Positions 1-51,748 of a stretch of 51,748 nucleotides of DNA are shown piece by piece. The position numbers were made by a program, and so were the translations under genes. A model generated the notes under the pieces. The model was not told the DNA's origin. It did no database searches and saw only the letters and a program-made list of their open reading frames with translations. The stretch covers positions 1 to 51,748 of IMG/VR virus record IMGVR_UViG_3300021420_000007. One strand, given 5' to 3'. The DNA comes from a virus (lineage: Duplodnaviria > Caudoviricetes). Within the stretch, counting starts at the first letter, position 1; each line of letters starts with the position of its first letter.

Positions 1-127
1 GAAGGGTGCCGACATGCATGCGCTGGCGACGGACCTACGAAAAACCTACGGTGTGTCGCGTGACCGGGCGGCCACGATAGCAAGGGATCAGAACAACAAA
101 GCCAAGGCCATCATTGAGAAAACGCGC
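1..127. repeat. 127-bp terminal overlap, identical to 51622-51748 (circular assembly overlap)
   Basis: Exact identity of both ends. 127 is a common assembler k-mer, and an ORF reads through the join. Confidence 0.95.
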
Positions 128-388
128 CGCGAAGAACTTGGGATTACGGAAGCATATTGGCAGCATTCGGCTGGCGGCAAAGTACCACGCGTAACCCACG
201 TGGCTATGAGCGGTAAGCGCTACCGGTTGTCGGAAGGCATGTATGATTCTGCGGCCGGCAAATACATCATGCCCGGCGAACTCGTGAATTGTAGATGCAC
301 TAGTAAAGCTATAATTCCTGCATTTGACACGGAACGGCCCGCGACAGCGACACCGCTGTTACGTGCAGCGGCGGCCCGCGCTAGATAA
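1..388 (+). CDS. Head morphogenesis protein (SPP1 gp7/Mu F-like), 3' part; the gene begins at 51128
   Basis: RAATIARDQNNK, WQHS..RVTH and PGELVNCRC motifs; in frame with the ATG at 51128 across the circular join. Confidence 0.9.
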   Translation, partial: KGADMHALATDLRKTYGVSRDRAATIARDQNNKAKAIIEKTRREELGITEAYWQHSAGGKVPRVTHVAMSGKRYRLSEGMYDSAAGKYIMPGELVNCRCTSKAIIPAFDTERPATATPLLRAAAARAR

Positions 389-417
389 TCTTCAGGCAGA
401 TCGGCTACACTGCCGGT

Positions 418-1167
418 ATGCCTCTTGAATCTGGTAAATCAAAAACTGCATTTTCTCATAACGTCGCTGCGGAAAAAAACGCAGGCAAGCCGACGGCCCA
501 AGCTGTCGCCATCGCATACAGCAAAAAACGAGGCGACAAAAAGCCGGCCGTTGATTGCGAAGTCGAGATGGATGAGGATGTAGAGAACGATTGCGCGGCG
601 ATGGATTCCAGCCGACGCCTCGCGTTCGACCGACGCATGGAAACTATCGACGGGCATTTGGTTGTGACCGGCTGCCACATTACGAAAGCGAATGTGTGCC
701 CATATCTCGGCGCAGAGATTCCGAACAGCGAAGCGCTCGGCCTCAAGCCTGACAAAATTTATAACCTGTACCGTGACGCCGCAGAAATTCAGGCGGCCAA
801 AGAATCATACAATCGTGTGCCATTGCTCATGCAACACGTGGCCGTAAGTGCGGATGCTCCGCAACAGTTCCTCACGGTCGGCACTGCGAGTAATGCGCGG
901 TTCACGCATCCTTACCTTGACGCAGATCTTACGATTTGGACGCGTGAAGGTATCGAAGCGATTGAGTCGGGCGCACAGCGGGAAATATCGGCGGGATATA
1001 GATACATCGCAGACATGACGCCCGGTACCTCGCCTGAGGGTGAAAAGTATGATGGGCGCATGACTCGGATAATCGCCAATCACATTGCGCTTGTTGAGGC
1101 AGGACGCTGCGGGCCAGATGTTATGGTTGCTGATGCTCGCTTGCATATCGTTCGCCCATTGTCGTAA
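418..1167 (+). CDS. Prohead protease (DUF2213-like)
   Basis: ITKANVCPYLGAEIP, REISAGY and NHIALVEAGRCGPDV motifs; located before the scaffold and capsid genes. Confidence 0.85.
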   Translation: MPLESGKSKTAFSHNVAAEKNAGKPTAQAVAIAYSKKRGDKKPAVDCEVEMDEDVENDCAAMDSSRRLAFDRRMETIDGHLVVTGCHITKANVCPYLGAEIPNSEALGLKPDKIYNLYRDAAEIQAAKESYNRVPLLMQHVAVSADAPQQFLTVGTASNARFTHPYLDADLTIWTREGIEAIESGAQREISAGYRYIADMTPGTSPEGEKYDGRMTRIIANHIALVEAGRCGPDVMVADARLHIVRPLS

Positions 1168-1170
1168 TAT
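1141..1170 (+). promoter_or_regulatory. Putative sigma70-type promoter for scaffold/capsid genes
   Basis: TTGCAT-18nt-TAATAT upstream of the SD (AGGA) of the gene at 1228. Confidence 0.4.
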
Positions 1171-1227
1171 TGTTCCTACACGTGATGCACGTCACAGTTT
1201 TCCGCACATTCTCAGGAATAACGAACC

Positions 1228-1941
1228 ATGAAACTTTCTCTTGTTGCTACCGCCGTAAAGGCATTGCTCGCCACGGACGCCAAGCCGACCGAAGCGCAAA
1301 TTATGGCCGCATGCATCGCCGCCGACAAGAAAGGCAAGGACGAAGGCGGCCTTGGTAATGTCGAGATTCAAAACAAGGCCAAAGACGAAAAGGAAAAGGC
1401 TGAGGACGCGAAAGAGTTTGGCGCCAAGGATGCGGAAGCCAATTACTTCGGCCACACGAAAGACGAATGGGAAGATATGAGCGCCAAGGATCGTAAGAGC
1501 GCGCGCGATAAAGCGCACGATGGGAATGACGATCCCGAACACACGAACGACGGCGAAGTTGAAGCCGAGGACGACGAGCAGCCCAAGAAAACCGGCACGG
1601 GCAACAGCGGCGCAGGCGGCGAGGAACCGGCAAAAGACAAAAAGGGCATGGACTCGAAAGGCGTTGCCGCTCTGATCGCAGCCAATGACGCCAAGCACGC
1701 CGCAGCGCGCGAAGTCGAATCGATTCTCGGCGTGGTTGTGTACGATTCGGCGTCAGCCTATTACAAGGCGGCTCTCGATAAGCTCGGCGTTGACACGGCT
1801 GGCGTCCATGCTTCGGCGTTCCCGACTTTGTTGAAGTTGGCGAAAGACAAGGTTGACGCGCAGACGCCTACGCTCGCCACTGACGCCGCGCGCGTATCTA
1901 CGATGGCCGGCGCAATCAAAGGCTACAGCCGCCTCAAGTAA
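1228..1941 (+). CDS. Capsid scaffolding protein
   Basis: Highly charged D/E/K-rich protein between the protease and capsid genes; resembles the C-terminal half of fused DUF2213 proteins. Confidence 0.7.
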   Translation: MKLSLVATAVKALLATDAKPTEAQIMAACIAADKKGKDEGGLGNVEIQNKAKDEKEKAEDAKEFGAKDAEANYFGHTKDEWEDMSAKDRKSARDKAHDGNDDPEHTNDGEVEAEDDEQPKKTGTGNSGAGGEEPAKDKKGMDSKGVAALIAANDAKHAAAREVESILGVVVYDSASAYYKAALDKLGVDTAGVHASAFPTLLKLAKDKVDAQTPTLATDAARVSTMAGAIKGYSRLK

Positions 1942-1990
1942 GAGGCCCCAGCTTCACGTTTAATTTTTTCTCGATTATAGGAATACGAAC

Positions 1991-2893
1991 ATGCCCTTTC
2001 AAAAGACCATCAACAACACTCAGGCGCCCGGCGTCGCTGGCGACTTCGCAAGCACCAATCCGTTTTCGTCCGTGCTCGCTGGCCCGGGTGCGCTGGTAGC
2101 CCCTGAAGGCGGCCTCGTCGTCGGTAACTTCGCGTGGGTCGGTCCTGCCGGCCAAGTGTCGCAGTCGTTCGTAAGCGGCTGGCAGATTGGCTTTCTCGGC
2201 CGCAATGAGCAAGCACTCATTACCGAGTTCCTCGGTGAATTTTCGATGGTCGTTCCCGAAGGTTTCATGGTCACGCTGTTCGATGGCGGCGACTTTTGGG
2301 CTTACTTCGCGGATGGCGCTACGGCGCTCGCAACGGTATACGCCGACGAAGACACGGGCGCCCCGCAAATGCAGGCGACCAACACTGTAACTGGTGAAGT
2401 CGGTTTCACGGGGACTGCATCGTTCGCTACTGACGTTATGACTGTTGTCACGAATACGTCAGGAATCATTCTGCCGGGCGACGCGGTTACGTCTGCGGGT
2501 GTTACGAGCGGCACGACCGTTACTGCGCTGTTGACCGGAACGCCGGGCGCAGTCGGCAGCACGTACAGCTTGAGCACTTCGCCGGGCACTATTGCGACGC
2601 AGGCCGCGACAACGGCAAGTTCGACGCTGAATGTTACCGCAGTCCTCACGGGCGGACTGTCCGTTGGCGACGTGATTACCGGTACCGGCGTAACGGCAGG
2701 TACGAGCATTGCCAGTTTCGGCACGGGCACGGGCGGCGTCGGCACGTATAACTTGGCCATCCCGGGCGGCGTTCCGTTCCATACGGCGGCTGAGACGATT
2801 ACCGGACCGGCGAATACGGCGACCAATTTCACCGTTGGCGCTATCACTCTGACTGGTGCCGGCGTGGCCAAGATCAGCGCGAACGTTACCTAA
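1991..2893 (+). CDS. Head decoration/cement protein with inserted beta modules
   Basis: FQKTIN..APGVAGDFASTNP and VTLFDGGDFWAYF motifs; immediately upstream of the major capsid gene. Confidence 0.8.
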   Translation: MPFQKTINNTQAPGVAGDFASTNPFSSVLAGPGALVAPEGGLVVGNFAWVGPAGQVSQSFVSGWQIGFLGRNEQALITEFLGEFSMVVPEGFMVTLFDGGDFWAYFADGATALATVYADEDTGAPQMQATNTVTGEVGFTGTASFATDVMTVVTNTSGIILPGDAVTSAGVTSGTTVTALLTGTPGAVGSTYSLSTSPGTIATQAATTASSTLNVTAVLTGGLSVGDVITGTGVTAGTSIASFGTGTGGVGTYNLAIPGGVPFHTAAETITGPANTATNFTVGAITLTGAGVAKISANVT

Positions 2894-2933
2894 TTGATTT
2901 TGACGAACTGAGAACTAGACAGGAAACACGAAC

Positions 2934-3968
2934 ATGACCCGCATTGCAATTGACCACGCTGACCTTGGCCGCCGTTATGGAATCCATTTCATGTCGGGGC
3001 TTATGCAGGAAGCTCGCGGCATGTCCCTCATGGACAAGTCCATGAGTTTCGACGCGCAGCCGACTTTGATTACTTCGGCCAATGCCGGTATCCCGTCGCT
3101 GTTCACGACCTACGTTGACCCCAACATTATCGAAGTGTTGGTGAGCCCAACCAAGGCTGCGGAACTGTACGGTGAAACCAAGAAGGGCACGTGGGTTGAT
3201 GATACGGCCATGTTCTTGATGGCGGAACGTACTGGTGAAGTCGCGAGTTACGGCGATTTCTCACAGGACGGAATGTCGAACAGCAATGAGAATTTCCCGC
3301 AGCGTCAGAGCTATCACTATCAGACCAATACGCGTTGGGGTGAGCGCGAGTTGGCGCGGGCGGCGGCAGCCAAGATTGACAAGGCCAATCAAGTCAACAT
3401 GGCCTCGGCATTGGCACTCAAGAAATTCCAGAACCTGACATATCTGTACGGCGTCGCCGGATTGCAGAACTACGGCGGGACGAACGATCCTAGTTTGCCG
3501 AATCCCATCAGCGTGACGGGCACTTGGTTCGGCGCCGCAGGGGACTTCATCTATGCTGACGTGCTGCGTCTCGTGCAGCAAATCGTGGCACAGGGCAATG
3601 GTTTGATTGACGCGGAAACGGTGTATACGCTTGGGATCAGCCCGGGCAATGCGTTGAACTTCAACAACACGAACCTGTACAACGTAAACGTGTACACGCA
3701 GATCAAGACGAATTTCCCCAACCTGAAAATCGTCACGGTCCCTGAATTCGCCATTAACGGCGGCGGCGGCGCGAGCGGCACGGAATTCGTTCAGTTGATC
3801 GCGGACAACGTCGAGGGGCAGCGTACCGTCGAGGCGGCTTTCACTGAGAAAATGCGCGCCCATGCCATCGTGACCAAGACCAGTTCTTGGGAACAGAAGA
3901 AGTCACAGGGCACTTGGGGTACGATTGTTTACCGGCCGGTTTTCGTGGCTGCAATGGTGGGCGCGTAA
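2934..3968 (+). CDS. Major capsid protein (DUF2184-like)
   Basis: NAGIPSLFTTYVDP, FPQRQSYHYQT, AFTEKMRAH and QKKSQGTWG motifs; 344 aa; good SD. Confidence 0.9.
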   Translation: MTRIAIDHADLGRRYGIHFMSGLMQEARGMSLMDKSMSFDAQPTLITSANAGIPSLFTTYVDPNIIEVLVSPTKAAELYGETKKGTWVDDTAMFLMAERTGEVASYGDFSQDGMSNSNENFPQRQSYHYQTNTRWGERELARAAAAKIDKANQVNMASALALKKFQNLTYLYGVAGLQNYGGTNDPSLPNPISVTGTWFGAAGDFIYADVLRLVQQIVAQGNGLIDAETVYTLGISPGNALNFNNTNLYNVNVYTQIKTNFPNLKIVTVPEFAINGGGGASGTEFVQLIADNVEGQRTVEAAFTEKMRAHAIVTKTSSWEQKKSQGTWGTIVYRPVFVAAMVGA

Positions 3969-3986
3969 GCGTCCGTTGATTTCAAC

Positions 3987-4586
3987 ATGACAGGCTGTTG
4001 CAACGGGCAGCCTCAATACAGCGCCCTCAGTGCTAACGCATGGGAGGGCGCTTTTGCGTCGCCGCCCCTTCTACAAAATCTTGAATTACGAGCCCCATTT
4101 GCGTCAGTTACGGCGGGACCTAACGCGCCTCGGTCAAACGTACCGGGCACTATTCAAGGAAATTTTGGTTGGCTGAATTCGGCCACGGGCCTCGTGAACA
4201 ATACGCGCATTGCGTCTGATGATGTGCGCGGCGTCGTGATCCCATTCCGCTCAATGAGCGGCGTCAATGGGGGCGTTGTAGGCGGCCCTAGAGGGCTAGC
4301 AGGGCCGCATGCATCTTGGTCATGGGAGTTTTTAGACTGCAGCGTGTCGCCGCCTGTGCTGCGTGTACGGCCGGGTTTGATAGTTACACTACATGCACGC
4401 GGTAATTTTTGGCTGCGATTCGCAGGCGGCGCGCTCTACGGCAACAAAGTATATGCGTCGCTTACTGACGGTTCGGCTATCTCAGGGCCAGCGGGCGGCG
4501 CGGAGTTGACGCCATTTCTGGTATGCTCTACTGCGCCGCCAGGTAGTTTGGCAATTGTTTCGAGTGCGGCATTTTTCACACCATAG
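3987..4586 (+). CDS. Second decoration/cement-like paralog
   Basis: GNFGWL and VTLHARGNFWLRFAGGA..VYA align with GNFAWV and VTLFDGGDFWAYFADGA..VYA of 1991-2893. Confidence 0.6.
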   Translation: MTGCCNGQPQYSALSANAWEGAFASPPLLQNLELRAPFASVTAGPNAPRSNVPGTIQGNFGWLNSATGLVNNTRIASDDVRGVVIPFRSMSGVNGGVVGGPRGLAGPHASWSWEFLDCSVSPPVLRVRPGLIVTLHARGNFWLRFAGGALYGNKVYASLTDGSAISGPAGGAELTPFLVCSTAPPGSLAIVSSAAFFTP

Positions 4587-4605
4587 ACGATAGGAGTTAA
4601 GGACC

Positions 4606-5133
4606 ATGGCACAGACAGAGAAAGCGGCAACATTGCCGATACAAACAGAACGCAGCGCCCCGACAACGGGAACGGCGACCGTAATTATCGGTTGTCGCCT
4701 ACCTTCAGGCATCACGCTTGAAGTTGGCTTACAGACGCGAGAAAAGAACAGCGACGGTAAGCTTGTGACAATGGTAAAGCGGCTTGACAATTACGAACGA
4801 ATCGTACTTAAGGGCTGGCATTACCATAATACGACAGGTTTGCAAATGCCGGCCGGTATGCAATCCGAGCGGCCATATCTCAATCGTGGCGTGTCGAAAG
4901 CCGCGTGGGAACAATGGAAACTAGAACATGCCGGCTCGTGGCTGCTCAAGAACAATATTCTATTCGAGGCGGATAGTGAGGCTGAAGCACAAGGCAAAGC
5001 AATTGATTTCGCCAAAGCCCCGACAATACTGGCGCCCATCAAGTTGACCAAGGATGGTAAGCCAATTGTTGACGGGAAACCGGTCAAGGATGTTGAAACG
5101 GCCGAATTTCAGCCCGGCGTTAAGAAGGATTAA
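4606..5133 (+). CDS. Conserved head-region hypothetical protein
   Basis: VIIGCRLPSGITL motif, GGA-containing SD, position after the capsid genes. Confidence 0.7.
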   Translation: MAQTEKAATLPIQTERSAPTTGTATVIIGCRLPSGITLEVGLQTREKNSDGKLVTMVKRLDNYERIVLKGWHYHNTTGLQMPAGMQSERPYLNRGVSKAAWEQWKLEHAGSWLLKNNILFEADSEAEAQGKAIDFAKAPTILAPIKLTKDGKPIVDGKPVKDVETAEFQPGVKKD

Positions 5134-5138
5134 TCCTC

Positions 5139-5906
5139 ATGCCCGTAGTTCCGTGTACGACTGTTCAGCCTGTTTTCGGTGTCGTCAATTATGCGGCGTC
5201 CGAGTTTTTGGCGTCGTACCCGGAATTCACGGGTATCAACAACGCGACGCCGCAAGCGCTCGCTAATGATTTCGTAGGTGCCACGTTCTTGCTCAACAAC
5301 ACGTGCTGCAGCCGCGTCAAGGATGCAAATCAGCGTCTATTCTTGCTATATCTGTTGACGGCACATCTGGCCGCGATTCACCAAGGGCTAAATGACGGTG
5401 GCGTGGGTTCACCAATATTTACCGGCATCGGCTCGATTGCGCCAGGCGCGCCGGCCGTACTTACAGTTACGGCAGCGAATCAAGGCGCCCTTTTCGTTGG
5501 AGCGCCGCTCTATGACGGACCCTCGGGTACGATCATACCCGGTACCGTCATTGCCAGCCTTGGCAGCGGAACGGGCGGCCTTGGCACGTATAACTTAAAT
5601 GTTTCACAAACGGTACTTTCGGAAAGCTTTATAGTGCCGGGCGTGCCAAATATCGTGCCGCCGCTTGGTATTGTCGGGCGTATCAATAACGCGAGCGAAG
5701 GCGATGTTAGCGTGACCGCAGAATGGTCCGCGCCACCGAACGCAAACCAAGCATATTTTGTGCAGACGAAATATGGCGCTCAGTACTGGACAGCCGTTGC
5801 CAGGTATCGGTTGGCTGTTTTCCTGCCGGCGCCAGCTTCCGCATACGATCCGCTAGCCGGCTATGGCATTGGGCCGTTCTTGCCGGGCGGCCCTCGTGGC
5901 TTCTAA
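5139..5906 (+). CDS. Head-tail connector (DUF4054-like) with an insertion
   Basis: FLASYPEF, LLYLLTAHLA, VGRINNASEGDVSV and QTKYGAQYW motifs. Confidence 0.85.
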   Translation: MPVVPCTTVQPVFGVVNYAASEFLASYPEFTGINNATPQALANDFVGATFLLNNTCCSRVKDANQRLFLLYLLTAHLAAIHQGLNDGGVGSPIFTGIGSIAPGAPAVLTVTAANQGALFVGAPLYDGPSGTIIPGTVIASLGSGTGGLGTYNLNVSQTVLSESFIVPGVPNIVPPLGIVGRINNASEGDVSVTAEWSAPPNANQAYFVQTKYGAQYWTAVARYRLAVFLPAPASAYDPLAGYGIGPFLPGGPRGF

Positions 5907-6348
5907 AAATCAAGTCATTGGCGGCAAGCGACTTGCATTAGCGTTGCAATCCATTGAGCATAAAATCACTAACGCGAGCGTATTGCGTATGGGATTTCTT
6001 GAGGGCTCGAAAGATCCTACAGGCATGTCAAACGCGCAAAAAGCATTTTGGGCTGAGTACGGCACGGTCAATGCGCCTGCACGTCCAGCGTTCCGCACCA
6101 CGATTGCGCAACAGTCGCCTACATGGGGCCGTAAACTTGGGCTCGCGGTTAAAGCCACGAACTACGACGGAGCCAAAGCACTCGCGTTGTTAGGGCAGTC
6201 TATGCGCGATGATTTGGAAAGTTCGATAGCACAATGGTCAACGCCGCCGAATGCGCCATCAACGATTGCGAAGAAAGGATTTAATAAACCCCTAGTGGAC
6301 AAGGGTGACATGCAACGCGCGCCAGACTACGAAGTGAAACCGAAATGA
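5896..6348 (+). CDS. Neck/tail completion protein
   Basis: EYGT..APARPAFR and PPNAPSTIAKKGFNKPLVDKG motifs; probable GTG start at 5896. Confidence 0.75.
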   Translation: MASKNQVIGGKRLALALQSIEHKITNASVLRMGFLEGSKDPTGMSNAQKAFWAEYGTVNAPARPAFRTTIAQQSPTWGRKLGLAVKATNYDGAKALALLGQSMRDDLESSIAQWSTPPNAPSTIAKKGFNKPLVDKGDMQRAPDYEVKPK

Positions 6349-6776
6349 ACCTTCACGGTATAGTGCGAGGCGCGATCAATTCGGTTAACGCCGATAGGTC
6401 GGCGTTGTATCTTCGCAGCACGGGCAACACTGTCAATGCGGATTTTTCGCAGACGCCGACCTATGCGCCGGGCGTCCCCGTGCGTATTCAAGTGCAACCG
6501 CTCGGCAAAGAGGAACTACGGCACGTCGAGAAATTAAACATGCAAGGCGTGTTCCGTACCGTGTTCATGTACGGTAACACGCAAGGCGTTGTCCGCGTCC
6601 TATTACAGGGCGGCGATTTACTGCAGTTCGCGCCGTTTCAAGGTCAAGCCTTCCAAAATTGGAAAGTAGTTGGCCCTGTTGACGGACCTTGGAATGTCGA
6701 ATATGGCGGATGGACTAAGGTGCTTGTGCAGTTGCAGACTGACATGCCGACCCCAATACCTGAGAGCGGCCCATGA
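6345..6776 (+). CDS. Head closure/adaptor protein
   Basis: MNLHGIVRGAI..QVQPL..GGDLL..WTKV pattern; neck position; ATGA coupling. Confidence 0.7.
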   Translation: MNLHGIVRGAINSVNADRSALYLRSTGNTVNADFSQTPTYAPGVPVRIQVQPLGKEELRHVEKLNMQGVFRTVFMYGNTQGVVRVLLQGGDLLQFAPFQGQAFQNWKVVGPVDGPWNVEYGGWTKVLVQLQTDMPTPIPESGP

Positions 6777-7339
6777 GCGCGCCAGTAGCCACCGTAGCAA
6801 ATACGTTGACTGACGTGTATACCGCACTTGGAGCGTTCATAGTGTCCATGCTCGGACTCAACGCCGGGCAAGTCATACAAGGGTATCCCAACCGCACATC
6901 TATGCCGGTTGGCCCTTTCGTGGCTATGTCGGCCATACTCAAAAAACGCTTACGCACCAACGTGGATAATTTCGCCGGCACTGTTCTCGTACCTCCTGCG
7001 CCCGGCCCCGTGACAAGCGAACAAGGGCAACAGGTTGACGTGCAGTTGGATTGCTACGGCCCGGCGTCCTCGGATTGGTCAGATATTCTTACGACGCTTT
7101 TACGCGACAATATAGGTTGTATAGCCCTCGCGCCGAAGTGCCAGCCATTGTACGCGGACGATCCGATACGGGGACCGTTGACTAACGCCGAGGCGCAATA
7201 CGAGGACCGCTGGATAGTGACAGCACGCATTCAATTTAACCCAATCACGACAACAGCGCAGACTTATGCAACCGTACTCGGCCCTGTCGATATTGTTGAC
7301 GTGACGCCGGGCGGAGGATTTGCGCCGCCATTGCCTTAA
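6773..7339 (+). CDS. Tail terminator/neck protein
   Basis: QG..NR, VQLDCYGP, PLYADDP and QYEDRW motifs; upstream of the sheath gene. Confidence 0.75.
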   Translation: MSAPVATVANTLTDVYTALGAFIVSMLGLNAGQVIQGYPNRTSMPVGPFVAMSAILKKRLRTNVDNFAGTVLVPPAPGPVTSEQGQQVDVQLDCYGPASSDWSDILTTLLRDNIGCIALAPKCQPLYADDPIRGPLTNAEAQYEDRWIVTARIQFNPITTTAQTYATVLGPVDIVDVTPGGGFAPPLP

Positions 7340-7359
7340 CCCGCTCAAAATCGTATTAT
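7331..7359 (+). promoter_or_regulatory. Putative sigma70-type promoter for the tail operon
   Basis: TTGCCT-17nt-TATTAT upstream of the sheath gene. Confidence 0.45.
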
Positions 7360-7416
7360 GCGACTTGAATCACATTTTACGGGATAACCCCGTGACGCAC
7401 GTCTAGGAAACCGACC

Positions 7417-9141
7417 ATGCCTCCATCAATTCCGGCCTCGCGCCTTGCTCAAGTAATTCCTGGCGTGCTGTCGGCTGGCGGCAACCCGCTATCGCTTAAC
7501 TCAGTTTATCTCACGCCGGACACATCCATTCCCATCGGGACTGCGCAGCCGTTCGCGAGCGCGGCCGACGTGTCGGATTGGTTCGGTCCGACCGCGCCTG
7601 AGACGGTTTTGGCCAATGTCTATTTTGACGGTTTCATTAATTGCACTGTGTTGCCGAGTACGCTGTTTTTTGCGCAGTTCAACTCTGCGTCGGTTAATGC
7701 GTATTTACGTGGCGGTAGTGTCGCAGCTATGACGCTCGCGCAATTGAATGCGTTGTCTGGAACTATCGCACTCACGGTTGATGGCGTGCTGGTTACGTCG
7801 GCAGCAATCAATCTGTCGGGTGCTACCAGTTTCACCAATGCCGCGACTCTGTTGCAGGCAGGTTTGCAGACGACAGGCAACGTGTTCTCAGGTACGGCTT
7901 CGCAGTCACTCGGCGTGGTTGATATTCTTTCGACCGTTTCGGGATCGCTGGCCGTCGGCGACGTACTGAACGGCACTGGCGTCTCTGGGCCGGCCACCAT
8001 TGCGTCGTTCGGTACATACACCGTGCTTGCGGGAACCGGTACCGTGAATGTCAGTACGTCTGCCACCGTTACGACGGGAACGGCTACAGTCACGATTCTG
8101 CCGACTGTCACTTATGACACGCTGCGCAAAGCTTTCGTTATTACATCGCCGACGACTGGCGCCAATTCGAGCATTGGTTTTCCGGCCACGGGTGCGCTGT
8201 CTACAGGTATCAATCTTACGGCTGCTACGGGCGCTGTGTTGTCGCAAGGGGCCATCGCCGTAACGCCGGCCGGTCTTATGGGGCAGGTTGTCGCCGCGAC
8301 ACAGAATTGGGCAACGTTTATGACCGTCGCGGAGCAAATCCTATCAATCAAGGAAGCTTTCGCCGCATGGGTACAGACGACCAATCAGCGGTATCTGTTC
8401 GTGTGTCAGGATTCTGACGCGACGCCGACCACGAGTCCTAGTGCGACAGGATCGTTCGGCAACATCGTCAACGCTGCGCAGGATACTGGCGTGATGCCTG
8501 TGTATGATATCAGCGGTTCGAGCGTTATTGCTGCGTTCCAAACGGCCATTGCCGCGTCCATCAATTTCAATCAGCAAAACGGCCGTACAATAGCGGCGTT
8601 CCGTGGCCAAGCAGGACTCACGGCGCAAGTGACTAATGAGACGGTTTACAACAACCTGATCGCGAACGGTTATAATTGCTATGCGTCCTTTGCGACAGCT
8701 AACCAGCAATTTACGCAGAATCAGCCCGGCCAAATATCGGGAGCGTTCCGTTGGTTTGATACTTACATCGATCAGATTTACCTCAATAGCCAATTCCAAT
8801 TGGCTTTGATGAATCTACTGGCGAACGTGCCAGCCGTGCCGTACGTTACCCGTGGGTTCAATCTGATTCGTAGCGCGTTGCTCGACCCCATCAAACAAGG
8901 GTTGAACTTCGGCAGTATCGTCAAGGGCGTGACGCTTTCCTCGGCACAGTCGGCCGCGCTCAACAGTGCGACGGGCGATCTGAGCGCAACAGCCACGATT
9001 CAGAACACGGGTTGGTACTTGCAGATTCTCGACCCGGGCGCCATCGTACGCGGCGGGCGCGGTACGCCTACGATCAATTTCTACTACACCGACGGTGGCA
9101 GCGTGCAGCAAATCAGCATGTCATCGGTCGATGTTCTGTAA
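7417..9141 (+). CDS. Tail sheath protein (DUF3383-like)
   Basis: IPASRLAQVIPGVLSAGG, TQNWATF and YYTDGGSVQQI motifs; 574 aa. Confidence 0.9.
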   Translation: MPPSIPASRLAQVIPGVLSAGGNPLSLNSVYLTPDTSIPIGTAQPFASAADVSDWFGPTAPETVLANVYFDGFINCTVLPSTLFFAQFNSASVNAYLRGGSVAAMTLAQLNALSGTIALTVDGVLVTSAAINLSGATSFTNAATLLQAGLQTTGNVFSGTASQSLGVVDILSTVSGSLAVGDVLNGTGVSGPATIASFGTYTVLAGTGTVNVSTSATVTTGTATVTILPTVTYDTLRKAFVITSPTTGANSSIGFPATGALSTGINLTAATGAVLSQGAIAVTPAGLMGQVVAATQNWATFMTVAEQILSIKEAFAAWVQTTNQRYLFVCQDSDATPTTSPSATGSFGNIVNAAQDTGVMPVYDISGSSVIAAFQTAIAASINFNQQNGRTIAAFRGQAGLTAQVTNETVYNNLIANGYNCYASFATANQQFTQNQPGQISGAFRWFDTYIDQIYLNSQFQLALMNLLANVPAVPYVTRGFNLIRSALLDPIKQGLNFGSIVKGVTLSSAQSAALNSATGDLSATATIQNTGWYLQILDPGAIVRGGRGTPTINFYYTDGGSVQQISMSSVDVL

Positions 9142-9157
9142 CCCGGAGCAATAGTAC

Positions 9158-9595
9158 ATGGCACGTTTCATTACCTCGGCGAATAGTGAATTCACTCTGA
9201 CCATTCCGGGTGTGTTTTCGGGTCCAGTTGTTCTACAAGGTTACGCAGTCGATGACGCGTTTGATACGGCGAACGTCAAGCCGGCCGAAGCTAAGAAAGG
9301 CGTTGACGGCCGCAAATCCTCAGGGTTCACTCCGTATCTCGTGGTCATGAAAATTCACTTGATGCCCGACAGCCCGGCCATCGACATTTTTGACCAATGG
9401 CTCGGCGCACTGAACGCGGCACGCGATGACTTGCCAGCAACCGAGGGTTCTATTTGGGCGCCATCGCTCGGTAAAGCGTGGGCATGCGCTAACGGCACTC
9501 TGACTGAGTCATCGGCTGTGCCGAACGCCAAAAAGCTATTCGAGGCACAGGAATACGAGATTACTTGGGACACTGTTGATGTGTCCAACGTCTAG
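9158..9595 (+). CDS. Tail tube protein
   Basis: ITSANS..LQGYAVDDAF..GVDGRKSSG motifs; follows the sheath gene. Confidence 0.85.
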   Translation: MARFITSANSEFTLTIPGVFSGPVVLQGYAVDDAFDTANVKPAEAKKGVDGRKSSGFTPYLVVMKIHLMPDSPAIDIFDQWLGALNAARDDLPATEGSIWAPSLGKAWACANGTLTESSAVPNAKKLFEAQEYEITWDTVDVSNV

Positions 9596-9632
9596 TTGAT
9601 TTGCCCGCACCACGGGTATAGGAGTTGACCTC

Positions 9633-10070
9633 ATGACGCGACGTGTTGAACGTCTGATTATTCCTGGCGTTCGTTCTGAAACTGCCGGCGAACGCGACAA
9701 CGGCAAAACCTTTGTGCTCACCGAAATGGACGCGTATAGTGGTCAAGATTGGGCACTGCGGGCGCTCCTAGCGTTGGCCGCTAGCGGCGTTACGCTGCCT
9801 GATGGAGCCATGGCCACGGGATGGGCGGGATTAGCTGGCTTCGGCGTGACGGCTCTTCTACAGGCTCCGCACGCGGCCCTACGGCCCTTGCTGGACGAGA
9901 TGTTAGCGCAGGCCGCTTATCAGCATGACCCGAAGCACCCAGCGCAGCCAATCCGGCCCGGTCCGAACTGTGTGGTCGAAGAAATCAAAACCTTCTTGAC
10001 GCTACACTTGGCCCTCGTGAAATTACACACGGGTTTTTCTCCGGCCGTCGCCGCCCTGAGTACGGATTAA
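9633..10070 (+). CDS. Tail assembly chaperone (G)
   Basis: RDNGKTFVLTEM motif; lies between the tube and tape-measure genes; slippery heptamer near its end. Confidence 0.85.
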   Translation: MTRRVERLIIPGVRSETAGERDNGKTFVLTEMDAYSGQDWALRALLALAASGVTLPDGAMATGWAGLAGFGVTALLQAPHAALRPLLDEMLAQAAYQHDPKHPAQPIRPGPNCVVEEIKTFLTLHLALVKLHTGFSPAVAALSTD

Positions 10071-10261
10071 CCCTACCTTCAGCGCGCGCGGGCGGCCTGA
10101 TTGATTATCCTAATTTACCGCCTATGTGTGGTGTGGTAATCTCTACGAGCAAAGCTACGCTATACGAATTGCAGTCGGTCTATGGTGTAGGCGACTTGTT
10201 TCAAATCTGCGAAGTTATCGCGGTCGATTCATACAACCGACGCGTCACGCAGGCTGAATAA
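10031..10261 (+). CDS. -1 frameshift extension of the tail chaperone (GT)
   Basis: G GGT TTT at 10031-10037 is in phase. The -1 frame is open to TAA at 10259-10261 (…KATLYELQSVYGVGDLFQICEVIAVDSYNRR…), which abuts the tape-measure start. Confidence 0.85.
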   Translation, partial: GFFSGRRRPEYGLTLPSARAGGLIDYPNLPPMCGVVISTSKATLYELQSVYGVGDLFQICEVIAVDSYNRRVTQAE

Positions 10262-10262
10262 A

Positions 10263-11792
10263 TTGGCAACAGTAATTGACTCTCTTGTTGTTCTACTCGG
10301 TCTTGACGCCAGTAATTACAAAAAAGGCCGCGAGACAGCCGAGAAAGAGACGACCGAGACGGCCCGCAAATCAAAAGAAGCGGCCGACGCAATCACGAAG
10401 TCGTTAACCGAAGTTGGCCGCACGGTCGCGAGCTTATTTCTTGGTTTTGAGTCGGTGTCAGGATTTACCAAATTCCTGAGCGGCCTTAATAGCGGTGAGG
10501 CGGCGTTGGGGCGTACGGCCGCCAACATAGGCATGAGCGCCCACGAACTGAACAAATGGGGCAACGCCGTCAAATTGGCTGGCGGCGACGCGACAGACGC
10601 GCAATCTGCGTTCTCTCAATTAACCGAAGATTTCCAGAAAATGACAACGACGGGCGAACAGTCCGCGCTGTTGCAATTCTTGCGTGCCCGTAGCGTAAAC
10701 ATTCGCGACGCCAACGGCAACTTACGCGATCAGGGTGAAATATTTGAAGAACTTGCCGACAAGACTGCGCAGTACGGCCGCGCTTATCAACAAACGATGT
10801 TTAAGCAAGTCGGGATATCGCAAGGTGAAATAAATTATCTCGTGCAGTCCAAAGCGCTCCGTGAGGACCAATTGCGCTTAGCAGAGAAAAATAACGGCGT
10901 GACCGAAGCTTCGATACGTGAAGCGCAACAGTTGCAAGAATACTGGCGTAATGTCGGCATACAGATTGAGGCGGCCGGCCAAAAAGTTCTCAATGTGCTC
11001 ACGCCGGCAGTTCGCGGCGCGTTTACCGAAGTATCAAAACTCATGGATGAATTCAAGAATACGGGTGGTCTTGACCGTGTCGGGCAGGTAATGCGTGTCA
11101 TCGGCAACATTGCTTCGGCTATTGGCAACAGTATTAGTTTTTGGGTCAAAACCGTAAACGACTCTGCGATTGGCAAATATTTCGATTTCATGTTCAAGTT
11201 ATATGGCAAAGGACTCGATTTACTTGCGCCGCCCACGCCAGGGGCGGCTGTCGCCGCGCCACGCAATACCGGCGCTGCCACGCCGCAAGTAAGCCCCGAT
11301 GTGGGTATAAACTACGTGCCGCCAGCCGGCAGCAAGGCGGCGCGGTTTAACAACCCGGGCAACATACTCGATAAAAGCGGCGTTGAACGTAAATATGCAA
11401 CGCTTGAAGAAGGCCGCGACGCGCTAGAAAAAGATCTACGCGTCAAGATGCAACGTGGTCTTAAAACGGTCGATGCCATCATTGATGCGTACGAAGGCGG
11501 CGACAATGTCAGAAATAATATCCCCGCATATACCGCGGACGTGCGCAACCGGCTTGGCAAGAACGAACTGACCGAAGCTGACATCAAACAATTGGCGCTC
11601 GCCATATCCACGCATGAAAGCGGCCCGGGCGTCGCGCGTGCCGCGCCTGCCGCTGGCAGTACGACGACCGTAGAGATTGATACGATCAACATACATTCGG
11701 CAAGCGCAGACCCGCGTGCTGTAGCCGAACAAGTACCGGCCGCGATTCAACGTAAGTTCTCAGTCACACAAGCCGACACGGGACAGAGCTAA
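10263..11792 (+). CDS. Tape measure protein with C-terminal lysozyme-like domain
   Basis: TVIDSLVVLLGLD N-terminus, helical Ala/Gln-rich body, C-terminal RFNNPGNI…THESG. Confidence 0.85.
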   Translation: MATVIDSLVVLLGLDASNYKKGRETAEKETTETARKSKEAADAITKSLTEVGRTVASLFLGFESVSGFTKFLSGLNSGEAALGRTAANIGMSAHELNKWGNAVKLAGGDATDAQSAFSQLTEDFQKMTTTGEQSALLQFLRARSVNIRDANGNLRDQGEIFEELADKTAQYGRAYQQTMFKQVGISQGEINYLVQSKALREDQLRLAEKNNGVTEASIREAQQLQEYWRNVGIQIEAAGQKVLNVLTPAVRGAFTEVSKLMDEFKNTGGLDRVGQVMRVIGNIASAIGNSISFWVKTVNDSAIGKYFDFMFKLYGKGLDLLAPPTPGAAVAAPRNTGAATPQVSPDVGINYVPPAGSKAARFNNPGNILDKSGVERKYATLEEGRDALEKDLRVKMQRGLKTVDAIIDAYEGGDNVRNNIPAYTADVRNRLGKNELTEADIKQLALAISTHESGPGVARAAPAAGSTTTVEIDTINIHSASADPRAVAEQVPAAIQRKFSVTQADTGQS

Positions 11793-11794
11793 TC

Positions 11795-12526
11795 ATGGCA
11801 TTCATTACACAAGGTTGGGGCGCAGGACTCGGTATTTCTATCACCGTGCACATTCCGCAGTTTCCGAGTGTTGCCAATCTGCCTGGCGTCCCGCAGTTGG
11901 CCCGCTCACCGCTCGCGGGAGTGTTAGCGCCGCCCGTTCTTGGGTTTGCCGCCAACCCCGACACGCTTTGGCAGGCTACGCAGGCAGCGCCCGTGTGGGG
12001 TATATTCGACAGCGCCAACAATCTCGTCGTGAACGCCGACAGCGTGCAAGATTTCGGTTGGCGCAAAGAGAACCGTATATCGAACTTTCCAATTCAGTCG
12101 GGGCAATTCGGTACGTACAATCGTGTCGGGTTGCCGTCGGAAACTTCGGTCGTATTGACCAAGGGCGGCTCACTCAGTGCCCGCACAACGTTCCTGGCGC
12201 AGATTGACGCCATCGTCGCACAACAGAACATCAATCTATACACGATTCGCACGCCTGAAAAATCGTACAACAATGTCAGTGTGAACCGTGCCGAACTGTC
12301 ACGACGTGGTGTAGGTAACGCGTTTTATTTTGATGTTGAAGTCTACTTCATCGAGATAGCTCAAATTGCCGCGCAGTACAGCACGACGGCGACGCCTACG
12401 AATAACGCGAGTGTACCGAGTGCTCTTCCCGCGACGAATCAGGGATTGAGTCAATCGACCGTGCCGACGACGGCCATACAACAAAGCGCGTTGACGGCCA
12501 TCACGCCGCCCGTGCCGACAGGTTAG
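11795..12526 (+). CDS. Baseplate/tube initiator protein
   Basis: WGIFD, ISNFPIQSGQFGTYNRV and IRTPEKSY motifs; follows the tape-measure gene. Confidence 0.75.
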   Translation: MAFITQGWGAGLGISITVHIPQFPSVANLPGVPQLARSPLAGVLAPPVLGFAANPDTLWQATQAAPVWGIFDSANNLVVNADSVQDFGWRKENRISNFPIQSGQFGTYNRVGLPSETSVVLTKGGSLSARTTFLAQIDAIVAQQNINLYTIRTPEKSYNNVSVNRAELSRRGVGNAFYFDVEVYFIEIAQIAAQYSTTATPTNNASVPSALPATNQGLSQSTVPTTAIQQSALTAITPPVPTG

Positions 12527-12530
12527 CCCT

Positions 12531-12896
12531 ATGCTGCAAATACCAGTGAGCGCCGTTGCATCGCAGACGCTTTCAATCGTGCTCGACAATCAGAGTTGCC
12601 AAATTGCTATCTATCAAAAGCAACCGATTGTCGATGAATACGGGGTAGCGGCCGGGCTATTTTTTGACTTGATTGTAGGCGGCGTGCCGATCATCAATAC
12701 GGCGCGTTGTCTCGACCGTACACGGCTATTGCTCGACCGACAGTATCTTGGTGTGGTCGGTGATTTCATGTTTCTAGACACGACTGCGACCGAAGGCGGC
12801 CCGCCAACATTTAACGGAGCGCCACCGTACTATACGGGTCTCGGATCGCAATTCGTGTTGCTTTATCTTGAGGCATCTGACCTTGCCAGCATCTAG
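12531..12896 (+). CDS. Baseplate protein
   Basis: IPVSAVASQTL..YLGVVGDFMFLDT..YTGLGSQFVL pattern. Confidence 0.75.
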   Translation: MLQIPVSAVASQTLSIVLDNQSCQIAIYQKQPIVDEYGVAAGLFFDLIVGGVPIINTARCLDRTRLLLDRQYLGVVGDFMFLDTTATEGGPPTFNGAPPYYTGLGSQFVLLYLEASDLASI

Positions 12897-13815
12897 TTAC
12901 ACAGTCAAAAATCTGCGTGTGACATTCACGTTAACAGGCAGCAATGCTGTGTTCCCGGGCACGACAGCGAATAAACTGCAAGTGTCTGGACTGCGCATGT
13001 CCGCGGTAATCAAAGGCTCGGGGTTGCCGGCGTTTCCCGAGGCATCATTGCGTATCTACGGACTTGCGCAGCAAGACATGAACGCACTGGCCATTGTGCC
13101 TGTGCAGGGCGGCAAACCTGAGTTTTCATTCAATACGGTGCAGATTGAGGCGGATAGCGGCAATGGTTTTACGTTCGTTTTCTCAGGTCAAATATTTCAG
13201 GCCGGGCCGGACTACTCGAACTTGCCCGACGTGTGTTTATTCGTTCATGCACAGTCAGCCGGATTTGACCAACTTACGGCGGCCAATCCGACGGCCTATC
13301 CTGGCACAGCCAACGTGGCTGATATCGTGGCCAATCTCGCTTCAAAAATGTCTATGGCTTTTGAGAATGACGGTGTGACCGGTACGCTCACGGGGGCGTA
13401 CTACTCGGGCACTCTCACGAGCCAATTGCGCAAGCTGTGTCAGGATGCGAATATTTACTACGCCATGGAAAACCAAAACTTGCTCGTCATCTCGCCGGCC
13501 GGCGTAGCGCGCAAGAATGTTGACACATGGGTATTGACACCAACGTCAGGGCTCGTCGGCTACCCGGAAGTGCTCGGCAATGGGTACCTCAACGTCCGTT
13601 CATTGTTCAATCCTGCATTCCGGCAGAATGGGCCGATAACGATTCAAGGTAGCGACGTGGTTATTGACCCGTCGCTGCCCAAGACCCTCAACAGCCTGGC
13701 CGATGGGGATTGGGTCATAGGTCCGCTGACCCATACGCTCGAATGTCAGAAGCCCGGCGGCGCGTGGTTCACTGATATGAAACTCTATCCCCCTAATGCG
13801 GTGCCCGCAGCATGA
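12868..13815 (+). CDS. Baseplate hub protein
   Basis: LRIYGL, FSGQI, GLVGYP and LFNP motifs; upstream of the spike gene; start may be TTG about 12883. Confidence 0.75.
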   Translation: MRHLTLPASSYTVKNLRVTFTLTGSNAVFPGTTANKLQVSGLRMSAVIKGSGLPAFPEASLRIYGLAQQDMNALAIVPVQGGKPEFSFNTVQIEADSGNGFTFVFSGQIFQAGPDYSNLPDVCLFVHAQSAGFDQLTAANPTAYPGTANVADIVANLASKMSMAFENDGVTGTLTGAYYSGTLTSQLRKLCQDANIYYAMENQNLLVISPAGVARKNVDTWVLTPTSGLVGYPEVLGNGYLNVRSLFNPAFRQNGPITIQGSDVVIDPSLPKTLNSLADGDWVIGPLTHTLECQKPGGAWFTDMKLYPPNAVPAA

Positions 13816-15536
13816 GCGCCGTAGGTCAAGCCAACCCGTTCAGTGATGCAAGCGAGTTCAACACGCTGGCGTTTATCATCGACCGTGCAACCGAGGAAAT
13901 GCAAACCGTGTCGATTGTCCAAGTCAAGGCCGTCAACACGGGCGCACAAACGGTGGACGTGCAAGTACTCGTCAATCTCATGACGGGTGCGAATATCTCG
14001 GTACCCCACGGGGTCATATCGGCGCGGCCATACTTTCGCGCGCAAGGCGGCACGAGCGGTATTATTCTGGATCCCGTCGTGGGCGACATTGGCGTCATGG
14101 TGTTTGCCTCGCGAGACTCCTCGGCCGTCATTTCGGCGAAGGGACTTGCAAATCCGGGAAGTAAACGTAGGTTCTCGTGGTCAGATGGCGTCTACTTTGG
14201 GGGCGTTCTAAACACGCCGCCAACACAGTACGTGAAGCTCAATTCATCGGGCATCACCATTCTGTCACCGACCGCGGTATTGATTCAGTCGCCGGCTAAC
14301 ATGGTGTCAGGTCCGCTCGCAGTCAGTGGCGCTACCACGCTGCAAGCAACGCTGCATGTGATCGGCAATGTGCAAATGGATGGCACGCTAAACGTTAACG
14401 GAATAATTACCTCGGGTACGGAAGTGTCGGCGCCCATTGGGTCATTTGGGTCGCTGGTAGTTTCCACAGGCCCCGTGACTGTGCCAGCGGCCAGCATTCC
14501 CACATCAGCGCTTGGCCCGTCAGGAGTCACGGCAGGCAGCTATACGAACATGAACGCGACGGTGAACGCCGCAGGGATCATAACAGCAGCGGCGAATGGC
14601 TCAAGCTCAGGCTCACCGTTGACCACGAAGGGCGATCTATTCGGCTACAGTACGACAGTTGCACGCGTGCCTATTGGCAGTAACGGACAAGTTTTAACTG
14701 CGGACAGCACGCAAGCCTTAGGACTCAAATGGGCAATACCTAGCAGCGGATCACTGTCAATTACGGACGGTACGACGACGGTGGCAGGCACCACATCGCT
14801 TACTGTAGTTGGTGGCGTGGTATCAGGCGCAACGCCGAACGCCACATTGACGATTGCGGGCGGCAGTCCGGGCATACCTGCAACGATTCCTGATCTTTGC
14901 TATTGGTGGCAGGCTGATATTCCTTTGACGACGGTGGGTTATCCGATTCAGCGTCTAGTTGATAGTGGCCCCTCTAGCCAAAACCATGCAGGATTTCAAT
15001 CAGGATCAGGTGTAGTGTTATCGGCGACGCAATTAAACGGCAAGAATGTTTATACCTGGCCGGGCGCTACTTCGGGACGTGTATTTTTCTCTACGCCAAT
15101 CTATCTTCCTAAAAGCACAATGTTTTTTGTGGTGCGAACTAAAGCGAGTGGTACGCAAGCGTTCAATATTTCAGGTCCGAATGGCGCGTATCAGATCGGG
15201 CAAGATTCCACTAACAACAAAATTGCGTTAGTTAAGGCCGCTGTAATTATTATTGGTGAATCTTCAGCATTGGCGCCTAACACAGCCGTACAGTTCAATG
15301 CGACTTACGACGGCACGACGGGTAATTATGCCATTCGTATATCGCAGGCCAATGATTCAAGCGGAACGAATTTTCAAACTATTACTAATGTAACGAATTC
15401 TTTCGGGTTCAACGCCGCTTCTGGTGCTGAAGATATCGTAGGCGACACCGCGGAACTGGTCATATACGATAGGATTTTAACGCTAACCGAAATTCAATCA
15501 GTGGAATCCTACCTACATACAAAATGGGGTGTCTGA
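13812..15536 (+). CDS. Baseplate central spike (Gp138-N-like) with long C-terminal extension including a LamG-like domain
   Basis: PYFRAQGG..IILDPVVGDIG..FASRD..RRFSWSDG N-terminus; C-terminal GDTAELVIYDRILT…YLHTKWGV. Confidence 0.8.
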   Translation: MSAVGQANPFSDASEFNTLAFIIDRATEEMQTVSIVQVKAVNTGAQTVDVQVLVNLMTGANISVPHGVISARPYFRAQGGTSGIILDPVVGDIGVMVFASRDSSAVISAKGLANPGSKRRFSWSDGVYFGGVLNTPPTQYVKLNSSGITILSPTAVLIQSPANMVSGPLAVSGATTLQATLHVIGNVQMDGTLNVNGIITSGTEVSAPIGSFGSLVVSTGPVTVPAASIPTSALGPSGVTAGSYTNMNATVNAAGIITAAANGSSSGSPLTTKGDLFGYSTTVARVPIGSNGQVLTADSTQALGLKWAIPSSGSLSITDGTTTVAGTTSLTVVGGVVSGATPNATLTIAGGSPGIPATIPDLCYWWQADIPLTTVGYPIQRLVDSGPSSQNHAGFQSGSGVVLSATQLNGKNVYTWPGATSGRVFFSTPIYLPKSTMFFVVRTKASGTQAFNISGPNGAYQIGQDSTNNKIALVKAAVIIIGESSALAPNTAVQFNATYDGTTGNYAIRISQANDSSGTNFQTITNVTNSFGFNAASGAEDIVGDTAELVIYDRILTLTEIQSVESYLHTKWGV

Positions 15537-15906
15537 CATGGCCGCGCCGTTCTCAACTTTATTGCTCGATGTAGGCTCGTGGGATTTGACCCTCGACGCC
15601 TTTGGCAACATTGCCGTTGCTGCGCCGCCCTATGCGCTCGCGCAAGACGTGGCTAGCGCGTGCCGTACTGTGCTCGGTGAGGTATACTACGACACATCGT
15701 TAGGTGTGGATTACTTTGGACTGATTTTTGGCAAGACGCCGCCCGCCCCAGTATTCCAAGAACAGTTTGTAACGGCTGCAAAGACAGTGCCTGGCGTTGT
15801 TTCTGCGACGTGCATTATTGAATCATATTCGGCCGCGACACGCGAAGCCACGGGGCAAGTTTTGTTTACCGATATCAACCATCAGACGCAGACGATAGGA
15901 CTATAG
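15529..15906 (+). CDS. Baseplate wedge/sheath initiator
   Basis: WDLTLDAFGNIA..AQDVASACR..GEVYYDTSLGV pattern. Confidence 0.8.
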   Translation: MSDMAAPFSTLLLDVGSWDLTLDAFGNIAVAAPPYALAQDVASACRTVLGEVYYDTSLGVDYFGLIFGKTPPAPVFQEQFVTAAKTVPGVVSATCIIESYSAATREATGQVLFTDINHQTQTIGL

Positions 15907-15910
15907 GAAC

Positions 15911-17173
15911 ATGGTAGACACAACTAATGTACCTTCGCCGGTATTCACGCCTACAGGTCTTGTGCTACCGCAAGAGGCTGCCATTTTGGCCGGCGTGCAG
16001 CAAGATTACAATGCGGCATTTGGCGGCAATCTCAACCCGGCATTGAACTCTCCGCAAGGCCAATTGTGTTCAAGCACGGCCGCCATGATTGCGAATGGTA
16101 ACACGGTATTCGCCACGTTTGTCAACCAAGTAGATCCTGACACGGCAACGGGATTCATGCAGGACGCAATCGGCCGTATCTATTTCATGAATCGCAAAGG
16201 CGCCGTACCTACCACGGTAAATTTGCAATGTGTCGGCGCGTTCGGTACGCCCATTCCAGTCGGAGCGCTTGCGCAAGACACGAGCGGAAACATTTATTCA
16301 TGTACGCAAGCTGGAAATATTCCGGTTGGCGGTTCGATTACATTGGCGTTTGCTAATATCATTGCGGGACCAATCGCGTGCCCGCCTAATACTGTCACGA
16401 TCATTTATCGAGGAATCAACGGTTGGGAGTCGGTCAACAATTCTGCGGCCGGTACGATTGGTGCTAACGTCGAGTCGCCGGCTGCATTTGAATATCGCCG
16501 GCAACAGTCTGTCGGGATCAATGCACAAGGTTCGATACCAGCGATCTACGCTGCATGCTTCAGCGTAGCCAACGTTATCGATGTATTTGTCACACAAAAC
16601 AATACGGGCGCGGTCATTTCAGGACCCATCAACAACAACCCGAACTCGACTGCTTATCCAGTCGCTGCACATTCGGTTTACGTGGCCGTGACAGGCGGCG
16701 CTGCACAACTTGTGGCTAATGCCATATGGCGCGCCACAAACATCGGCGCCGCTTATCAGACTGCGGCCGGCAGTGCGGGTGCGACACTCGTATCAGAAAC
16801 CGTAACAGACAATAGTGGGTACAGCATCCCAGTGCCGGCGTATACAGTCAATTTCATCAACCCGGTTGCGACGCCGATTTTCTTTGCCGTCACATTGGCT
16901 GCCAGCGCGTTGTTGCCCTCGAACATTCATACGCTTGTACAACAAGCCATCATTGCACAATTCACAGGGGGGACACCCGGAAGTCTGCGCGAGCGTATAG
17001 GCGCGCAAGTTCTCGCATCTCGATACTTTGGTCCAGTTCAAGCGATAGGTCCTGAGGTTTCGATTTTGACTATCACTATCGGGTTTAACTCGGGTGTCGG
17101 CAATGCAAGTTTGCAAATGGGCATTGACCAAGAGCCAACGATAACGGCCGTCAATATCGCGGTATCGCCGTAA
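15911..17173 (+). CDS. Baseplate J-like protein
   Basis: PQGQL, QDAIGRIYF, ESPAAFEYRR and HSVYVAVTGG motifs. Confidence 0.88.
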   Translation: MVDTTNVPSPVFTPTGLVLPQEAAILAGVQQDYNAAFGGNLNPALNSPQGQLCSSTAAMIANGNTVFATFVNQVDPDTATGFMQDAIGRIYFMNRKGAVPTTVNLQCVGAFGTPIPVGALAQDTSGNIYSCTQAGNIPVGGSITLAFANIIAGPIACPPNTVTIIYRGINGWESVNNSAAGTIGANVESPAAFEYRRQQSVGINAQGSIPAIYAACFSVANVIDVFVTQNNTGAVISGPINNNPNSTAYPVAAHSVYVAVTGGAAQLVANAIWRATNIGAAYQTAAGSAGATLVSETVTDNSGYSIPVPAYTVNFINPVATPIFFAVTLAASALLPSNIHTLVQQAIIAQFTGGTPGSLRERIGAQVLASRYFGPVQAIGPEVSILTITIGFNSGVGNASLQMGIDQEPTITAVNIAVSP

Positions 17174-19773
17174 TGTCATTCTCAGGTTCAACTCCGCTTC
17201 TTAGTCCGTCTGAATTTACGATCACGGCGACGCCGCCCGATTCAAATAGTTTCGGCGGCTATTCCGTTGGTAGCGGCGAAGCACGCGCCACACAAATATC
17301 CAATCATGAGACAACGGGATTTCTGTTTGTATCGACCACGTCGGGCGCACAAACGGATAATTGTTATGTCGCCATAGACATTCCCGCAGATAGTGAATAC
17401 TACAGTTTAGGCGCACAGTTTGAGCCGGGATTTGGCCTAGACGGAACTCATTTTTTCACGCTTGAATTTTTCTTGAGCGCGGGTACACCGCAAGTACTTT
17501 CCCAAGTCAACGTCATCATTAATAACGGTGGCGCATCTTATACGACGCCTGTTGATCTTTTATCTATTCCACGTTTTGCTCACGACGGAACGTTGCCGTT
17601 ATCCGTTGCCGCCGCGCTATCCGGGACAATGCTGACGGTGTACGCGCGTAATGGTGCTACCGGCCCGTGGTTTGCCTGTACGCCTGCATTTGATCTTACC
17701 CCCTATGTGAGCGCGGCAACACTTCTCACGTGGGCGGCAGCCATGCGTGGATATTCGGGTGGTGTGCCTACGACCGCAACGCGCGCCAGTGCGATGTACT
17801 GGGGTCCAATTTCCGATTTGACAGGTCCGTCATGTGACATAAATTTCAATGATGTAGTCTTGCTACTGCCATTCGATGGCACAAATGGATCTACGGCCTA
17901 CCCCGATTTATCGAACTACGCAAACACGGTAGTTCAAGGAACGGGCGCATCGCTGACTACGAGTAATCCGCTTTTTGGCACAGCGTCACTGGCCGTTGCG
18001 GGTCTGAATCATCTTGGTAGTTTTGCAACCGCTGTTCCATATGCGGCAGGATCGCCGCTTGATATTTTTGCTGATTCGTCCTGGTCTATTGAATGTGCCA
18101 CATACATAACTGTCTACGGGGCACAACAGTCTCCCATTATTGACTACGGCGGAGTGCAGACTAGCGGGGCGTCGTCCGATGTTGTTGTCTTTGCGGGGCT
18201 CAACAATGATGGAATAACGGGATACGTCAACGTCACGGATAATTCGGCTTTTAGCTCCGGGGTAACGCTTAGTGCCACTGGGCCGATGACCGCGAATACA
18301 TGGCATCGCATAGGAATTTTTAATAATGCGGGCGTGACAACAGTCTATCTCGATGGAGTCGCAGGAACATCTACGACTCTATGGACACCCGCACACTACA
18401 CGCATAGTGGTGCCACGAATGTAGTGATTGGATCGTGGGCGCAATTGAGCAATTCTTCGCCGCCCGTGCAAATAGATGAGCTAAGGATTACGGCAGGTAT
18501 TGCTCGGCAGACTTCAAACTATACGCCGCCCATCAATGCGTTTCCGACGATTAGCTGTACGGCGACCGTTCCGAATGTCGAAGGATTATTTGACGCTCCG
18601 GCGCGTGCTGCGATCATAGCGGCAAATCTTGTCGTTGGAACTGTAACGATTATTGCCGGAAGTCCCCCCGGCCAAGTTGCGTTGCAGTCCCCTATAGGGG
18701 GAACCATTGTTCCAACAGGTAGTATGGTCAATCTCACGGAGTACGAAGGGGTTTTAGTCCCTAGCGTTGCCAACACGTCGCTCTCTGTCGTTGCACCTGC
18801 CATTCTATCGGCCTCGGGTTTTATCGTAGGTACGGTCACGTATGAAGCCAGCGGCACCATAATTGCCGGCAATGTCATACGTCAGTCGCCCGCGGCCGGC
18901 TCATTCGCTTCTAGCGGTTCTGGCATCAACTTAGTTGTATCCTCGGGTCTGCCGTCGCTTCGCGTGCCGGATATATTCGGCCTATCGCGGACGGATGCAA
19001 TTAACGCTTTGCTCAGTCTTGGTCTTGTGGTTGGTGCGATCAGTTCAGCGCCGTCCATGATTGTTCCACCCAATACAGTACAGGCACAAAATCCAAGCGC
19101 CGGTACTCCCGTTGCCGCTGGCACTATTGTCAGTTTTGTCATGTCGACGGGCATACCGGCCGTTGGCACTGAATTTGACTTTGAAGCTACCGTTATTTCG
19201 CAATATGCGAACAGCCCAATCATTTTGCAGCTAGTTAATAATCTCAATCAGTACATCGACCAATCGGCAAACTTTGCCAATTTCTACAATTTCGTTTGGA
19301 ATGTTGACACGGCTGTCGGTTTCGGCCTCGACGTATGGGGCAAGATTGTCGGCGTGTCGCGGTTGCTACAGATCCCGAACACGACCGACTACGTAGGATT
19401 CGACAATGGCACGCGGTCGCCACCTGATTGGCAAAGCATGGGCAGCAATCAGCCGCCCGGGCCGCCCGTTGGGGGTGCAATGTACACGGGGTACAACGCA
19501 ACGACCGCATATTTGCTTGGCGACGATGCATACCGGCAATTGATTCTTGCCAAGGCATTCGCGAATATTGCAGCGACAACCGCGCCGGCTATCAATCAGA
19601 TTTTGCAAAATCTTTACGGTCCGGGTACCGCGTGGGTACTCAACACGGGGCCGATGGCCATTTCATATAACCTGAGTTTCAAGCCATCTGCAATCCAATT
19701 GGCGATACTCGAACAGTCGGGCGTTATCCCGACGCCTCCGGGCGTTTCCGTGACAATCGTAGTCCCGCCATAG
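17173..19773 (+). CDS. Baseplate wedge protein (C-terminal DUF2612) with N-terminal LamG-like and 3 PASTA-like domains
   Basis: C-terminal TVISQYANSP..TAVGFGLDVWGKIVG..DDAYRQLILAKA; three VP.V.G…QSP..G..V.L.VS repeats; VVLLLPFDG…IDELRIT LamG signature. Confidence 0.85.
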   Translation: MSFSGSTPLLSPSEFTITATPPDSNSFGGYSVGSGEARATQISNHETTGFLFVSTTSGAQTDNCYVAIDIPADSEYYSLGAQFEPGFGLDGTHFFTLEFFLSAGTPQVLSQVNVIINNGGASYTTPVDLLSIPRFAHDGTLPLSVAAALSGTMLTVYARNGATGPWFACTPAFDLTPYVSAATLLTWAAAMRGYSGGVPTTATRASAMYWGPISDLTGPSCDINFNDVVLLLPFDGTNGSTAYPDLSNYANTVVQGTGASLTTSNPLFGTASLAVAGLNHLGSFATAVPYAAGSPLDIFADSSWSIECATYITVYGAQQSPIIDYGGVQTSGASSDVVVFAGLNNDGITGYVNVTDNSAFSSGVTLSATGPMTANTWHRIGIFNNAGVTTVYLDGVAGTSTTLWTPAHYTHSGATNVVIGSWAQLSNSSPPVQIDELRITAGIARQTSNYTPPINAFPTISCTATVPNVEGLFDAPARAAIIAANLVVGTVTIIAGSPPGQVALQSPIGGTIVPTGSMVNLTEYEGVLVPSVANTSLSVVAPAILSASGFIVGTVTYEASGTIIAGNVIRQSPAAGSFASSGSGINLVVSSGLPSLRVPDIFGLSRTDAINALLSLGLVVGAISSAPSMIVPPNTVQAQNPSAGTPVAAGTIVSFVMSTGIPAVGTEFDFEATVISQYANSPIILQLVNNLNQYIDQSANFANFYNFVWNVDTAVGFGLDVWGKIVGVSRLLQIPNTTDYVGFDNGTRSPPDWQSMGSNQPPGPPVGGAMYTGYNATTAYLLGDDAYRQLILAKAFANIAATTAPAINQILQNLYGPGTAWVLNTGPMAISYNLSFKPSAIQLAILEQSGVIPTPPGVSVTIVVPP

Positions 19774-19785
19774 TAGAATAGCGTT

Positions 19786-21006
19786 ATGCCAAGTACTCTC
19801 GTAACTCCGCTGTTGATTTCCGTGCCGTGGGGCGTCGGCGCCGCGAATCCAACTTATATTAAGTTGCCGATTCCTGTGCCGTCACAGATTTCCACAACGA
19901 TCAATTCCGCGTCGTTCACAGATGGTTTCCCGCCGAACACCATGACCCCGGAAGCTTCAGGCGGCCTGCCATTTTTTGGCCAGGAAATGAACGGTATTCT
20001 GTGGATGATATCGGCCTACTGCGCTAATTTCGCGGCCGGCGCTCTGTCGCCTTATAACGCTACATTATCGGCTGACATTTCTGGTTACCCGGTTGGCGTC
20101 GTTCTTGTGAATGCCAACGGCGATGGTCTTTGGATCAATCAGGTAAGCGGTAATACGACCGATCCTGACACGGGCGGCGCGGGTTGGTTGCCGGCCGCTG
20201 GTGTCGGTGCGGCTGCGCAAGCGCTCGCATCGTCAAACGTGACGTTGACCGCGCTACAATCCGCATTGCCGTATGTCGCATTGTCGGGAACACTTGGCGC
20301 GAACGTCAACGTCGTATTTCCAACCAACGACGGGCAATCGTGGATCGTGTCGAATTCCTGTACGGGCGCTTTTACCGTGACAGCCAAAACGGCCGCGGGC
20401 ACGGGCGTTACAATTCCCGCGACAGGTACCACGGCGCCCACGTCGATTTATTGTGATGGCACGAATATACAAAATACGGGCGTCTCAACGGCGGGTCTTG
20501 CGCCGATCAACAGCCCTGCGTTAACCGGCACGCCGACGACGCCAACAGCAGGCGCTACTAGCAACACGACACAAATCGCCTCGACGGCTATGGTGCAAGC
20601 GGCGATTACGGCCGCATTGTCGCTGTATGCGCTCAAGGCTTCGCCGATATTCTCAGGTACGCCGACTGCACCGACGCCAGCCGCCAATGACAATTCACTC
20701 AAGCTCGCGACGACACAGTATGTTGACCGGGCCGTCACCGGCACTAGCTCGCTGACAGGTAACGGATATGAAATCCGGCCGAGCGGTGTCATCGAGCAAT
20801 GGGGTTATGCGGGACCATCCTCAGGCGGCGGCCAGGTCGTTACATTTCCGATCCCATTTCCAACGGCGTGTTTTGCAATCGTTGCGACAGCTTCACCGAG
20901 CAATGGCACTATCAACGTGTCCAATCCTGCATCGAGCCGCACACAATTCACTCTCACCAATGGAGCTTCGGGTAATTTTACCTCGTGGCGTGCAATAGGG
21001 CATTGA
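19786..21006 (+). CDS. Tail fibre protein
   Basis: ASFTDGFPP..GQEMNGIL N-terminus, SPALTGTPTTPT repeats, C-terminal PSGVIEQWG..FPIPFPTAC..WRAIGH. Confidence 0.88.
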   Translation: MPSTLVTPLLISVPWGVGAANPTYIKLPIPVPSQISTTINSASFTDGFPPNTMTPEASGGLPFFGQEMNGILWMISAYCANFAAGALSPYNATLSADISGYPVGVVLVNANGDGLWINQVSGNTTDPDTGGAGWLPAAGVGAAAQALASSNVTLTALQSALPYVALSGTLGANVNVVFPTNDGQSWIVSNSCTGAFTVTAKTAAGTGVTIPATGTTAPTSIYCDGTNIQNTGVSTAGLAPINSPALTGTPTTPTAGATSNTTQIASTAMVQAAITAALSLYALKASPIFSGTPTAPTPAANDNSLKLATTQYVDRAVTGTSSLTGNGYEIRPSGVIEQWGYAGPSSGGGQVVTFPIPFPTACFAIVATASPSNGTINVSNPASSRTQFTLTNGASGNFTSWRAIGH

Positions 21007-21007
21007 T

Positions 21008-21277
21008 ATGAACGAAGTTTCAAACGAAGCCATAATGGGCGTATTGCTCGATATCAAGGGCGATATCGGCGAACTCAAAGGCCATGTGACAAGTACGCAG
21101 AGCGCACTTGCCGCGCACGTCATAGACGACCAACGGTTAGGCGAAGCTGTGCAGCGGTTACAAATCACACAGGCCAAACAGCGCGGATTCGTCGCGGCGC
21201 TATCCACGGTCGGCGCGGTCCTAGGCGCGGGCCTTGGAGCCGCAGTCGACTACTTTTCGCGCGGTGGCCACCATTGA
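21008..21277 (+). CDS. Putative holin/membrane protein (coiled coil plus C-terminal TM)
   Basis: Hydrophobic C-terminus; directly upstream of the endolysin. Confidence 0.55.
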   Translation: MNEVSNEAIMGVLLDIKGDIGELKGHVTSTQSALAAHVIDDQRLGEAVQRLQITQAKQRGFVAALSTVGAVLGAGLGAAVDYFSRGGHH

Positions 21278-21735
21278 ACCTCATTGATTTCGTCAAAGCT
21301 CGTGAGGGCCGCGCGACTGACAACCACGATGGCACGGTTACGGCGTACCTAGATACCAATGCCAAGCCGCCAGTGCCGACCATTGGTTATGGGACGACAG
21401 GCCCCGAAATCGTGCTTGGCCTCATATGGACCTACGCGCAGTGCGATGCGGCCCTAGCCGTCAAACTCGACCGTGCCCGGGCGCAGCTTCTCGCGCTGTC
21501 GCCCAGCGTGACATGGCCGGCCGGCGCTCAAGACGCACTGACAGATTTCGTTTATAACGAAGGCTCAGGCAATTACCAGCATTCAACCGTGCGTAAATGC
21601 GTCGAGGCAGGCGATTGGGCCGGAGTCCGTGCCCATCTACTCGACTGGGAATTTGCAGGCGGGAAGCGTCTAGGCGGCCTCGTAACACGCCGCGTGGATG
21701 AGACAGCTATGATCGGCATTACATCTGCGGTATAA
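21274..21735 (+). CDS. Endolysin, GH24 lysozyme
   Basis: EG…AYLD…PTIGYG, FVYNEG and GLVTRR motifs. Confidence 0.88.
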   Translation: MNLIDFVKAREGRATDNHDGTVTAYLDTNAKPPVPTIGYGTTGPEIVLGLIWTYAQCDAALAVKLDRARAQLLALSPSVTWPAGAQDALTDFVYNEGSGNYQHSTVRKCVEAGDWAGVRAHLLDWEFAGGKRLGGLVTRRVDETAMIGITSAV

Positions 21736-21768
21736 TCCGCGGCGTTCGTTTCATCAGGAGATTATGAC

Positions 21769-22089
21769 ATGTCCAACAACAACCCATTCGCAAATGTGAA
21801 AGCTACTGAAGCTGCTGTTGAGGGCGCGCTGTCCAAGGCTGCCGCTTTCGTGACCGCTGAGACGCCTATCGTAAAAGCAGACATTGCGACCATTAAGGCG
21901 GATGTATCTCAAGCCGCTGTCGTCGCTAAGGCCGACCTGACGAAAGTCAAAGCCGCGCTGTCGACGGCCAAGACCGACGTAGTCGTTACGCAGAGCAAGC
22001 TAGCCGCGTTCATCAAGAACAACGCCGGCAAGATTGCAACGAGTTTGCTCGTGGCTGGCGGTTTGGTCATTTGGCACTTCCTGAAATAA
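21769..22089 (+). CDS. Ala/Lys-rich protein with C-terminal TM anchor
   Basis: Strong SD (AGGAG), TATAAT at about 21731 upstream, hydrophobic C-terminus. Confidence 0.65.
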   Translation: MSNNNPFANVKATEAAVEGALSKAAAFVTAETPIVKADIATIKADVSQAAVVAKADLTKVKAALSTAKTDVVVTQSKLAAFIKNNAGKIATSLLVAGGLVIWHFLK

Positions 22090-22292
22090 TTCAGGCTCGC
22101 GATATACGCGATTGGCTAGTCATGGGGCTAGTTACAATCGCGTGGATCGCTGCGACTGTGTTTCTGTACAAGTTCCACAGCGACATGAATTTCGCCACGT
22201 GGGCCACGTTTTCGGCCACGATTACCGGCGTGTATCATTGGCTCACTGTGCATGACGACAAAACCCCGGACTGCAACCATGACGCCAATTAA
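22071..22292 (+). CDS. Putative 2-TM holin
   Basis: Two hydrophobic segments and a charged tail; within the lysis cassette. Confidence 0.55.
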   Translation: MALPEIIQARDIRDWLVMGLVTIAWIAATVFLYKFHSDMNFATWATFSATITGVYHWLTVHDDKTPDCNHDAN

Positions 22293-22737
22293 GCTCTATT
22301 CGTATCTTGCCGTTATTCTACTTGCGGCCGGTCTGTTCGGCGGCTATACGCTGCACGAACGGCATGTGCAGCATGCGAAGGACATAGCCGCGGCGGCCCG
22401 TGTCGTCGCGAAAGATAATGCAATTGTCGCTGCCGATGATTCTCACGCTCAAACTACAGAGACTCAAAATGCGCTTATTTATAAACAGGTTGTTTCAATT
22501 CCTGCCGTTGCTGATATTGGCCTCGTGTGCGAGCGCGCCGCCGGTAGTGTTCCACTGCCCTCGGCCGACGCCGTCGCAACAGCCCCAACTAGAGACGACG
22601 CCGCCCAGCGTGGAGTCAGACCAAGCTACAATCCTTCAGGGGCCATCCTCACTCGCGCCCGTGACGCCGACGCCGAAATAGCATATTTGCAGCGCCGTGT
22701 GGCAGAACTTAAAAAGCAGATGAACGACGCGCCTTAG
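22252..22737 (+). CDS. i-spanin (Rz-like)
   Basis: N-terminal TM followed by helical regions; contains an embedded lipoprotein ORF; start possibly 22279. Confidence 0.75.
   Translation: MTTKPRTATMTPIKLYSYLAVILLAAGLFGGYTLHERHVQHAKDIAAAARVVAKDNAIVAADDSHAQTTETQNALIYKQVVSIPAVADIGLVCERAAGSVPLPSADAVATAPTRDDAAQRGVRPSYNPSGAILTRARDADAEIAYLQRRVAELKKQMNDAP
22469..22681 (+). CDS. o-spanin (Rz1-like lipoprotein) embedded in Rz
   Basis: MRLFINRLFQFLPLLILAS-C lipobox; Pro-rich mature part; +1 frame inside Rz. Confidence 0.75.
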   Translation: MRLFINRLFQFLPLLILASCASAPPVVFHCPRPTPSQQPQLETTPPSVESDQATILQGPSSLAPVTPTPK

Positions 22738-23249
22738 TTACATTCAAAGCGGCGTAAATATTCTACCGCTCGCATGAGGCCGGCGAGATTATCGCCCAAG
22801 TTTCCGATGGCTAAATTACACGGTCCGCATAGCCACCCCCGAAAAATTTTTGTTTTGTGGCAGTGGTCTAACGCAAAACCTCGCGAAGTAGAAGGACGCT
22901 GGCAGCATTCGCAATTTATAGGTTCCGGTCGTGTTGGCTCAGGCAGTCCCATTTTTTCCCGTCGATGCGCGCGACTTTGAAGTTTCTTTTTCTCACCGTA
23001 CAATAATTTATATTTAGCATTATACGCCGCAGTGTATGCGCGTCCTTCAGGGCTAGCTCGCCACATTCGTTGTCGTTCGTTTAATTTATCGCGATTGCGT
23101 TGTTGATGGCCAGCGCGCCAAGCTTTATGTTTCTGTGTTTTACGGTGTTCTCGCGCCTTCGCCGCCCTAACTCCATTTGCCGTAACGGGGACCGCGCCAT
23201 CCTCCGCGGGCGAATATCGGCCATCCTTTTGCATAGGTCGGTAAGTCAT
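22734..23249 (-). CDS. Endonuclease VII-family (HNH-like) free-standing endonuclease
   Basis: CECC…LDHCH…RGWLCGPCNLAIG motif; SD AGAGG 9 nt upstream. Confidence 0.85.
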   Translation of the reverse strand: MTYRPMQKDGRYSPAEDGAVPVTANGVRAAKAREHRKTQKHKAWRAGHQQRNRDKLNERQRMWRASPEGRAYTAAYNAKYKLLYGEKKKLQSRAHRREKMGLPEPTRPEPINCECCQRPSTSRGFALDHCHKTKIFRGWLCGPCNLAIGNLGDNLAGLMRAVEYLRRFECN

Positions 23250-25419
23250 TCATGCATGCCTCTAATTGCTCAACCGTAGTATTATACTGCATACCTTGCT
23301 CTATCACAATTTCATCATAGGTATGCATTACTATATTAAGCCCTTCGGCGGCACAATTCTCCATCCCGTGCATCATGATATCGCGCGCAGTGCCGCCGGT
23401 CGCGTTCTGCGTGAGCACGCCGCCGTACAAATCCATTTGTATCCACGCGGGCGGGCCCTTTTCGGGGTTCGTGTTCCAGCCCCAATAGGTAAGCGCGAGT
23501 TCCCACGGGCTCGCCCATTGCCGCGTGGCCGGCGCGAGGCGCGGAGTGTGGTACTGAATAAATCGGCCGCTCGGCAATACCATGTACAGACAATCATCAG
23601 AGCCAAGCTGAAACAATATAAGCCCTACGCGGAAGCACTGCCCGGGATTCTGCACGGCGCGAATTGCGGCGCCCTCAAGGCCGTACAGTTCCTCTCGCTC
23701 GGGTTCATAACTGCCGTCCGGCGCGCGATTGAATTTGTTGCGTGTCTGGCCGCCCCAAAATTCAACCGTGTTGGGAACAGTACTACGGTAATCGAGGATA
23801 GCCGCCTTAATTTCAGCATCGCTGTCATAATATTCGTCCGCGCCAAATTTCTTCCATCCATTGATCCATGACGCATAACCGCCGCTCAATTTTGCTAGCT
23901 TACCTTGCTGGCGGAGCGGATGGTGCTTGCCGCCTTTGATCGATAGAAGGCGGCCCGCGGCGTCATACGTGGCTATGCCACCCGTGTCAGTTCGATGTTT
24001 GACGAAGTCCTCAAATGGTACGCCGGTCATGCGCGCAATCTGCGCTTCGTAAATCATGCCGTGCGTATGATGCACGTCGAGCACCCATTGTTCACCCGCG
24101 AGTGCGGCAAGTACCACATCCTCAATTGCGGAATAATCTGACGATACGAGTTGCATGCCAGGGCCGGCCACGAACAGCGAACGCAAGCAATTGTTGACCA
24201 CATCGAGAGCGCCAAGATTCGGATAAGTCGCCTCAACCGCCGCGAGGCTCCGTGTAGCTATAACAGCCAAGGCGGCGTCTACTTCTTCGGGCGTATGCCA
24301 GTCGCCCTTGTATAAATTCGCCGGCTGTGGACCATACCCACCTGTCCGGCCGTGGTGCGTGGCGTGCATCATGTACATACCGTGCACTCGGCCATCGCTC
24401 GCAGTCATGGCGCGCAGAGCATACAATTTTTTGACGCTCGCACTGCCGAGCAATTGGCGAATGGTAAGAGCGCGCAGCACGGGCAGGTTTCTGTGAGGCT
24501 CAAGCGGCCCGGGCGTTAGACGCTCAATCATCGCGTCAATTGTTTTTTCGGTCATGTCATACATGTCGACGCCGCGCGCTGCGCACCAGCCTTTAAGCTG
24601 TTGCAGTTCAGTCGGTTCAATGCCGCCTGTTAATGTGCGGAATTCTTCGCCGTAACGATGGTACGATTGCTCAACGATGGATATGCAATCCTCAATGCCC
24701 TTGGAATCAACCGCCATACCGCGGTCATTGATTTGCTGATCGAGAAACCATCGGCGCTGCTCATCGGGCGGCAAATTGGGCACGCGCTCGGACACCTGAT
24801 ACTCGCTGCGTATGTCCGTTAGATTGTAGGCTTTGTATTTCGCCCATTCTTCAGGTGCTTCATGCGGTAGTGTAATGACGCGTGAATCTTTCTTAGTCGG
24901 CTGTCGCGGAATGCTGAACAGCTTCATGAGCCGGCCGCCGTCCTTGTCCTTTTTGATAGGCGTGTCAAGAACTTCAACCACGTTGGCGAGTTTACCCGGA
25001 TAGCCGGCCGCGCGGCATTTGACTGCGCTGCACCGCTGTTGCTCGATATGCAGGCGCGGCCAGTGCCATTTCGGCACACAAAAATAGTTCCACGCTTCGC
25101 GCTCGAATTCGGCATTGTGCGATTCGAGCAAGCCGCCGCGCTCGACGTGGTCGAACAGCGGCGCGAGTATGTCGAAAGACTGGCCGTATTCCCACTGGAC
25201 GGCAAACGCGCCGCCGTACTGTGGCATCAAATCATAAGCGAGTAACTGCGGGTAGAACGTCTCATGTTCGACGTAGACGCGCGTGCCGACAGCTTCAAGG
25301 CCGCGTTTTTGATTAGAGAAGCCGGGTAGCGATTCCCAACGTCCTAAGTTATCGTCGGCCGGACACGTCCATGTGTAGCCGGCAAATGACACAGTTTCAA
25401 AATCAGCTACAGGTATCAT
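23167..25419 (-). CDS. DNA polymerase, family A, with 3'-5' exonuclease
   Basis: ADFET and HNAEFE exonuclease motifs; DYSAIE (motif A), RQQGK…GY (motif B), HTYDE (motif C). Confidence 0.92.
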   Translation of the reverse strand: MIPVADFETVSFAGYTWTCPADDNLGRWESLPGFSNQKRGLEAVGTRVYVEHETFYPQLLAYDLMPQYGGAFAVQWEYGQSFDILAPLFDHVERGGLLESHNAEFEREAWNYFCVPKWHWPRLHIEQQRCSAVKCRAAGYPGKLANVVEVLDTPIKKDKDGGRLMKLFSIPRQPTKKDSRVITLPHEAPEEWAKYKAYNLTDIRSEYQVSERVPNLPPDEQRRWFLDQQINDRGMAVDSKGIEDCISIVEQSYHRYGEEFRTLTGGIEPTELQQLKGWCAARGVDMYDMTEKTIDAMIERLTPGPLEPHRNLPVLRALTIRQLLGSASVKKLYALRAMTASDGRVHGMYMMHATHHGRTGGYGPQPANLYKGDWHTPEEVDAALAVIATRSLAAVEATYPNLGALDVVNNCLRSLFVAGPGMQLVSSDYSAIEDVVLAALAGEQWVLDVHHTHGMIYEAQIARMTGVPFEDFVKHRTDTGGIATYDAAGRLLSIKGGKHHPLRQQGKLAKLSGGYASWINGWKKFGADEYYDSDAEIKAAILDYRSTVPNTVEFWGGQTRNKFNRAPDGSYEPEREELYGLEGAAIRAVQNPGQCFRVGLILFQLGSDDCLYMVLPSGRFIQYHTPRLAPATRQWASPWELALTYWGWNTNPEKGPPAWIQMDLYGGVLTQNATGGTARDIMMHGMENCAAEGLNIVMHTYDEIVIEQGMQYNTTVEQLEACMNDLPTYAKGWPIFARGGWRGPRYGKWS

Positions 25420-25524
25420 CTAGAATGGAATGCAATTTTCATCGCAATACGGCCACGAGAGACGTCCGTCGGGCAACGTTAATATCTCATGGCCGTCGCA
25501 ACAATACCGCTTCGCCGGCTCCAG
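25420..25524 (-). other. 34-codon in-frame continuation of the SSB gene past its TGA, ending CDENCIPF-TAG
   Basis: Hand translation: LEPAKRYCCDGHEILTLPDGRLSWPYCDENCIPF*; its TAG directly abuts the polymerase ATG. Confidence 0.5.
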
Positions 25525-26484
25525 TCAACCTGTATACCCGTCCACGCGCAATTGATCGATTGTCCAGCCTCTTGCCAGATAGGAATCAATCGGGAAGCCC
25601 TTATGCGAAGGGCGCGTAGCGGGTGGTTGCGGAGGCATGGCGGTTGCAGCGGGCGCGGCCGGAACGGTGGGTATAGTAGGTATCCCCATAATGGCTGGCG
25701 CGGGCACAACGGCCGTAGGGGCGGCAGCGGGCGGCACAGCAGCCGGAAGCGCCACGTACGGCGCAGGCGCAGTAGCCGGAAGCGCCGCAGAAAGCGCAGG
25801 AGCGGCCGGCACGGCGGGCGCAACAAAGCCTGCCGGAGGCGTGAGTGACGCGCCAGGAGGCAGAGCGCCGCCGAATTTGCCCTTTACATCGACTCCCGCC
25901 GACTCGATCCGTTTACCATAGCCTTTCAGGCCGACGGCCGCATGATTAAGGTAAATTCCAGGCGAATTACCTGTGTTGCCGGCCATTGTGCCAGCAACCT
26001 GCACATAGTCGCCTGGCAGCACGGCGTTTGGGGTGTCGAGCGCGGGCGGGTTCTCGACGTTGCGGGACGCATCATAAATCTTCGGTGCAAACTGCGAGGA
26101 AAATTTCAAGATCCAGCAACCCTTGTGGCCTTCACGGTCGCAGGGCGCAACCTTAGATTTGCTCTTAGGCGGAATGCGTGTCGAGTCGCCATCGGTAATC
26201 TTCCATGAGAATTCTGGCGCCATAGCGGGCGACTTGTCGCCGCCCGCAAACGCTGCGTGAGCAGTCGCCCACGCAAGTTGGCCCCAACCCGGCTCATTGG
26301 CGAAGTGCGCCTGCGTCTTTGGGACGGCCACGCCGAAGTCGTACATCACATACGGTTTACCGGCGTCAACACCCTTTTTATAAACGAGGGGATTGCCGTC
26401 AAAGTCCGTGTCGCGCGGCTCGTACAATGAACCCCAAACAAGCTGCCCTGGCGGCGTGGTGAATTCTACTGCTTTAGTCGTCAT
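25525..26484 (-). CDS. Single-stranded DNA-binding protein (DUF2815-like) with Pro/Ala-rich linker
   Basis: FTTPPGQLVWG, FSWKITDGD, GDYVQV and GIYLN motifs; lies between the nuclease and polymerase genes. Confidence 0.75.
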   Translation of the reverse strand: MTTKAVEFTTPPGQLVWGSLYEPRDTDFDGNPLVYKKGVDAGKPYVMYDFGVAVPKTQAHFANEPGWGQLAWATAHAAFAGGDKSPAMAPEFSWKITDGDSTRIPPKSKSKVAPCDREGHKGCWILKFSSQFAPKIYDASRNVENPPALDTPNAVLPGDYVQVAGTMAGNTGNSPGIYLNHAAVGLKGYGKRIESAGVDVKGKFGGALPPGASLTPPAGFVAPAVPAAPALSAALPATAPAPYVALPAAVPPAAAPTAVVPAPAIMGIPTIPTVPAAPAATAMPPQPPATRPSHKGFPIDSYLARGWTIDQLRVDGYTG

Positions 26485-26552
26485 GTCTCAAAAACTCCTG
26501 CTGTGGTTAATCGTTGCCCTTGCCCCGCTATATAGTTGCGGCTCCTAGCGGG

Positions 26553-26900
26553 TTAGGTAGCTTCTGCGGGCGTAGTGGGCGGCTGCGCGTCCGCGCCGGT
26601 TGGTGTATTGCTGTTGTCGGCCGTCGCGTCTGTCTGTGCGGCTTCAGCGCCTTCGCTCGGCGTATCATTGGCGGCCTTCGGCGGCGTCGGTATGCCGTAC
26701 ATCAGCACGTGCTTGATTGCCCAAAATGACGCTTCTTCAATGGCCTTGCGCGCGTGTTCCATTGGTACAGACGTGAGCCGCTGCCCATCGTCGTTTTTGT
26801 GCTGCAAGGTATTGAGATATTCGTGCAGCGAATTGAACACAGATCCAATCTGCGCGGCGGCAACCTGCCGTTCCGGGGTAATCGTTTGTGGCTCTGTCAT
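26553..26900 (-). CDS. Acb2/Tad1-like helical hairpin protein (candidate nucleotide sponge)
   Basis: MEHARKAIEEASFWAIKHV resembles the A.T.LEEA..WA motif of that family. Confidence 0.45.
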   Translation of the reverse strand: MTEPQTITPERQVAAAQIGSVFNSLHEYLNTLQHKNDDGQRLTSVPMEHARKAIEEASFWAIKHVLMYGIPTPPKAANDTPSEGAEAAQTDATADNSNTPTGADAQPPTTPAEAT

Positions 26901-28012
26901 GTCTTGAAACTCCGTGTTTTGGTTGAATCAGGGACTAACTTAAAAGCCCCGTTAGGTCGGGCAGAATATTCGGAAATGACACGGGCGTCAAGTATTTTCC
27001 GGTCACGTGCTTGCGTCGGCGTAATGGGTTTAGCGGGTGCCATGATAGTTTTGCCATTAAGTTGTGCAACCATTTCGACAACGGCAATATCACCCATCCA
27101 CGCAAGCCGCCCTATCGTTTGTTCGAATGAGAAATACGGTACACGCTTGCCTTGCCGGATCATAGCTTCGGCAAGTGCGGACAGTCCCGTTTCGCGCGCC
27201 TCAAGCCGCTTGATGAACTCTTGCACAATTTTAAGTTCGCGGCCTACGTCCTCCGGCGTGGATACCATTGGATCGGCACGTCCCGCAAAATCAATAGCGT
27301 TGCCAATCGTCTTACGATACGTGTCACACGTCGCACGGGCAGGGCAGTACGTGCAATGCGTGCCGCTCATGACGCGCGGATTGGGCCCTTCAGCCTCGGC
27401 AACAGCCAAACGCATACACTCGGCATAATGCCAAAGCTCCTGCGTTTGAATCGACCATGTGCGTATTGGATTGCCGTTGTAATAACGCGGCTGCACTACA
27501 GTCATTTCGATCTTAACGCCGGGATCGTTGAAAACGCCAAGTTCGTCGGCCACGCCTACGGCATAACTTAGCATTTGCCAATTCTCGAATTCGTCCACGA
27601 AACCATGGCCATATTTATAATCCGCCACGCGGATAGTTTTCGTGACTGCCGCCCATTGTCGCGCATCAGGAGTGCCCCAACATTTGGTCGGATGAATGCG
27701 TTTGATTTGCACGGTCTGTTCGAGCTTGGCTGGATAACCTTCCAACGCTTCAGCCCATAGCGCCGCGCCATCAATCATTTCCTCGGTTACCTCAACGCCA
27801 TTGGATGCAATCGCGCCCACGATGAATGGCGCCAGATTAACATTACCGACGGCAGCGGCATAACGCTCTGCAACCTCGTGGCCAGCGTCGCCTTCGCGAC
27901 TTGCTTCTGTCTCTGGTTCGGGCGGCAGTAGACTGGCTTGTTTTTTCCAGCCCGGACACGCAACCGTCAAGTACATTGAGGACGGAGCCCACGGGGCATG
28001 CATTTCGGTCAT
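26897..28012 (-). CDS. DUF2800/Cas4-like PD-(D/E)xK exonuclease
   Basis: APSS..CPG, EGDAGH, GTPD, DYKYG, QMLSYA, VQPR and HCTYCPARATC motifs. Confidence 0.88.
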   Translation of the reverse strand: MTEMHAPWAPSSMYLTVACPGWKKQASLLPPEPETEASREGDAGHEVAERYAAAVGNVNLAPFIVGAIASNGVEVTEEMIDGAALWAEALEGYPAKLEQTVQIKRIHPTKCWGTPDARQWAAVTKTIRVADYKYGHGFVDEFENWQMLSYAVGVADELGVFNDPGVKIEMTVVQPRYYNGNPIRTWSIQTQELWHYAECMRLAVAEAEGPNPRVMSGTHCTYCPARATCDTYRKTIGNAIDFAGRADPMVSTPEDVGRELKIVQEFIKRLEARETGLSALAEAMIRQGKRVPYFSFEQTIGRLAWMGDIAVVEMVAQLNGKTIMAPAKPITPTQARDRKILDARVISEYSARPNGAFKLVPDSTKTRSFKT

Positions 28013-28224
28013 AGAGGCGCCCGAGTAACGCTGATTGGTGTGTGTTCCCGCTCCTCGAATGTTTCCACGATGCGACGGACAACGAAATGCTCGTCAACAA
28101 TCTGTGTCGCCGTTGCGAATGTTAAATTTTCCGCAATGACCGTCGGCCCCGAGGCAATCCGGTAGCCATTCGCGCTGTCAGGTTGGGCGACAACTACCCA
28201 AATCGTTTTGTCAGTTCTAAGCAC
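28009..28224 (-). CDS. Hypothetical protein
   Basis: ORF coupled within the leftward operon. Confidence 0.55.
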   Translation of the reverse strand: MLRTDKTIWVVVAQPDSANGYRIASGPTVIAENLTFATATQIVDEHFVVRRIVETFEEREHTPISVTRAPL

Positions 28225-28414
28225 TTCGCTTGCTCCTAGCTATCTGTTGTTCAACCGTCGGCTCATATTCGACACACGTGGCAACCACGTACCCTAAATG
28301 CGTTCCGTCAATCGGATTGACCCATCGGTACGTGTTGCCTTGCACGTGCTCAGCCGCTACTCCCGCACGGAAATAGTACCGGGCGGGCGGGTTGGAACTC
28401 ACGAAGCTAAGCAC
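28217..28414 (-). CDS. Hypothetical protein
   Basis: ORF coupled within the leftward operon. Confidence 0.55.
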   Translation of the reverse strand: MLSFVSSNPPARYYFRAGVAAEHVQGNTYRWVNPIDGTHLGYVVATCVEYEPTVEQQIARSKRSA

Positions 28415-29388
28415 TTATCGACAGCCGCGTTGACACTCGCAATCAATGGCGTATTGTTGATTAGTTGCGCCATTTCTTCAGGCTTAAGGCCAATACCCGC
28501 AAGTATGGTAGTGACTTGATCCGCCGTTAGTTTGCCGTCAGCCGTCGCTTTTTGAATTTTCTGCATGAGGCCGCGAAAATCAATCGCCGCAGGCACGACC
28601 GCAGCCAGGACAGCAGCGCCAGCCGTAGGGCTTAGAAGGGGCGGCGGAGGCGGCGCAATATTTGCAACCGTTGGGGCGGCCGCAGCCAGGACAGCAGCGC
28701 CAGCCGTAGGGCTTAGAAGGGGCGGCGGAGGCGGCGCAATATTTGCAACCGTTGGGGCGGCTAACGTGGCTAGGATGCCAGTAGCATGCGAAACCGTCGC
28801 AATCGCGGCAGGTTGCGCGACAGCGAACGCATTCGGTGCACTCGACATGTTTCCCGGTTTGTTTTGTGCCTCGCAAGCAGTCACAAGATTTGCGTCAACG
28901 CCGCGCTTGTTTTTCCATGAACCGTCAAGTTTTTTAGCGCGGTTCAATGCATGGATGCGCGAATCCCACGGAAAACCGCGTTTGTCCAATTCGGCAGACA
29001 CAGCCGGGCCGGGCGGCGCTGGCGTCGCAGGCGGCAGAGGGGATGTTGCCGTATGATGAAACGTCACGTCTACGGAAATCGGAGGCGGCGCGGCAGGCAA
29101 TCCAACTGCGGTTGTCAATGCCGTCACATTGCCAGCGTCGTCAATTTCAACCTCTACATCGTCGTCGCTGACAATATCGGCTATGGTTGATGGAGGCGCG
29201 GGTGGCAAGCTCGGCATAACGTTTGCGGTGAGTATTACAGGAGCATTCATTGGATCAACAGGTAACGGCGCTTCTATCAATGTTCCAAGCGCGGCGGCCG
29301 GCGGCGTCTCTGATAGACTTCGCAAAAATGTCGAGATTCGATAGAGTTGTTCAGGCGAATCGGTCGCCGTGTCGATCATAATTTGCAC
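28399..29388 (-). CDS. Pro/Ala-rich protein with LDKRGFPWDSRIH…DGSWKNKRGV domain
   Basis: GGAG SD before GTG at about 29388 (ORF-track start 29451 lies in the promoter); motif seen in replication-operon proteins of related phages. Confidence 0.75.
   Translation of the reverse strand: MQIMIDTATDSPEQLYRISTFLRSLSETPPAAALGTLIEAPLPVDPMNAPVILTANVMPSLPPAPPSTIADIVSDDDVEVEIDDAGNVTALTTAVGLPAAPPPISVDVTFHHTATSPLPPATPAPPGPAVSAELDKRGFPWDSRIHALNRAKKLDGSWKNKRGVDANLVTACEAQNKPGNMSSAPNAFAVAQPAAIATVSHATGILATLAAPTVANIAPPPPPLLSPTAGAAVLAAAAPTVANIAPPPPPLLSPTAGAAVLAAVVPAAIDFRGLMQKIQKATADGKLTADQVTTILAGIGLKPEEMAQLINNTPLIASVNAAVDKCLAS
28600..28761. repeat. Exact 81-bp tandem duplication (27 aa)
   Basis: 28600-28680 equals 28681-28761; encodes AAPTVANIAPPPPPLLSPTAGAAVLA twice. 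Confidence 0.92.
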
Positions 29389-29422
29389 TGTATTGACTCC
29401 GTTTGGTATTGACGTAGGGCGG

Positions 29423-29451
29423 ACTTTAAGGCAACCTGACGCGTCTGTCAA
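29423..29451 (-). promoter_or_regulatory. Promoter TTGACA-17-TAAAGT with overlapping TGAC-N6-GTCA operator (29437-29450)
   Basis: Direct reading; sits in the divergent gap between the replication operons. Confidence 0.7.
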
Positions 29452-29463
29452 CTGTGAGACGAA

Positions 29464-31194
29464 ATGCTAAGGGATTTCCAGCAAGAGCTAAAGACGCGTG
29501 CATATGACGCATGGGCGCGCGGTGCTCGTAATGTCATGGTCGTTGCCCCAACAGGCGGCGGCAAAACCGTCCTATTCTGCAATATCGTCGCCGAGCTTGA
29601 TTTGGCTACAGTCCTTATAAGCCACCGACAAGAACTCGTCGGGCAAGCCGCACTAGCCTTAAACCGCGAACAAGTGCCGCACGGTATCATTGCTCCGCAA
29701 GCAATTCAACGCCAAATCATCACGCTTGAACAAGAAATGCATGGCCGTAGCTTCTACAGTCCTCGGGCGCCGGTCCGTGTGGCAGGCGTAGATACGCTCA
29801 TCGGCCATGATAAGGCTGATCCCTGGCTGCGCCAAGTCGGGCTCGTCGTGCAGGATGAAGGCCATCACGTATGCCAAGAAAATAAATGGATGCGTGCCCA
29901 AGCGATGTTTCCCGCTTCGCGCGGTTTACTTGTCACGGCGCATGCATTGCGTGCAGACGGTCGGGGTCTAGGCCGGCCGCCAACGGGGGATGGTCTTGTT
30001 GATGAACTTGTGATAGGTCCCTCAGCACGACAGATCATAGACCGCGGCTTTTTGTGCGATTATCGACTGATTGCGCCGCCGTCTGACATCCATGTCGAAG
30101 ATATCGACGTGGGCGATTCAGGAGAATACAACCAAAAACAAGTACGTGCCCGTGTCCATGCATCTAAAACCATCGTCGGCGACGTAGTGGCGCACTATCT
30201 TAAGTTCGCGGGCGGCAAGCTCGGTATAACGTTTGCAGTCGATATCGAGGCGGCGGCCGAAATCGCGACTAAATATCGCAGTGCCGGCATATCCGCTGAA
30301 ATCATCACAGCAAAGACCCCGCTATATGTTCGCGGCCAACTCATGCGCCAGTTCCGAATGCGAAAAATCCTTCAACTCGTGTCGGTCGATGTACTTGGCG
30401 AAGGGGTGGACGTGCCCGCCGTCGAAGTTGTGAGCATGGCGCGGCCTACGGCGTCGTTCCAACTTTACTCGCAACAGTTCGGCCGCGCGCTGCGTCTCAT
30501 GTTGACCGACGAACAGAACGCCACGTGGAACGACCGTACCGACGCGCAACGACTCGCGGAAATCGCCGCGAGTGTTAAACCCAAAGCGCTCATAATCGAC
30601 CACGTTGGGAATTACGACATTACGCGCGGCGGCCACGGATTGCCTGACGTGGAACGTTCCTACACTCTTGCACGAGCCGAACGTCGTAGCCGCAAGAAAA
30701 AAACTGACGAAATTCCTTTGCGCTATTGCATCAATCTCGAATGCCTCGAACCGTACGAAGTCACGCTGTCTGTATGCCCTAAGTGCGGAACACCGCGGCC
30801 GGCGCCGCAACGCCGCGGTACGGCCGAAGAAGTCGACGGTAATTGCTTTGAACTTGATCCCGAAATACTGCATACCATGCGTGTCGAACAAGCCAAAATT
30901 GACGGACCGGCGCGCGTACCGCCAGGCGCTGCCGACAATATTAAGGGTGCTATTCGTCGCACTCATCATGAACGCCAGGAAGCACAACGCAAATTGCGCG
31001 CCATCATGAGTTTGTGGGCCGGTTGGCAGTATCATAAACTCGGGCATGATCCGGCTGAAGTCCAACGTAAGTTTTTCTTTAAATTCGGCTGTGATGCGAT
31101 GAGCGCGCAGATACTTGGGGCATCCGAAGCCAATGCGCTACGTGAGCGCGTGGCGGCTAGCTTGGCGGCGGCGAATATCGTGGCAGCAACATGA
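29464..31194 (+). CDS. SF2 DEAD/DEAH-like helicase with C-terminal Zn ribbon
   Basis: APTGGGKT, QDEGHH, VTAH, EGVDVP and QQFGRALR motifs; C..C/CPKC. Confidence 0.92.
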   Translation: MLRDFQQELKTRAYDAWARGARNVMVVAPTGGGKTVLFCNIVAELDLATVLISHRQELVGQAALALNREQVPHGIIAPQAIQRQIITLEQEMHGRSFYSPRAPVRVAGVDTLIGHDKADPWLRQVGLVVQDEGHHVCQENKWMRAQAMFPASRGLLVTAHALRADGRGLGRPPTGDGLVDELVIGPSARQIIDRGFLCDYRLIAPPSDIHVEDIDVGDSGEYNQKQVRARVHASKTIVGDVVAHYLKFAGGKLGITFAVDIEAAAEIATKYRSAGISAEIITAKTPLYVRGQLMRQFRMRKILQLVSVDVLGEGVDVPAVEVVSMARPTASFQLYSQQFGRALRLMLTDEQNATWNDRTDAQRLAEIAASVKPKALIIDHVGNYDITRGGHGLPDVERSYTLARAERRSRKKKTDEIPLRYCINLECLEPYEVTLSVCPKCGTPRPAPQRRGTAEEVDGNCFELDPEILHTMRVEQAKIDGPARVPPGAADNIKGAIRRTHHERQEAQRKLRAIMSLWAGWQYHKLGHDPAEVQRKFFFKFGCDAMSAQILGASEANALRERVAASLAAANIVAAT

Positions 31195-31514
31195 GTTCAC
31201 CGAAAATATATCGAGACATGGAAGCACGCCTAATCGCTAATTCGGTGCTCGACCCCGTGACCGAATGTTGGATATGGATCGCAGCGCGAGACAAGCGCGC
31301 ATCTACGCCATACGGTAAAATTACGATATGGTGTAAGAAACTTTGTCGAAAATTGAAGCGGCAAGCGCATATTGTCAGTTACGAAACGTTCATCGGGCCA
31401 ATTCCTGAAGGCTACGAAATAGACCATACATGTCGTAATACTTTCTGCATCAACCCCGGGCATCTTGAAGCTGTGCCCCAAACTGTCAATTTAGCTCGGA
31501 GAAAGAGAGCATGA
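31191..31514 (+). CDS. HNH endonuclease
   Basis: CWIW..YG..AHIVSY..IDHTCRNTFCINPGHL motif. Confidence 0.88.
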   Translation: MSSPKIYRDMEARLIANSVLDPVTECWIWIAARDKRASTPYGKITIWCKKLCRKLKRQAHIVSYETFIGPIPEGYEIDHTCRNTFCINPGHLEAVPQTVNLARRKRA

Positions 31515-31783
31515 AGCAATTTAAAATTTTTGCGTTTTGGTTCGCTGCTGAATTTATACTGTATGCACTCGTTGTTGCCAATGGCCGCGCTTATAACCAA
31601 GCAAACTATGCGGCCACATTGATTTATGACATGATGATATCGGCGTTTAATTTTTGGTTCGCCGTCAAATTCATCGAAGGTAAAGACAATCGCTCATGGC
31701 CGGCACTCGTCGGTTGTGTATTCGGTGGCGGTACGGGGTCGCTATGTTCTATCGCATTGACCAAATGGGCGTACGGACAATGA
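31511..31783 (+). CDS. Small multi-TM membrane protein
   Basis: Three hydrophobic segments; ATGA coupling on both sides. Confidence 0.7.
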   Translation: MKQFKIFAFWFAAEFILYALVVANGRAYNQANYAATLIYDMMISAFNFWFAVKFIEGKDNRSWPALVGCVFGGGTGSLCSIALTKWAYGQ

Positions 31784-32172
31784 CCGCGAGTGAAAGCAAC
31801 GTACAATCACGAGTCAGACTGCGGGCGGCCGATTTCTTCATGCGCCTATGGCGCAACAATCGCGGCGCATTCCAAGATATTACGGGACGACTCGTACGGT
31901 ATGGCCTTGCCAACGATAGCAAGGAACTCGGTAAGCGGCTCAGGACACATGACTTAATTGGCTGGCGTCGTGTTACGATCACCCCCGAGATGGTGGGCAA
32001 GGTTATAGCACAATTCGCTAGCATCGAGTGTAAACCTGAAGGATGGGCGCCGCCCAGACCCGGACCGACTGAGGCTTACGAGCATTACAAAGGCCAGTTA
32101 AATTGGCGTGATTTAGTCAACCGGGAGGGCGGTTATTCAATGTTTGTTACTGATCCCTCGCAATTAACTTGA
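31780..32172 (+). CDS. VRR-NUC-like nuclease/resolvase
   Basis: ESNVQ..LWRNNRG..DLIGW..IECK..Q motif; start at ATG 31780. Confidence 0.8.
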   Translation: MTASESNVQSRVRLRAADFFMRLWRNNRGAFQDITGRLVRYGLANDSKELGKRLRTHDLIGWRRVTITPEMVGKVIAQFASIECKPEGWAPPRPGPTEAYEHYKGQLNWRDLVNREGGYSMFVTDPSQLT

Positions 32173-32213
32173 CACTCGTGGCATACTACGATGCCACATA
32201 GGAGTATTTTACC

Positions 32214-32504
32214 TTGGATAAGCAAACGATTTTAAACGCGGCCGTCAACCTGGCCGAAACCCGTGGATACCTTGGCGTATTCAAACGCAATGTTGCGCTC
32301 ATGCTCGGCTGCGGTATGGGTACCGTGAACTATCATTGGGGCACGATGGATGCATTGCGCATTGCCATCGTTCACGAAGCCATACGGACCGGCAACCGAG
32401 CAATTGTGTTGCAGGCCGCAGCGCGTCGTGACCCGGTGTTGCATCACAAGCGATTGAGTCCAAATCTCCGGGTGAAACTGACGGCGCTAAACGTTACGTT
32501 GTGA
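32214..32504 (+). CDS. TetR-like HTH transcriptional regulator
   Basis: ILNAAVNLA..G……VA..LG…GTVNYHWGTMDAL pattern; AGGAG SD. Confidence 0.75.
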   Translation: MDKQTILNAAVNLAETRGYLGVFKRNVALMLGCGMGTVNYHWGTMDALRIAIVHEAIRTGNRAIVLQAAARRDPVLHHKRLSPNLRVKLTALNVTL

Positions 32505-32974
32505 ACCCGCTGTATGAGGCGCTGGCCTCACGGCGGATGTTCGTATTGTACAAGCTCGTACCGCTAGCTAGTGGCGGAACGGACAAAGTGCCTATAAACC
32601 CCGCTACCGGCGAAAACTCTAACGCACAAGATTCCGCGACGTGGATGTTATCCGCCGTTGCTGTGGGATATGCGGCGCTCTACGGCACAGGCTATGGTGT
32701 AGGTATCGTCATACACGAAGGTAGCCAATTGTTCTGCGTGGACATTGATGGTGCCGTGGCGGTCGACGGGACGCTGTCCGACATAGCGCGCAAACTCGTT
32801 GCTGAATTTGCCGGCTGTTATATCGAATGCAGTCAATCAGGCAAAGGGCTGCATATCATCGGCTCATATACGGGCGACCCACCAACACACGGAACCAAAA
32901 ACAAAGAACATCACATTGAACTTTATACATCAAAGCGTTTCATTGCACTGACCGGGAATCTCTACCGTGCATGA
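32501..32974 (+). CDS. Prim-pol (AEP, NrS-1-like) catalytic domain
   Basis: KVP, CVDID, ECSQSGKGLHI and IELY..RFIALTG motifs. Confidence 0.85.
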   Translation: MNPLYEALASRRMFVLYKLVPLASGGTDKVPINPATGENSNAQDSATWMLSAVAVGYAALYGTGYGVGIVIHEGSQLFCVDIDGAVAVDGTLSDIARKLVAEFAGCYIECSQSGKGLHIIGSYTGDPPTHGTKNKEHHIELYTSKRFIALTGNLYRA

Positions 32975-34790
32975 TGTGCTAAAGGATGTAACCGCGCAAT
33001 TGTGGGCGACTGCGTTTTCATATTTTCGTAAGGCAGCGACTGACACGCCTGTCGAATGGACAACAATCGATGATCCGGCTTGCACTATCACGGGGTCTGA
33101 CGATGAGCGCATTGCGTATGGCCTGAAAATGAAATCGATGGCTGCCAAGCTCGGCAGCGGCAAAGCTACTTTCGCAGACTTGTGGAATTGCAACATTGAA
33201 ATATTGGCTCGCACATGGCCAGGGAATGATGGTAATGTCTACGATGCATCTAGCGCGGATCAAGCCCTTGCTAACGGGTTGGCTTATCTGTTTGCCAACA
33301 ATGGCGACACTGTTTTGCGTGTCATGCTTGAGCACCCCGGTTGCCAGTTACGTCGAGAAAAATGGAATCGGCCCGATTATCTCCGCGGCCGCACCATACC
33401 CAAAGCCTTGGCGCTCGTCAAACGATGGCCGGCGAAACGTTCCCGCTCAAGTCTCACGGCAGTTCCCGCGGTCGCCCCACATCCCCCCACGACAGTCGAA
33501 ACACGGCCACAATTCACACAAACACAGCCGAACATTCCGACCGCGGAAATTGTATCGCTAGTACCGCTAGCGCCAATGGCCATGCCTGTACCGGCGTTGC
33601 CGTCAATGATGACGAATGCCAAAGACAAGTACGATGCATGTCTAGATTACGTTGAACGCACATTGGAATCTGATGGTCTTTTGTCGTTCGACACATTCCG
33701 CGGGACTGTGATGATTCAACGCGGCATTGTGCGTCAGCCAATGACTGATACCGATATGATAAATATGCGATTGCAATTCGAGCGAGAAAAAAACTTTGCT
33801 TCAATCAGCAAGGAACTCATGCGCGATGCGTGTCAGTTAGTCGCCGAACGACGCCAGTTTGATAGCGGTATCGAATGGCTAGATGCCCAAATATGGGATG
33901 GAACGCCGCGAGTCGACACATTTATGGCCACGCATTTCGGCGCTACAGATGACGAATATACGCGGGCCGTCGGCCGTTACATGTGGACGGGTCTAGCCGG
34001 CCGTATGTACGAGCCAGGCTGCCAACTCGATATGGTCGTGGCTTTACAATCCAAACAAGGGACGGGAAAATCAACTGGTCTTAAGGCATTGGCGCCTGAT
34101 CCTGAATATTTCACGGATGGTCTGTCGTTACACGAGGACAACGACAATTTTAAACGTCTGATGCGCGGCAAAGTCATCGTTGAGATTGCCGAACTTGCAG
34201 GCCTGAGCAAAGGCGACATAAATGTCGTCAAGCGGGCAATCACTCGCACTACTGAGAAATGGATCGAGAAATACCAAACAAAAGAAACCTCTTACCCTAG
34301 GCGCTGCATGCTATTCGCGTCGACCAATGAACAAGAATTTTTGCCGCCCGATGAGACAGGACAGCGTCGTTGGCTCCCAGTCGTCATAACTGAAATTAAT
34401 CGACCCCTCGTAGTCGCTGATCGAGCGCAATTATGGGCCGAAGGCGCGGCGATTTGGAAGGCAGCGGGCATTGCCTACGCCGAAGCTGAACGCCTGGCCG
34501 CGGGCCGTCACAAAGTGCATGAAGTGACCGATTTGTGGATCACGAGAATAGGCGAATGGCTGACAGTGGCGCCGGCTAGCGGCGAACCGCCATATTTGCG
34601 TGCTTTAGCGATTTCTGAAGTCCTAGAAGGGGCGTTACGCATGCAACCCTCGCACATGGATGCCAAAGCGGGACAACGCGCTGGGCGTGTCCTGCGTCAG
34701 CTAGGATACATATCCAAGAACGTCAAAATTAACGGTCGTATGGTCAAACGTTGGACACTCGATGTACCGCCGCCTCCGCCGAGGGTCTAG
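32967..34790 (+). CDS. Primase helical domain plus VirE/VapE-type SF3 helicase
   Basis: SSADQALANGLAY..REKW helical bundle; QGTGKST, EIAEL, ASTN and TGQRRW motifs. Confidence 0.88.
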   Translation: MHDVLKDVTAQLWATAFSYFRKAATDTPVEWTTIDDPACTITGSDDERIAYGLKMKSMAAKLGSGKATFADLWNCNIEILARTWPGNDGNVYDASSADQALANGLAYLFANNGDTVLRVMLEHPGCQLRREKWNRPDYLRGRTIPKALALVKRWPAKRSRSSLTAVPAVAPHPPTTVETRPQFTQTQPNIPTAEIVSLVPLAPMAMPVPALPSMMTNAKDKYDACLDYVERTLESDGLLSFDTFRGTVMIQRGIVRQPMTDTDMINMRLQFEREKNFASISKELMRDACQLVAERRQFDSGIEWLDAQIWDGTPRVDTFMATHFGATDDEYTRAVGRYMWTGLAGRMYEPGCQLDMVVALQSKQGTGKSTGLKALAPDPEYFTDGLSLHEDNDNFKRLMRGKVIVEIAELAGLSKGDINVVKRAITRTTEKWIEKYQTKETSYPRRCMLFASTNEQEFLPPDETGQRRWLPVVITEINRPLVVADRAQLWAEGAAIWKAAGIAYAEAERLAAGRHKVHEVTDLWITRIGEWLTVAPASGEPPYLRALAISEVLEGALRMQPSHMDAKAGQRAGRVLRQLGYISKNVKINGRMVKRWTLDVPPPPPRV

Positions 34791-35023
34791 ACCCCGGCGC
34801 GGTCATCGGGCACAATTTCGCGGCCGAGTGTCACAATGAAATCGCGTAGCAAAAAAGCAGCGTGTCCGTTCTGCATGTTGAGATAAGCAGCTAGATCTTT
34901 AGGCAGCCGGCCACGGGGGAAGAACCATAGCCGGTCGCCAGCAAGATCCACGAGGGCAACGACGCCGCTTTCACGGACTAGGTCATTGACTTGGCGGCCG
35001 GTCGTTTGGGTAGTCATGTTCAA
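34787..35023 (-). CDS. Hypothetical protein
   Basis: GAGG SD; last gene of the leftward cluster. Confidence 0.55.
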   Translation of the reverse strand: MNMTTQTTGRQVNDLVRESGVVALVDLAGDRLWFFPRGRLPKDLAAYLNMQNGHAAFLLRDFIVTLGREIVPDDRAGV

Positions 35024-35167
35024 GCTGTCTAGTTCCTCGTCTCAGCGTGGCACAGACGGCAGCGATTAAGCAAATGTAGGCGAGTGCAGAGAGAACTATT
35101 ATTGTCAACAAGACGTATACCCCTATTGTGATGCACGTCTCAATTATCGGCTGGACTGACATTCGTG

Positions 35168-35401
35168 TCAAGTTACGAATCCATTGCGCCGATTGTAAGC
35201 GCGCACGGCGCGACGCTTTGAATACTCGGCGTCGCATAAAGTGCAATGACATGCGCTGAGTATACCCATTGCGGAACGTTTGGCGTATTTAGGCGCGTGC
35301 TGTCGTGCAGCACCATTCCAGGATCGCAATGTACCGCAATAAGGATACACGAGCCGTTTGCATGCATCACAGATAGCGGCAAGTCGATTGGTTTGGCTCA
35401 T
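35168..35401 (-). CDS. Cys-rich hypothetical protein
   Basis: ATGA-coupled start at 35401; CDAC/CHCTLC. Confidence 0.45.
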   Translation of the reverse strand: MSQTNRLAAICDACKRLVYPYCGTLRSWNGAARQHAPKYAKRSAMGILSACHCTLCDAEYSKRRAVRAYNRRNGFVT

Positions 35402-35592
35402 TTTAAATTCATCGTATGTTCGACATGTGAGCCCCAACCGGCGCGGAACCAATGCCAGGCATCCCATGTTGCCTCGCGTCCATACATTCGGCCGCGCATC
35501 CGTTCACGAAAAGCAGCGCGCATAGCTGGACGTGCCTCCCGCCAGGTTAATTGGAAGCGCAGTATCTGCGCGATAGGTGTTGAAAGTCTCAC
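35398..35592 (-). CDS. Hypothetical protein (Trp/Arg-rich)
   Basis: GTGA-coupled to the upstream ORF. Confidence 0.45.
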   Translation of the reverse strand: MRLSTPIAQILRFQLTWREARPAMRAAFRERMRGRMYGREATWDAWHWFRAGWGSHVEHTMNLK

Positions 35593-35873
35593 CCAAGCAC
35601 CCGGCGCATAGCCGCGTACCAAGCATATTGTATATTCGCTGCGCGGCGAATTGCTACGCGCTCAGGGTCGCCGATAGCTATACCTTGCGCATGCATCGTG
35701 GCCACATAATCATTGACAATGGCGTCAAGCACATCGTCAGGCTTAGGTAAATGCAAGTCGTCGTATCGCTCAGGCTCAAACTCTTTCGGGATTGCTCGGC
35801 CGTCAGATAATTTGAAATATCCTTCAAATTCTGCCAGTACGGTAGCTTTTCCGACTATGTCGCCTATCTTCAT
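35589..35873 (-). CDS. Hypothetical protein
   Basis: ATGA-coupled ORF. Confidence 0.6.
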   Translation of the reverse strand: MKIGDIVGKATVLAEFEGYFKLSDGRAIPKEFEPERYDDLHLPKPDDVLDAIVNDYVATMHAQGIAIGDPERVAIRRAANIQYAWYAAMRRVLG

Positions 35874-36067
35874 GATTGCGCACCCCGGGCCGCTTTGCGC
35901 GCTCGTTTGGTTTGAGCCGCTGCGATCCGCTCAGCTTCTTTAGGACTGCCGCGTTGCGCTCTGTCGGTGTGCAACCGATTGCCGCTGACAGCCGACGATG
36001 GGTTGCGAAACGCGCCCGAGGTAAATCCCATGAGCAGTGCGGCCGCCACATTGTGATTGATTTTCAT
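35870..36067 (-). CDS. Basic hypothetical protein
   Basis: ATGA-coupled; ends ERIAAAQTKRARKAAR. Confidence 0.55.
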   Translation of the reverse strand: MKINHNVAAALLMGFTSGAFRNPSSAVSGNRLHTDRAQRGSPKEAERIAAAQTKRARKAARGAQS

Positions 36068-36288
36068 GCGTCCACTGTATTGCTGCGCGAAGAATGTTCC
36101 CACGTGCTCAATGCTGATGCGAGCATGCCGCACAATGCCGCGGCGCGTAGTTCATTGGCGGCTGATGCCAAACGCTGATCGCTGCCGCGTTGCCATACTT
36201 CCCATATGACAGAATTGTCAGACAGAACGTTTTTCTTGATTGAGAACACAGGATTGTACGAGATATTACTGGGCATCTGTGCTGACAT
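36064..36288 (-). CDS. Hypothetical protein
   Basis: AGGAG SD before ATG at 36288. Confidence 0.55.
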   Translation of the reverse strand: MSAQMPSNISYNPVFSIKKNVLSDNSVIWEVWQRGSDQRLASAANELRAAALCGMLASALSTWEHSSRSNTVDA

Positions 36289-36296
36289 AAATGCTC

Positions 36297-36407
36297 CTAT
36301 AACCAAATGAAGAGAAGAATAACGAGGACGCCGCCGAGTGCCCATGTCTGCGAGCGCATGATGGATTCGCGCTGATGACGGTTGCCAAGGGTGCTTGCGG
36401 TAATCAT
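36297..36407 (-). CDS. 36-aa peptide with C-terminal TM
   Basis: MITAST…WALGGVLVILLFIWL; ATGA-coupled; not in the ORF track. Confidence 0.4.
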   Translation of the reverse strand: MITASTLGNRHQRESIMRSQTWALGGVLVILLFIWL

Positions 36408-36511
36408 GTGAACCTCTGTGTCTCACGGAGCCGTGCCCGAGCAGCGGCGAAGTGCTTAGCATACCGGTAGGGCTGGATGTTTGAAAGCAACCAACGAATG
36501 ACGGTTTTCAT
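36404..36511 (-). CDS. 35-aa probable leaderless ORF
   Basis: TTGACA-17-CAGAAT-7nt-ATG; MKTVIRWLL…. Confidence 0.5.
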   Translation of the reverse strand: MKTVIRWLLSNIQPYRYAKHFAAARARLRETQRFT

Positions 36512-36543
36512 GAGACGCATTCTGGCGCCAACTGACAGATGTG

Positions 36544-36726
36544 TCAAGGTCGTTTTTGTGACTCAGTCGGCAGTTTCGGCATGTGAAATGTCAATATGTT
36601 AAGGTGAAACGTCTCAAGCCGGCGCTGATGGCCGAACTCGATACAGCCTTGTAATCCTGCACGTGCTACGAGGCAGCCGACACGGCCATCAGGCACTTGT
36701 ACTAATTGAGGATTAACCGTTACCAC
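36544..36726 (-). CDS. Hypothetical protein
   Basis: ORF within the leftward cluster. Confidence 0.45.
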   Translation of the reverse strand: MVTVNPQLVQVPDGRVGCLVARAGLQGCIEFGHQRRLETFHLNILTFHMPKLPTESQKRP

Positions 36727-36904
36727 GCTGGCCGGCCGCCGTCGAGCAATTGAAACGCTTGTATGCGATGAACTTCAGTGCCTCAAACGCATCCGCAAAC
36801 GTGGCTACCCACACTTGTCCATCAGCGCCGCCCGTCACGACTTCCTCACCCTCGCATACGTGCGTCGCTATCAATGTCATAGGCGATACGCGCTCTACAG
36901 TCAT
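36713..36904 (-). CDS. Hypothetical protein
   Basis: ATGA-coupled start at 36904. Confidence 0.5.
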   Translation of the reverse strand: MTVERVSPMTLIATHVCEGEEVVTGGADGQVWVATFADAFEALKFIAYKRFNCSTAAGQRGNG

Positions 36905-36993
36905 TGCGCGAGCATCGATGCTACGCACATGAGGAACACACCGAGGCCGAGAAACAACCCCAGCGCTAGCATCGTCAAGAGTAGATATTTCAT
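36901..36993 (-). CDS. 30-aa hydrophobic peptide
   Basis: MKYLLLTMLALGLFLGLGVFLMCVASMLAQ; GAGG SD; coupled on both sides. Confidence 0.45.
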   Translation of the reverse strand: MKYLLLTMLALGLFLGLGVFLMCVASMLAQ

Positions 36994-37196
36994 GTCTGAT
37001 ACCTCTTACCCCAACAGTAGATGAACACCGTGTTTCCGTCCGGTGTTGTCACGAATTCTTTGTATTGGTGCGGACAGTCCGCGGCCGGCGATTGGCCTTG
37101 ACCATGATTGCCAGTCGGCGAACGGGTAGGCAGTGAGTGCAGAGGCACGCTTGCACAGCCGGTCAAAGCGAAGGCGATAATGGCGCACCATTTCAT
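36990..37196 (-). CDS. Small lipoprotein
   Basis: MKWCAIIAFALTG-C lipobox; AGGA SD; start at 37196. Confidence 0.65.
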   Translation of the reverse strand: MKWCAIIAFALTGCASVPLHSLPTRSPTGNHGQGQSPAADCPHQYKEFVTTPDGNTVFIYCWGKRYQT

Positions 37197-37378
37197 GTGA
37201 GTTCCTTGATCAATATCTCGTCGGGGTCTGTACGTTCCTCGCGCGGCACACTCAGCACTTTGTTTGTGTTGTTGCGCACAGCGAACATAAGCCGACACAT
37301 CTTGCAATCAGTGCTTGGACTGATCTTTGCTTGGTAGTTCGGATGCTTCGGACATTGAATCGTGATAGTGAAACTCAT
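37193..37378 (-). CDS. Small Zn-binding hypothetical protein
   Basis: CPKH…CKMC; coupled ORF. Confidence 0.55.
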   Translation of the reverse strand: MSFTITIQCPKHPNYQAKISPSTDCKMCRLMFAVRNNTNKVLSVPREERTDPDEILIKELT

Positions 37379-37608
37379 ACTATCCCCAACGAATTGAGCG
37401 GATAAGTAACTGCGGATAGCGGGCCGATTGTGACTGTGACAATATCTGACACGCGTATCATACGCTCAGGCTGCCGGCCGCCACGTCTCGCATACTGACG
37501 CTTGTATCGACGGCGGCAAATCTCTTTACGCTCGGCCCGCGCAATATCGCGTGCATCATTGAGGGCTGATAGATCAGCCGGTGTTAAGTTGACATTCGTA
37601 TCAGTCAT
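37375..37608 (-). CDS. Basic hypothetical protein
   Basis: ATGA-coupled start at 37608. Confidence 0.5.
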   Translation of the reverse strand: MTDTNVNLTPADLSALNDARDIARAERKEICRRRYKRQYARRGGRQPERMIRVSDIVTVTIGPLSAVTYPLNSLGIV

Positions 37609-38120
37609 GGCATGCGCCTCGGATATAATAAATTGCCTGGCAAATACAGCGGATGTGAAGGCTCTCCGCCCCGCGTGAGCATCAAATAGTAGCGCGTCGC
37701 GTTCTGAATGATGTCGGGCACGGGATCGATACGATTGCCGCCCCATGCGCAGACGAACATCCGCATAGTAGACAGTCCGAGCCATTGCTCGATGTGATAT
37801 TCGTTCTGGGGGCCGGCACGATAGTCAGCATCGAGCTTACGTAGTTCAGCCGGGTTGGTCGCCCGATATGCGTAGAGATTGACGACGATGGCGCGGCCAA
37901 ATCCCCACGAGTCAGAGAAACCCACCACGCGACGCAACGTCGGGTCGTCTATATGCGCGTCCGCCGTACTCGGATTCAACATGCACCACAGTACATAAGG
38001 ACTGTTGGCATCCGCACCCGACCAACGACGTTCCAGCCAGTAACGATATGTGCCGCCCGGGCTGATCAGCGCGTCGCGGTATTCGATGTCAGGAAGCGGG
38101 AACGGACGACTACGGATCAT
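37605..38120 (-). CDS. DUF1643 family protein
   Basis: YRYWLERRW, MLNPSTAD..DDPT, VVNLYAYRATNP, AWG and HPLY motifs. Confidence 0.9.
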   Translation of the reverse strand: MIRSRPFPLPDIEYRDALISPGGTYRYWLERRWSGADANSPYVLWCMLNPSTADAHIDDPTLRRVVGFSDSWGFGRAIVVNLYAYRATNPAELRKLDADYRAGPQNEYHIEQWLGLSTMRMFVCAWGGNRIDPVPDIIQNATRYYLMLTRGGEPSHPLYLPGNLLYPRRMP

Positions 38121-38425
38121 GTGCGCGTACGTATGCGGTTGGTGCCAAACAATCCATTTTTAGCCGATGTGTAGCTCGGGGTCGCTGCACGCTCAGCACG
38201 TTTGGCTGCCGCACATTGACGCTGATATCGAGTTAACGCCTCATCAACACAGAGTGGAGGCACACCGCTCTTGAGCAACCGTACTACGCGCCCGAAATGC
38301 ACGCGGCTGCGAGCTTGAGAGCCAGTCTCATTGACATGACCACACGTAAGGCACTTCATATGAGCGTGCATTGTGTCCATGCCGCACGTAGGGCAGGGCT
38401 GACGACTAATATTGCGGATTCCCAT
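38117..38425 (-). CDS. Zn-ribbon hypothetical protein (probably leaderless)
   Basis: CPTC…CLTC; TTGACA-16-TATGGT-7nt-ATG at 38425. Confidence 0.6.
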   Translation of the reverse strand: MGIRNISRQPCPTCGMDTMHAHMKCLTCGHVNETGSQARSRVHFGRVVRLLKSGVPPLCVDEALTRYQRQCAAAKRAERAATPSYTSAKNGLFGTNRIRTRT

Positions 38426-38463
38426 GTCGCGCACCATAGCATAGCTGACGCGAGTGTCAATCT

Positions 38464-38544
38464 TTACTCGGCGGCCTCATCGTCAGGCCCATCATTAGGG
38501 CCACCGCGGCCGGGTCCGTAATCGTCGCTGTCGGGAGGGGGCAT
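38464..38544 (-). CDS. 26-aa acidic micro-peptide
   Basis: AGGAG SD; MPPPDSDDYGPGRGGPNDGPDDEAAE. Confidence 0.4.
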   Translation of the reverse strand: MPPPDSDDYGPGRGGPNDGPDDEAAE

Positions 38545-38591
38545 GGCAATCTCCTAAGGGATGAAGCCATTATCCTCTCTGTCGCATCGCA

Positions 38592-38888
38592 TCATGTGGG
38601 CGATTTGACCCGCGTAGCAAGAAAAGCCGGGACACATTGAAATTGCAGGTAATTGAGCAACACGACTCGATCAGCCGCCGCCATATCTCCCGGGACTGTT
38701 ATGTCTAGCGCTAGGTTTCCGTTTCGCACGCGCCGAGGGGCCGGGTTCTTCGTGGGGTTGCAAGCGCAGCCTATACACTCGTCGTTTTTGACGTAGCGGC
38801 CTGACGTATGGCCTCGCGAGCAAGAGCTACCGTCATAGTAACGATGATTTCCCGCGGCTATGGCTTCGGATTTACTAAATAGTTCCAT
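38592..38888 (-). CDS. Phage Cys/His Zn-finger-like protein
   Basis: G..RYYDG..C..GH…R…..CIGC motif; AAGGAG SD. Confidence 0.7.
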   Translation of the reverse strand: MELFSKSEAIAAGNHRYYDGSSCSRGHTSGRYVKNDECIGCACNPTKNPAPRRVRNGNLALDITVPGDMAAADRVVLLNYLQFQCVPAFLATRVKSPT

Positions 38889-38918
38889 AATATACTCCTT
38901 AGTTAAACGCGGCTAATT

Positions 38919-39079
38919 GTATCATAGTATCACTTAAATACTCAAGATACTCTTCACTTTCTATTGTTATACCTCTACCCCTCTTCCCCCCTCTTCCCCC
39001 CTCTTCCCCCCTCTCTAGTTAACAATAATCTTTCTAAAGCACAACAATAGAAAGCTAGGGGTATCTAAAGTATCATAGT
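38919..39079. repeat. Polypyrimidine tandem repeat inside an inverted repeat (candidate ori/pac)
   Basis: (CTCTTCCCCC)x3; CTTTCTATTGTT (38957) / AACAATAGAAAG (39043); GTATCATAGT direct repeat at 38919 and 39070. Confidence 0.8.
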
Positions 39080-39177
39080 GGCACTATACCATTGCTTACA
39101 GATTCTTGTGGCTACTATGCTTACTCTTCAAGTGAACGGGATTTGCGGCTTACTTTGGTTTCGCGTAACTTAGCAAT

Positions 39178-39909
39178 ATGGACGCCCTACCCACCACGGC
39201 AGGTCCGCCCGCCGCGACACTGCCGCCCATACCGTTGTTGACTCGACGACAGGAAAACTATGCTCGTTGCGTGGCTATGGGTATGTCGTACGCCGAAGCG
39301 TTCCGCCAAGCGGGTTGTGTGGCCAGCACGTATGGCAGCATGTCGCAGCAAATTCAAGGGCTGAACAAAACGCTTCACGTCCGTCAGCGCATCGCAGAAC
39401 TACGAGAACGGGCCGATGCACAAACCGTCTCGACGATTGCTGAACGTATGTTGTGGCTGCGCCTGATTGTGACGGCTGACCCCGAAGAATTATCGCGTGT
39501 CGTGCATGATCCATGCGGCAATTGTTGGCCGGACGTTGAGATAGCTAGCGCTTATGCAGCGCATTTTGCGCCTTGCGAACTAGGCAATAGGCCGGCGCTG
39601 CCTGACTCGACCAAGCCCCGCATAGATTGCCCGCATTGCATGGGCGCCGGCACGACACGTGTCGTGCTCACGCCCACGGATGAACTGAGCCCCGCGGCCC
39701 GCGCGCTGTTCAAGGGCGCCAAGCAAAACGAGAAAGGCGTCATAGAAATTCAGATGCATGATCAAATGGCCGCAGCCGAAATGCTGAACAAACTGCAATC
39801 GGCCTATGTCACACGCAGCTTGAATCTCAACGCCAACGTTGCTGTCCACGCTGCACGTGAAGTAAAGCCCGAGGATTTGGCCGGTCTGCTAGAATCGTTC
39901 AACACATGA
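39178..39909 (+). CDS. terS: Terminase small subunit with Zn-finger insertion
   Basis: LTRRQENYA HTH; CGNC/CPHC; KGAKQ..GVIEIQMHDQ..A; upstream of terL. Confidence 0.8.
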   Translation: MDALPTTAGPPAATLPPIPLLTRRQENYARCVAMGMSYAEAFRQAGCVASTYGSMSQQIQGLNKTLHVRQRIAELRERADAQTVSTIAERMLWLRLIVTADPEELSRVVHDPCGNCWPDVEIASAYAAHFAPCELGNRPALPDSTKPRIDCPHCMGAGTTRVVLTPTDELSPAARALFKGAKQNEKGVIEIQMHDQMAAAEMLNKLQSAYVTRSLNLNANVAVHAAREVKPEDLAGLLESFNT

Positions 39910-40244
39910 CGCCAGCCCGCAAGCGAGCCGTACGCAAATGGAAAGCGGCAAACCCTGACAAACTCAAGGCTATGAGCCGTAGCTATCTGAACCGCAACCG
40001 CGCAACGATGCGTGACGGCCATCGTAAGTACATGGGGCTGCCTGAGCCGACGCGGCCGGCGCCCGAAGCGTGCGAGTGCTGCGGCGGCCGAGATACAAAC
40101 GCCGTATTGTGCCTCGACCATGACCACACGACGGGCGCGTTTCGCGGCTGGCTATGCAAGCGCTGTAACTCGGCAATCGGCCTGCTAGGCGATACGCTGT
40201 ACGGCGTGCTATGCGCCGTTGATTACCTGATGGCGCGCAAATGA
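39906..40244 (+). CDS. Endonuclease VII-family endonuclease between terS and terL
   Basis: CECC…LDHDH…RGWLCKRCNSAIG motif. Confidence 0.85.
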   Translation: MTPARKRAVRKWKAANPDKLKAMSRSYLNRNRATMRDGHRKYMGLPEPTRPAPEACECCGGRDTNAVLCLDHDHTTGAFRGWLCKRCNSAIGLLGDTLYGVLCAVDYLMARK

Positions 40245-42106
40245 CGCCGGCCGAGGCGCTTATCGTTGCTGCCGACGCGGCGCACGAGGCTATGTGCAGG
40301 CCCCCCGCGGTCGCCCTTCGATTCGACGAGTTGCGCACGAGCCCGTACCGCGACGCATTCATTGCGGCCATGACCAACGACGAGCGGGCCGAGCTATCCG
40401 CCTATACAATGAGGCGTATCGAACTGCGCGACATATACGGGGCGCAGGCCGAGGCGTTGCATGCGCGCGAGTCGCGTTTAGCATGGCTGCGGCGCGGCGA
40501 CAGCGCCAAGCGGGTAGCGTTGGTCAAAGCATATTACGGGCGCAACGCCGATACGATGGCTACGTTTATCGACTCATGGGGCTACACAGTCGATCCGCGG
40601 CTACTGAGCGAAGGCAAAAATCCCGTATGCGCCTTTACGCTATTTCCCAAGCAGCGCGAGATGATAAAGTGGCTCATCGGCTGTTGGCTCGCGAGCAAGC
40701 CCGGTGTAGTTGTCAAGTCGCGCGACGTGGGCGCCTCGTGGGTCGCCATGGCGCTCCTTGCCACACTGTGTATATTTCGCAATGGCTTCGCGGCCGGCGT
40801 GGGCTCAGCGGTCGAGATTAAGATTGATCGTAGTGGCGATCCTGACACGCTGTTCTACAAAATCCGTTCGTTCCTTGAGCATCTGCCGGCTGAGTTTAAT
40901 GCGGGATTCAATATAGACCAATGCTCGGCTGACAAGCGTGTCAATTTCCCGCTCACAGGATCTAGCATCACAGGTGAAGCGGGCGACCAAGCGGGGCGCG
41001 GCGGACGTAAGGCTATTTTCATTGTTGACGAGTCGGCACATTTCGAGCATCCCAAAATCATCGACAAGAATCTGAGCGCTAACACTAAGTGCCGTATCGA
41101 CATGTCCTCAGTCAACGGCATGGCGAACAGTTTTTACACGCGCGCACACAACCCGGCTATTGAGCGATTTGATTTCACCTGGCGCGACGACCCACGCAAA
41201 AATTACGAGGGATCGAATTGGTACACAACACAACAAGCCGAACTTGACGAAGTTGTACTCAAGCAAGAAATTGATTGCGATTTCGCCGCGTCGCTTGAGG
41301 GTGTATGTATCCCGTCCATATGGGTACAGGCTGCTATCGACATTGATAAATTCCTCGGTATCGATATGGAAGCGGGCGCATGGCGCGCGGCGCTCGATAT
41401 CGCGGATCGCGGCAACGACAAGTGCGCGCTCGTACTCACGAAAGGCCGCAAATATATGTTCGCCGCGCAATGGTCTGGCAAGGCGTCGGATACGGGATAC
41501 AGCGTGCAGCGCGCATTCAGCATTTGTGAAGCGTACGGCATAACGGCGCTCGACTACGACGCGGACGGCATGGGCGGCGCGGCCGTGCATTCGGATGCTC
41601 GGCTCATCAACGAAGCACGTGGCGAGACCCAAACCAAGCTCAAAGATCCTACGCCCGGCGAGTATTTCGCGCACGGGACTATCGGCACATATCCTTACCG
41701 CGGTTCGGAGGCTGTCGTGCGTCCCGAGGCTATCGTGCCCGGAACGAAGCGTAAGGCTAAGGATCTATTCACTAACCGCAAAGCGCAAACCTGGTACGAA
41801 GGCCGTCTCGGATTTTTTAACGCATGGAAGGCTCGTAACGGCAAGCCATACGATCCGTTGCGTATGATATGCATCGCTGGCGATCTAGCCAATGAGGACG
41901 GCAAGCCATCCTTGCGCGACTTGCTTGTGTCGCAATTGTCGCAGGCCACGGTCAAGGAAACGATTGCCGGCAAGATCCAAATTGACAAAGCGCCCGATGA
42001 CGTGGCAAGCCCCGACGTGGCCGACGCCGCGTTGATGACTACGGCCCCGCGCAAGTCGAGCATGAATAACATGGGCGCACTGCTTGCCATAGTTACATCG
42101 GCGTAG
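40241..42106 (+). CDS. terL: Terminase large subunit
   Basis: KSRDVGASW (Walker A), GRGGR, IVDESAH (Walker B), ALDIAD and SPDVADA nuclease motifs. Confidence 0.92.
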   Translation: MTPAEALIVAADAAHEAMCRPPAVALRFDELRTSPYRDAFIAAMTNDERAELSAYTMRRIELRDIYGAQAEALHARESRLAWLRRGDSAKRVALVKAYYGRNADTMATFIDSWGYTVDPRLLSEGKNPVCAFTLFPKQREMIKWLIGCWLASKPGVVVKSRDVGASWVAMALLATLCIFRNGFAAGVGSAVEIKIDRSGDPDTLFYKIRSFLEHLPAEFNAGFNIDQCSADKRVNFPLTGSSITGEAGDQAGRGGRKAIFIVDESAHFEHPKIIDKNLSANTKCRIDMSSVNGMANSFYTRAHNPAIERFDFTWRDDPRKNYEGSNWYTTQQAELDEVVLKQEIDCDFAASLEGVCIPSIWVQAAIDIDKFLGIDMEAGAWRAALDIADRGNDKCALVLTKGRKYMFAAQWSGKASDTGYSVQRAFSICEAYGITALDYDADGMGGAAVHSDARLINEARGETQTKLKDPTPGEYFAHGTIGTYPYRGSEAVVRPEAIVPGTKRKAKDLFTNRKAQTWYEGRLGFFNAWKARNGKPYDPLRMICIAGDLANEDGKPSLRDLLVSQLSQATVKETIAGKIQIDKAPDDVASPDVADAALMTTAPRKSSMNNMGALLAIVTSA

Positions 42107-42119
42107 TAGTCTGCGCGGT

Positions 42120-42947
42120 ATGACAGTCGCCCTTAGATACGTTTCGAGCCCTGTAGCCGTTACGCTGCAAAGCTATTACAGCGCGGCTTCGACAGGCTTC
42201 GCCACGTGGGCCGGTAAAGGTGATGGCACGCAGCCGCCCGGCACGCCATACGTTCAGCAAATCTCATTGCAGGAAAGTCCTTGGAACGTCGTTGATGTAA
42301 ACGCCACGACATGGCTTGCATCGTTTATTTCGTCACGCTCCGCCGATACGTTGCTGTCCCAGATTGCCATTAATGCGACGGTATTCCCGCCGCCGAATTC
42401 AGTACCGGGCACAGTCGTGCCGCCGCAGTTACCGATGCCGTTGTCAATTTCTGTGACGCCCGTAACACCGACTGTCGCCAAGGGTAACACACAACAATTT
42501 CGGGCGTTTGGCGTTTATGCGAGCGGCGATGTTGATTTGACCAATGCAGTTACTTGGGCGTCGTCAGCTGCGAGCAATGCGACGATTGCCGCTGGTGGAC
42601 TTGCGACAACGCTGGCCGTTGGGCCGACGACCATATCGGCCATGTTCGACGGCGTCGTGGGATCTACCACGCTGACGGTGGGCGCCGCCGCGCTCGTATC
42701 GGTTGCCGTAACGCCTGCCGCGCCGACAATTGCGCACGCGGCCACGCAACAATTTACGGCGACTGGTACGTACACGGACAGTTCAACACAGGATTTGACT
42801 TCGACGGCTACGTGGGTATCATCCGACCCGACCAAAGCAACGATTGCCGCTGGCGGCTTGGCGACGGGCGTAGCTGCCGGCACCACGAATATTACTGCGC
42901 AGTCAGGCGCTGTTGTATCGCCTACCGATACACTGACTCTCACGTAA
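42120..42947 (+). CDS. Ig-like (Big_2 x2) protein, probable virion decoration
   Basis: Two SISVTP…QQF.A.G.Y…DLT…TW.SS…ATI…GLAT repeats. Confidence 0.8.
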   Translation: MTVALRYVSSPVAVTLQSYYSAASTGFATWAGKGDGTQPPGTPYVQQISLQESPWNVVDVNATTWLASFISSRSADTLLSQIAINATVFPPPNSVPGTVVPPQLPMPLSISVTPVTPTVAKGNTQQFRAFGVYASGDVDLTNAVTWASSAASNATIAAGGLATTLAVGPTTISAMFDGVVGSTTLTVGAAALVSVAVTPAAPTIAHAATQQFTATGTYTDSSTQDLTSTATWVSSDPTKATIAAGGLATGVAAGTTNITAQSGAVVSPTDTLTLT

Positions 42948-42977
42948 CGTTTTTTCCACAACGACAGGAGTAGACCC

Positions 42978-43490
42978 GTGAAGACTTTGAAAGTATTGGG
43001 GATAGGCGTAATCGCTCTGTTTGCGGCAAGCTTCAGCATGGCTGCGACGCTCGCGCCGTTGGCGATACCGACAGGAATTCCGCCCGGATATTACGTGCAT
43101 GTGTCTTGTACGGCTGCGACGTTCAACGCGGATAATTCCGTTAGCGGCACGTGCGACAGACGGACAGCAAGCGGCAGTAGCGGGCGCGGCGGCCATCCGA
43201 CATACACCAACGCCATCTATACCGCCTCGTGGGACGTGAACGGCAATGCCCTGACGGCGGCCGCGTATTGCGGAACGTTCATAGTGAACTATCCATACGT
43301 CCATGTCTGGACATATGCGCCTGGTTTTAACGCTTCGACTTGTTACCTGCCTGTCCAAGGTTCAACGCAAGTCGCGCTGTACGACCCCTCACGCGGATAC
43401 ACCGATTGGTGGTTTTACATCACTACATCGGCGAACGGAGCTTACGAACTGCTCACACAAGGCGGGTCTGGCTACATCTACGGGTTCTAG
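42978..43490 (+). CDS. Secreted protein with Sec signal peptide
   Basis: MKTLKVLGIGVIALFAASFSMA-A; AGGAG SD; Tyr/Thr-rich with 4 Cys. Confidence 0.7.
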   Translation: MKTLKVLGIGVIALFAASFSMAATLAPLAIPTGIPPGYYVHVSCTAATFNADNSVSGTCDRRTASGSSGRGGHPTYTNAIYTASWDVNGNALTAAAYCGTFIVNYPYVHVWTYAPGFNASTCYLPVQGSTQVALYDPSRGYTDWWFYITTSANGAYELLTQGGSGYIYGF

Positions 43491-43497
43491 TTACACT

Positions 43498-43755
43498 GTG
43501 AATAATTTCTTGACCCGGCTTGTCACGCCTGCATTTATTACGTGGCAAGCGCATATGTGGTTTGCCTATGCCGTTGCGTTTACGTGGTGCAACACGTGGA
43601 CTGTCGGCGGCGCAGTCGTGGCGGCCGGCGTCAAGGAATTTTACATCGACAAGCATTTTGAGGATACGCAGACGTTTGACGACAATGCACGAGACTTCGC
43701 CGGCTACATGGCTGGCGTTGTTCTTGCGGTCCTTGCGCGCCGGGCCGGACTGTAA
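43498..43755 (+). CDS. Small membrane protein
   Basis: Hydrophobic helices with a H…KE..D…D pattern; probable GTG start at 43498. Confidence 0.55.
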   Translation: MNNFLTRLVTPAFITWQAHMWFAYAVAFTWCNTWTVGGAVVAAGVKEFYIDKHFEDTQTFDDNARDFAGYMAGVVLAVLARRAGL

Positions 43756-43980
43756 TAAGCTGGAGTCGGTTCCGGGCATTCCCTTAAATCCGCGCGCGTC
43801 TTGAGCGTTTGCGGTTGGGCTCAAACTCCTGCCCGTGGTGGCCGCGAACGTCTCAGGGCCGCGTCAAATCATCCAATATATAGTAAATCAGCGCGGCGAA
43901 AATGCACCATATCGTGATGGCGTTAACGCCGCGCATGAACATAACGGAGTATTCGTAGATCTGCTTGTGAGTCGGCCGTT

Positions 43981-44226
43981 TCATCGCGGCCATTCGTGCA
44001 TAACCGGATTCCACGGATAACCCGCCGCACGCTCCGTGAGCCAATCTGCAACGTGCTGCGCTTCGGCCTGCGTCACGTAATACTGCGAATGCGGTTGAAA
44101 CGTTTTCGCCCGGTAGCGGCGCGCACAGGGCCACGAATGGTTATCGCGGACGATGTAGCCACCATGCGGGCTGGATATAACCTCGAACCGGGGACGCTGC
44201 GCCGAACACTGATCGAAGCGCATCAT
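43981..44226 (-). CDS. Hypothetical protein
   Basis: ATGA-coupled ORF in the leftward cluster. Confidence 0.5.
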   Translation of the reverse strand: MMRFDQCSAQRPRFEVISSPHGGYIVRDNHSWPCARRYRAKTFQPHSQYYVTQAEAQHVADWLTERAAGYPWNPVMHEWPR

Positions 44227-44420
44227 GTGGCATTATCGTCAGGTACGATAATGACCGGCACTACGCGATATGAAAAGTCGCGGGGCGGCTTGTGGAATTG
44301 TTGTTGATAACGTGTCGAGGCCTCAGCCCCAAGATCACTACAAGCTTTATATGTGTCGCAGATGGCGGCGCCGCGTTCAGGCTGGCCGAGGATTGCAAGA
44401 ATCAACATGAAGGCATGCAT
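44223..44420 (-). CDS. Small exported hypothetical protein
   Basis: Hydrophobic N-terminus; GAGG SD. Confidence 0.55.
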   Translation of the reverse strand: MHAFMLILAILGQPERGAAICDTYKACSDLGAEASTRYQQQFHKPPRDFSYRVVPVIIVPDDNAT

Positions 44421-44599
44421 GGTTTATACCTCATCAGGGGTGTAAAACTCGCTTGCGTCGTGCAGGCGCGGGCGAGGTTTTGTGAAATCTATTCGTTGTA
44501 CCACAACGCGCGGCCAGTGACGTACAAACCGCGAAGCGGCCTGTATGTTTGGGGCTTGCATCGTGGATACGACTTTGCCGACGATTACGATGTAGGTTT

Positions 44600-44800
44600 T
44601 CACGCGATAACTTCCGGGCGCAGCGGCGCAGTGCCGCCCCGGCGCCCGGTTGGGCCTTCGACACCATGCGCGAATGTCGGCAAGCGCATGCGCGCCGTGT
44701 CCGTCAATGCTGCGTGGGCCGTGTATTCGCTTCGTTCGCTTCGCTTGTCCATGGTGAGAGTATCGGCCACGTTGCGCGGGGCTTGAGTGATGTGCGTCAC
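44600..44800 (-). CDS. Hypothetical protein
   Basis: GTGA-coupled ORF. Confidence 0.4.
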   Translation of the reverse strand: MTHITQAPRNVADTLTMDKRSERSEYTAHAALTDTARMRLPTFAHGVEGPTGRRGGTAPLRPEVIA

Positions 44801-45174
44801 AGTTCGTCACGGTAGCCGTATGGGCATTCCGGCATGTGCGCTTCGTCACAATGCGATAGGCAGCAATCGCGCACTACGTCCACCATGGGCGCAACTAGGA
44901 TAACCGTTGGCCCCCTGCGCTGCGCTCGGGCCTGCGCGTCGGGTTCTACAATGTCAACCGTCCATGCCGGCGCCGGCTGCATCTTGGCCAGCACGTTGGT
45001 GCAGATGGCCACGACTTGCGCGTAGCTGTTCGCATTCATGGGGATGCGCTGCCCGGCTGTTATAAGCCACTGGTACAACTCGCGAGCGAAGGCGCGGTAA
45101 ATCCAACGGCGCAGTATGTCCACTTCTTGCGCCTCGGTGCGCAACTTGGGGGCGCGATACATGAGCCGGTTCAC
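44797..45174 (-). CDS. Hypothetical protein with C-terminal Cys/His cluster
   Basis: DCCLSHCDEAHMPECPY C-terminus. Confidence 0.5.
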   Translation of the reverse strand: MNRLMYRAPKLRTEAQEVDILRRWIYRAFARELYQWLITAGQRIPMNANSYAQVVAICTNVLAKMQPAPAWTVDIVEPDAQARAQRRGPTVILVAPMVDVVRDCCLSHCDEAHMPECPYGYRDEL

Positions 45175-45205
45175 GTGGCGAACCCGATGATTGCTTGGTA
45201 TATAT

Positions 45206-45391
45206 TCATTTGATGTCTGCGCGCAGCGGCGCAGTCAGAGGCGCAAGGGTCTCTACCGGACTGCGCGTGTAACGGTTGGCGACGCGGCACATGTGCAGGG
45301 CGTCGAGTATGTTGGCGTGAGTCGAGAGGCCAACCGTGTCGTCCGTGCGGGCCACTAAGTAACCATTAACGTGTGTGCGGATCTGGTACAT
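45206..45391 (-). CDS. Hypothetical protein
   Basis: GGAG SD downstream of the operator-promoter at 45427-45440. Confidence 0.6.
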   Translation of the reverse strand: MYQIRTHVNGYLVARTDDTVGLSTHANILDALHMCRVANRYTRSPVETLAPLTAPLRADIK

Positions 45392-45460
45392 TTACTTGAC
45401 TCCGTTGATGTTCATGTAGCGTATTCTGACGCAAATGTCAGGCCGTGTATGTGATGCGCG

Positions 45461-45697
45461 TCACGATTTTGAATACCGGCGATAAAAGCCATTCGCCCAC
45501 GGTTGCGGCCCGCGATTGTATGGGATGGCGCCCGCGCTCATGGTACCGCGAATGTGAGTTTGCTGATACGTGGCTGGATGAACGCCCGCTAGGTATTCAA
45601 GTTCGCCATGCGGCGCGCCGGCCTGCCAGTCGAACCGATGATAACGGTTACGGGAGAGGTTAGGCCCATTCATCTGCAGCCCCCAACTATCAACCAC
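45461..45697 (-). CDS. Hypothetical protein
   Basis: ORF in the leftward cluster; start probably ATGA-coupled at about 45673. Confidence 0.4.
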   Translation of the reverse strand: MVDSWGLQMNGPNLSRNRYHRFDWQAGAPHGELEYLAGVHPATYQQTHIRGTMSAGAIPYNRGPQPWANGFYRRYSKS

Positions 45698-45888
45698 TCC
45701 CGATGGTGCCGCACTGCGTCGTCCACGACCCCGTCGGCGTACTGTTGCTTAGCTTCACACTGCCGGTACCGACGGTCGCAGACAGGCATACGCTGCGTCT
45801 GTTCGAGCGGGTCTGATTCGAGCGTCATGTCGGCTGCCGCGGTCAACGCTCGATTTGCATCATATTCGTTCATGTCGTCGTCATCCAT
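45670..45888 (-). CDS. Acidic hypothetical protein
   Basis: Coupled ORF. Confidence 0.5.
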   Translation of the reverse strand: MDDDDMNEYDANRALTAAADMTLESDPLEQTQRMPVCDRRYRQCEAKQQYADGVVDDAVRHHREWLIVGGCR

Positions 45889-46478
45889 TCGCCGTCAATG
45901 AACGTATACAGCGGACGTAAGCGCAAGACTTCAGCATTCGCCGCGTCACGTTCGGTTTCGGCACGCCTCCGCTCATCAACGAGCTTGTTGTATCCCTCGA
46001 CCGGCAACGTAACATAGCCATTGCCGACGGCGTGCTTGCGTGCCTGGTCCTCATGGGTTTGGGCGCAGGGTTTCTTGAGTTCGGCCCACGCGTTGCGCGC
46101 ATCGGTTCGGGCCTCGTCTCGTTGGTCGCGCGCCTCGAACAGTTGCTTGCGCAGGATATCGGCCGCCTCGCGGGCCTCACGCAAAAGCCCGTTCGTGTGG
46201 TCGAGCGTGGCTTGCCAACGGGTTTCGAGGGCGAGCGCGTTGCGGCGTGCTGTCTCAGTCTGCGCCTGCCAATGCGATGCGTGCAGGTTGGTTCCGTTGA
46301 GCATGTCGGCAATCTGCCGGGCAACGGCCTCGTCGTACGACCATGCGCGTATGCCGTCGCGGCTCATGGGCTGCGCGGCGTGCGTGTCGATGACTCGCCA
46401 AGAAATCTTGGGTACTGCGCCGCGGCGGGTGCTGTACGCACTTTGCCAAACGGTCATGGGGGCTACTTGGTATCGCAT
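45870..46478 (-). CDS. Coiled-coil hypothetical protein
   Basis: AGGAG SD; heptad-rich body. Confidence 0.65.
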   Translation of the reverse strand: MRYQVAPMTVWQSAYSTRRGAVPKISWRVIDTHAAQPMSRDGIRAWSYDEAVARQIADMLNGTNLHASHWQAQTETARRNALALETRWQATLDHTNGLLREAREAADILRKQLFEARDQRDEARTDARNAWAELKKPCAQTHEDQARKHAVGNGYVTLPVEGYNKLVDERRRAETERDAANAEVLRLRPLYTFIDGEWMTTT

Positions 46479-46495
46479 GTGAGGAAACTCCCTAA

Positions 46496-46717
46496 TTATA
46501 ATTGCACGTAATAGACAGTGCGGACGCGACCGTCAGGAACGCCAAAGGATACATAAGGGCGAAGCTGACCGCGAAGCGCGAAACCGGTAGCTTTTTCGCC
46601 GTTGGCGCGACGGCGTTTCAATTCGATATTACGCGCACGTAGGGCTTGTTTTTGTGCGTCATCCTGAGAAATATCTTGCGCGTCCATGAAATCAAGAGGA
46701 TCGAATGAAAGTTGCAT
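46496..46717 (-). CDS. Hypothetical early protein
   Basis: AGGAG SD; first gene after TTGACA-17-CAGAAT. Confidence 0.65.
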   Translation of the reverse strand: MQLSFDPLDFMDAQDISQDDAQKQALRARNIELKRRRANGEKATGFALRGQLRPYVSFGVPDGRVRTVYYVQL

Positions 46718-46746
46718 CTGGTAATCTCCTAGTTGTGTGTGGCGCT

Positions 46747-46775
46747 ATTCTGATAGCATCTGACACGCGTGTCAA
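46747..46775 (-). promoter_or_regulatory. Promoter TTGACA-17-CAGAAT with perfect palindrome TGACACGCGTGTCA (46761-46774)
   Basis: Direct reading. Confidence 0.75.
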
Positions 46776-46805
46776 CTCGTATATTGAGACTCATATCACA
46801 AAAAT

Positions 46806-46837
46806 TGGCCGATATATGGCCGATATATGGCCGATAT
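46806..46837. repeat. (TGGCCGATATA)x3 tandem repeat upstream of the portal gene
   Basis: 11-bp period; third copy lacks the last base. Confidence 0.88.
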
Positions 46838-46872
46838 TGTGACGCCGGTCGCATTCGGCTAAACTGCCCGGT

Positions 46873-48585
46873 ATGAACCAAACACCGTTAGCTGCTCTTG
46901 TGGCCGCCCTTGCTGTATCCACGCCTGCAGCGCAAGCTGCGCCTGTCAAGCCTCCCATGGTCATCTCGCGCGCATTGCGGGCCATTGCGCAACAGGTGCA
47001 GGACGGCGACCTTATTCATCCGCAGCGGCCCGAGCGTCCGGCTGATGTCTACAGTTTCCCTGAACTACCGCCCGGCGTTATTCCTAAGGACAAGACTGCG
47101 CTGACGATTGCAATGGACGGTGCTTACAGTGCCGCCGCGCCGGTCATACTGGCCACAGGAGAAGTCAAACGCACTGAACTTGCTATGGACTCGGGCGGCG
47201 GATTCGCGCCGTCGTGGGGTCTCCTAGGCGGCCAGGGATTCGCGGGCGGCCTATGGTTTCCGGGGTATCCGTACCTTGCTGAACTCACGCAAATATCCGA
47301 GTACCGCGAGCCATGTGAAACAATCGCCACGGAAATGACGCGCAAATGGTTCGAGCTACAGAGCAAGAGCGGCGGCGACAAGTCCGAGAAAATCGCACAG
47401 ATCATGGCCGAGTGCGAACGGCTCAAAGTGCGAGAGAATTTCTATCGGGCGTTCCTGCTTGATTGCGAATTCGGCCGCGGACAGATTTACTTGAATATTG
47501 CAGATGCTGACGAAGGCAAGCGGCAGCTACCTCTTGAGATATCGCCTGGGGGAATCCCTAAAGGCTCGCTCAAATCCATTCAATGTTTCGAGCCCTATTG
47601 GTCGACGCCATATTCATGGAATGCACAATATCCCGAGCGTACGGATTTCTACAAGCCCACGTCCTGGTACATCATGGGTCGCAAGACCCATAGCGACCGC
47701 ATACTAACGTTTATCGGCCGTGAAGTGCCCGACTTGCTCAAGCCGGCATACAACTTCAGCGGCATTTCAATGATTCAGCTAGGCGAGATGGCCGTAAACA
47801 TGTGGTTGCGGACCCGCAAGGCCGTCAATGATTTGATCAACAATTACTCGTTGCTTATCTTGTCGACTGATCTAGGGGCGACACTTGAGGAAGGCGGCGA
47901 ACCCGGTACGGGACTTATCCCCCGTCTGAAAGCATTGACAGCTTTGCGCAACAATCAGGGCGTCAATGCGATCAACAAAGACTCTGAGGAAATGGCATTC
48001 GCTGAAGCGACGCTGGCCGGTCTTGATAAATTACAGGCGCAAAGCCAGGAGCATATGGCGGCCGTGTGGGGCATACCTCTAGTCAAGCTCACGGGTGTTA
48101 CGCCCTCGGGCCTCAACGCTTCTAGCGAAGGCGAGATAACGGTATGGTATGACCGGGTCGGCGCCATGCAGGTACGCATAGGGCAACCCAATCTCGAAAT
48201 CTTGCTCAAGGCTATACAGTGCTCACTGTTCGGCGCAATCGACGATGATCTTGTGGTGCATTGGATTACGCTTGACGAGCCGACCGAAAAAGAACTGAGC
48301 GAGATTCGTAAGAGCGACGCCGATATGGATACGGGCTATATCAACGCTGGCGTGATATCGCCCGACGAAGCCCGTACGCGCATACAGAGCGACCCGGATT
48401 CGGGTTACTCGAACTTGACCGGGCCGGCGCCCGAGCCTGAACCCGACCCTGAGCCAACGACCGACCCCGAAAGCGACGCATCACGTGAGCATGAATCGAC
48501 CGAAGCTGACAAGGACCGCAAGCATGAATTGGCGTTGGCCAAGACGCCGCCTGCCGTGCCGATTCGAGCCAAGACGGGCGAATAG
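46873..48585 (+). CDS. Portal protein (DUF1073-like)
   Basis: FPGYPYLAELTQ..EYR, YNFSGISM and IPLVKLTGVTPSGLNASSEGE motifs. Confidence 0.9.
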   Translation: MNQTPLAALVAALAVSTPAAQAAPVKPPMVISRALRAIAQQVQDGDLIHPQRPERPADVYSFPELPPGVIPKDKTALTIAMDGAYSAAAPVILATGEVKRTELAMDSGGGFAPSWGLLGGQGFAGGLWFPGYPYLAELTQISEYREPCETIATEMTRKWFELQSKSGGDKSEKIAQIMAECERLKVRENFYRAFLLDCEFGRGQIYLNIADADEGKRQLPLEISPGGIPKGSLKSIQCFEPYWSTPYSWNAQYPERTDFYKPTSWYIMGRKTHSDRILTFIGREVPDLLKPAYNFSGISMIQLGEMAVNMWLRTRKAVNDLINNYSLLILSTDLGATLEEGGEPGTGLIPRLKALTALRNNQGVNAINKDSEEMAFAEATLAGLDKLQAQSQEHMAAVWGIPLVKLTGVTPSGLNASSEGEITVWYDRVGAMQVRIGQPNLEILLKAIQCSLFGAIDDDLVVHWITLDEPTEKELSEIRKSDADMDTGYINAGVISPDEARTRIQSDPDSGYSNLTGPAPEPEPDPEPTTDPESDASREHESTEADKDRKHELALAKTPPAVPIRAKTGE

Positions 48586-48622
48586 TTGACAAGCGTGTCG
48601 AGCGCTGATAGTTTCGCGTCTC

Positions 48623-48859
48623 ATGCAAACACCAATTGTTGACGAGTATTCGGCGACCCGTATTGCACAGTCGATACGAACCGCTGCGGAAATGGGAAAA
48701 CGGCTTAATTCGTGCGGACTAAATCGGCGAGCGGTCGTGATTCTTTTACAGGATGCTACCGGCGTGGCCCAACGAGATATCAAATTGATTCTCGACGCAC
48801 TGCCGAAATTGTCCGCGTTTTATCTCACTGCACCAAACCCGCCGTCACGCAAGCCATGA
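48623..48859 (+). CDS. Hypothetical protein (probably leaderless)
   Basis: TTGACA-17-TAGTTT-8nt-ATG; GLNRRAVVILLQDATG. Confidence 0.65.
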   Translation: MQTPIVDEYSATRIAQSIRTAAEMGKRLNSCGLNRRAVVILLQDATGVAQRDIKLILDALPKLSAFYLTAPNPPSRKP

Positions 48860-49299
48860 GACAACCCGACTTGATTATCGGTCCCCGCGACAACCCGCAG
48901 ACTCTACGGTGGCATATCTTCGTTTGGCGCGGCTGGCAGTTATCCCTGCACAAATGGCTACGCTCGGATGACGACCGCGCTCCACACGACCACAAAGCGG
49001 ATAACGTCTCGATACTGCTTATTGGCTGTTTCCGCGAAATGGTCCGCGGAATTGACGGCGTTGACCGATGGTATTTGCGCTGGCCTCTGCGCCCGTATTT
49101 CCGCAAGGGCGAAACGCTGCATCGCGTCGCGCTTCTATCTGAGCGGCCCGTATGGTCGCTATGGCTGCGATGGCCCGCGCGTCGGCGTTGGGGTTATGGC
49201 TGCCCTAAGGGATGGGTTGATGCCGACGATTACAACAGCAACAAACAGGATGAATATTACGCTACAGGCATTAGCGAAGTAGGGCGCGGATGCGGGTAA
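48856..49299 (+). CDS. Cupin-like phage protein
   Basis: LH…SDDDRAPHDH…S.LL.G…E…HRV motif; ATGA-coupled start at 48856. Confidence 0.7.
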   Translation: MRQPDLIIGPRDNPQTLRWHIFVWRGWQLSLHKWLRSDDDRAPHDHKADNVSILLIGCFREMVRGIDGVDRWYLRWPLRPYFRKGETLHRVALLSERPVWSLWLRWPARRRWGYGCPKGWVDADDYNSNKQDEYYATGISEVGRGCG

Positions 49300-49460
49300 A
49301 AAAGCAAAGCATGCGGCAAGTGAAAGATGCTGCGCTTATCGGCGATGCAGTCGAACTGACTACGCCGCACCGACAGCCGAAAATACCTAAACTTTCAACA
49401 AAACTAGCTAGCGGAACATACTTCCGTGGCGCATTGATTCACCGTAGAACAGGAGTTTAA
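49290..49460 (+). CDS. 56-aa basic hypothetical protein
   Basis: Hand-found ORF filling the gap between neighbouring genes. Confidence 0.35.
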   Translation: MRVKKQSMRQVKDAALIGDAVELTTPHRQPKIPKLSTKLASGTYFRGALIHRRTGV

Positions 49461-49465
49461 TAGAC

Positions 49466-49756
49466 ATGGCGACGAAACCGAAAACATTAGCCGATTTTAA
49501 GGCTGCTCACGACCCCAACGTGATTGTGCCGAACAAAATACGCGTGGCATTGGCGGCTATCGAAAAAGAAGGGCCCGAAAACTGGCTGTACGAAGCTGAC
49601 TTTTTGAAATTGTCCGGATTGAGTACGACTCAGTTAGCTATGTTCCGCGATCAATTCGCCGCTCATATCGTGGAAGCGGCCGGCACTCGTAGCGGTAAAT
49701 CTGCCAAGCGTGTTTACTTCGGAAATGCTAAAGTAGCTGCCAAACTCCGAGGGTAA
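49466..49756 (+). CDS. Hypothetical protein (shares DFKAAHDP with the next gene)
   Basis: AGGAG SD; 96 aa. Confidence 0.75.
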   Translation: MATKPKTLADFKAAHDPNVIVPNKIRVALAAIEKEGPENWLYEADFLKLSGLSTTQLAMFRDQFAAHIVEAAGTRSGKSAKRVYFGNAKVAAKLRG

Positions 49757-49759
49757 ACC

Positions 49760-50833
49760 ATGACACGCACAGCTAAAGATTTCAAAGCCGCTCATGATCC
49801 AGCAACTATCATTGCCGATCTGCGCCGACAATTAGAAGAGGCGCACACAGTGGCCAGCACGGCCGACGCACTGCGCGATGTTCTCGATACGGCCAAGCTG
49901 GCAACGCAAGAACTTGACTTGCCGAAATGGGTGGTTGAACCCAAGAAAGCTAAGGCGCCTGGCGTGCCTAAAATTATGTTGAGTGATTTGCATTGGGGCG
50001 AACAAGTGCGGTCCTCGCAAATCGGTGGCGTGAATTCGTACAACCTCGTTATTGCTCGACGCCGGTTGCGGCACGTGATTGAAACCGTAATCTCATTGTG
50101 TAGGATTCTCGATCCGACTATGTCGTATCCTGGAATTGTCTGCCCGCTCGGTGGTGATATCATAAGCGGCAACATTCACGATGAGTTGGCGGCAACTAAT
50201 GAACTAAACACCATGCCTACCGTCGTGGATATTTACAAGAATCTCATTGGAATCATTACGCTGCTTGCCGATACGTTCGGCCACGTGTTTCTACCTTGCG
50301 TGAGCGGCAACCATGACCGCGACACGAAAAAGATTTGGAGCAAGGATCGCAACCACACGTCATTCGGTTGGTTGCTCTATCAGTTATTGGCTGCGCATTT
50401 CGAGCATGACGAACGTGTCACGTTTTACATTCCCGACGGATCGGATGCACTATATCGCATCTACGGAACGCGATACCTGTTAACGCACGGCGATCAATTC
50501 CGAGGCGGCGACGGTATCATTGGGCCGCTTGGTCCTGTCACACGGGGCGAGCAAAAGAAAAACACACGTAATGCTGCGGTCGGCCAAGATTACGACGTGA
50601 TGGAATTCGGCCATTTCCACAAGCGGATGTTGACAGCGCGATTGCGCGGCAATGGTTCGCTCAAGGGATATGATGAATACGCGGCTGACAACAATTTTGG
50701 GTTTGAGCCGGCGTCGCAGAATTTTTGGGTTACGCATCCTGACCACGGTATTACATTTGACGCGCCCGTGTACGCTGACGCCGCCGTCAAGCGTGTCAAG
50801 ACGCTGCCGTGGGTTTCGGTACCCGGTAAATGA
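49760..50833 (+). CDS. Calcineurin-like metallophosphoesterase
   Basis: SDLH, GGD, GNHD, THGD and GHFH motifs. Confidence 0.9.
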   Translation: MTRTAKDFKAAHDPATIIADLRRQLEEAHTVASTADALRDVLDTAKLATQELDLPKWVVEPKKAKAPGVPKIMLSDLHWGEQVRSSQIGGVNSYNLVIARRRLRHVIETVISLCRILDPTMSYPGIVCPLGGDIISGNIHDELAATNELNTMPTVVDIYKNLIGIITLLADTFGHVFLPCVSGNHDRDTKKIWSKDRNHTSFGWLLYQLLAAHFEHDERVTFYIPDGSDALYRIYGTRYLLTHGDQFRGGDGIIGPLGPVTRGEQKKNTRNAAVGQDYDVMEFGHFHKRMLTARLRGNGSLKGYDEYAADNNFGFEPASQNFWVTHPDHGITFDAPVYADAAVKRVKTLPWVSVPGK

Positions 50834-51168
50834 GTCTTCCAACCGATGCGGCGGAGCGTAAAGCGCTGCCCGTTTTTACGTACGTCACGGAGTATTTCCT
50901 CGACGCGTTGCTGGCTGAAGTTGCTGTGGCTGTCGCGGGCAACGAACAGCATAATCCAGGTGAGCCATTGCACTGGGCTCGATCCAAATCTGCCGATCAC
51001 ATGGATAGCGCCTTACGTCATATGCTCGATCACAAGAAAAATCCGCGCGACATTGACGGGCAGTACCATTTAGCAAAAGCCATATGGCGCCTCAAGGCTG
51101 AATTGCAGTTACTGATAGAATCTGAGCATGCCGCAGTTACGCGCCAACCCGCCGCCGAACCAACGTAA
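50830..51168 (+). CDS. DUF5664-like (dATP/dGTP diphosphohydrolase N-terminal-like) protein
   Basis: RKALP..YF.DAL..V…GNEQHNPGEPLHW..S.DH.D…RH…HLAKA.WR pattern. Confidence 0.7.
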   Translation: MSLPTDAAERKALPVFTYVTEYFLDALLAEVAVAVAGNEQHNPGEPLHWARSKSADHMDSALRHMLDHKKNPRDIDGQYHLAKAIWRLKAELQLLIESEHAAVTRQPAAEPT

Positions 51169-51748
51169 ACCCGTCACACTGCGCCCGATTCATGCGAGCG
51201 CGGCGACGGCGGCCTGGTACTTCGTTGAGCTTGAGCGGTTTGCGAATGCTATGCGGGCTGACGTTGAGCGGCATGTGCTAGCGGTATACGGTTCACTCGA
51301 ACCGCAAGAAATGGCGCACGACGCCGCCAACCCTTCGTTGTTACTGCGCGCGGCGTTACGTAAATGGGGCGGCTTGTGGATCAGTCGATTTGATCGGCTA
51401 TCATTGGATCTTGGTCAAGCCTTCGCGCGAAAATCGTTCGGCATTACGCAGACGCAAATGCGCGCGGCGTTGAAAGACGCCGGCTTTACCGTCAAGTTCG
51501 ATCCGACACCCGCGAGCCGCGCCGCGTACCAGTTGGTCATTGCTGAACAAGTCAATCTCATCAAATCGATACCTGCGCAATATCTCAAGGATGTTGAGAG
51601 TAAAGTGTGGAATTCAGTCATGAAGGGTGCCGACATGCATGCGCTGGCGACGGACCTACGAAAAACCTACGGTGTGTCGCGTGACCGGGCGGCCACGATA
51701 GCAAGGGATCAGAACAACAAAGCCAAGGCCATCATTGAGAAAACGCGC
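51128..51748 (+). CDS. Head morphogenesis protein, 5' part (continues into 128-388; about 293 aa in total)
   Basis: ATG at 51128 is in frame (507 nt) with the ORF at 14; MPQLRANPPPNQRKPVTLRPIHAS…VNLIKSIPAQYL. Confidence 0.85.
   Translation, partial: MPQLRANPPPNQRKPVTLRPIHASAATAAWYFVELERFANAMRADVERHVLAVYGSLEPQEMAHDAANPSLLLRAALRKWGGLWISRFDRLSLDLGQAFARKSFGITQTQMRAALKDAGFTVKFDPTPASRAAYQLVIAEQVNLIKSIPAQYLKDVESKVWNSVMKGADMHALATDLRKTYGVSRDRAATIARDQNNKAKAIIEKTR
51622..51748. repeat. Terminal overlap copy of 1-127
   Basis: Exact identity. Confidence 0.95.

Follow-up and report, generated by a model that had tools for sequence, protein, structure and literature searches.

A predicted baseplate wedge protein with a long, modular N-terminal arm is encoded in the window, i.e., the whole 51,748-nucleotide stretch of viral DNA analyzed here, which represents a myophage genome that is complete (51.7 kb) and has terminal repeats. 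The single open reading frame (17173..19773, plus strand; 866 aa) specifies two domains modeled as ConA-like sandwiches, three tandem PASTA repeats and a C-terminal DUF2612 domain, an assignment based on the Pfam domains and on the layout in relatives. A first-pass annotation had proposed this order of domains, and its boundaries were accurate within a few codons. The product is best explained as the counterpart of T4 gp7 and Pam3 gp23, i.e., as the peripheral wedge subunit in a contractile-tail baseplate of simple type. It probably provides each virion with six monomeric receptor-binding arms, in which PASTA repeats would build a stalk of adjustable length and lectin-like domains would form the tips.

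The gene context fits a wedge subunit. The start codon (ATG) overlaps the stop of the baseplate-J gene just upstream, and this start is supported by the N-terminal motif MSFxGxxPL, which is invariant in all 11 aligned heads. The DUF2612 gene is part of a contractile-tail module and lies between the gene of the Baseplate J-like (gp6-like) wedge partner, which adjoins its 5' side (15911..17173, plus strand; PHROG 6, Pfam Baseplate_J), and a trimeric tail fibre gene, which adjoins its 3' side (19786..21006, plus strand; PHROG 12796, Pfam Gp53-like_C). The remaining baseplate module (12531..15906, plus strand; Pam3_gp18, E217_GP41, PHROG 120) consists of a plug (12531-12896), a hub (12868-13815), a central spike (13812-15536) and a gp25-like sheath initiator (15529-15906), all on the plus strand. 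The N-terminus of the spike is similar to phi92 gp138 and weakly to E217 gp43, and the gene order of the module equals that of Pam3 gp18-gp24. Among the 28 PASTA-bearing viral loci, drawn from the 80 IMG/VR loci kept, a J homolog is found directly upstream in 24 and a fibre homolog directly downstream in 22.

The DUF2612/Phage_Wedge1 anchor, a gp7-like peripheral wedge subunit (aa 663-866; 19159..19770, plus strand), was assigned by Pfam and by homology to Pam3 gp23. DUF2612 (PF11041) covers residues 671-861 and model positions 2-180 of 181 with an E-value of 1.6e-48 and 165.5 bits (curated cut-off 23.5 bits). As the first-pass annotation proposed, additional modules precede this core wedge domain as grafts. 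Homology to Pam3 gp23 (PDB 7yfz chain C) was detected with E 3.6e-8; other solved chains matched by the anchor are 9zd7 gp89 (E 4.5e-5) and the baseplate wedge protein gp17 of 7kh1 (E 0.0036). The AlphaFold2 (AF2) model is weak for this domain (pLDDT 40-72), and the full-length model has a pTM of 0.48. According to the available part of the Pam3 cryo-EM study, gp23 is the peripheral wedge subunit, present once per heterotriplex, and both fibre docking sites reside on it (PMC9942802). The two proteins share the homologous C-terminal 200 residues, the slot between the J-like wedge and fibre genes and the surrounding module of plug, hub, spike and gp25-like protein. As far as that part of the study describes it, however, Pam3 gp23 has only 238 residues and no extra domains, whereas the window's protein has an additional 660 N-terminal residues, and the cysteines that tie the fibres to gp23 in Pam3 were not seen in its aligned loop.

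Three stretches match Pfam PASTA (PF03793; E 7.8e-25, 87.1 bits; cut-off 23.2 bits). With limits set by a family-trained HMM, repeat 1 comprises aa 465-527 (18565..18753), repeat 2 aa 528-596 (18754..18960; HMM limits 528-593) and repeat 3, which abuts the anchor, aa 597-661 (18961..19155; best Pfam stretch 597-659), all on the plus strand. Matches to the PASTA domains of PrkC/PknB were obtained with the single sequence (E 4.5e-8) and with a profile (E 4e-28). In the AF2 model each repeat folds into a helix and strands (pLDDT ~90), in line with the beaded PASTA fold of a helix packed against a small sheet, and the top Foldseek matches of the array are 5e12, 3py9 and 3m9g (E 2.4e-11 to 3.7e-10). 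The identification of the repeats as true PASTA domains is thus substantiated by several methods. They share family, fold and tandem arrangement with the arrays of PknB (5e12, 2kui) and PrkC/Stk1 (3py9, 3m9g). Unlike these kinases, the window's protein lacks a membrane anchor and a kinase or transpeptidase domain (Pfam reports only DUF2612, PASTA and Laminin_G_3), and its repeats reside in a predicted virion protein of a phage that probably infects a Gram-negative host. Of the PASTA columns, 20 are nearly invariant, and each of these holds P, G, V, Q, S, A or L, with no charged or aromatic residue among them; these are structural residue types, and their bearing on ligand binding is only suggestive.

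The arm starts with head domain A, a predicted ConA-like/CBM beta-sandwich at the putative distal tip (aa 1-216; 17173..17820, plus strand; AF2, VIA-align, Foldseek). Head A has no Pfam or PHROG match and is scarce, with only five representatives among 1.84 billion proteins. Its AF2 model, built from 11 sequences, reached a pLDDT of 77.1 and a pTM of 0.82. The best VIA-align match is the receptor-binding domain of TM4 gp23, aligned over 187 residues (Z 14.1, rmsd 3.5); further matches include CBM66 (Z 12.8), a Douge baseplate protein and the CBM2 of J-1 Dit; Foldseek returned L-type lectins and GH43 beta-sandwiches (E ~1e-5). The ConA-like fold is very common, with 116 chains at Z >= 8, so the TM4 match indicates the fold class and not the function. 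The region, initially described as an unassigned beta domain, does have a beta fold but can be assigned, as a second ConA-like/CBM jelly-roll.

The following LamG/ConA-like jelly-roll (aa 217-462; 17821..18558, plus strand; PHROGs 3545, 24074, 38322) had been called a LamG domain from the outset. Pfam Laminin_G_3 (PF13385) matches residues 299-439 at 24.7 bits (E 2.9e-5), below its cut-off of 27.6 bits, a shortfall that concerns family-level filing only. The LamG character is upheld by a profile of 42 relatives that finds neurexin/laminin LG domains in the PDB (E 3e-8) and by the AF2 model of residues 220-460 (pLDDT ~90), which matches ConA-like jelly-rolls in Foldseek. BFVD returned LamG tail and structural proteins of phages, and the closest relative of the domain, with 69% identity, resides in a different virion structural protein (P0094). 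Both head domains are thus, in their models, ConA-like/CBM sandwich folds. This fold is shared with the C-terminal domain of TM4 gp23 (9n6a; Z 14.1) and with J-1 Dit CBM2 (5ly8; Z 9.8), which however stem from siphophages and not from a myophage wedge protein. The binding domain of TM4 gp23 is C-terminal, whereas here the C-terminus holds the anchor, and the arm is probably monomeric with a stalk made of PASTA.

The layout of a variable head, two to five PASTA repeats and DUF2612 is found in 100 of the 120 database relatives listed, with two repeats in 21, three in 58, four in 13 and five in 8 of them. Most arrays (88/100) end in repeat types 2-3, and additional repeats usually duplicate type 2, giving strings such as 1223, 12223 and 2223. 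The repeat number thus shifts mainly when the middle type is duplicated, as in the relatives with 4-5 repeats. The array mostly stops one or two residues short of DUF2612, and in about 12 relatives there is a gap of 4-8 residues or a slight overlap between the two calls. In 13 relatives, identity to the window's protein drops with distance from the anchor, from 75-93% in DUF2612 through 54-83% in PASTA repeat 3, 53-78% in repeat 2 and 42-67% in repeat 1 to 25-56% or undetectable similarity in the heads. Such a gradient is in the style of receptor-binding proteins, and modular ones likewise combine a hypervariable distal part with a conserved virion-proximal part. By HMM, the 100 heads fall into LamG-like only (54, with one to three domains), head A only (8), both (1, the window's protein), neither (36) and no head (1). 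Two relatives (P0003, P0007) share 93% DUF2612 identity with the window's protein, yet bear different heads. Head swapping is thus shown, and recombination is proposed as its route. Headless forms with one (L039, L060), two (L036), three (L026) or four (P0046) PASTA repeats also occur; at the four headless loci, the J gene is directly upstream in three (it was not detected for L026) and a fibre gene directly downstream in all four. A clade of 105 rows in the DUF2612 tree is PASTA-only (97*). Other DUF2612 proteins bear adhesin- or depolymerase-type additions, for example an Ig domain and a beta-helix in P0110.

Among isolated phages, none of 50,697 INPHARED records matches beyond the DUF2612 part, and a literature search found no description of a PASTA-DUF2612 design. 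The PASTA array alone matches only eight unannotated INPHARED records, and none of these eight appears in the tally of organism names made for DUF2612 matches. The expected novelty therefore holds for isolates and described phages, but the layout is common in uncultivated phages, where the PASTA part is labeled automatically: by our count of the listed relatives, 24 of the 100 fused proteins carry the automatic name "beta-lactam-binding protein with PASTA domain".

A diderm host, as supposed early on, is plausible. The window contains an embedded spanin-like pair with a lipobox, and, among the matches listed, the cultured relatives by sheath all infect Proteobacteria and those by terminase do so with one exception (an Elizabethkingia phage). 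The suggestion that the added modules are host-derived was not supported for PASTA, which is absent from four of five bacterial genomes with related unfused prophages and marginal in the fifth. The closest non-phage PASTA arrays among the matches listed come from assorted phyla; seven of the 120 relatives listed are such arrays, without a kinase or transpeptidase domain.

In the proposed mechanism, the anchor would, by homology, join two J-like copies in each of the six wedges and give the trimeric tail fibres sites to dock. The preceding 660 residues would form a single-chain arm, hence six arms per virion, with the three PASTA domains as a beaded stalk and the two lectin-type sandwiches at the free end. 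The tip would most likely bind a host surface glycan (LPS, capsule or exopolysaccharide), either as the main contact during adsorption or as a further one. Reach would depend on how many beads there are (1 to 5 in relatives), and heads would be swapped by recombination. This receptor-binding arm is favored because the anchor belongs to a wedge family with homology to Pam3 gp23 and a matching gene order, because the layout is conserved among relatives, because of the identity gradient and the head swapping and because other DUF2612 proteins carry adhesin- or depolymerase-type additions. A stalk function of PASTA is suggested by the type 2 duplications and the purely structural conserved columns, and a lectin-type tip by the head folds, given that head A finds its best structural match in the receptor-binding domain of a phage. 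In most receptor-binding proteins the anchor is not C-terminal; the reverse orientation found here counts against such an arm, as do the low AF2 confidence of the DUF2612 domain, the commonness of the ConA-like fold, the sub-cut-off Pfam LamG match and the headless forms, in which PASTA itself is distal.

That a wedge protein can touch the host is indicated by two precedents, both from DUF2612 proteins that lack such extensions. The available part of a study on the Pseudomonas phage K8 describes the DUF2612 protein GP075 (243 aa), which gains binding to LPS core oligosaccharide and broadens the host range when point-mutated; GP075 variants also alter virion stability and interactions between phage proteins (PMC9887876). 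A similar link to escape mutations is reported for PaoP5 orf75 in the part of that work available. GP075 is likewise a DUF2612 wedge protein, and experiments showed that it can become an extra receptor-binding protein; from what the accessible text describes, this happened within the wedge domain itself, by point mutation or by a short duplication, whereas whole domains on a stalk are present here. K8 host-range mutants are described there as carrying a duplicated seven-residue motif, which also occurs in gp89 of 9zd7 (243 aa) and aligns to the low-confidence loop of the window's protein (~765-775); judged by motif and length only, 9zd7 is probably a K8-like phage.

Some PASTA domains bind muropeptides. 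It is conceivable, though rather unlikely, that, as in some PASTA kinases, the PASTA array itself binds a glycan ligand, either lipid-linked or related to peptidoglycan, and thereby holds the baseplate on the envelope or senses the wall after the outer layers have been breached, the heads being optional extras. The headless forms, which their J and fibre neighbors mark as real genes, place PASTA itself at the distal end and fit binding no less well than a spacer function; moreover, the array always adjoins DUF2612 and the 105-row clade is PASTA-only, which together imply that the stalk is kept while heads change. Three ESM Atlas clusters in which Tail_P2_I, an analogous wedge family, co-occurs with PASTA would represent a second, independent pairing. 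With a likely diderm host, however, peptidoglycan would be out of reach at adsorption, duplication has produced arrays of anything from 1 to 5 repeats, identity decays outward along the array as in a stalk, the invariant columns are of structural residue types only and the nearest non-phage arrays lack the kinase and transpeptidase domains. Still less probable is a broader version, in which PASTA would be no neutral spacer but a dedicated envelope-ligand module that contractile-tail baseplates acquired on two separate occasions, in the gp7-like DUF2612 wedge family of this phage lineage and in the gp7-like Tail_P2_I family of Myxococcota-associated elements (Atlas clusters). On the envelope of diderm hosts, the module would recognize a glycan, lipid-linked or related to peptidoglycan, and would anchor or trigger the baseplate.

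It is also unlikely that the arm is an internal strut that contacts the phage's own fibres, sheath or neighboring wedges and thus holds the fibres in a set position or stabilizes the baseplate without touching the host. The fibre docking platform of Pam3 gp23 and the large T4 wedge proteins with accessory domains, both mentioned in the available part of the Pam3 study (PMC9942802), are compatible with a strut, as are the stability and interaction phenotypes of K8 GP075 (PMC9887876). A partner-binding part should be conserved, though, and the heads at the distal end vary more than any other part, are exchanged between unrelated virion proteins and have the lectin/CBM-type folds used by phage receptor-binding domains. 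Since the window is a metagenome-derived virus record, the fusion might also be suspected to be an assembly chimera, the product of a missed stop codon or frameshift or a joined bacterial PASTA fragment. This is extremely improbable, as the frame is open across 866 codons, GC content is even over the domains of the gene (0.50-0.55), the exact protein is found on four contigs, the 100 fused relative clusters come from several sources, many on 44-53 kb contigs, and 28 of the 80 IMG/VR loci kept carry the fusion at the same gene position. The recurrence across relatives refutes an artefact and, as initially assumed, the fusion is genuine.

If PASTA did serve as an envelope-ligand module, it would have a function outside penicillin-binding proteins and kinases, and in Gram-negative biology. 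A receptor-binding arm would illustrate how a minimal baseplate can acquire a second adhesin in nature, namely by the accretion of whole domains on a wedge subunit, in contrast to phage K8, where the same subunit was turned into a receptor binder by point mutation. For the annotation of viromes, the automatic "beta-lactam-binding" name is a trap that could suggest antibiotic-related cargo. The known contexts of PASTA are widened to virion proteins of phages that probably infect Gram-negative bacteria, which argues that PASTA can act as a general extracellular bead. With its conserved anchor, a stalk of one to five beads and exchangeable lectin heads, the protein may offer laboratory phage-host pairs a ready scaffold for retargeting.

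The open reading frame at 17173-19773 (+) is uninterrupted across 866 codons, and Pfam, PHROG and PDB sequence matches show that the first-pass annotation, a DUF2612 baseplate wedge protein fused to LamG and three PASTA domains, had both the coordinates and the domains right. Pfam places DUF2612 at residues 671-861 (E 1.6e-48), preceded by three PASTA stretches (E 7.8e-25), and Laminin_G_3 at residues 299-439 with 24.7 bits, under the cut-off of 27.6. In PHROG, family 587 spans the C-terminus, and residues 195-492 are matched by four families, three without a known function and one (8510) labelled 'virion structural protein'; neither the PASTA array (best E 0.19) nor the N-terminal domain, head A (residues 1-216), has a match there. 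Searched as a single sequence against PDB, the repeats match PrkC/Stk1 and PknB in their PASTA arrays (E 4.5e-8) and the C-terminus matches Pam3 gp23 (E 3.2e-7); a 42-sequence profile finds PASTA at E 4e-28 and, at E 3e-8, the LG domains of neurexin and laminin.

With 51,748 bp and a GC content of 0.55, the window represents the complete genome of an uncultivated virus, a status consistent with the exact 127-bp direct terminal repeat at 1-127 and 51622-51748; a tRNA scan of the window found no tRNA genes. The contractile-tail baseplate module is minimal and its gene order is that of cyanophage Pam3. Pfam and PHROG matches identify the sheath (DUF3383, 7417-9141), tape measure (10263-11792), plug (Pam3_gp18, 12531-12896), hub (E217_GP41, 12868-13815), gp25-like (15529-15906) and baseplate J (15911-17173) genes, a tail fibre gene with a gp53-like C-terminus (19786-21006) and a lysozyme gene (21274-21735), and the fusion gene lies between baseplate J and the tail fibre. 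According to the Pam3 cryo-EM study, gp23 is the peripheral wedge subunit, one gp23 combining with two gp22 in each of six heterotriplexes, and supplies the tail-fibre docking sites (PMC9942802). This role, together with the matching module order and homology, points to a gp7-like wedge subunit, which differs from Pam3 gp23 in having 660 extra N-terminal residues. The 574-aa central spike (13812-15536, +), with an N-terminus like phi92 gp138 and a weak likeness to E217 gp43, has a long C-terminal extension with a weak Laminin_G_3 signal (E 0.0075). Because of this signal, lectin-like domains may be present on both spike and wedge; comparison of the spike C-terminus with the fusion protein detected no similarity.

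Modelled at full length by AF2 from 42 sequences, the protein has a mean pLDDT of 74.9, with values of about 90 for the LamG-like and the three PASTA domains, about 50-77 for residues 1-216 and 40-72 for DUF2612. So weak a DUF2612 score is expected for a subunit dependent on its partners in the wedge. The best Foldseek matches in PDB are PknB PASTA 2-4 and PrkC (E 2.4e-11 to 3.7e-10), followed by generic ConA-like jelly-rolls, and BFVD returned phage proteins with tandem ConA-like domains and one uncultured-phage protein labelled 'PASTA_pknB domain containing'. Sequence relatives of head A amount to five representatives among 1.84 billion proteins, and alignment reveals that several members of the family have, as heads of ~200 aa, diverged copies of this domain in which the motifs MSFxGxxPL and WGPxSDL are invariant. 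Modelled alone from the head A alignment (pLDDT 77.1, pTM 0.82), it resembles L-type lectins, GH43 accessory sandwiches and CBM66. VIA-align ranks first the receptor-binding domain of gp23 from mycobacteriophage TM4 (Z 14.1, with an rmsd of 3.5 over 187 residues), with further matches to the mycobacteriophage Douge baseplate (Z 12.2) and the CBM2 of phage J-1 Dit (Z 9.8). Since 116 chains reach Z >= 8, these matches define the fold class only. What had been called an unassigned beta domain can now be assigned, at the level of fold class, to the ConA-like/CBM sandwiches.

The fusion recurs widely. Among 7,999 candidates 135 relatives had E <= 0.001, and 100 of the best 120 consist of a variable head, two to five PASTA repeats (two in 21, three in 58, four in 13 and five in 8) and DUF2612, the array ending 1-2 residues ahead of DUF2612 in most of them. 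The remaining 20 carry DUF2612 without PASTA (9), PASTA only (7), LamG only (3) or head A only (1). Many of the fused proteins are encoded on contigs of 44-53 kb. Two distinct ones, P0027 and P0029 (705 and 853 aa), are each reported from a 78,688-bp contig and could be paralogs in one genome or the product of a concatenated assembly. In IMG/VR, the best 80 of 467 relative loci divide into 28 with PASTA and 52 without. Of these 28, 24 have a J homolog as the gene directly upstream, and in 22 the gene directly downstream is a fibre homolog. Among isolated-phage records, 188 of 50,697 match the protein, none at 80% coverage and none beyond the DUF2612 part. The PASTA array alone matches eight such records, six short unannotated 'Listeria phage' contigs and two faecal 'Bacteriophage sp.', names that are absent from the organism tally of the DUF2612-matching isolate records. 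The architecture, whose frequency the first-pass annotation had left to a survey, is thus common among uncultivated relatives and not among described phages; in the literature found for PASTA in structural, tail or baseplate proteins of phages, no virion PASTA protein is described.

Region-by-region comparison of the query with 13 relatives shows an identity that drops steadily from the anchor to the distal end: 75-93% in DUF2612, 54-83% in PASTA3, 53-78% in PASTA2, 42-67% in PASTA1 and 25-56%, or no detectable similarity, in the heads. By HMM, the heads of the 100 fused proteins are LamG-like only in 54 (one copy in 45, two in 7, three in 2), head A only in 8, both in the query and neither in 36, and one protein is headless. 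The query LamG is closest (69% identity) to that of P0094, a different protein matching PHROG 3287 (virion structural protein), and within the set P0127, P0094, P0103 and P0126 a protein with a match to PHROG 578 (head closure Hc3) bears a head-A-like domain. Head modules move between proteins. P0103 and P0126 have in common a short C-terminal ending of a different kind. Most PASTA arrays (88 of 100) finish with repeat types 2-3, additional repeats being mostly copies of type 2.

An unrooted FastTree phylogeny of 195 DUF2612 domains (171 distinct) contains a clade of 105 rows, all with PASTA (support 97, starred), and a group of 44 rows in which PASTA is present in 20 and absent from 24. Parsimony requires at least 7 changes in PASTA presence, 3 of them forced by starred branches, versus a mean of 56.7 when states are shuffled, and none of 500 shuffles was as low as observed. 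The clade and the few changes show that the fusion is ancient and has been passed on mainly by vertical descent, with some gain, loss or recombination. Short headless forms place 1-4 PASTA repeats before DUF2612 (loci L039, L060, L036 and L026 and protein P0046). Extensions unrelated to these occur on other DUF2612 proteins: in the relatives P0110/P0111 (1133-1147 aa) an N-terminally placed DUF2612 precedes Ig-like and right-handed beta-helix domains, the same wedge domain being extended at its opposite end with a depolymerase-like module. Seven loci (L065, L078, L083, L084, L093, L072 and L075) have DUF2612 open frames of ~500-590 aa in which an apparent, unassigned extension of 280-380 aa precedes the domain; directly upstream of them no separate J homolog was detected.

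The gene at 22252-22737 (+) encodes a protein of 161 aa that begins with a membrane segment, and inside it, in another frame, the sequence reads as an ORF (22400-22681, +) with the lipobox LILASC and then a proline-rich tail; the two make up an embedded spanin-like pair. The outer gene (22252-22737) and its neighbours have no PHROG match. The nearest cultured phages by sheath infect Proteobacteria (Burkholderia phages best, ~50%), as do those by terminase among the matches listed, with the exception of one Elizabethkingia phage. The embedded arrangement and the mostly proteobacterial hosts of these phages make a diderm host likely, and the earlier suggestion of a Gram-negative host is plausible. 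A host origin of the PASTA domains, proposed in the same annotation, is unsupported. PASTA is missing from four of five bacterial genomes with unfused relatives and marginal in the fifth, and, among the matches listed, the named proteins outside phages whose arrays are most alike belong to several groups: Hydrogenedentes, Geobacteraceae, Syntrophobacteraceae, Sedimentisphaerales, Acidobacteria, Myxococcales and Solirubrobacterales. In a species-genome collection DUF2612 relatives occur at 14 bacterial or MAG loci, mostly in Proteobacteria (Bordetella best, 49%), and PASTA at none of the 14.

The protein is probably a receptor-binding arm. Its DUF2612 domain would anchor in the wedge and dock fibres, the three PASTA beads would form a stalk of changeable length, and the two lectin-type sandwiches at the tip might bind a surface glycan. 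Experimental precedent indicates that a DUF2612 wedge subunit sits where the cell can be reached: in phage K8, the DUF2612 protein GP075 (243 aa) binds the LPS core oligosaccharide and widens the host range when it carries the T239A change (PMC9887876), and a bioRxiv paper cites escape mutations in PaoP5 orf75. A 7-residue motif duplicated in K8 variants is also found in the solved 243-aa chain 9zd7 gp89, presumably from a K8-like phage, and its counterpart in the query is the loop of low model confidence near residues 765-775; in Pam3 gp23, the cysteine-rich loop that docks the fibres aligns to this region too.

That the PASTA array itself is the ligand binder is unlikely, even with the headless forms and an ESM Atlas lead in its favour. 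Three Atlas clusters, with 54, 84 and 76 members of 274-297 aa and Myxococcota as the most frequent phylum, contain Tail_P2_I (PF09684), the wedge family of P2-like tails, in 100% and PASTA in 83-99% of members, and a second wedge family may be fused to PASTA; with a similarity score to the query of just 0.82, the pairing is a lead only. Tail_P2_I was absent from the 120 listed matches of a shorter-protein search with the PASTA array and from ten of these rescanned with Pfam, and an Atlas query without that family yielded no usable feature match. In 301 genomes of one phylum other than Myxococcota, Tail_P2_I occurred in 17 genomes (19 places), and our own PASTA HMM matched no ORF at the 20 loci read around it. 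An internal strut is likewise unlikely for an arm whose heads are hypervariable and exchangeable. An artefactual fusion, such as an assembly chimera, can be virtually dismissed given the recurrence of the layout among relatives, the same gene position in viral loci and a GC content that is even across the domains.

Public databases already contain the PASTA-DUF2612 architecture under automatic names. For 24 of the 100 fused proteins, this name, given by one source, is 'beta-lactam-binding protein with PASTA domain', a label that misleads when structural proteins of phages carry it in viromes. The protein is better described as a putative modular adhesin borne on the baseplate, with an unexpected stalk domain.
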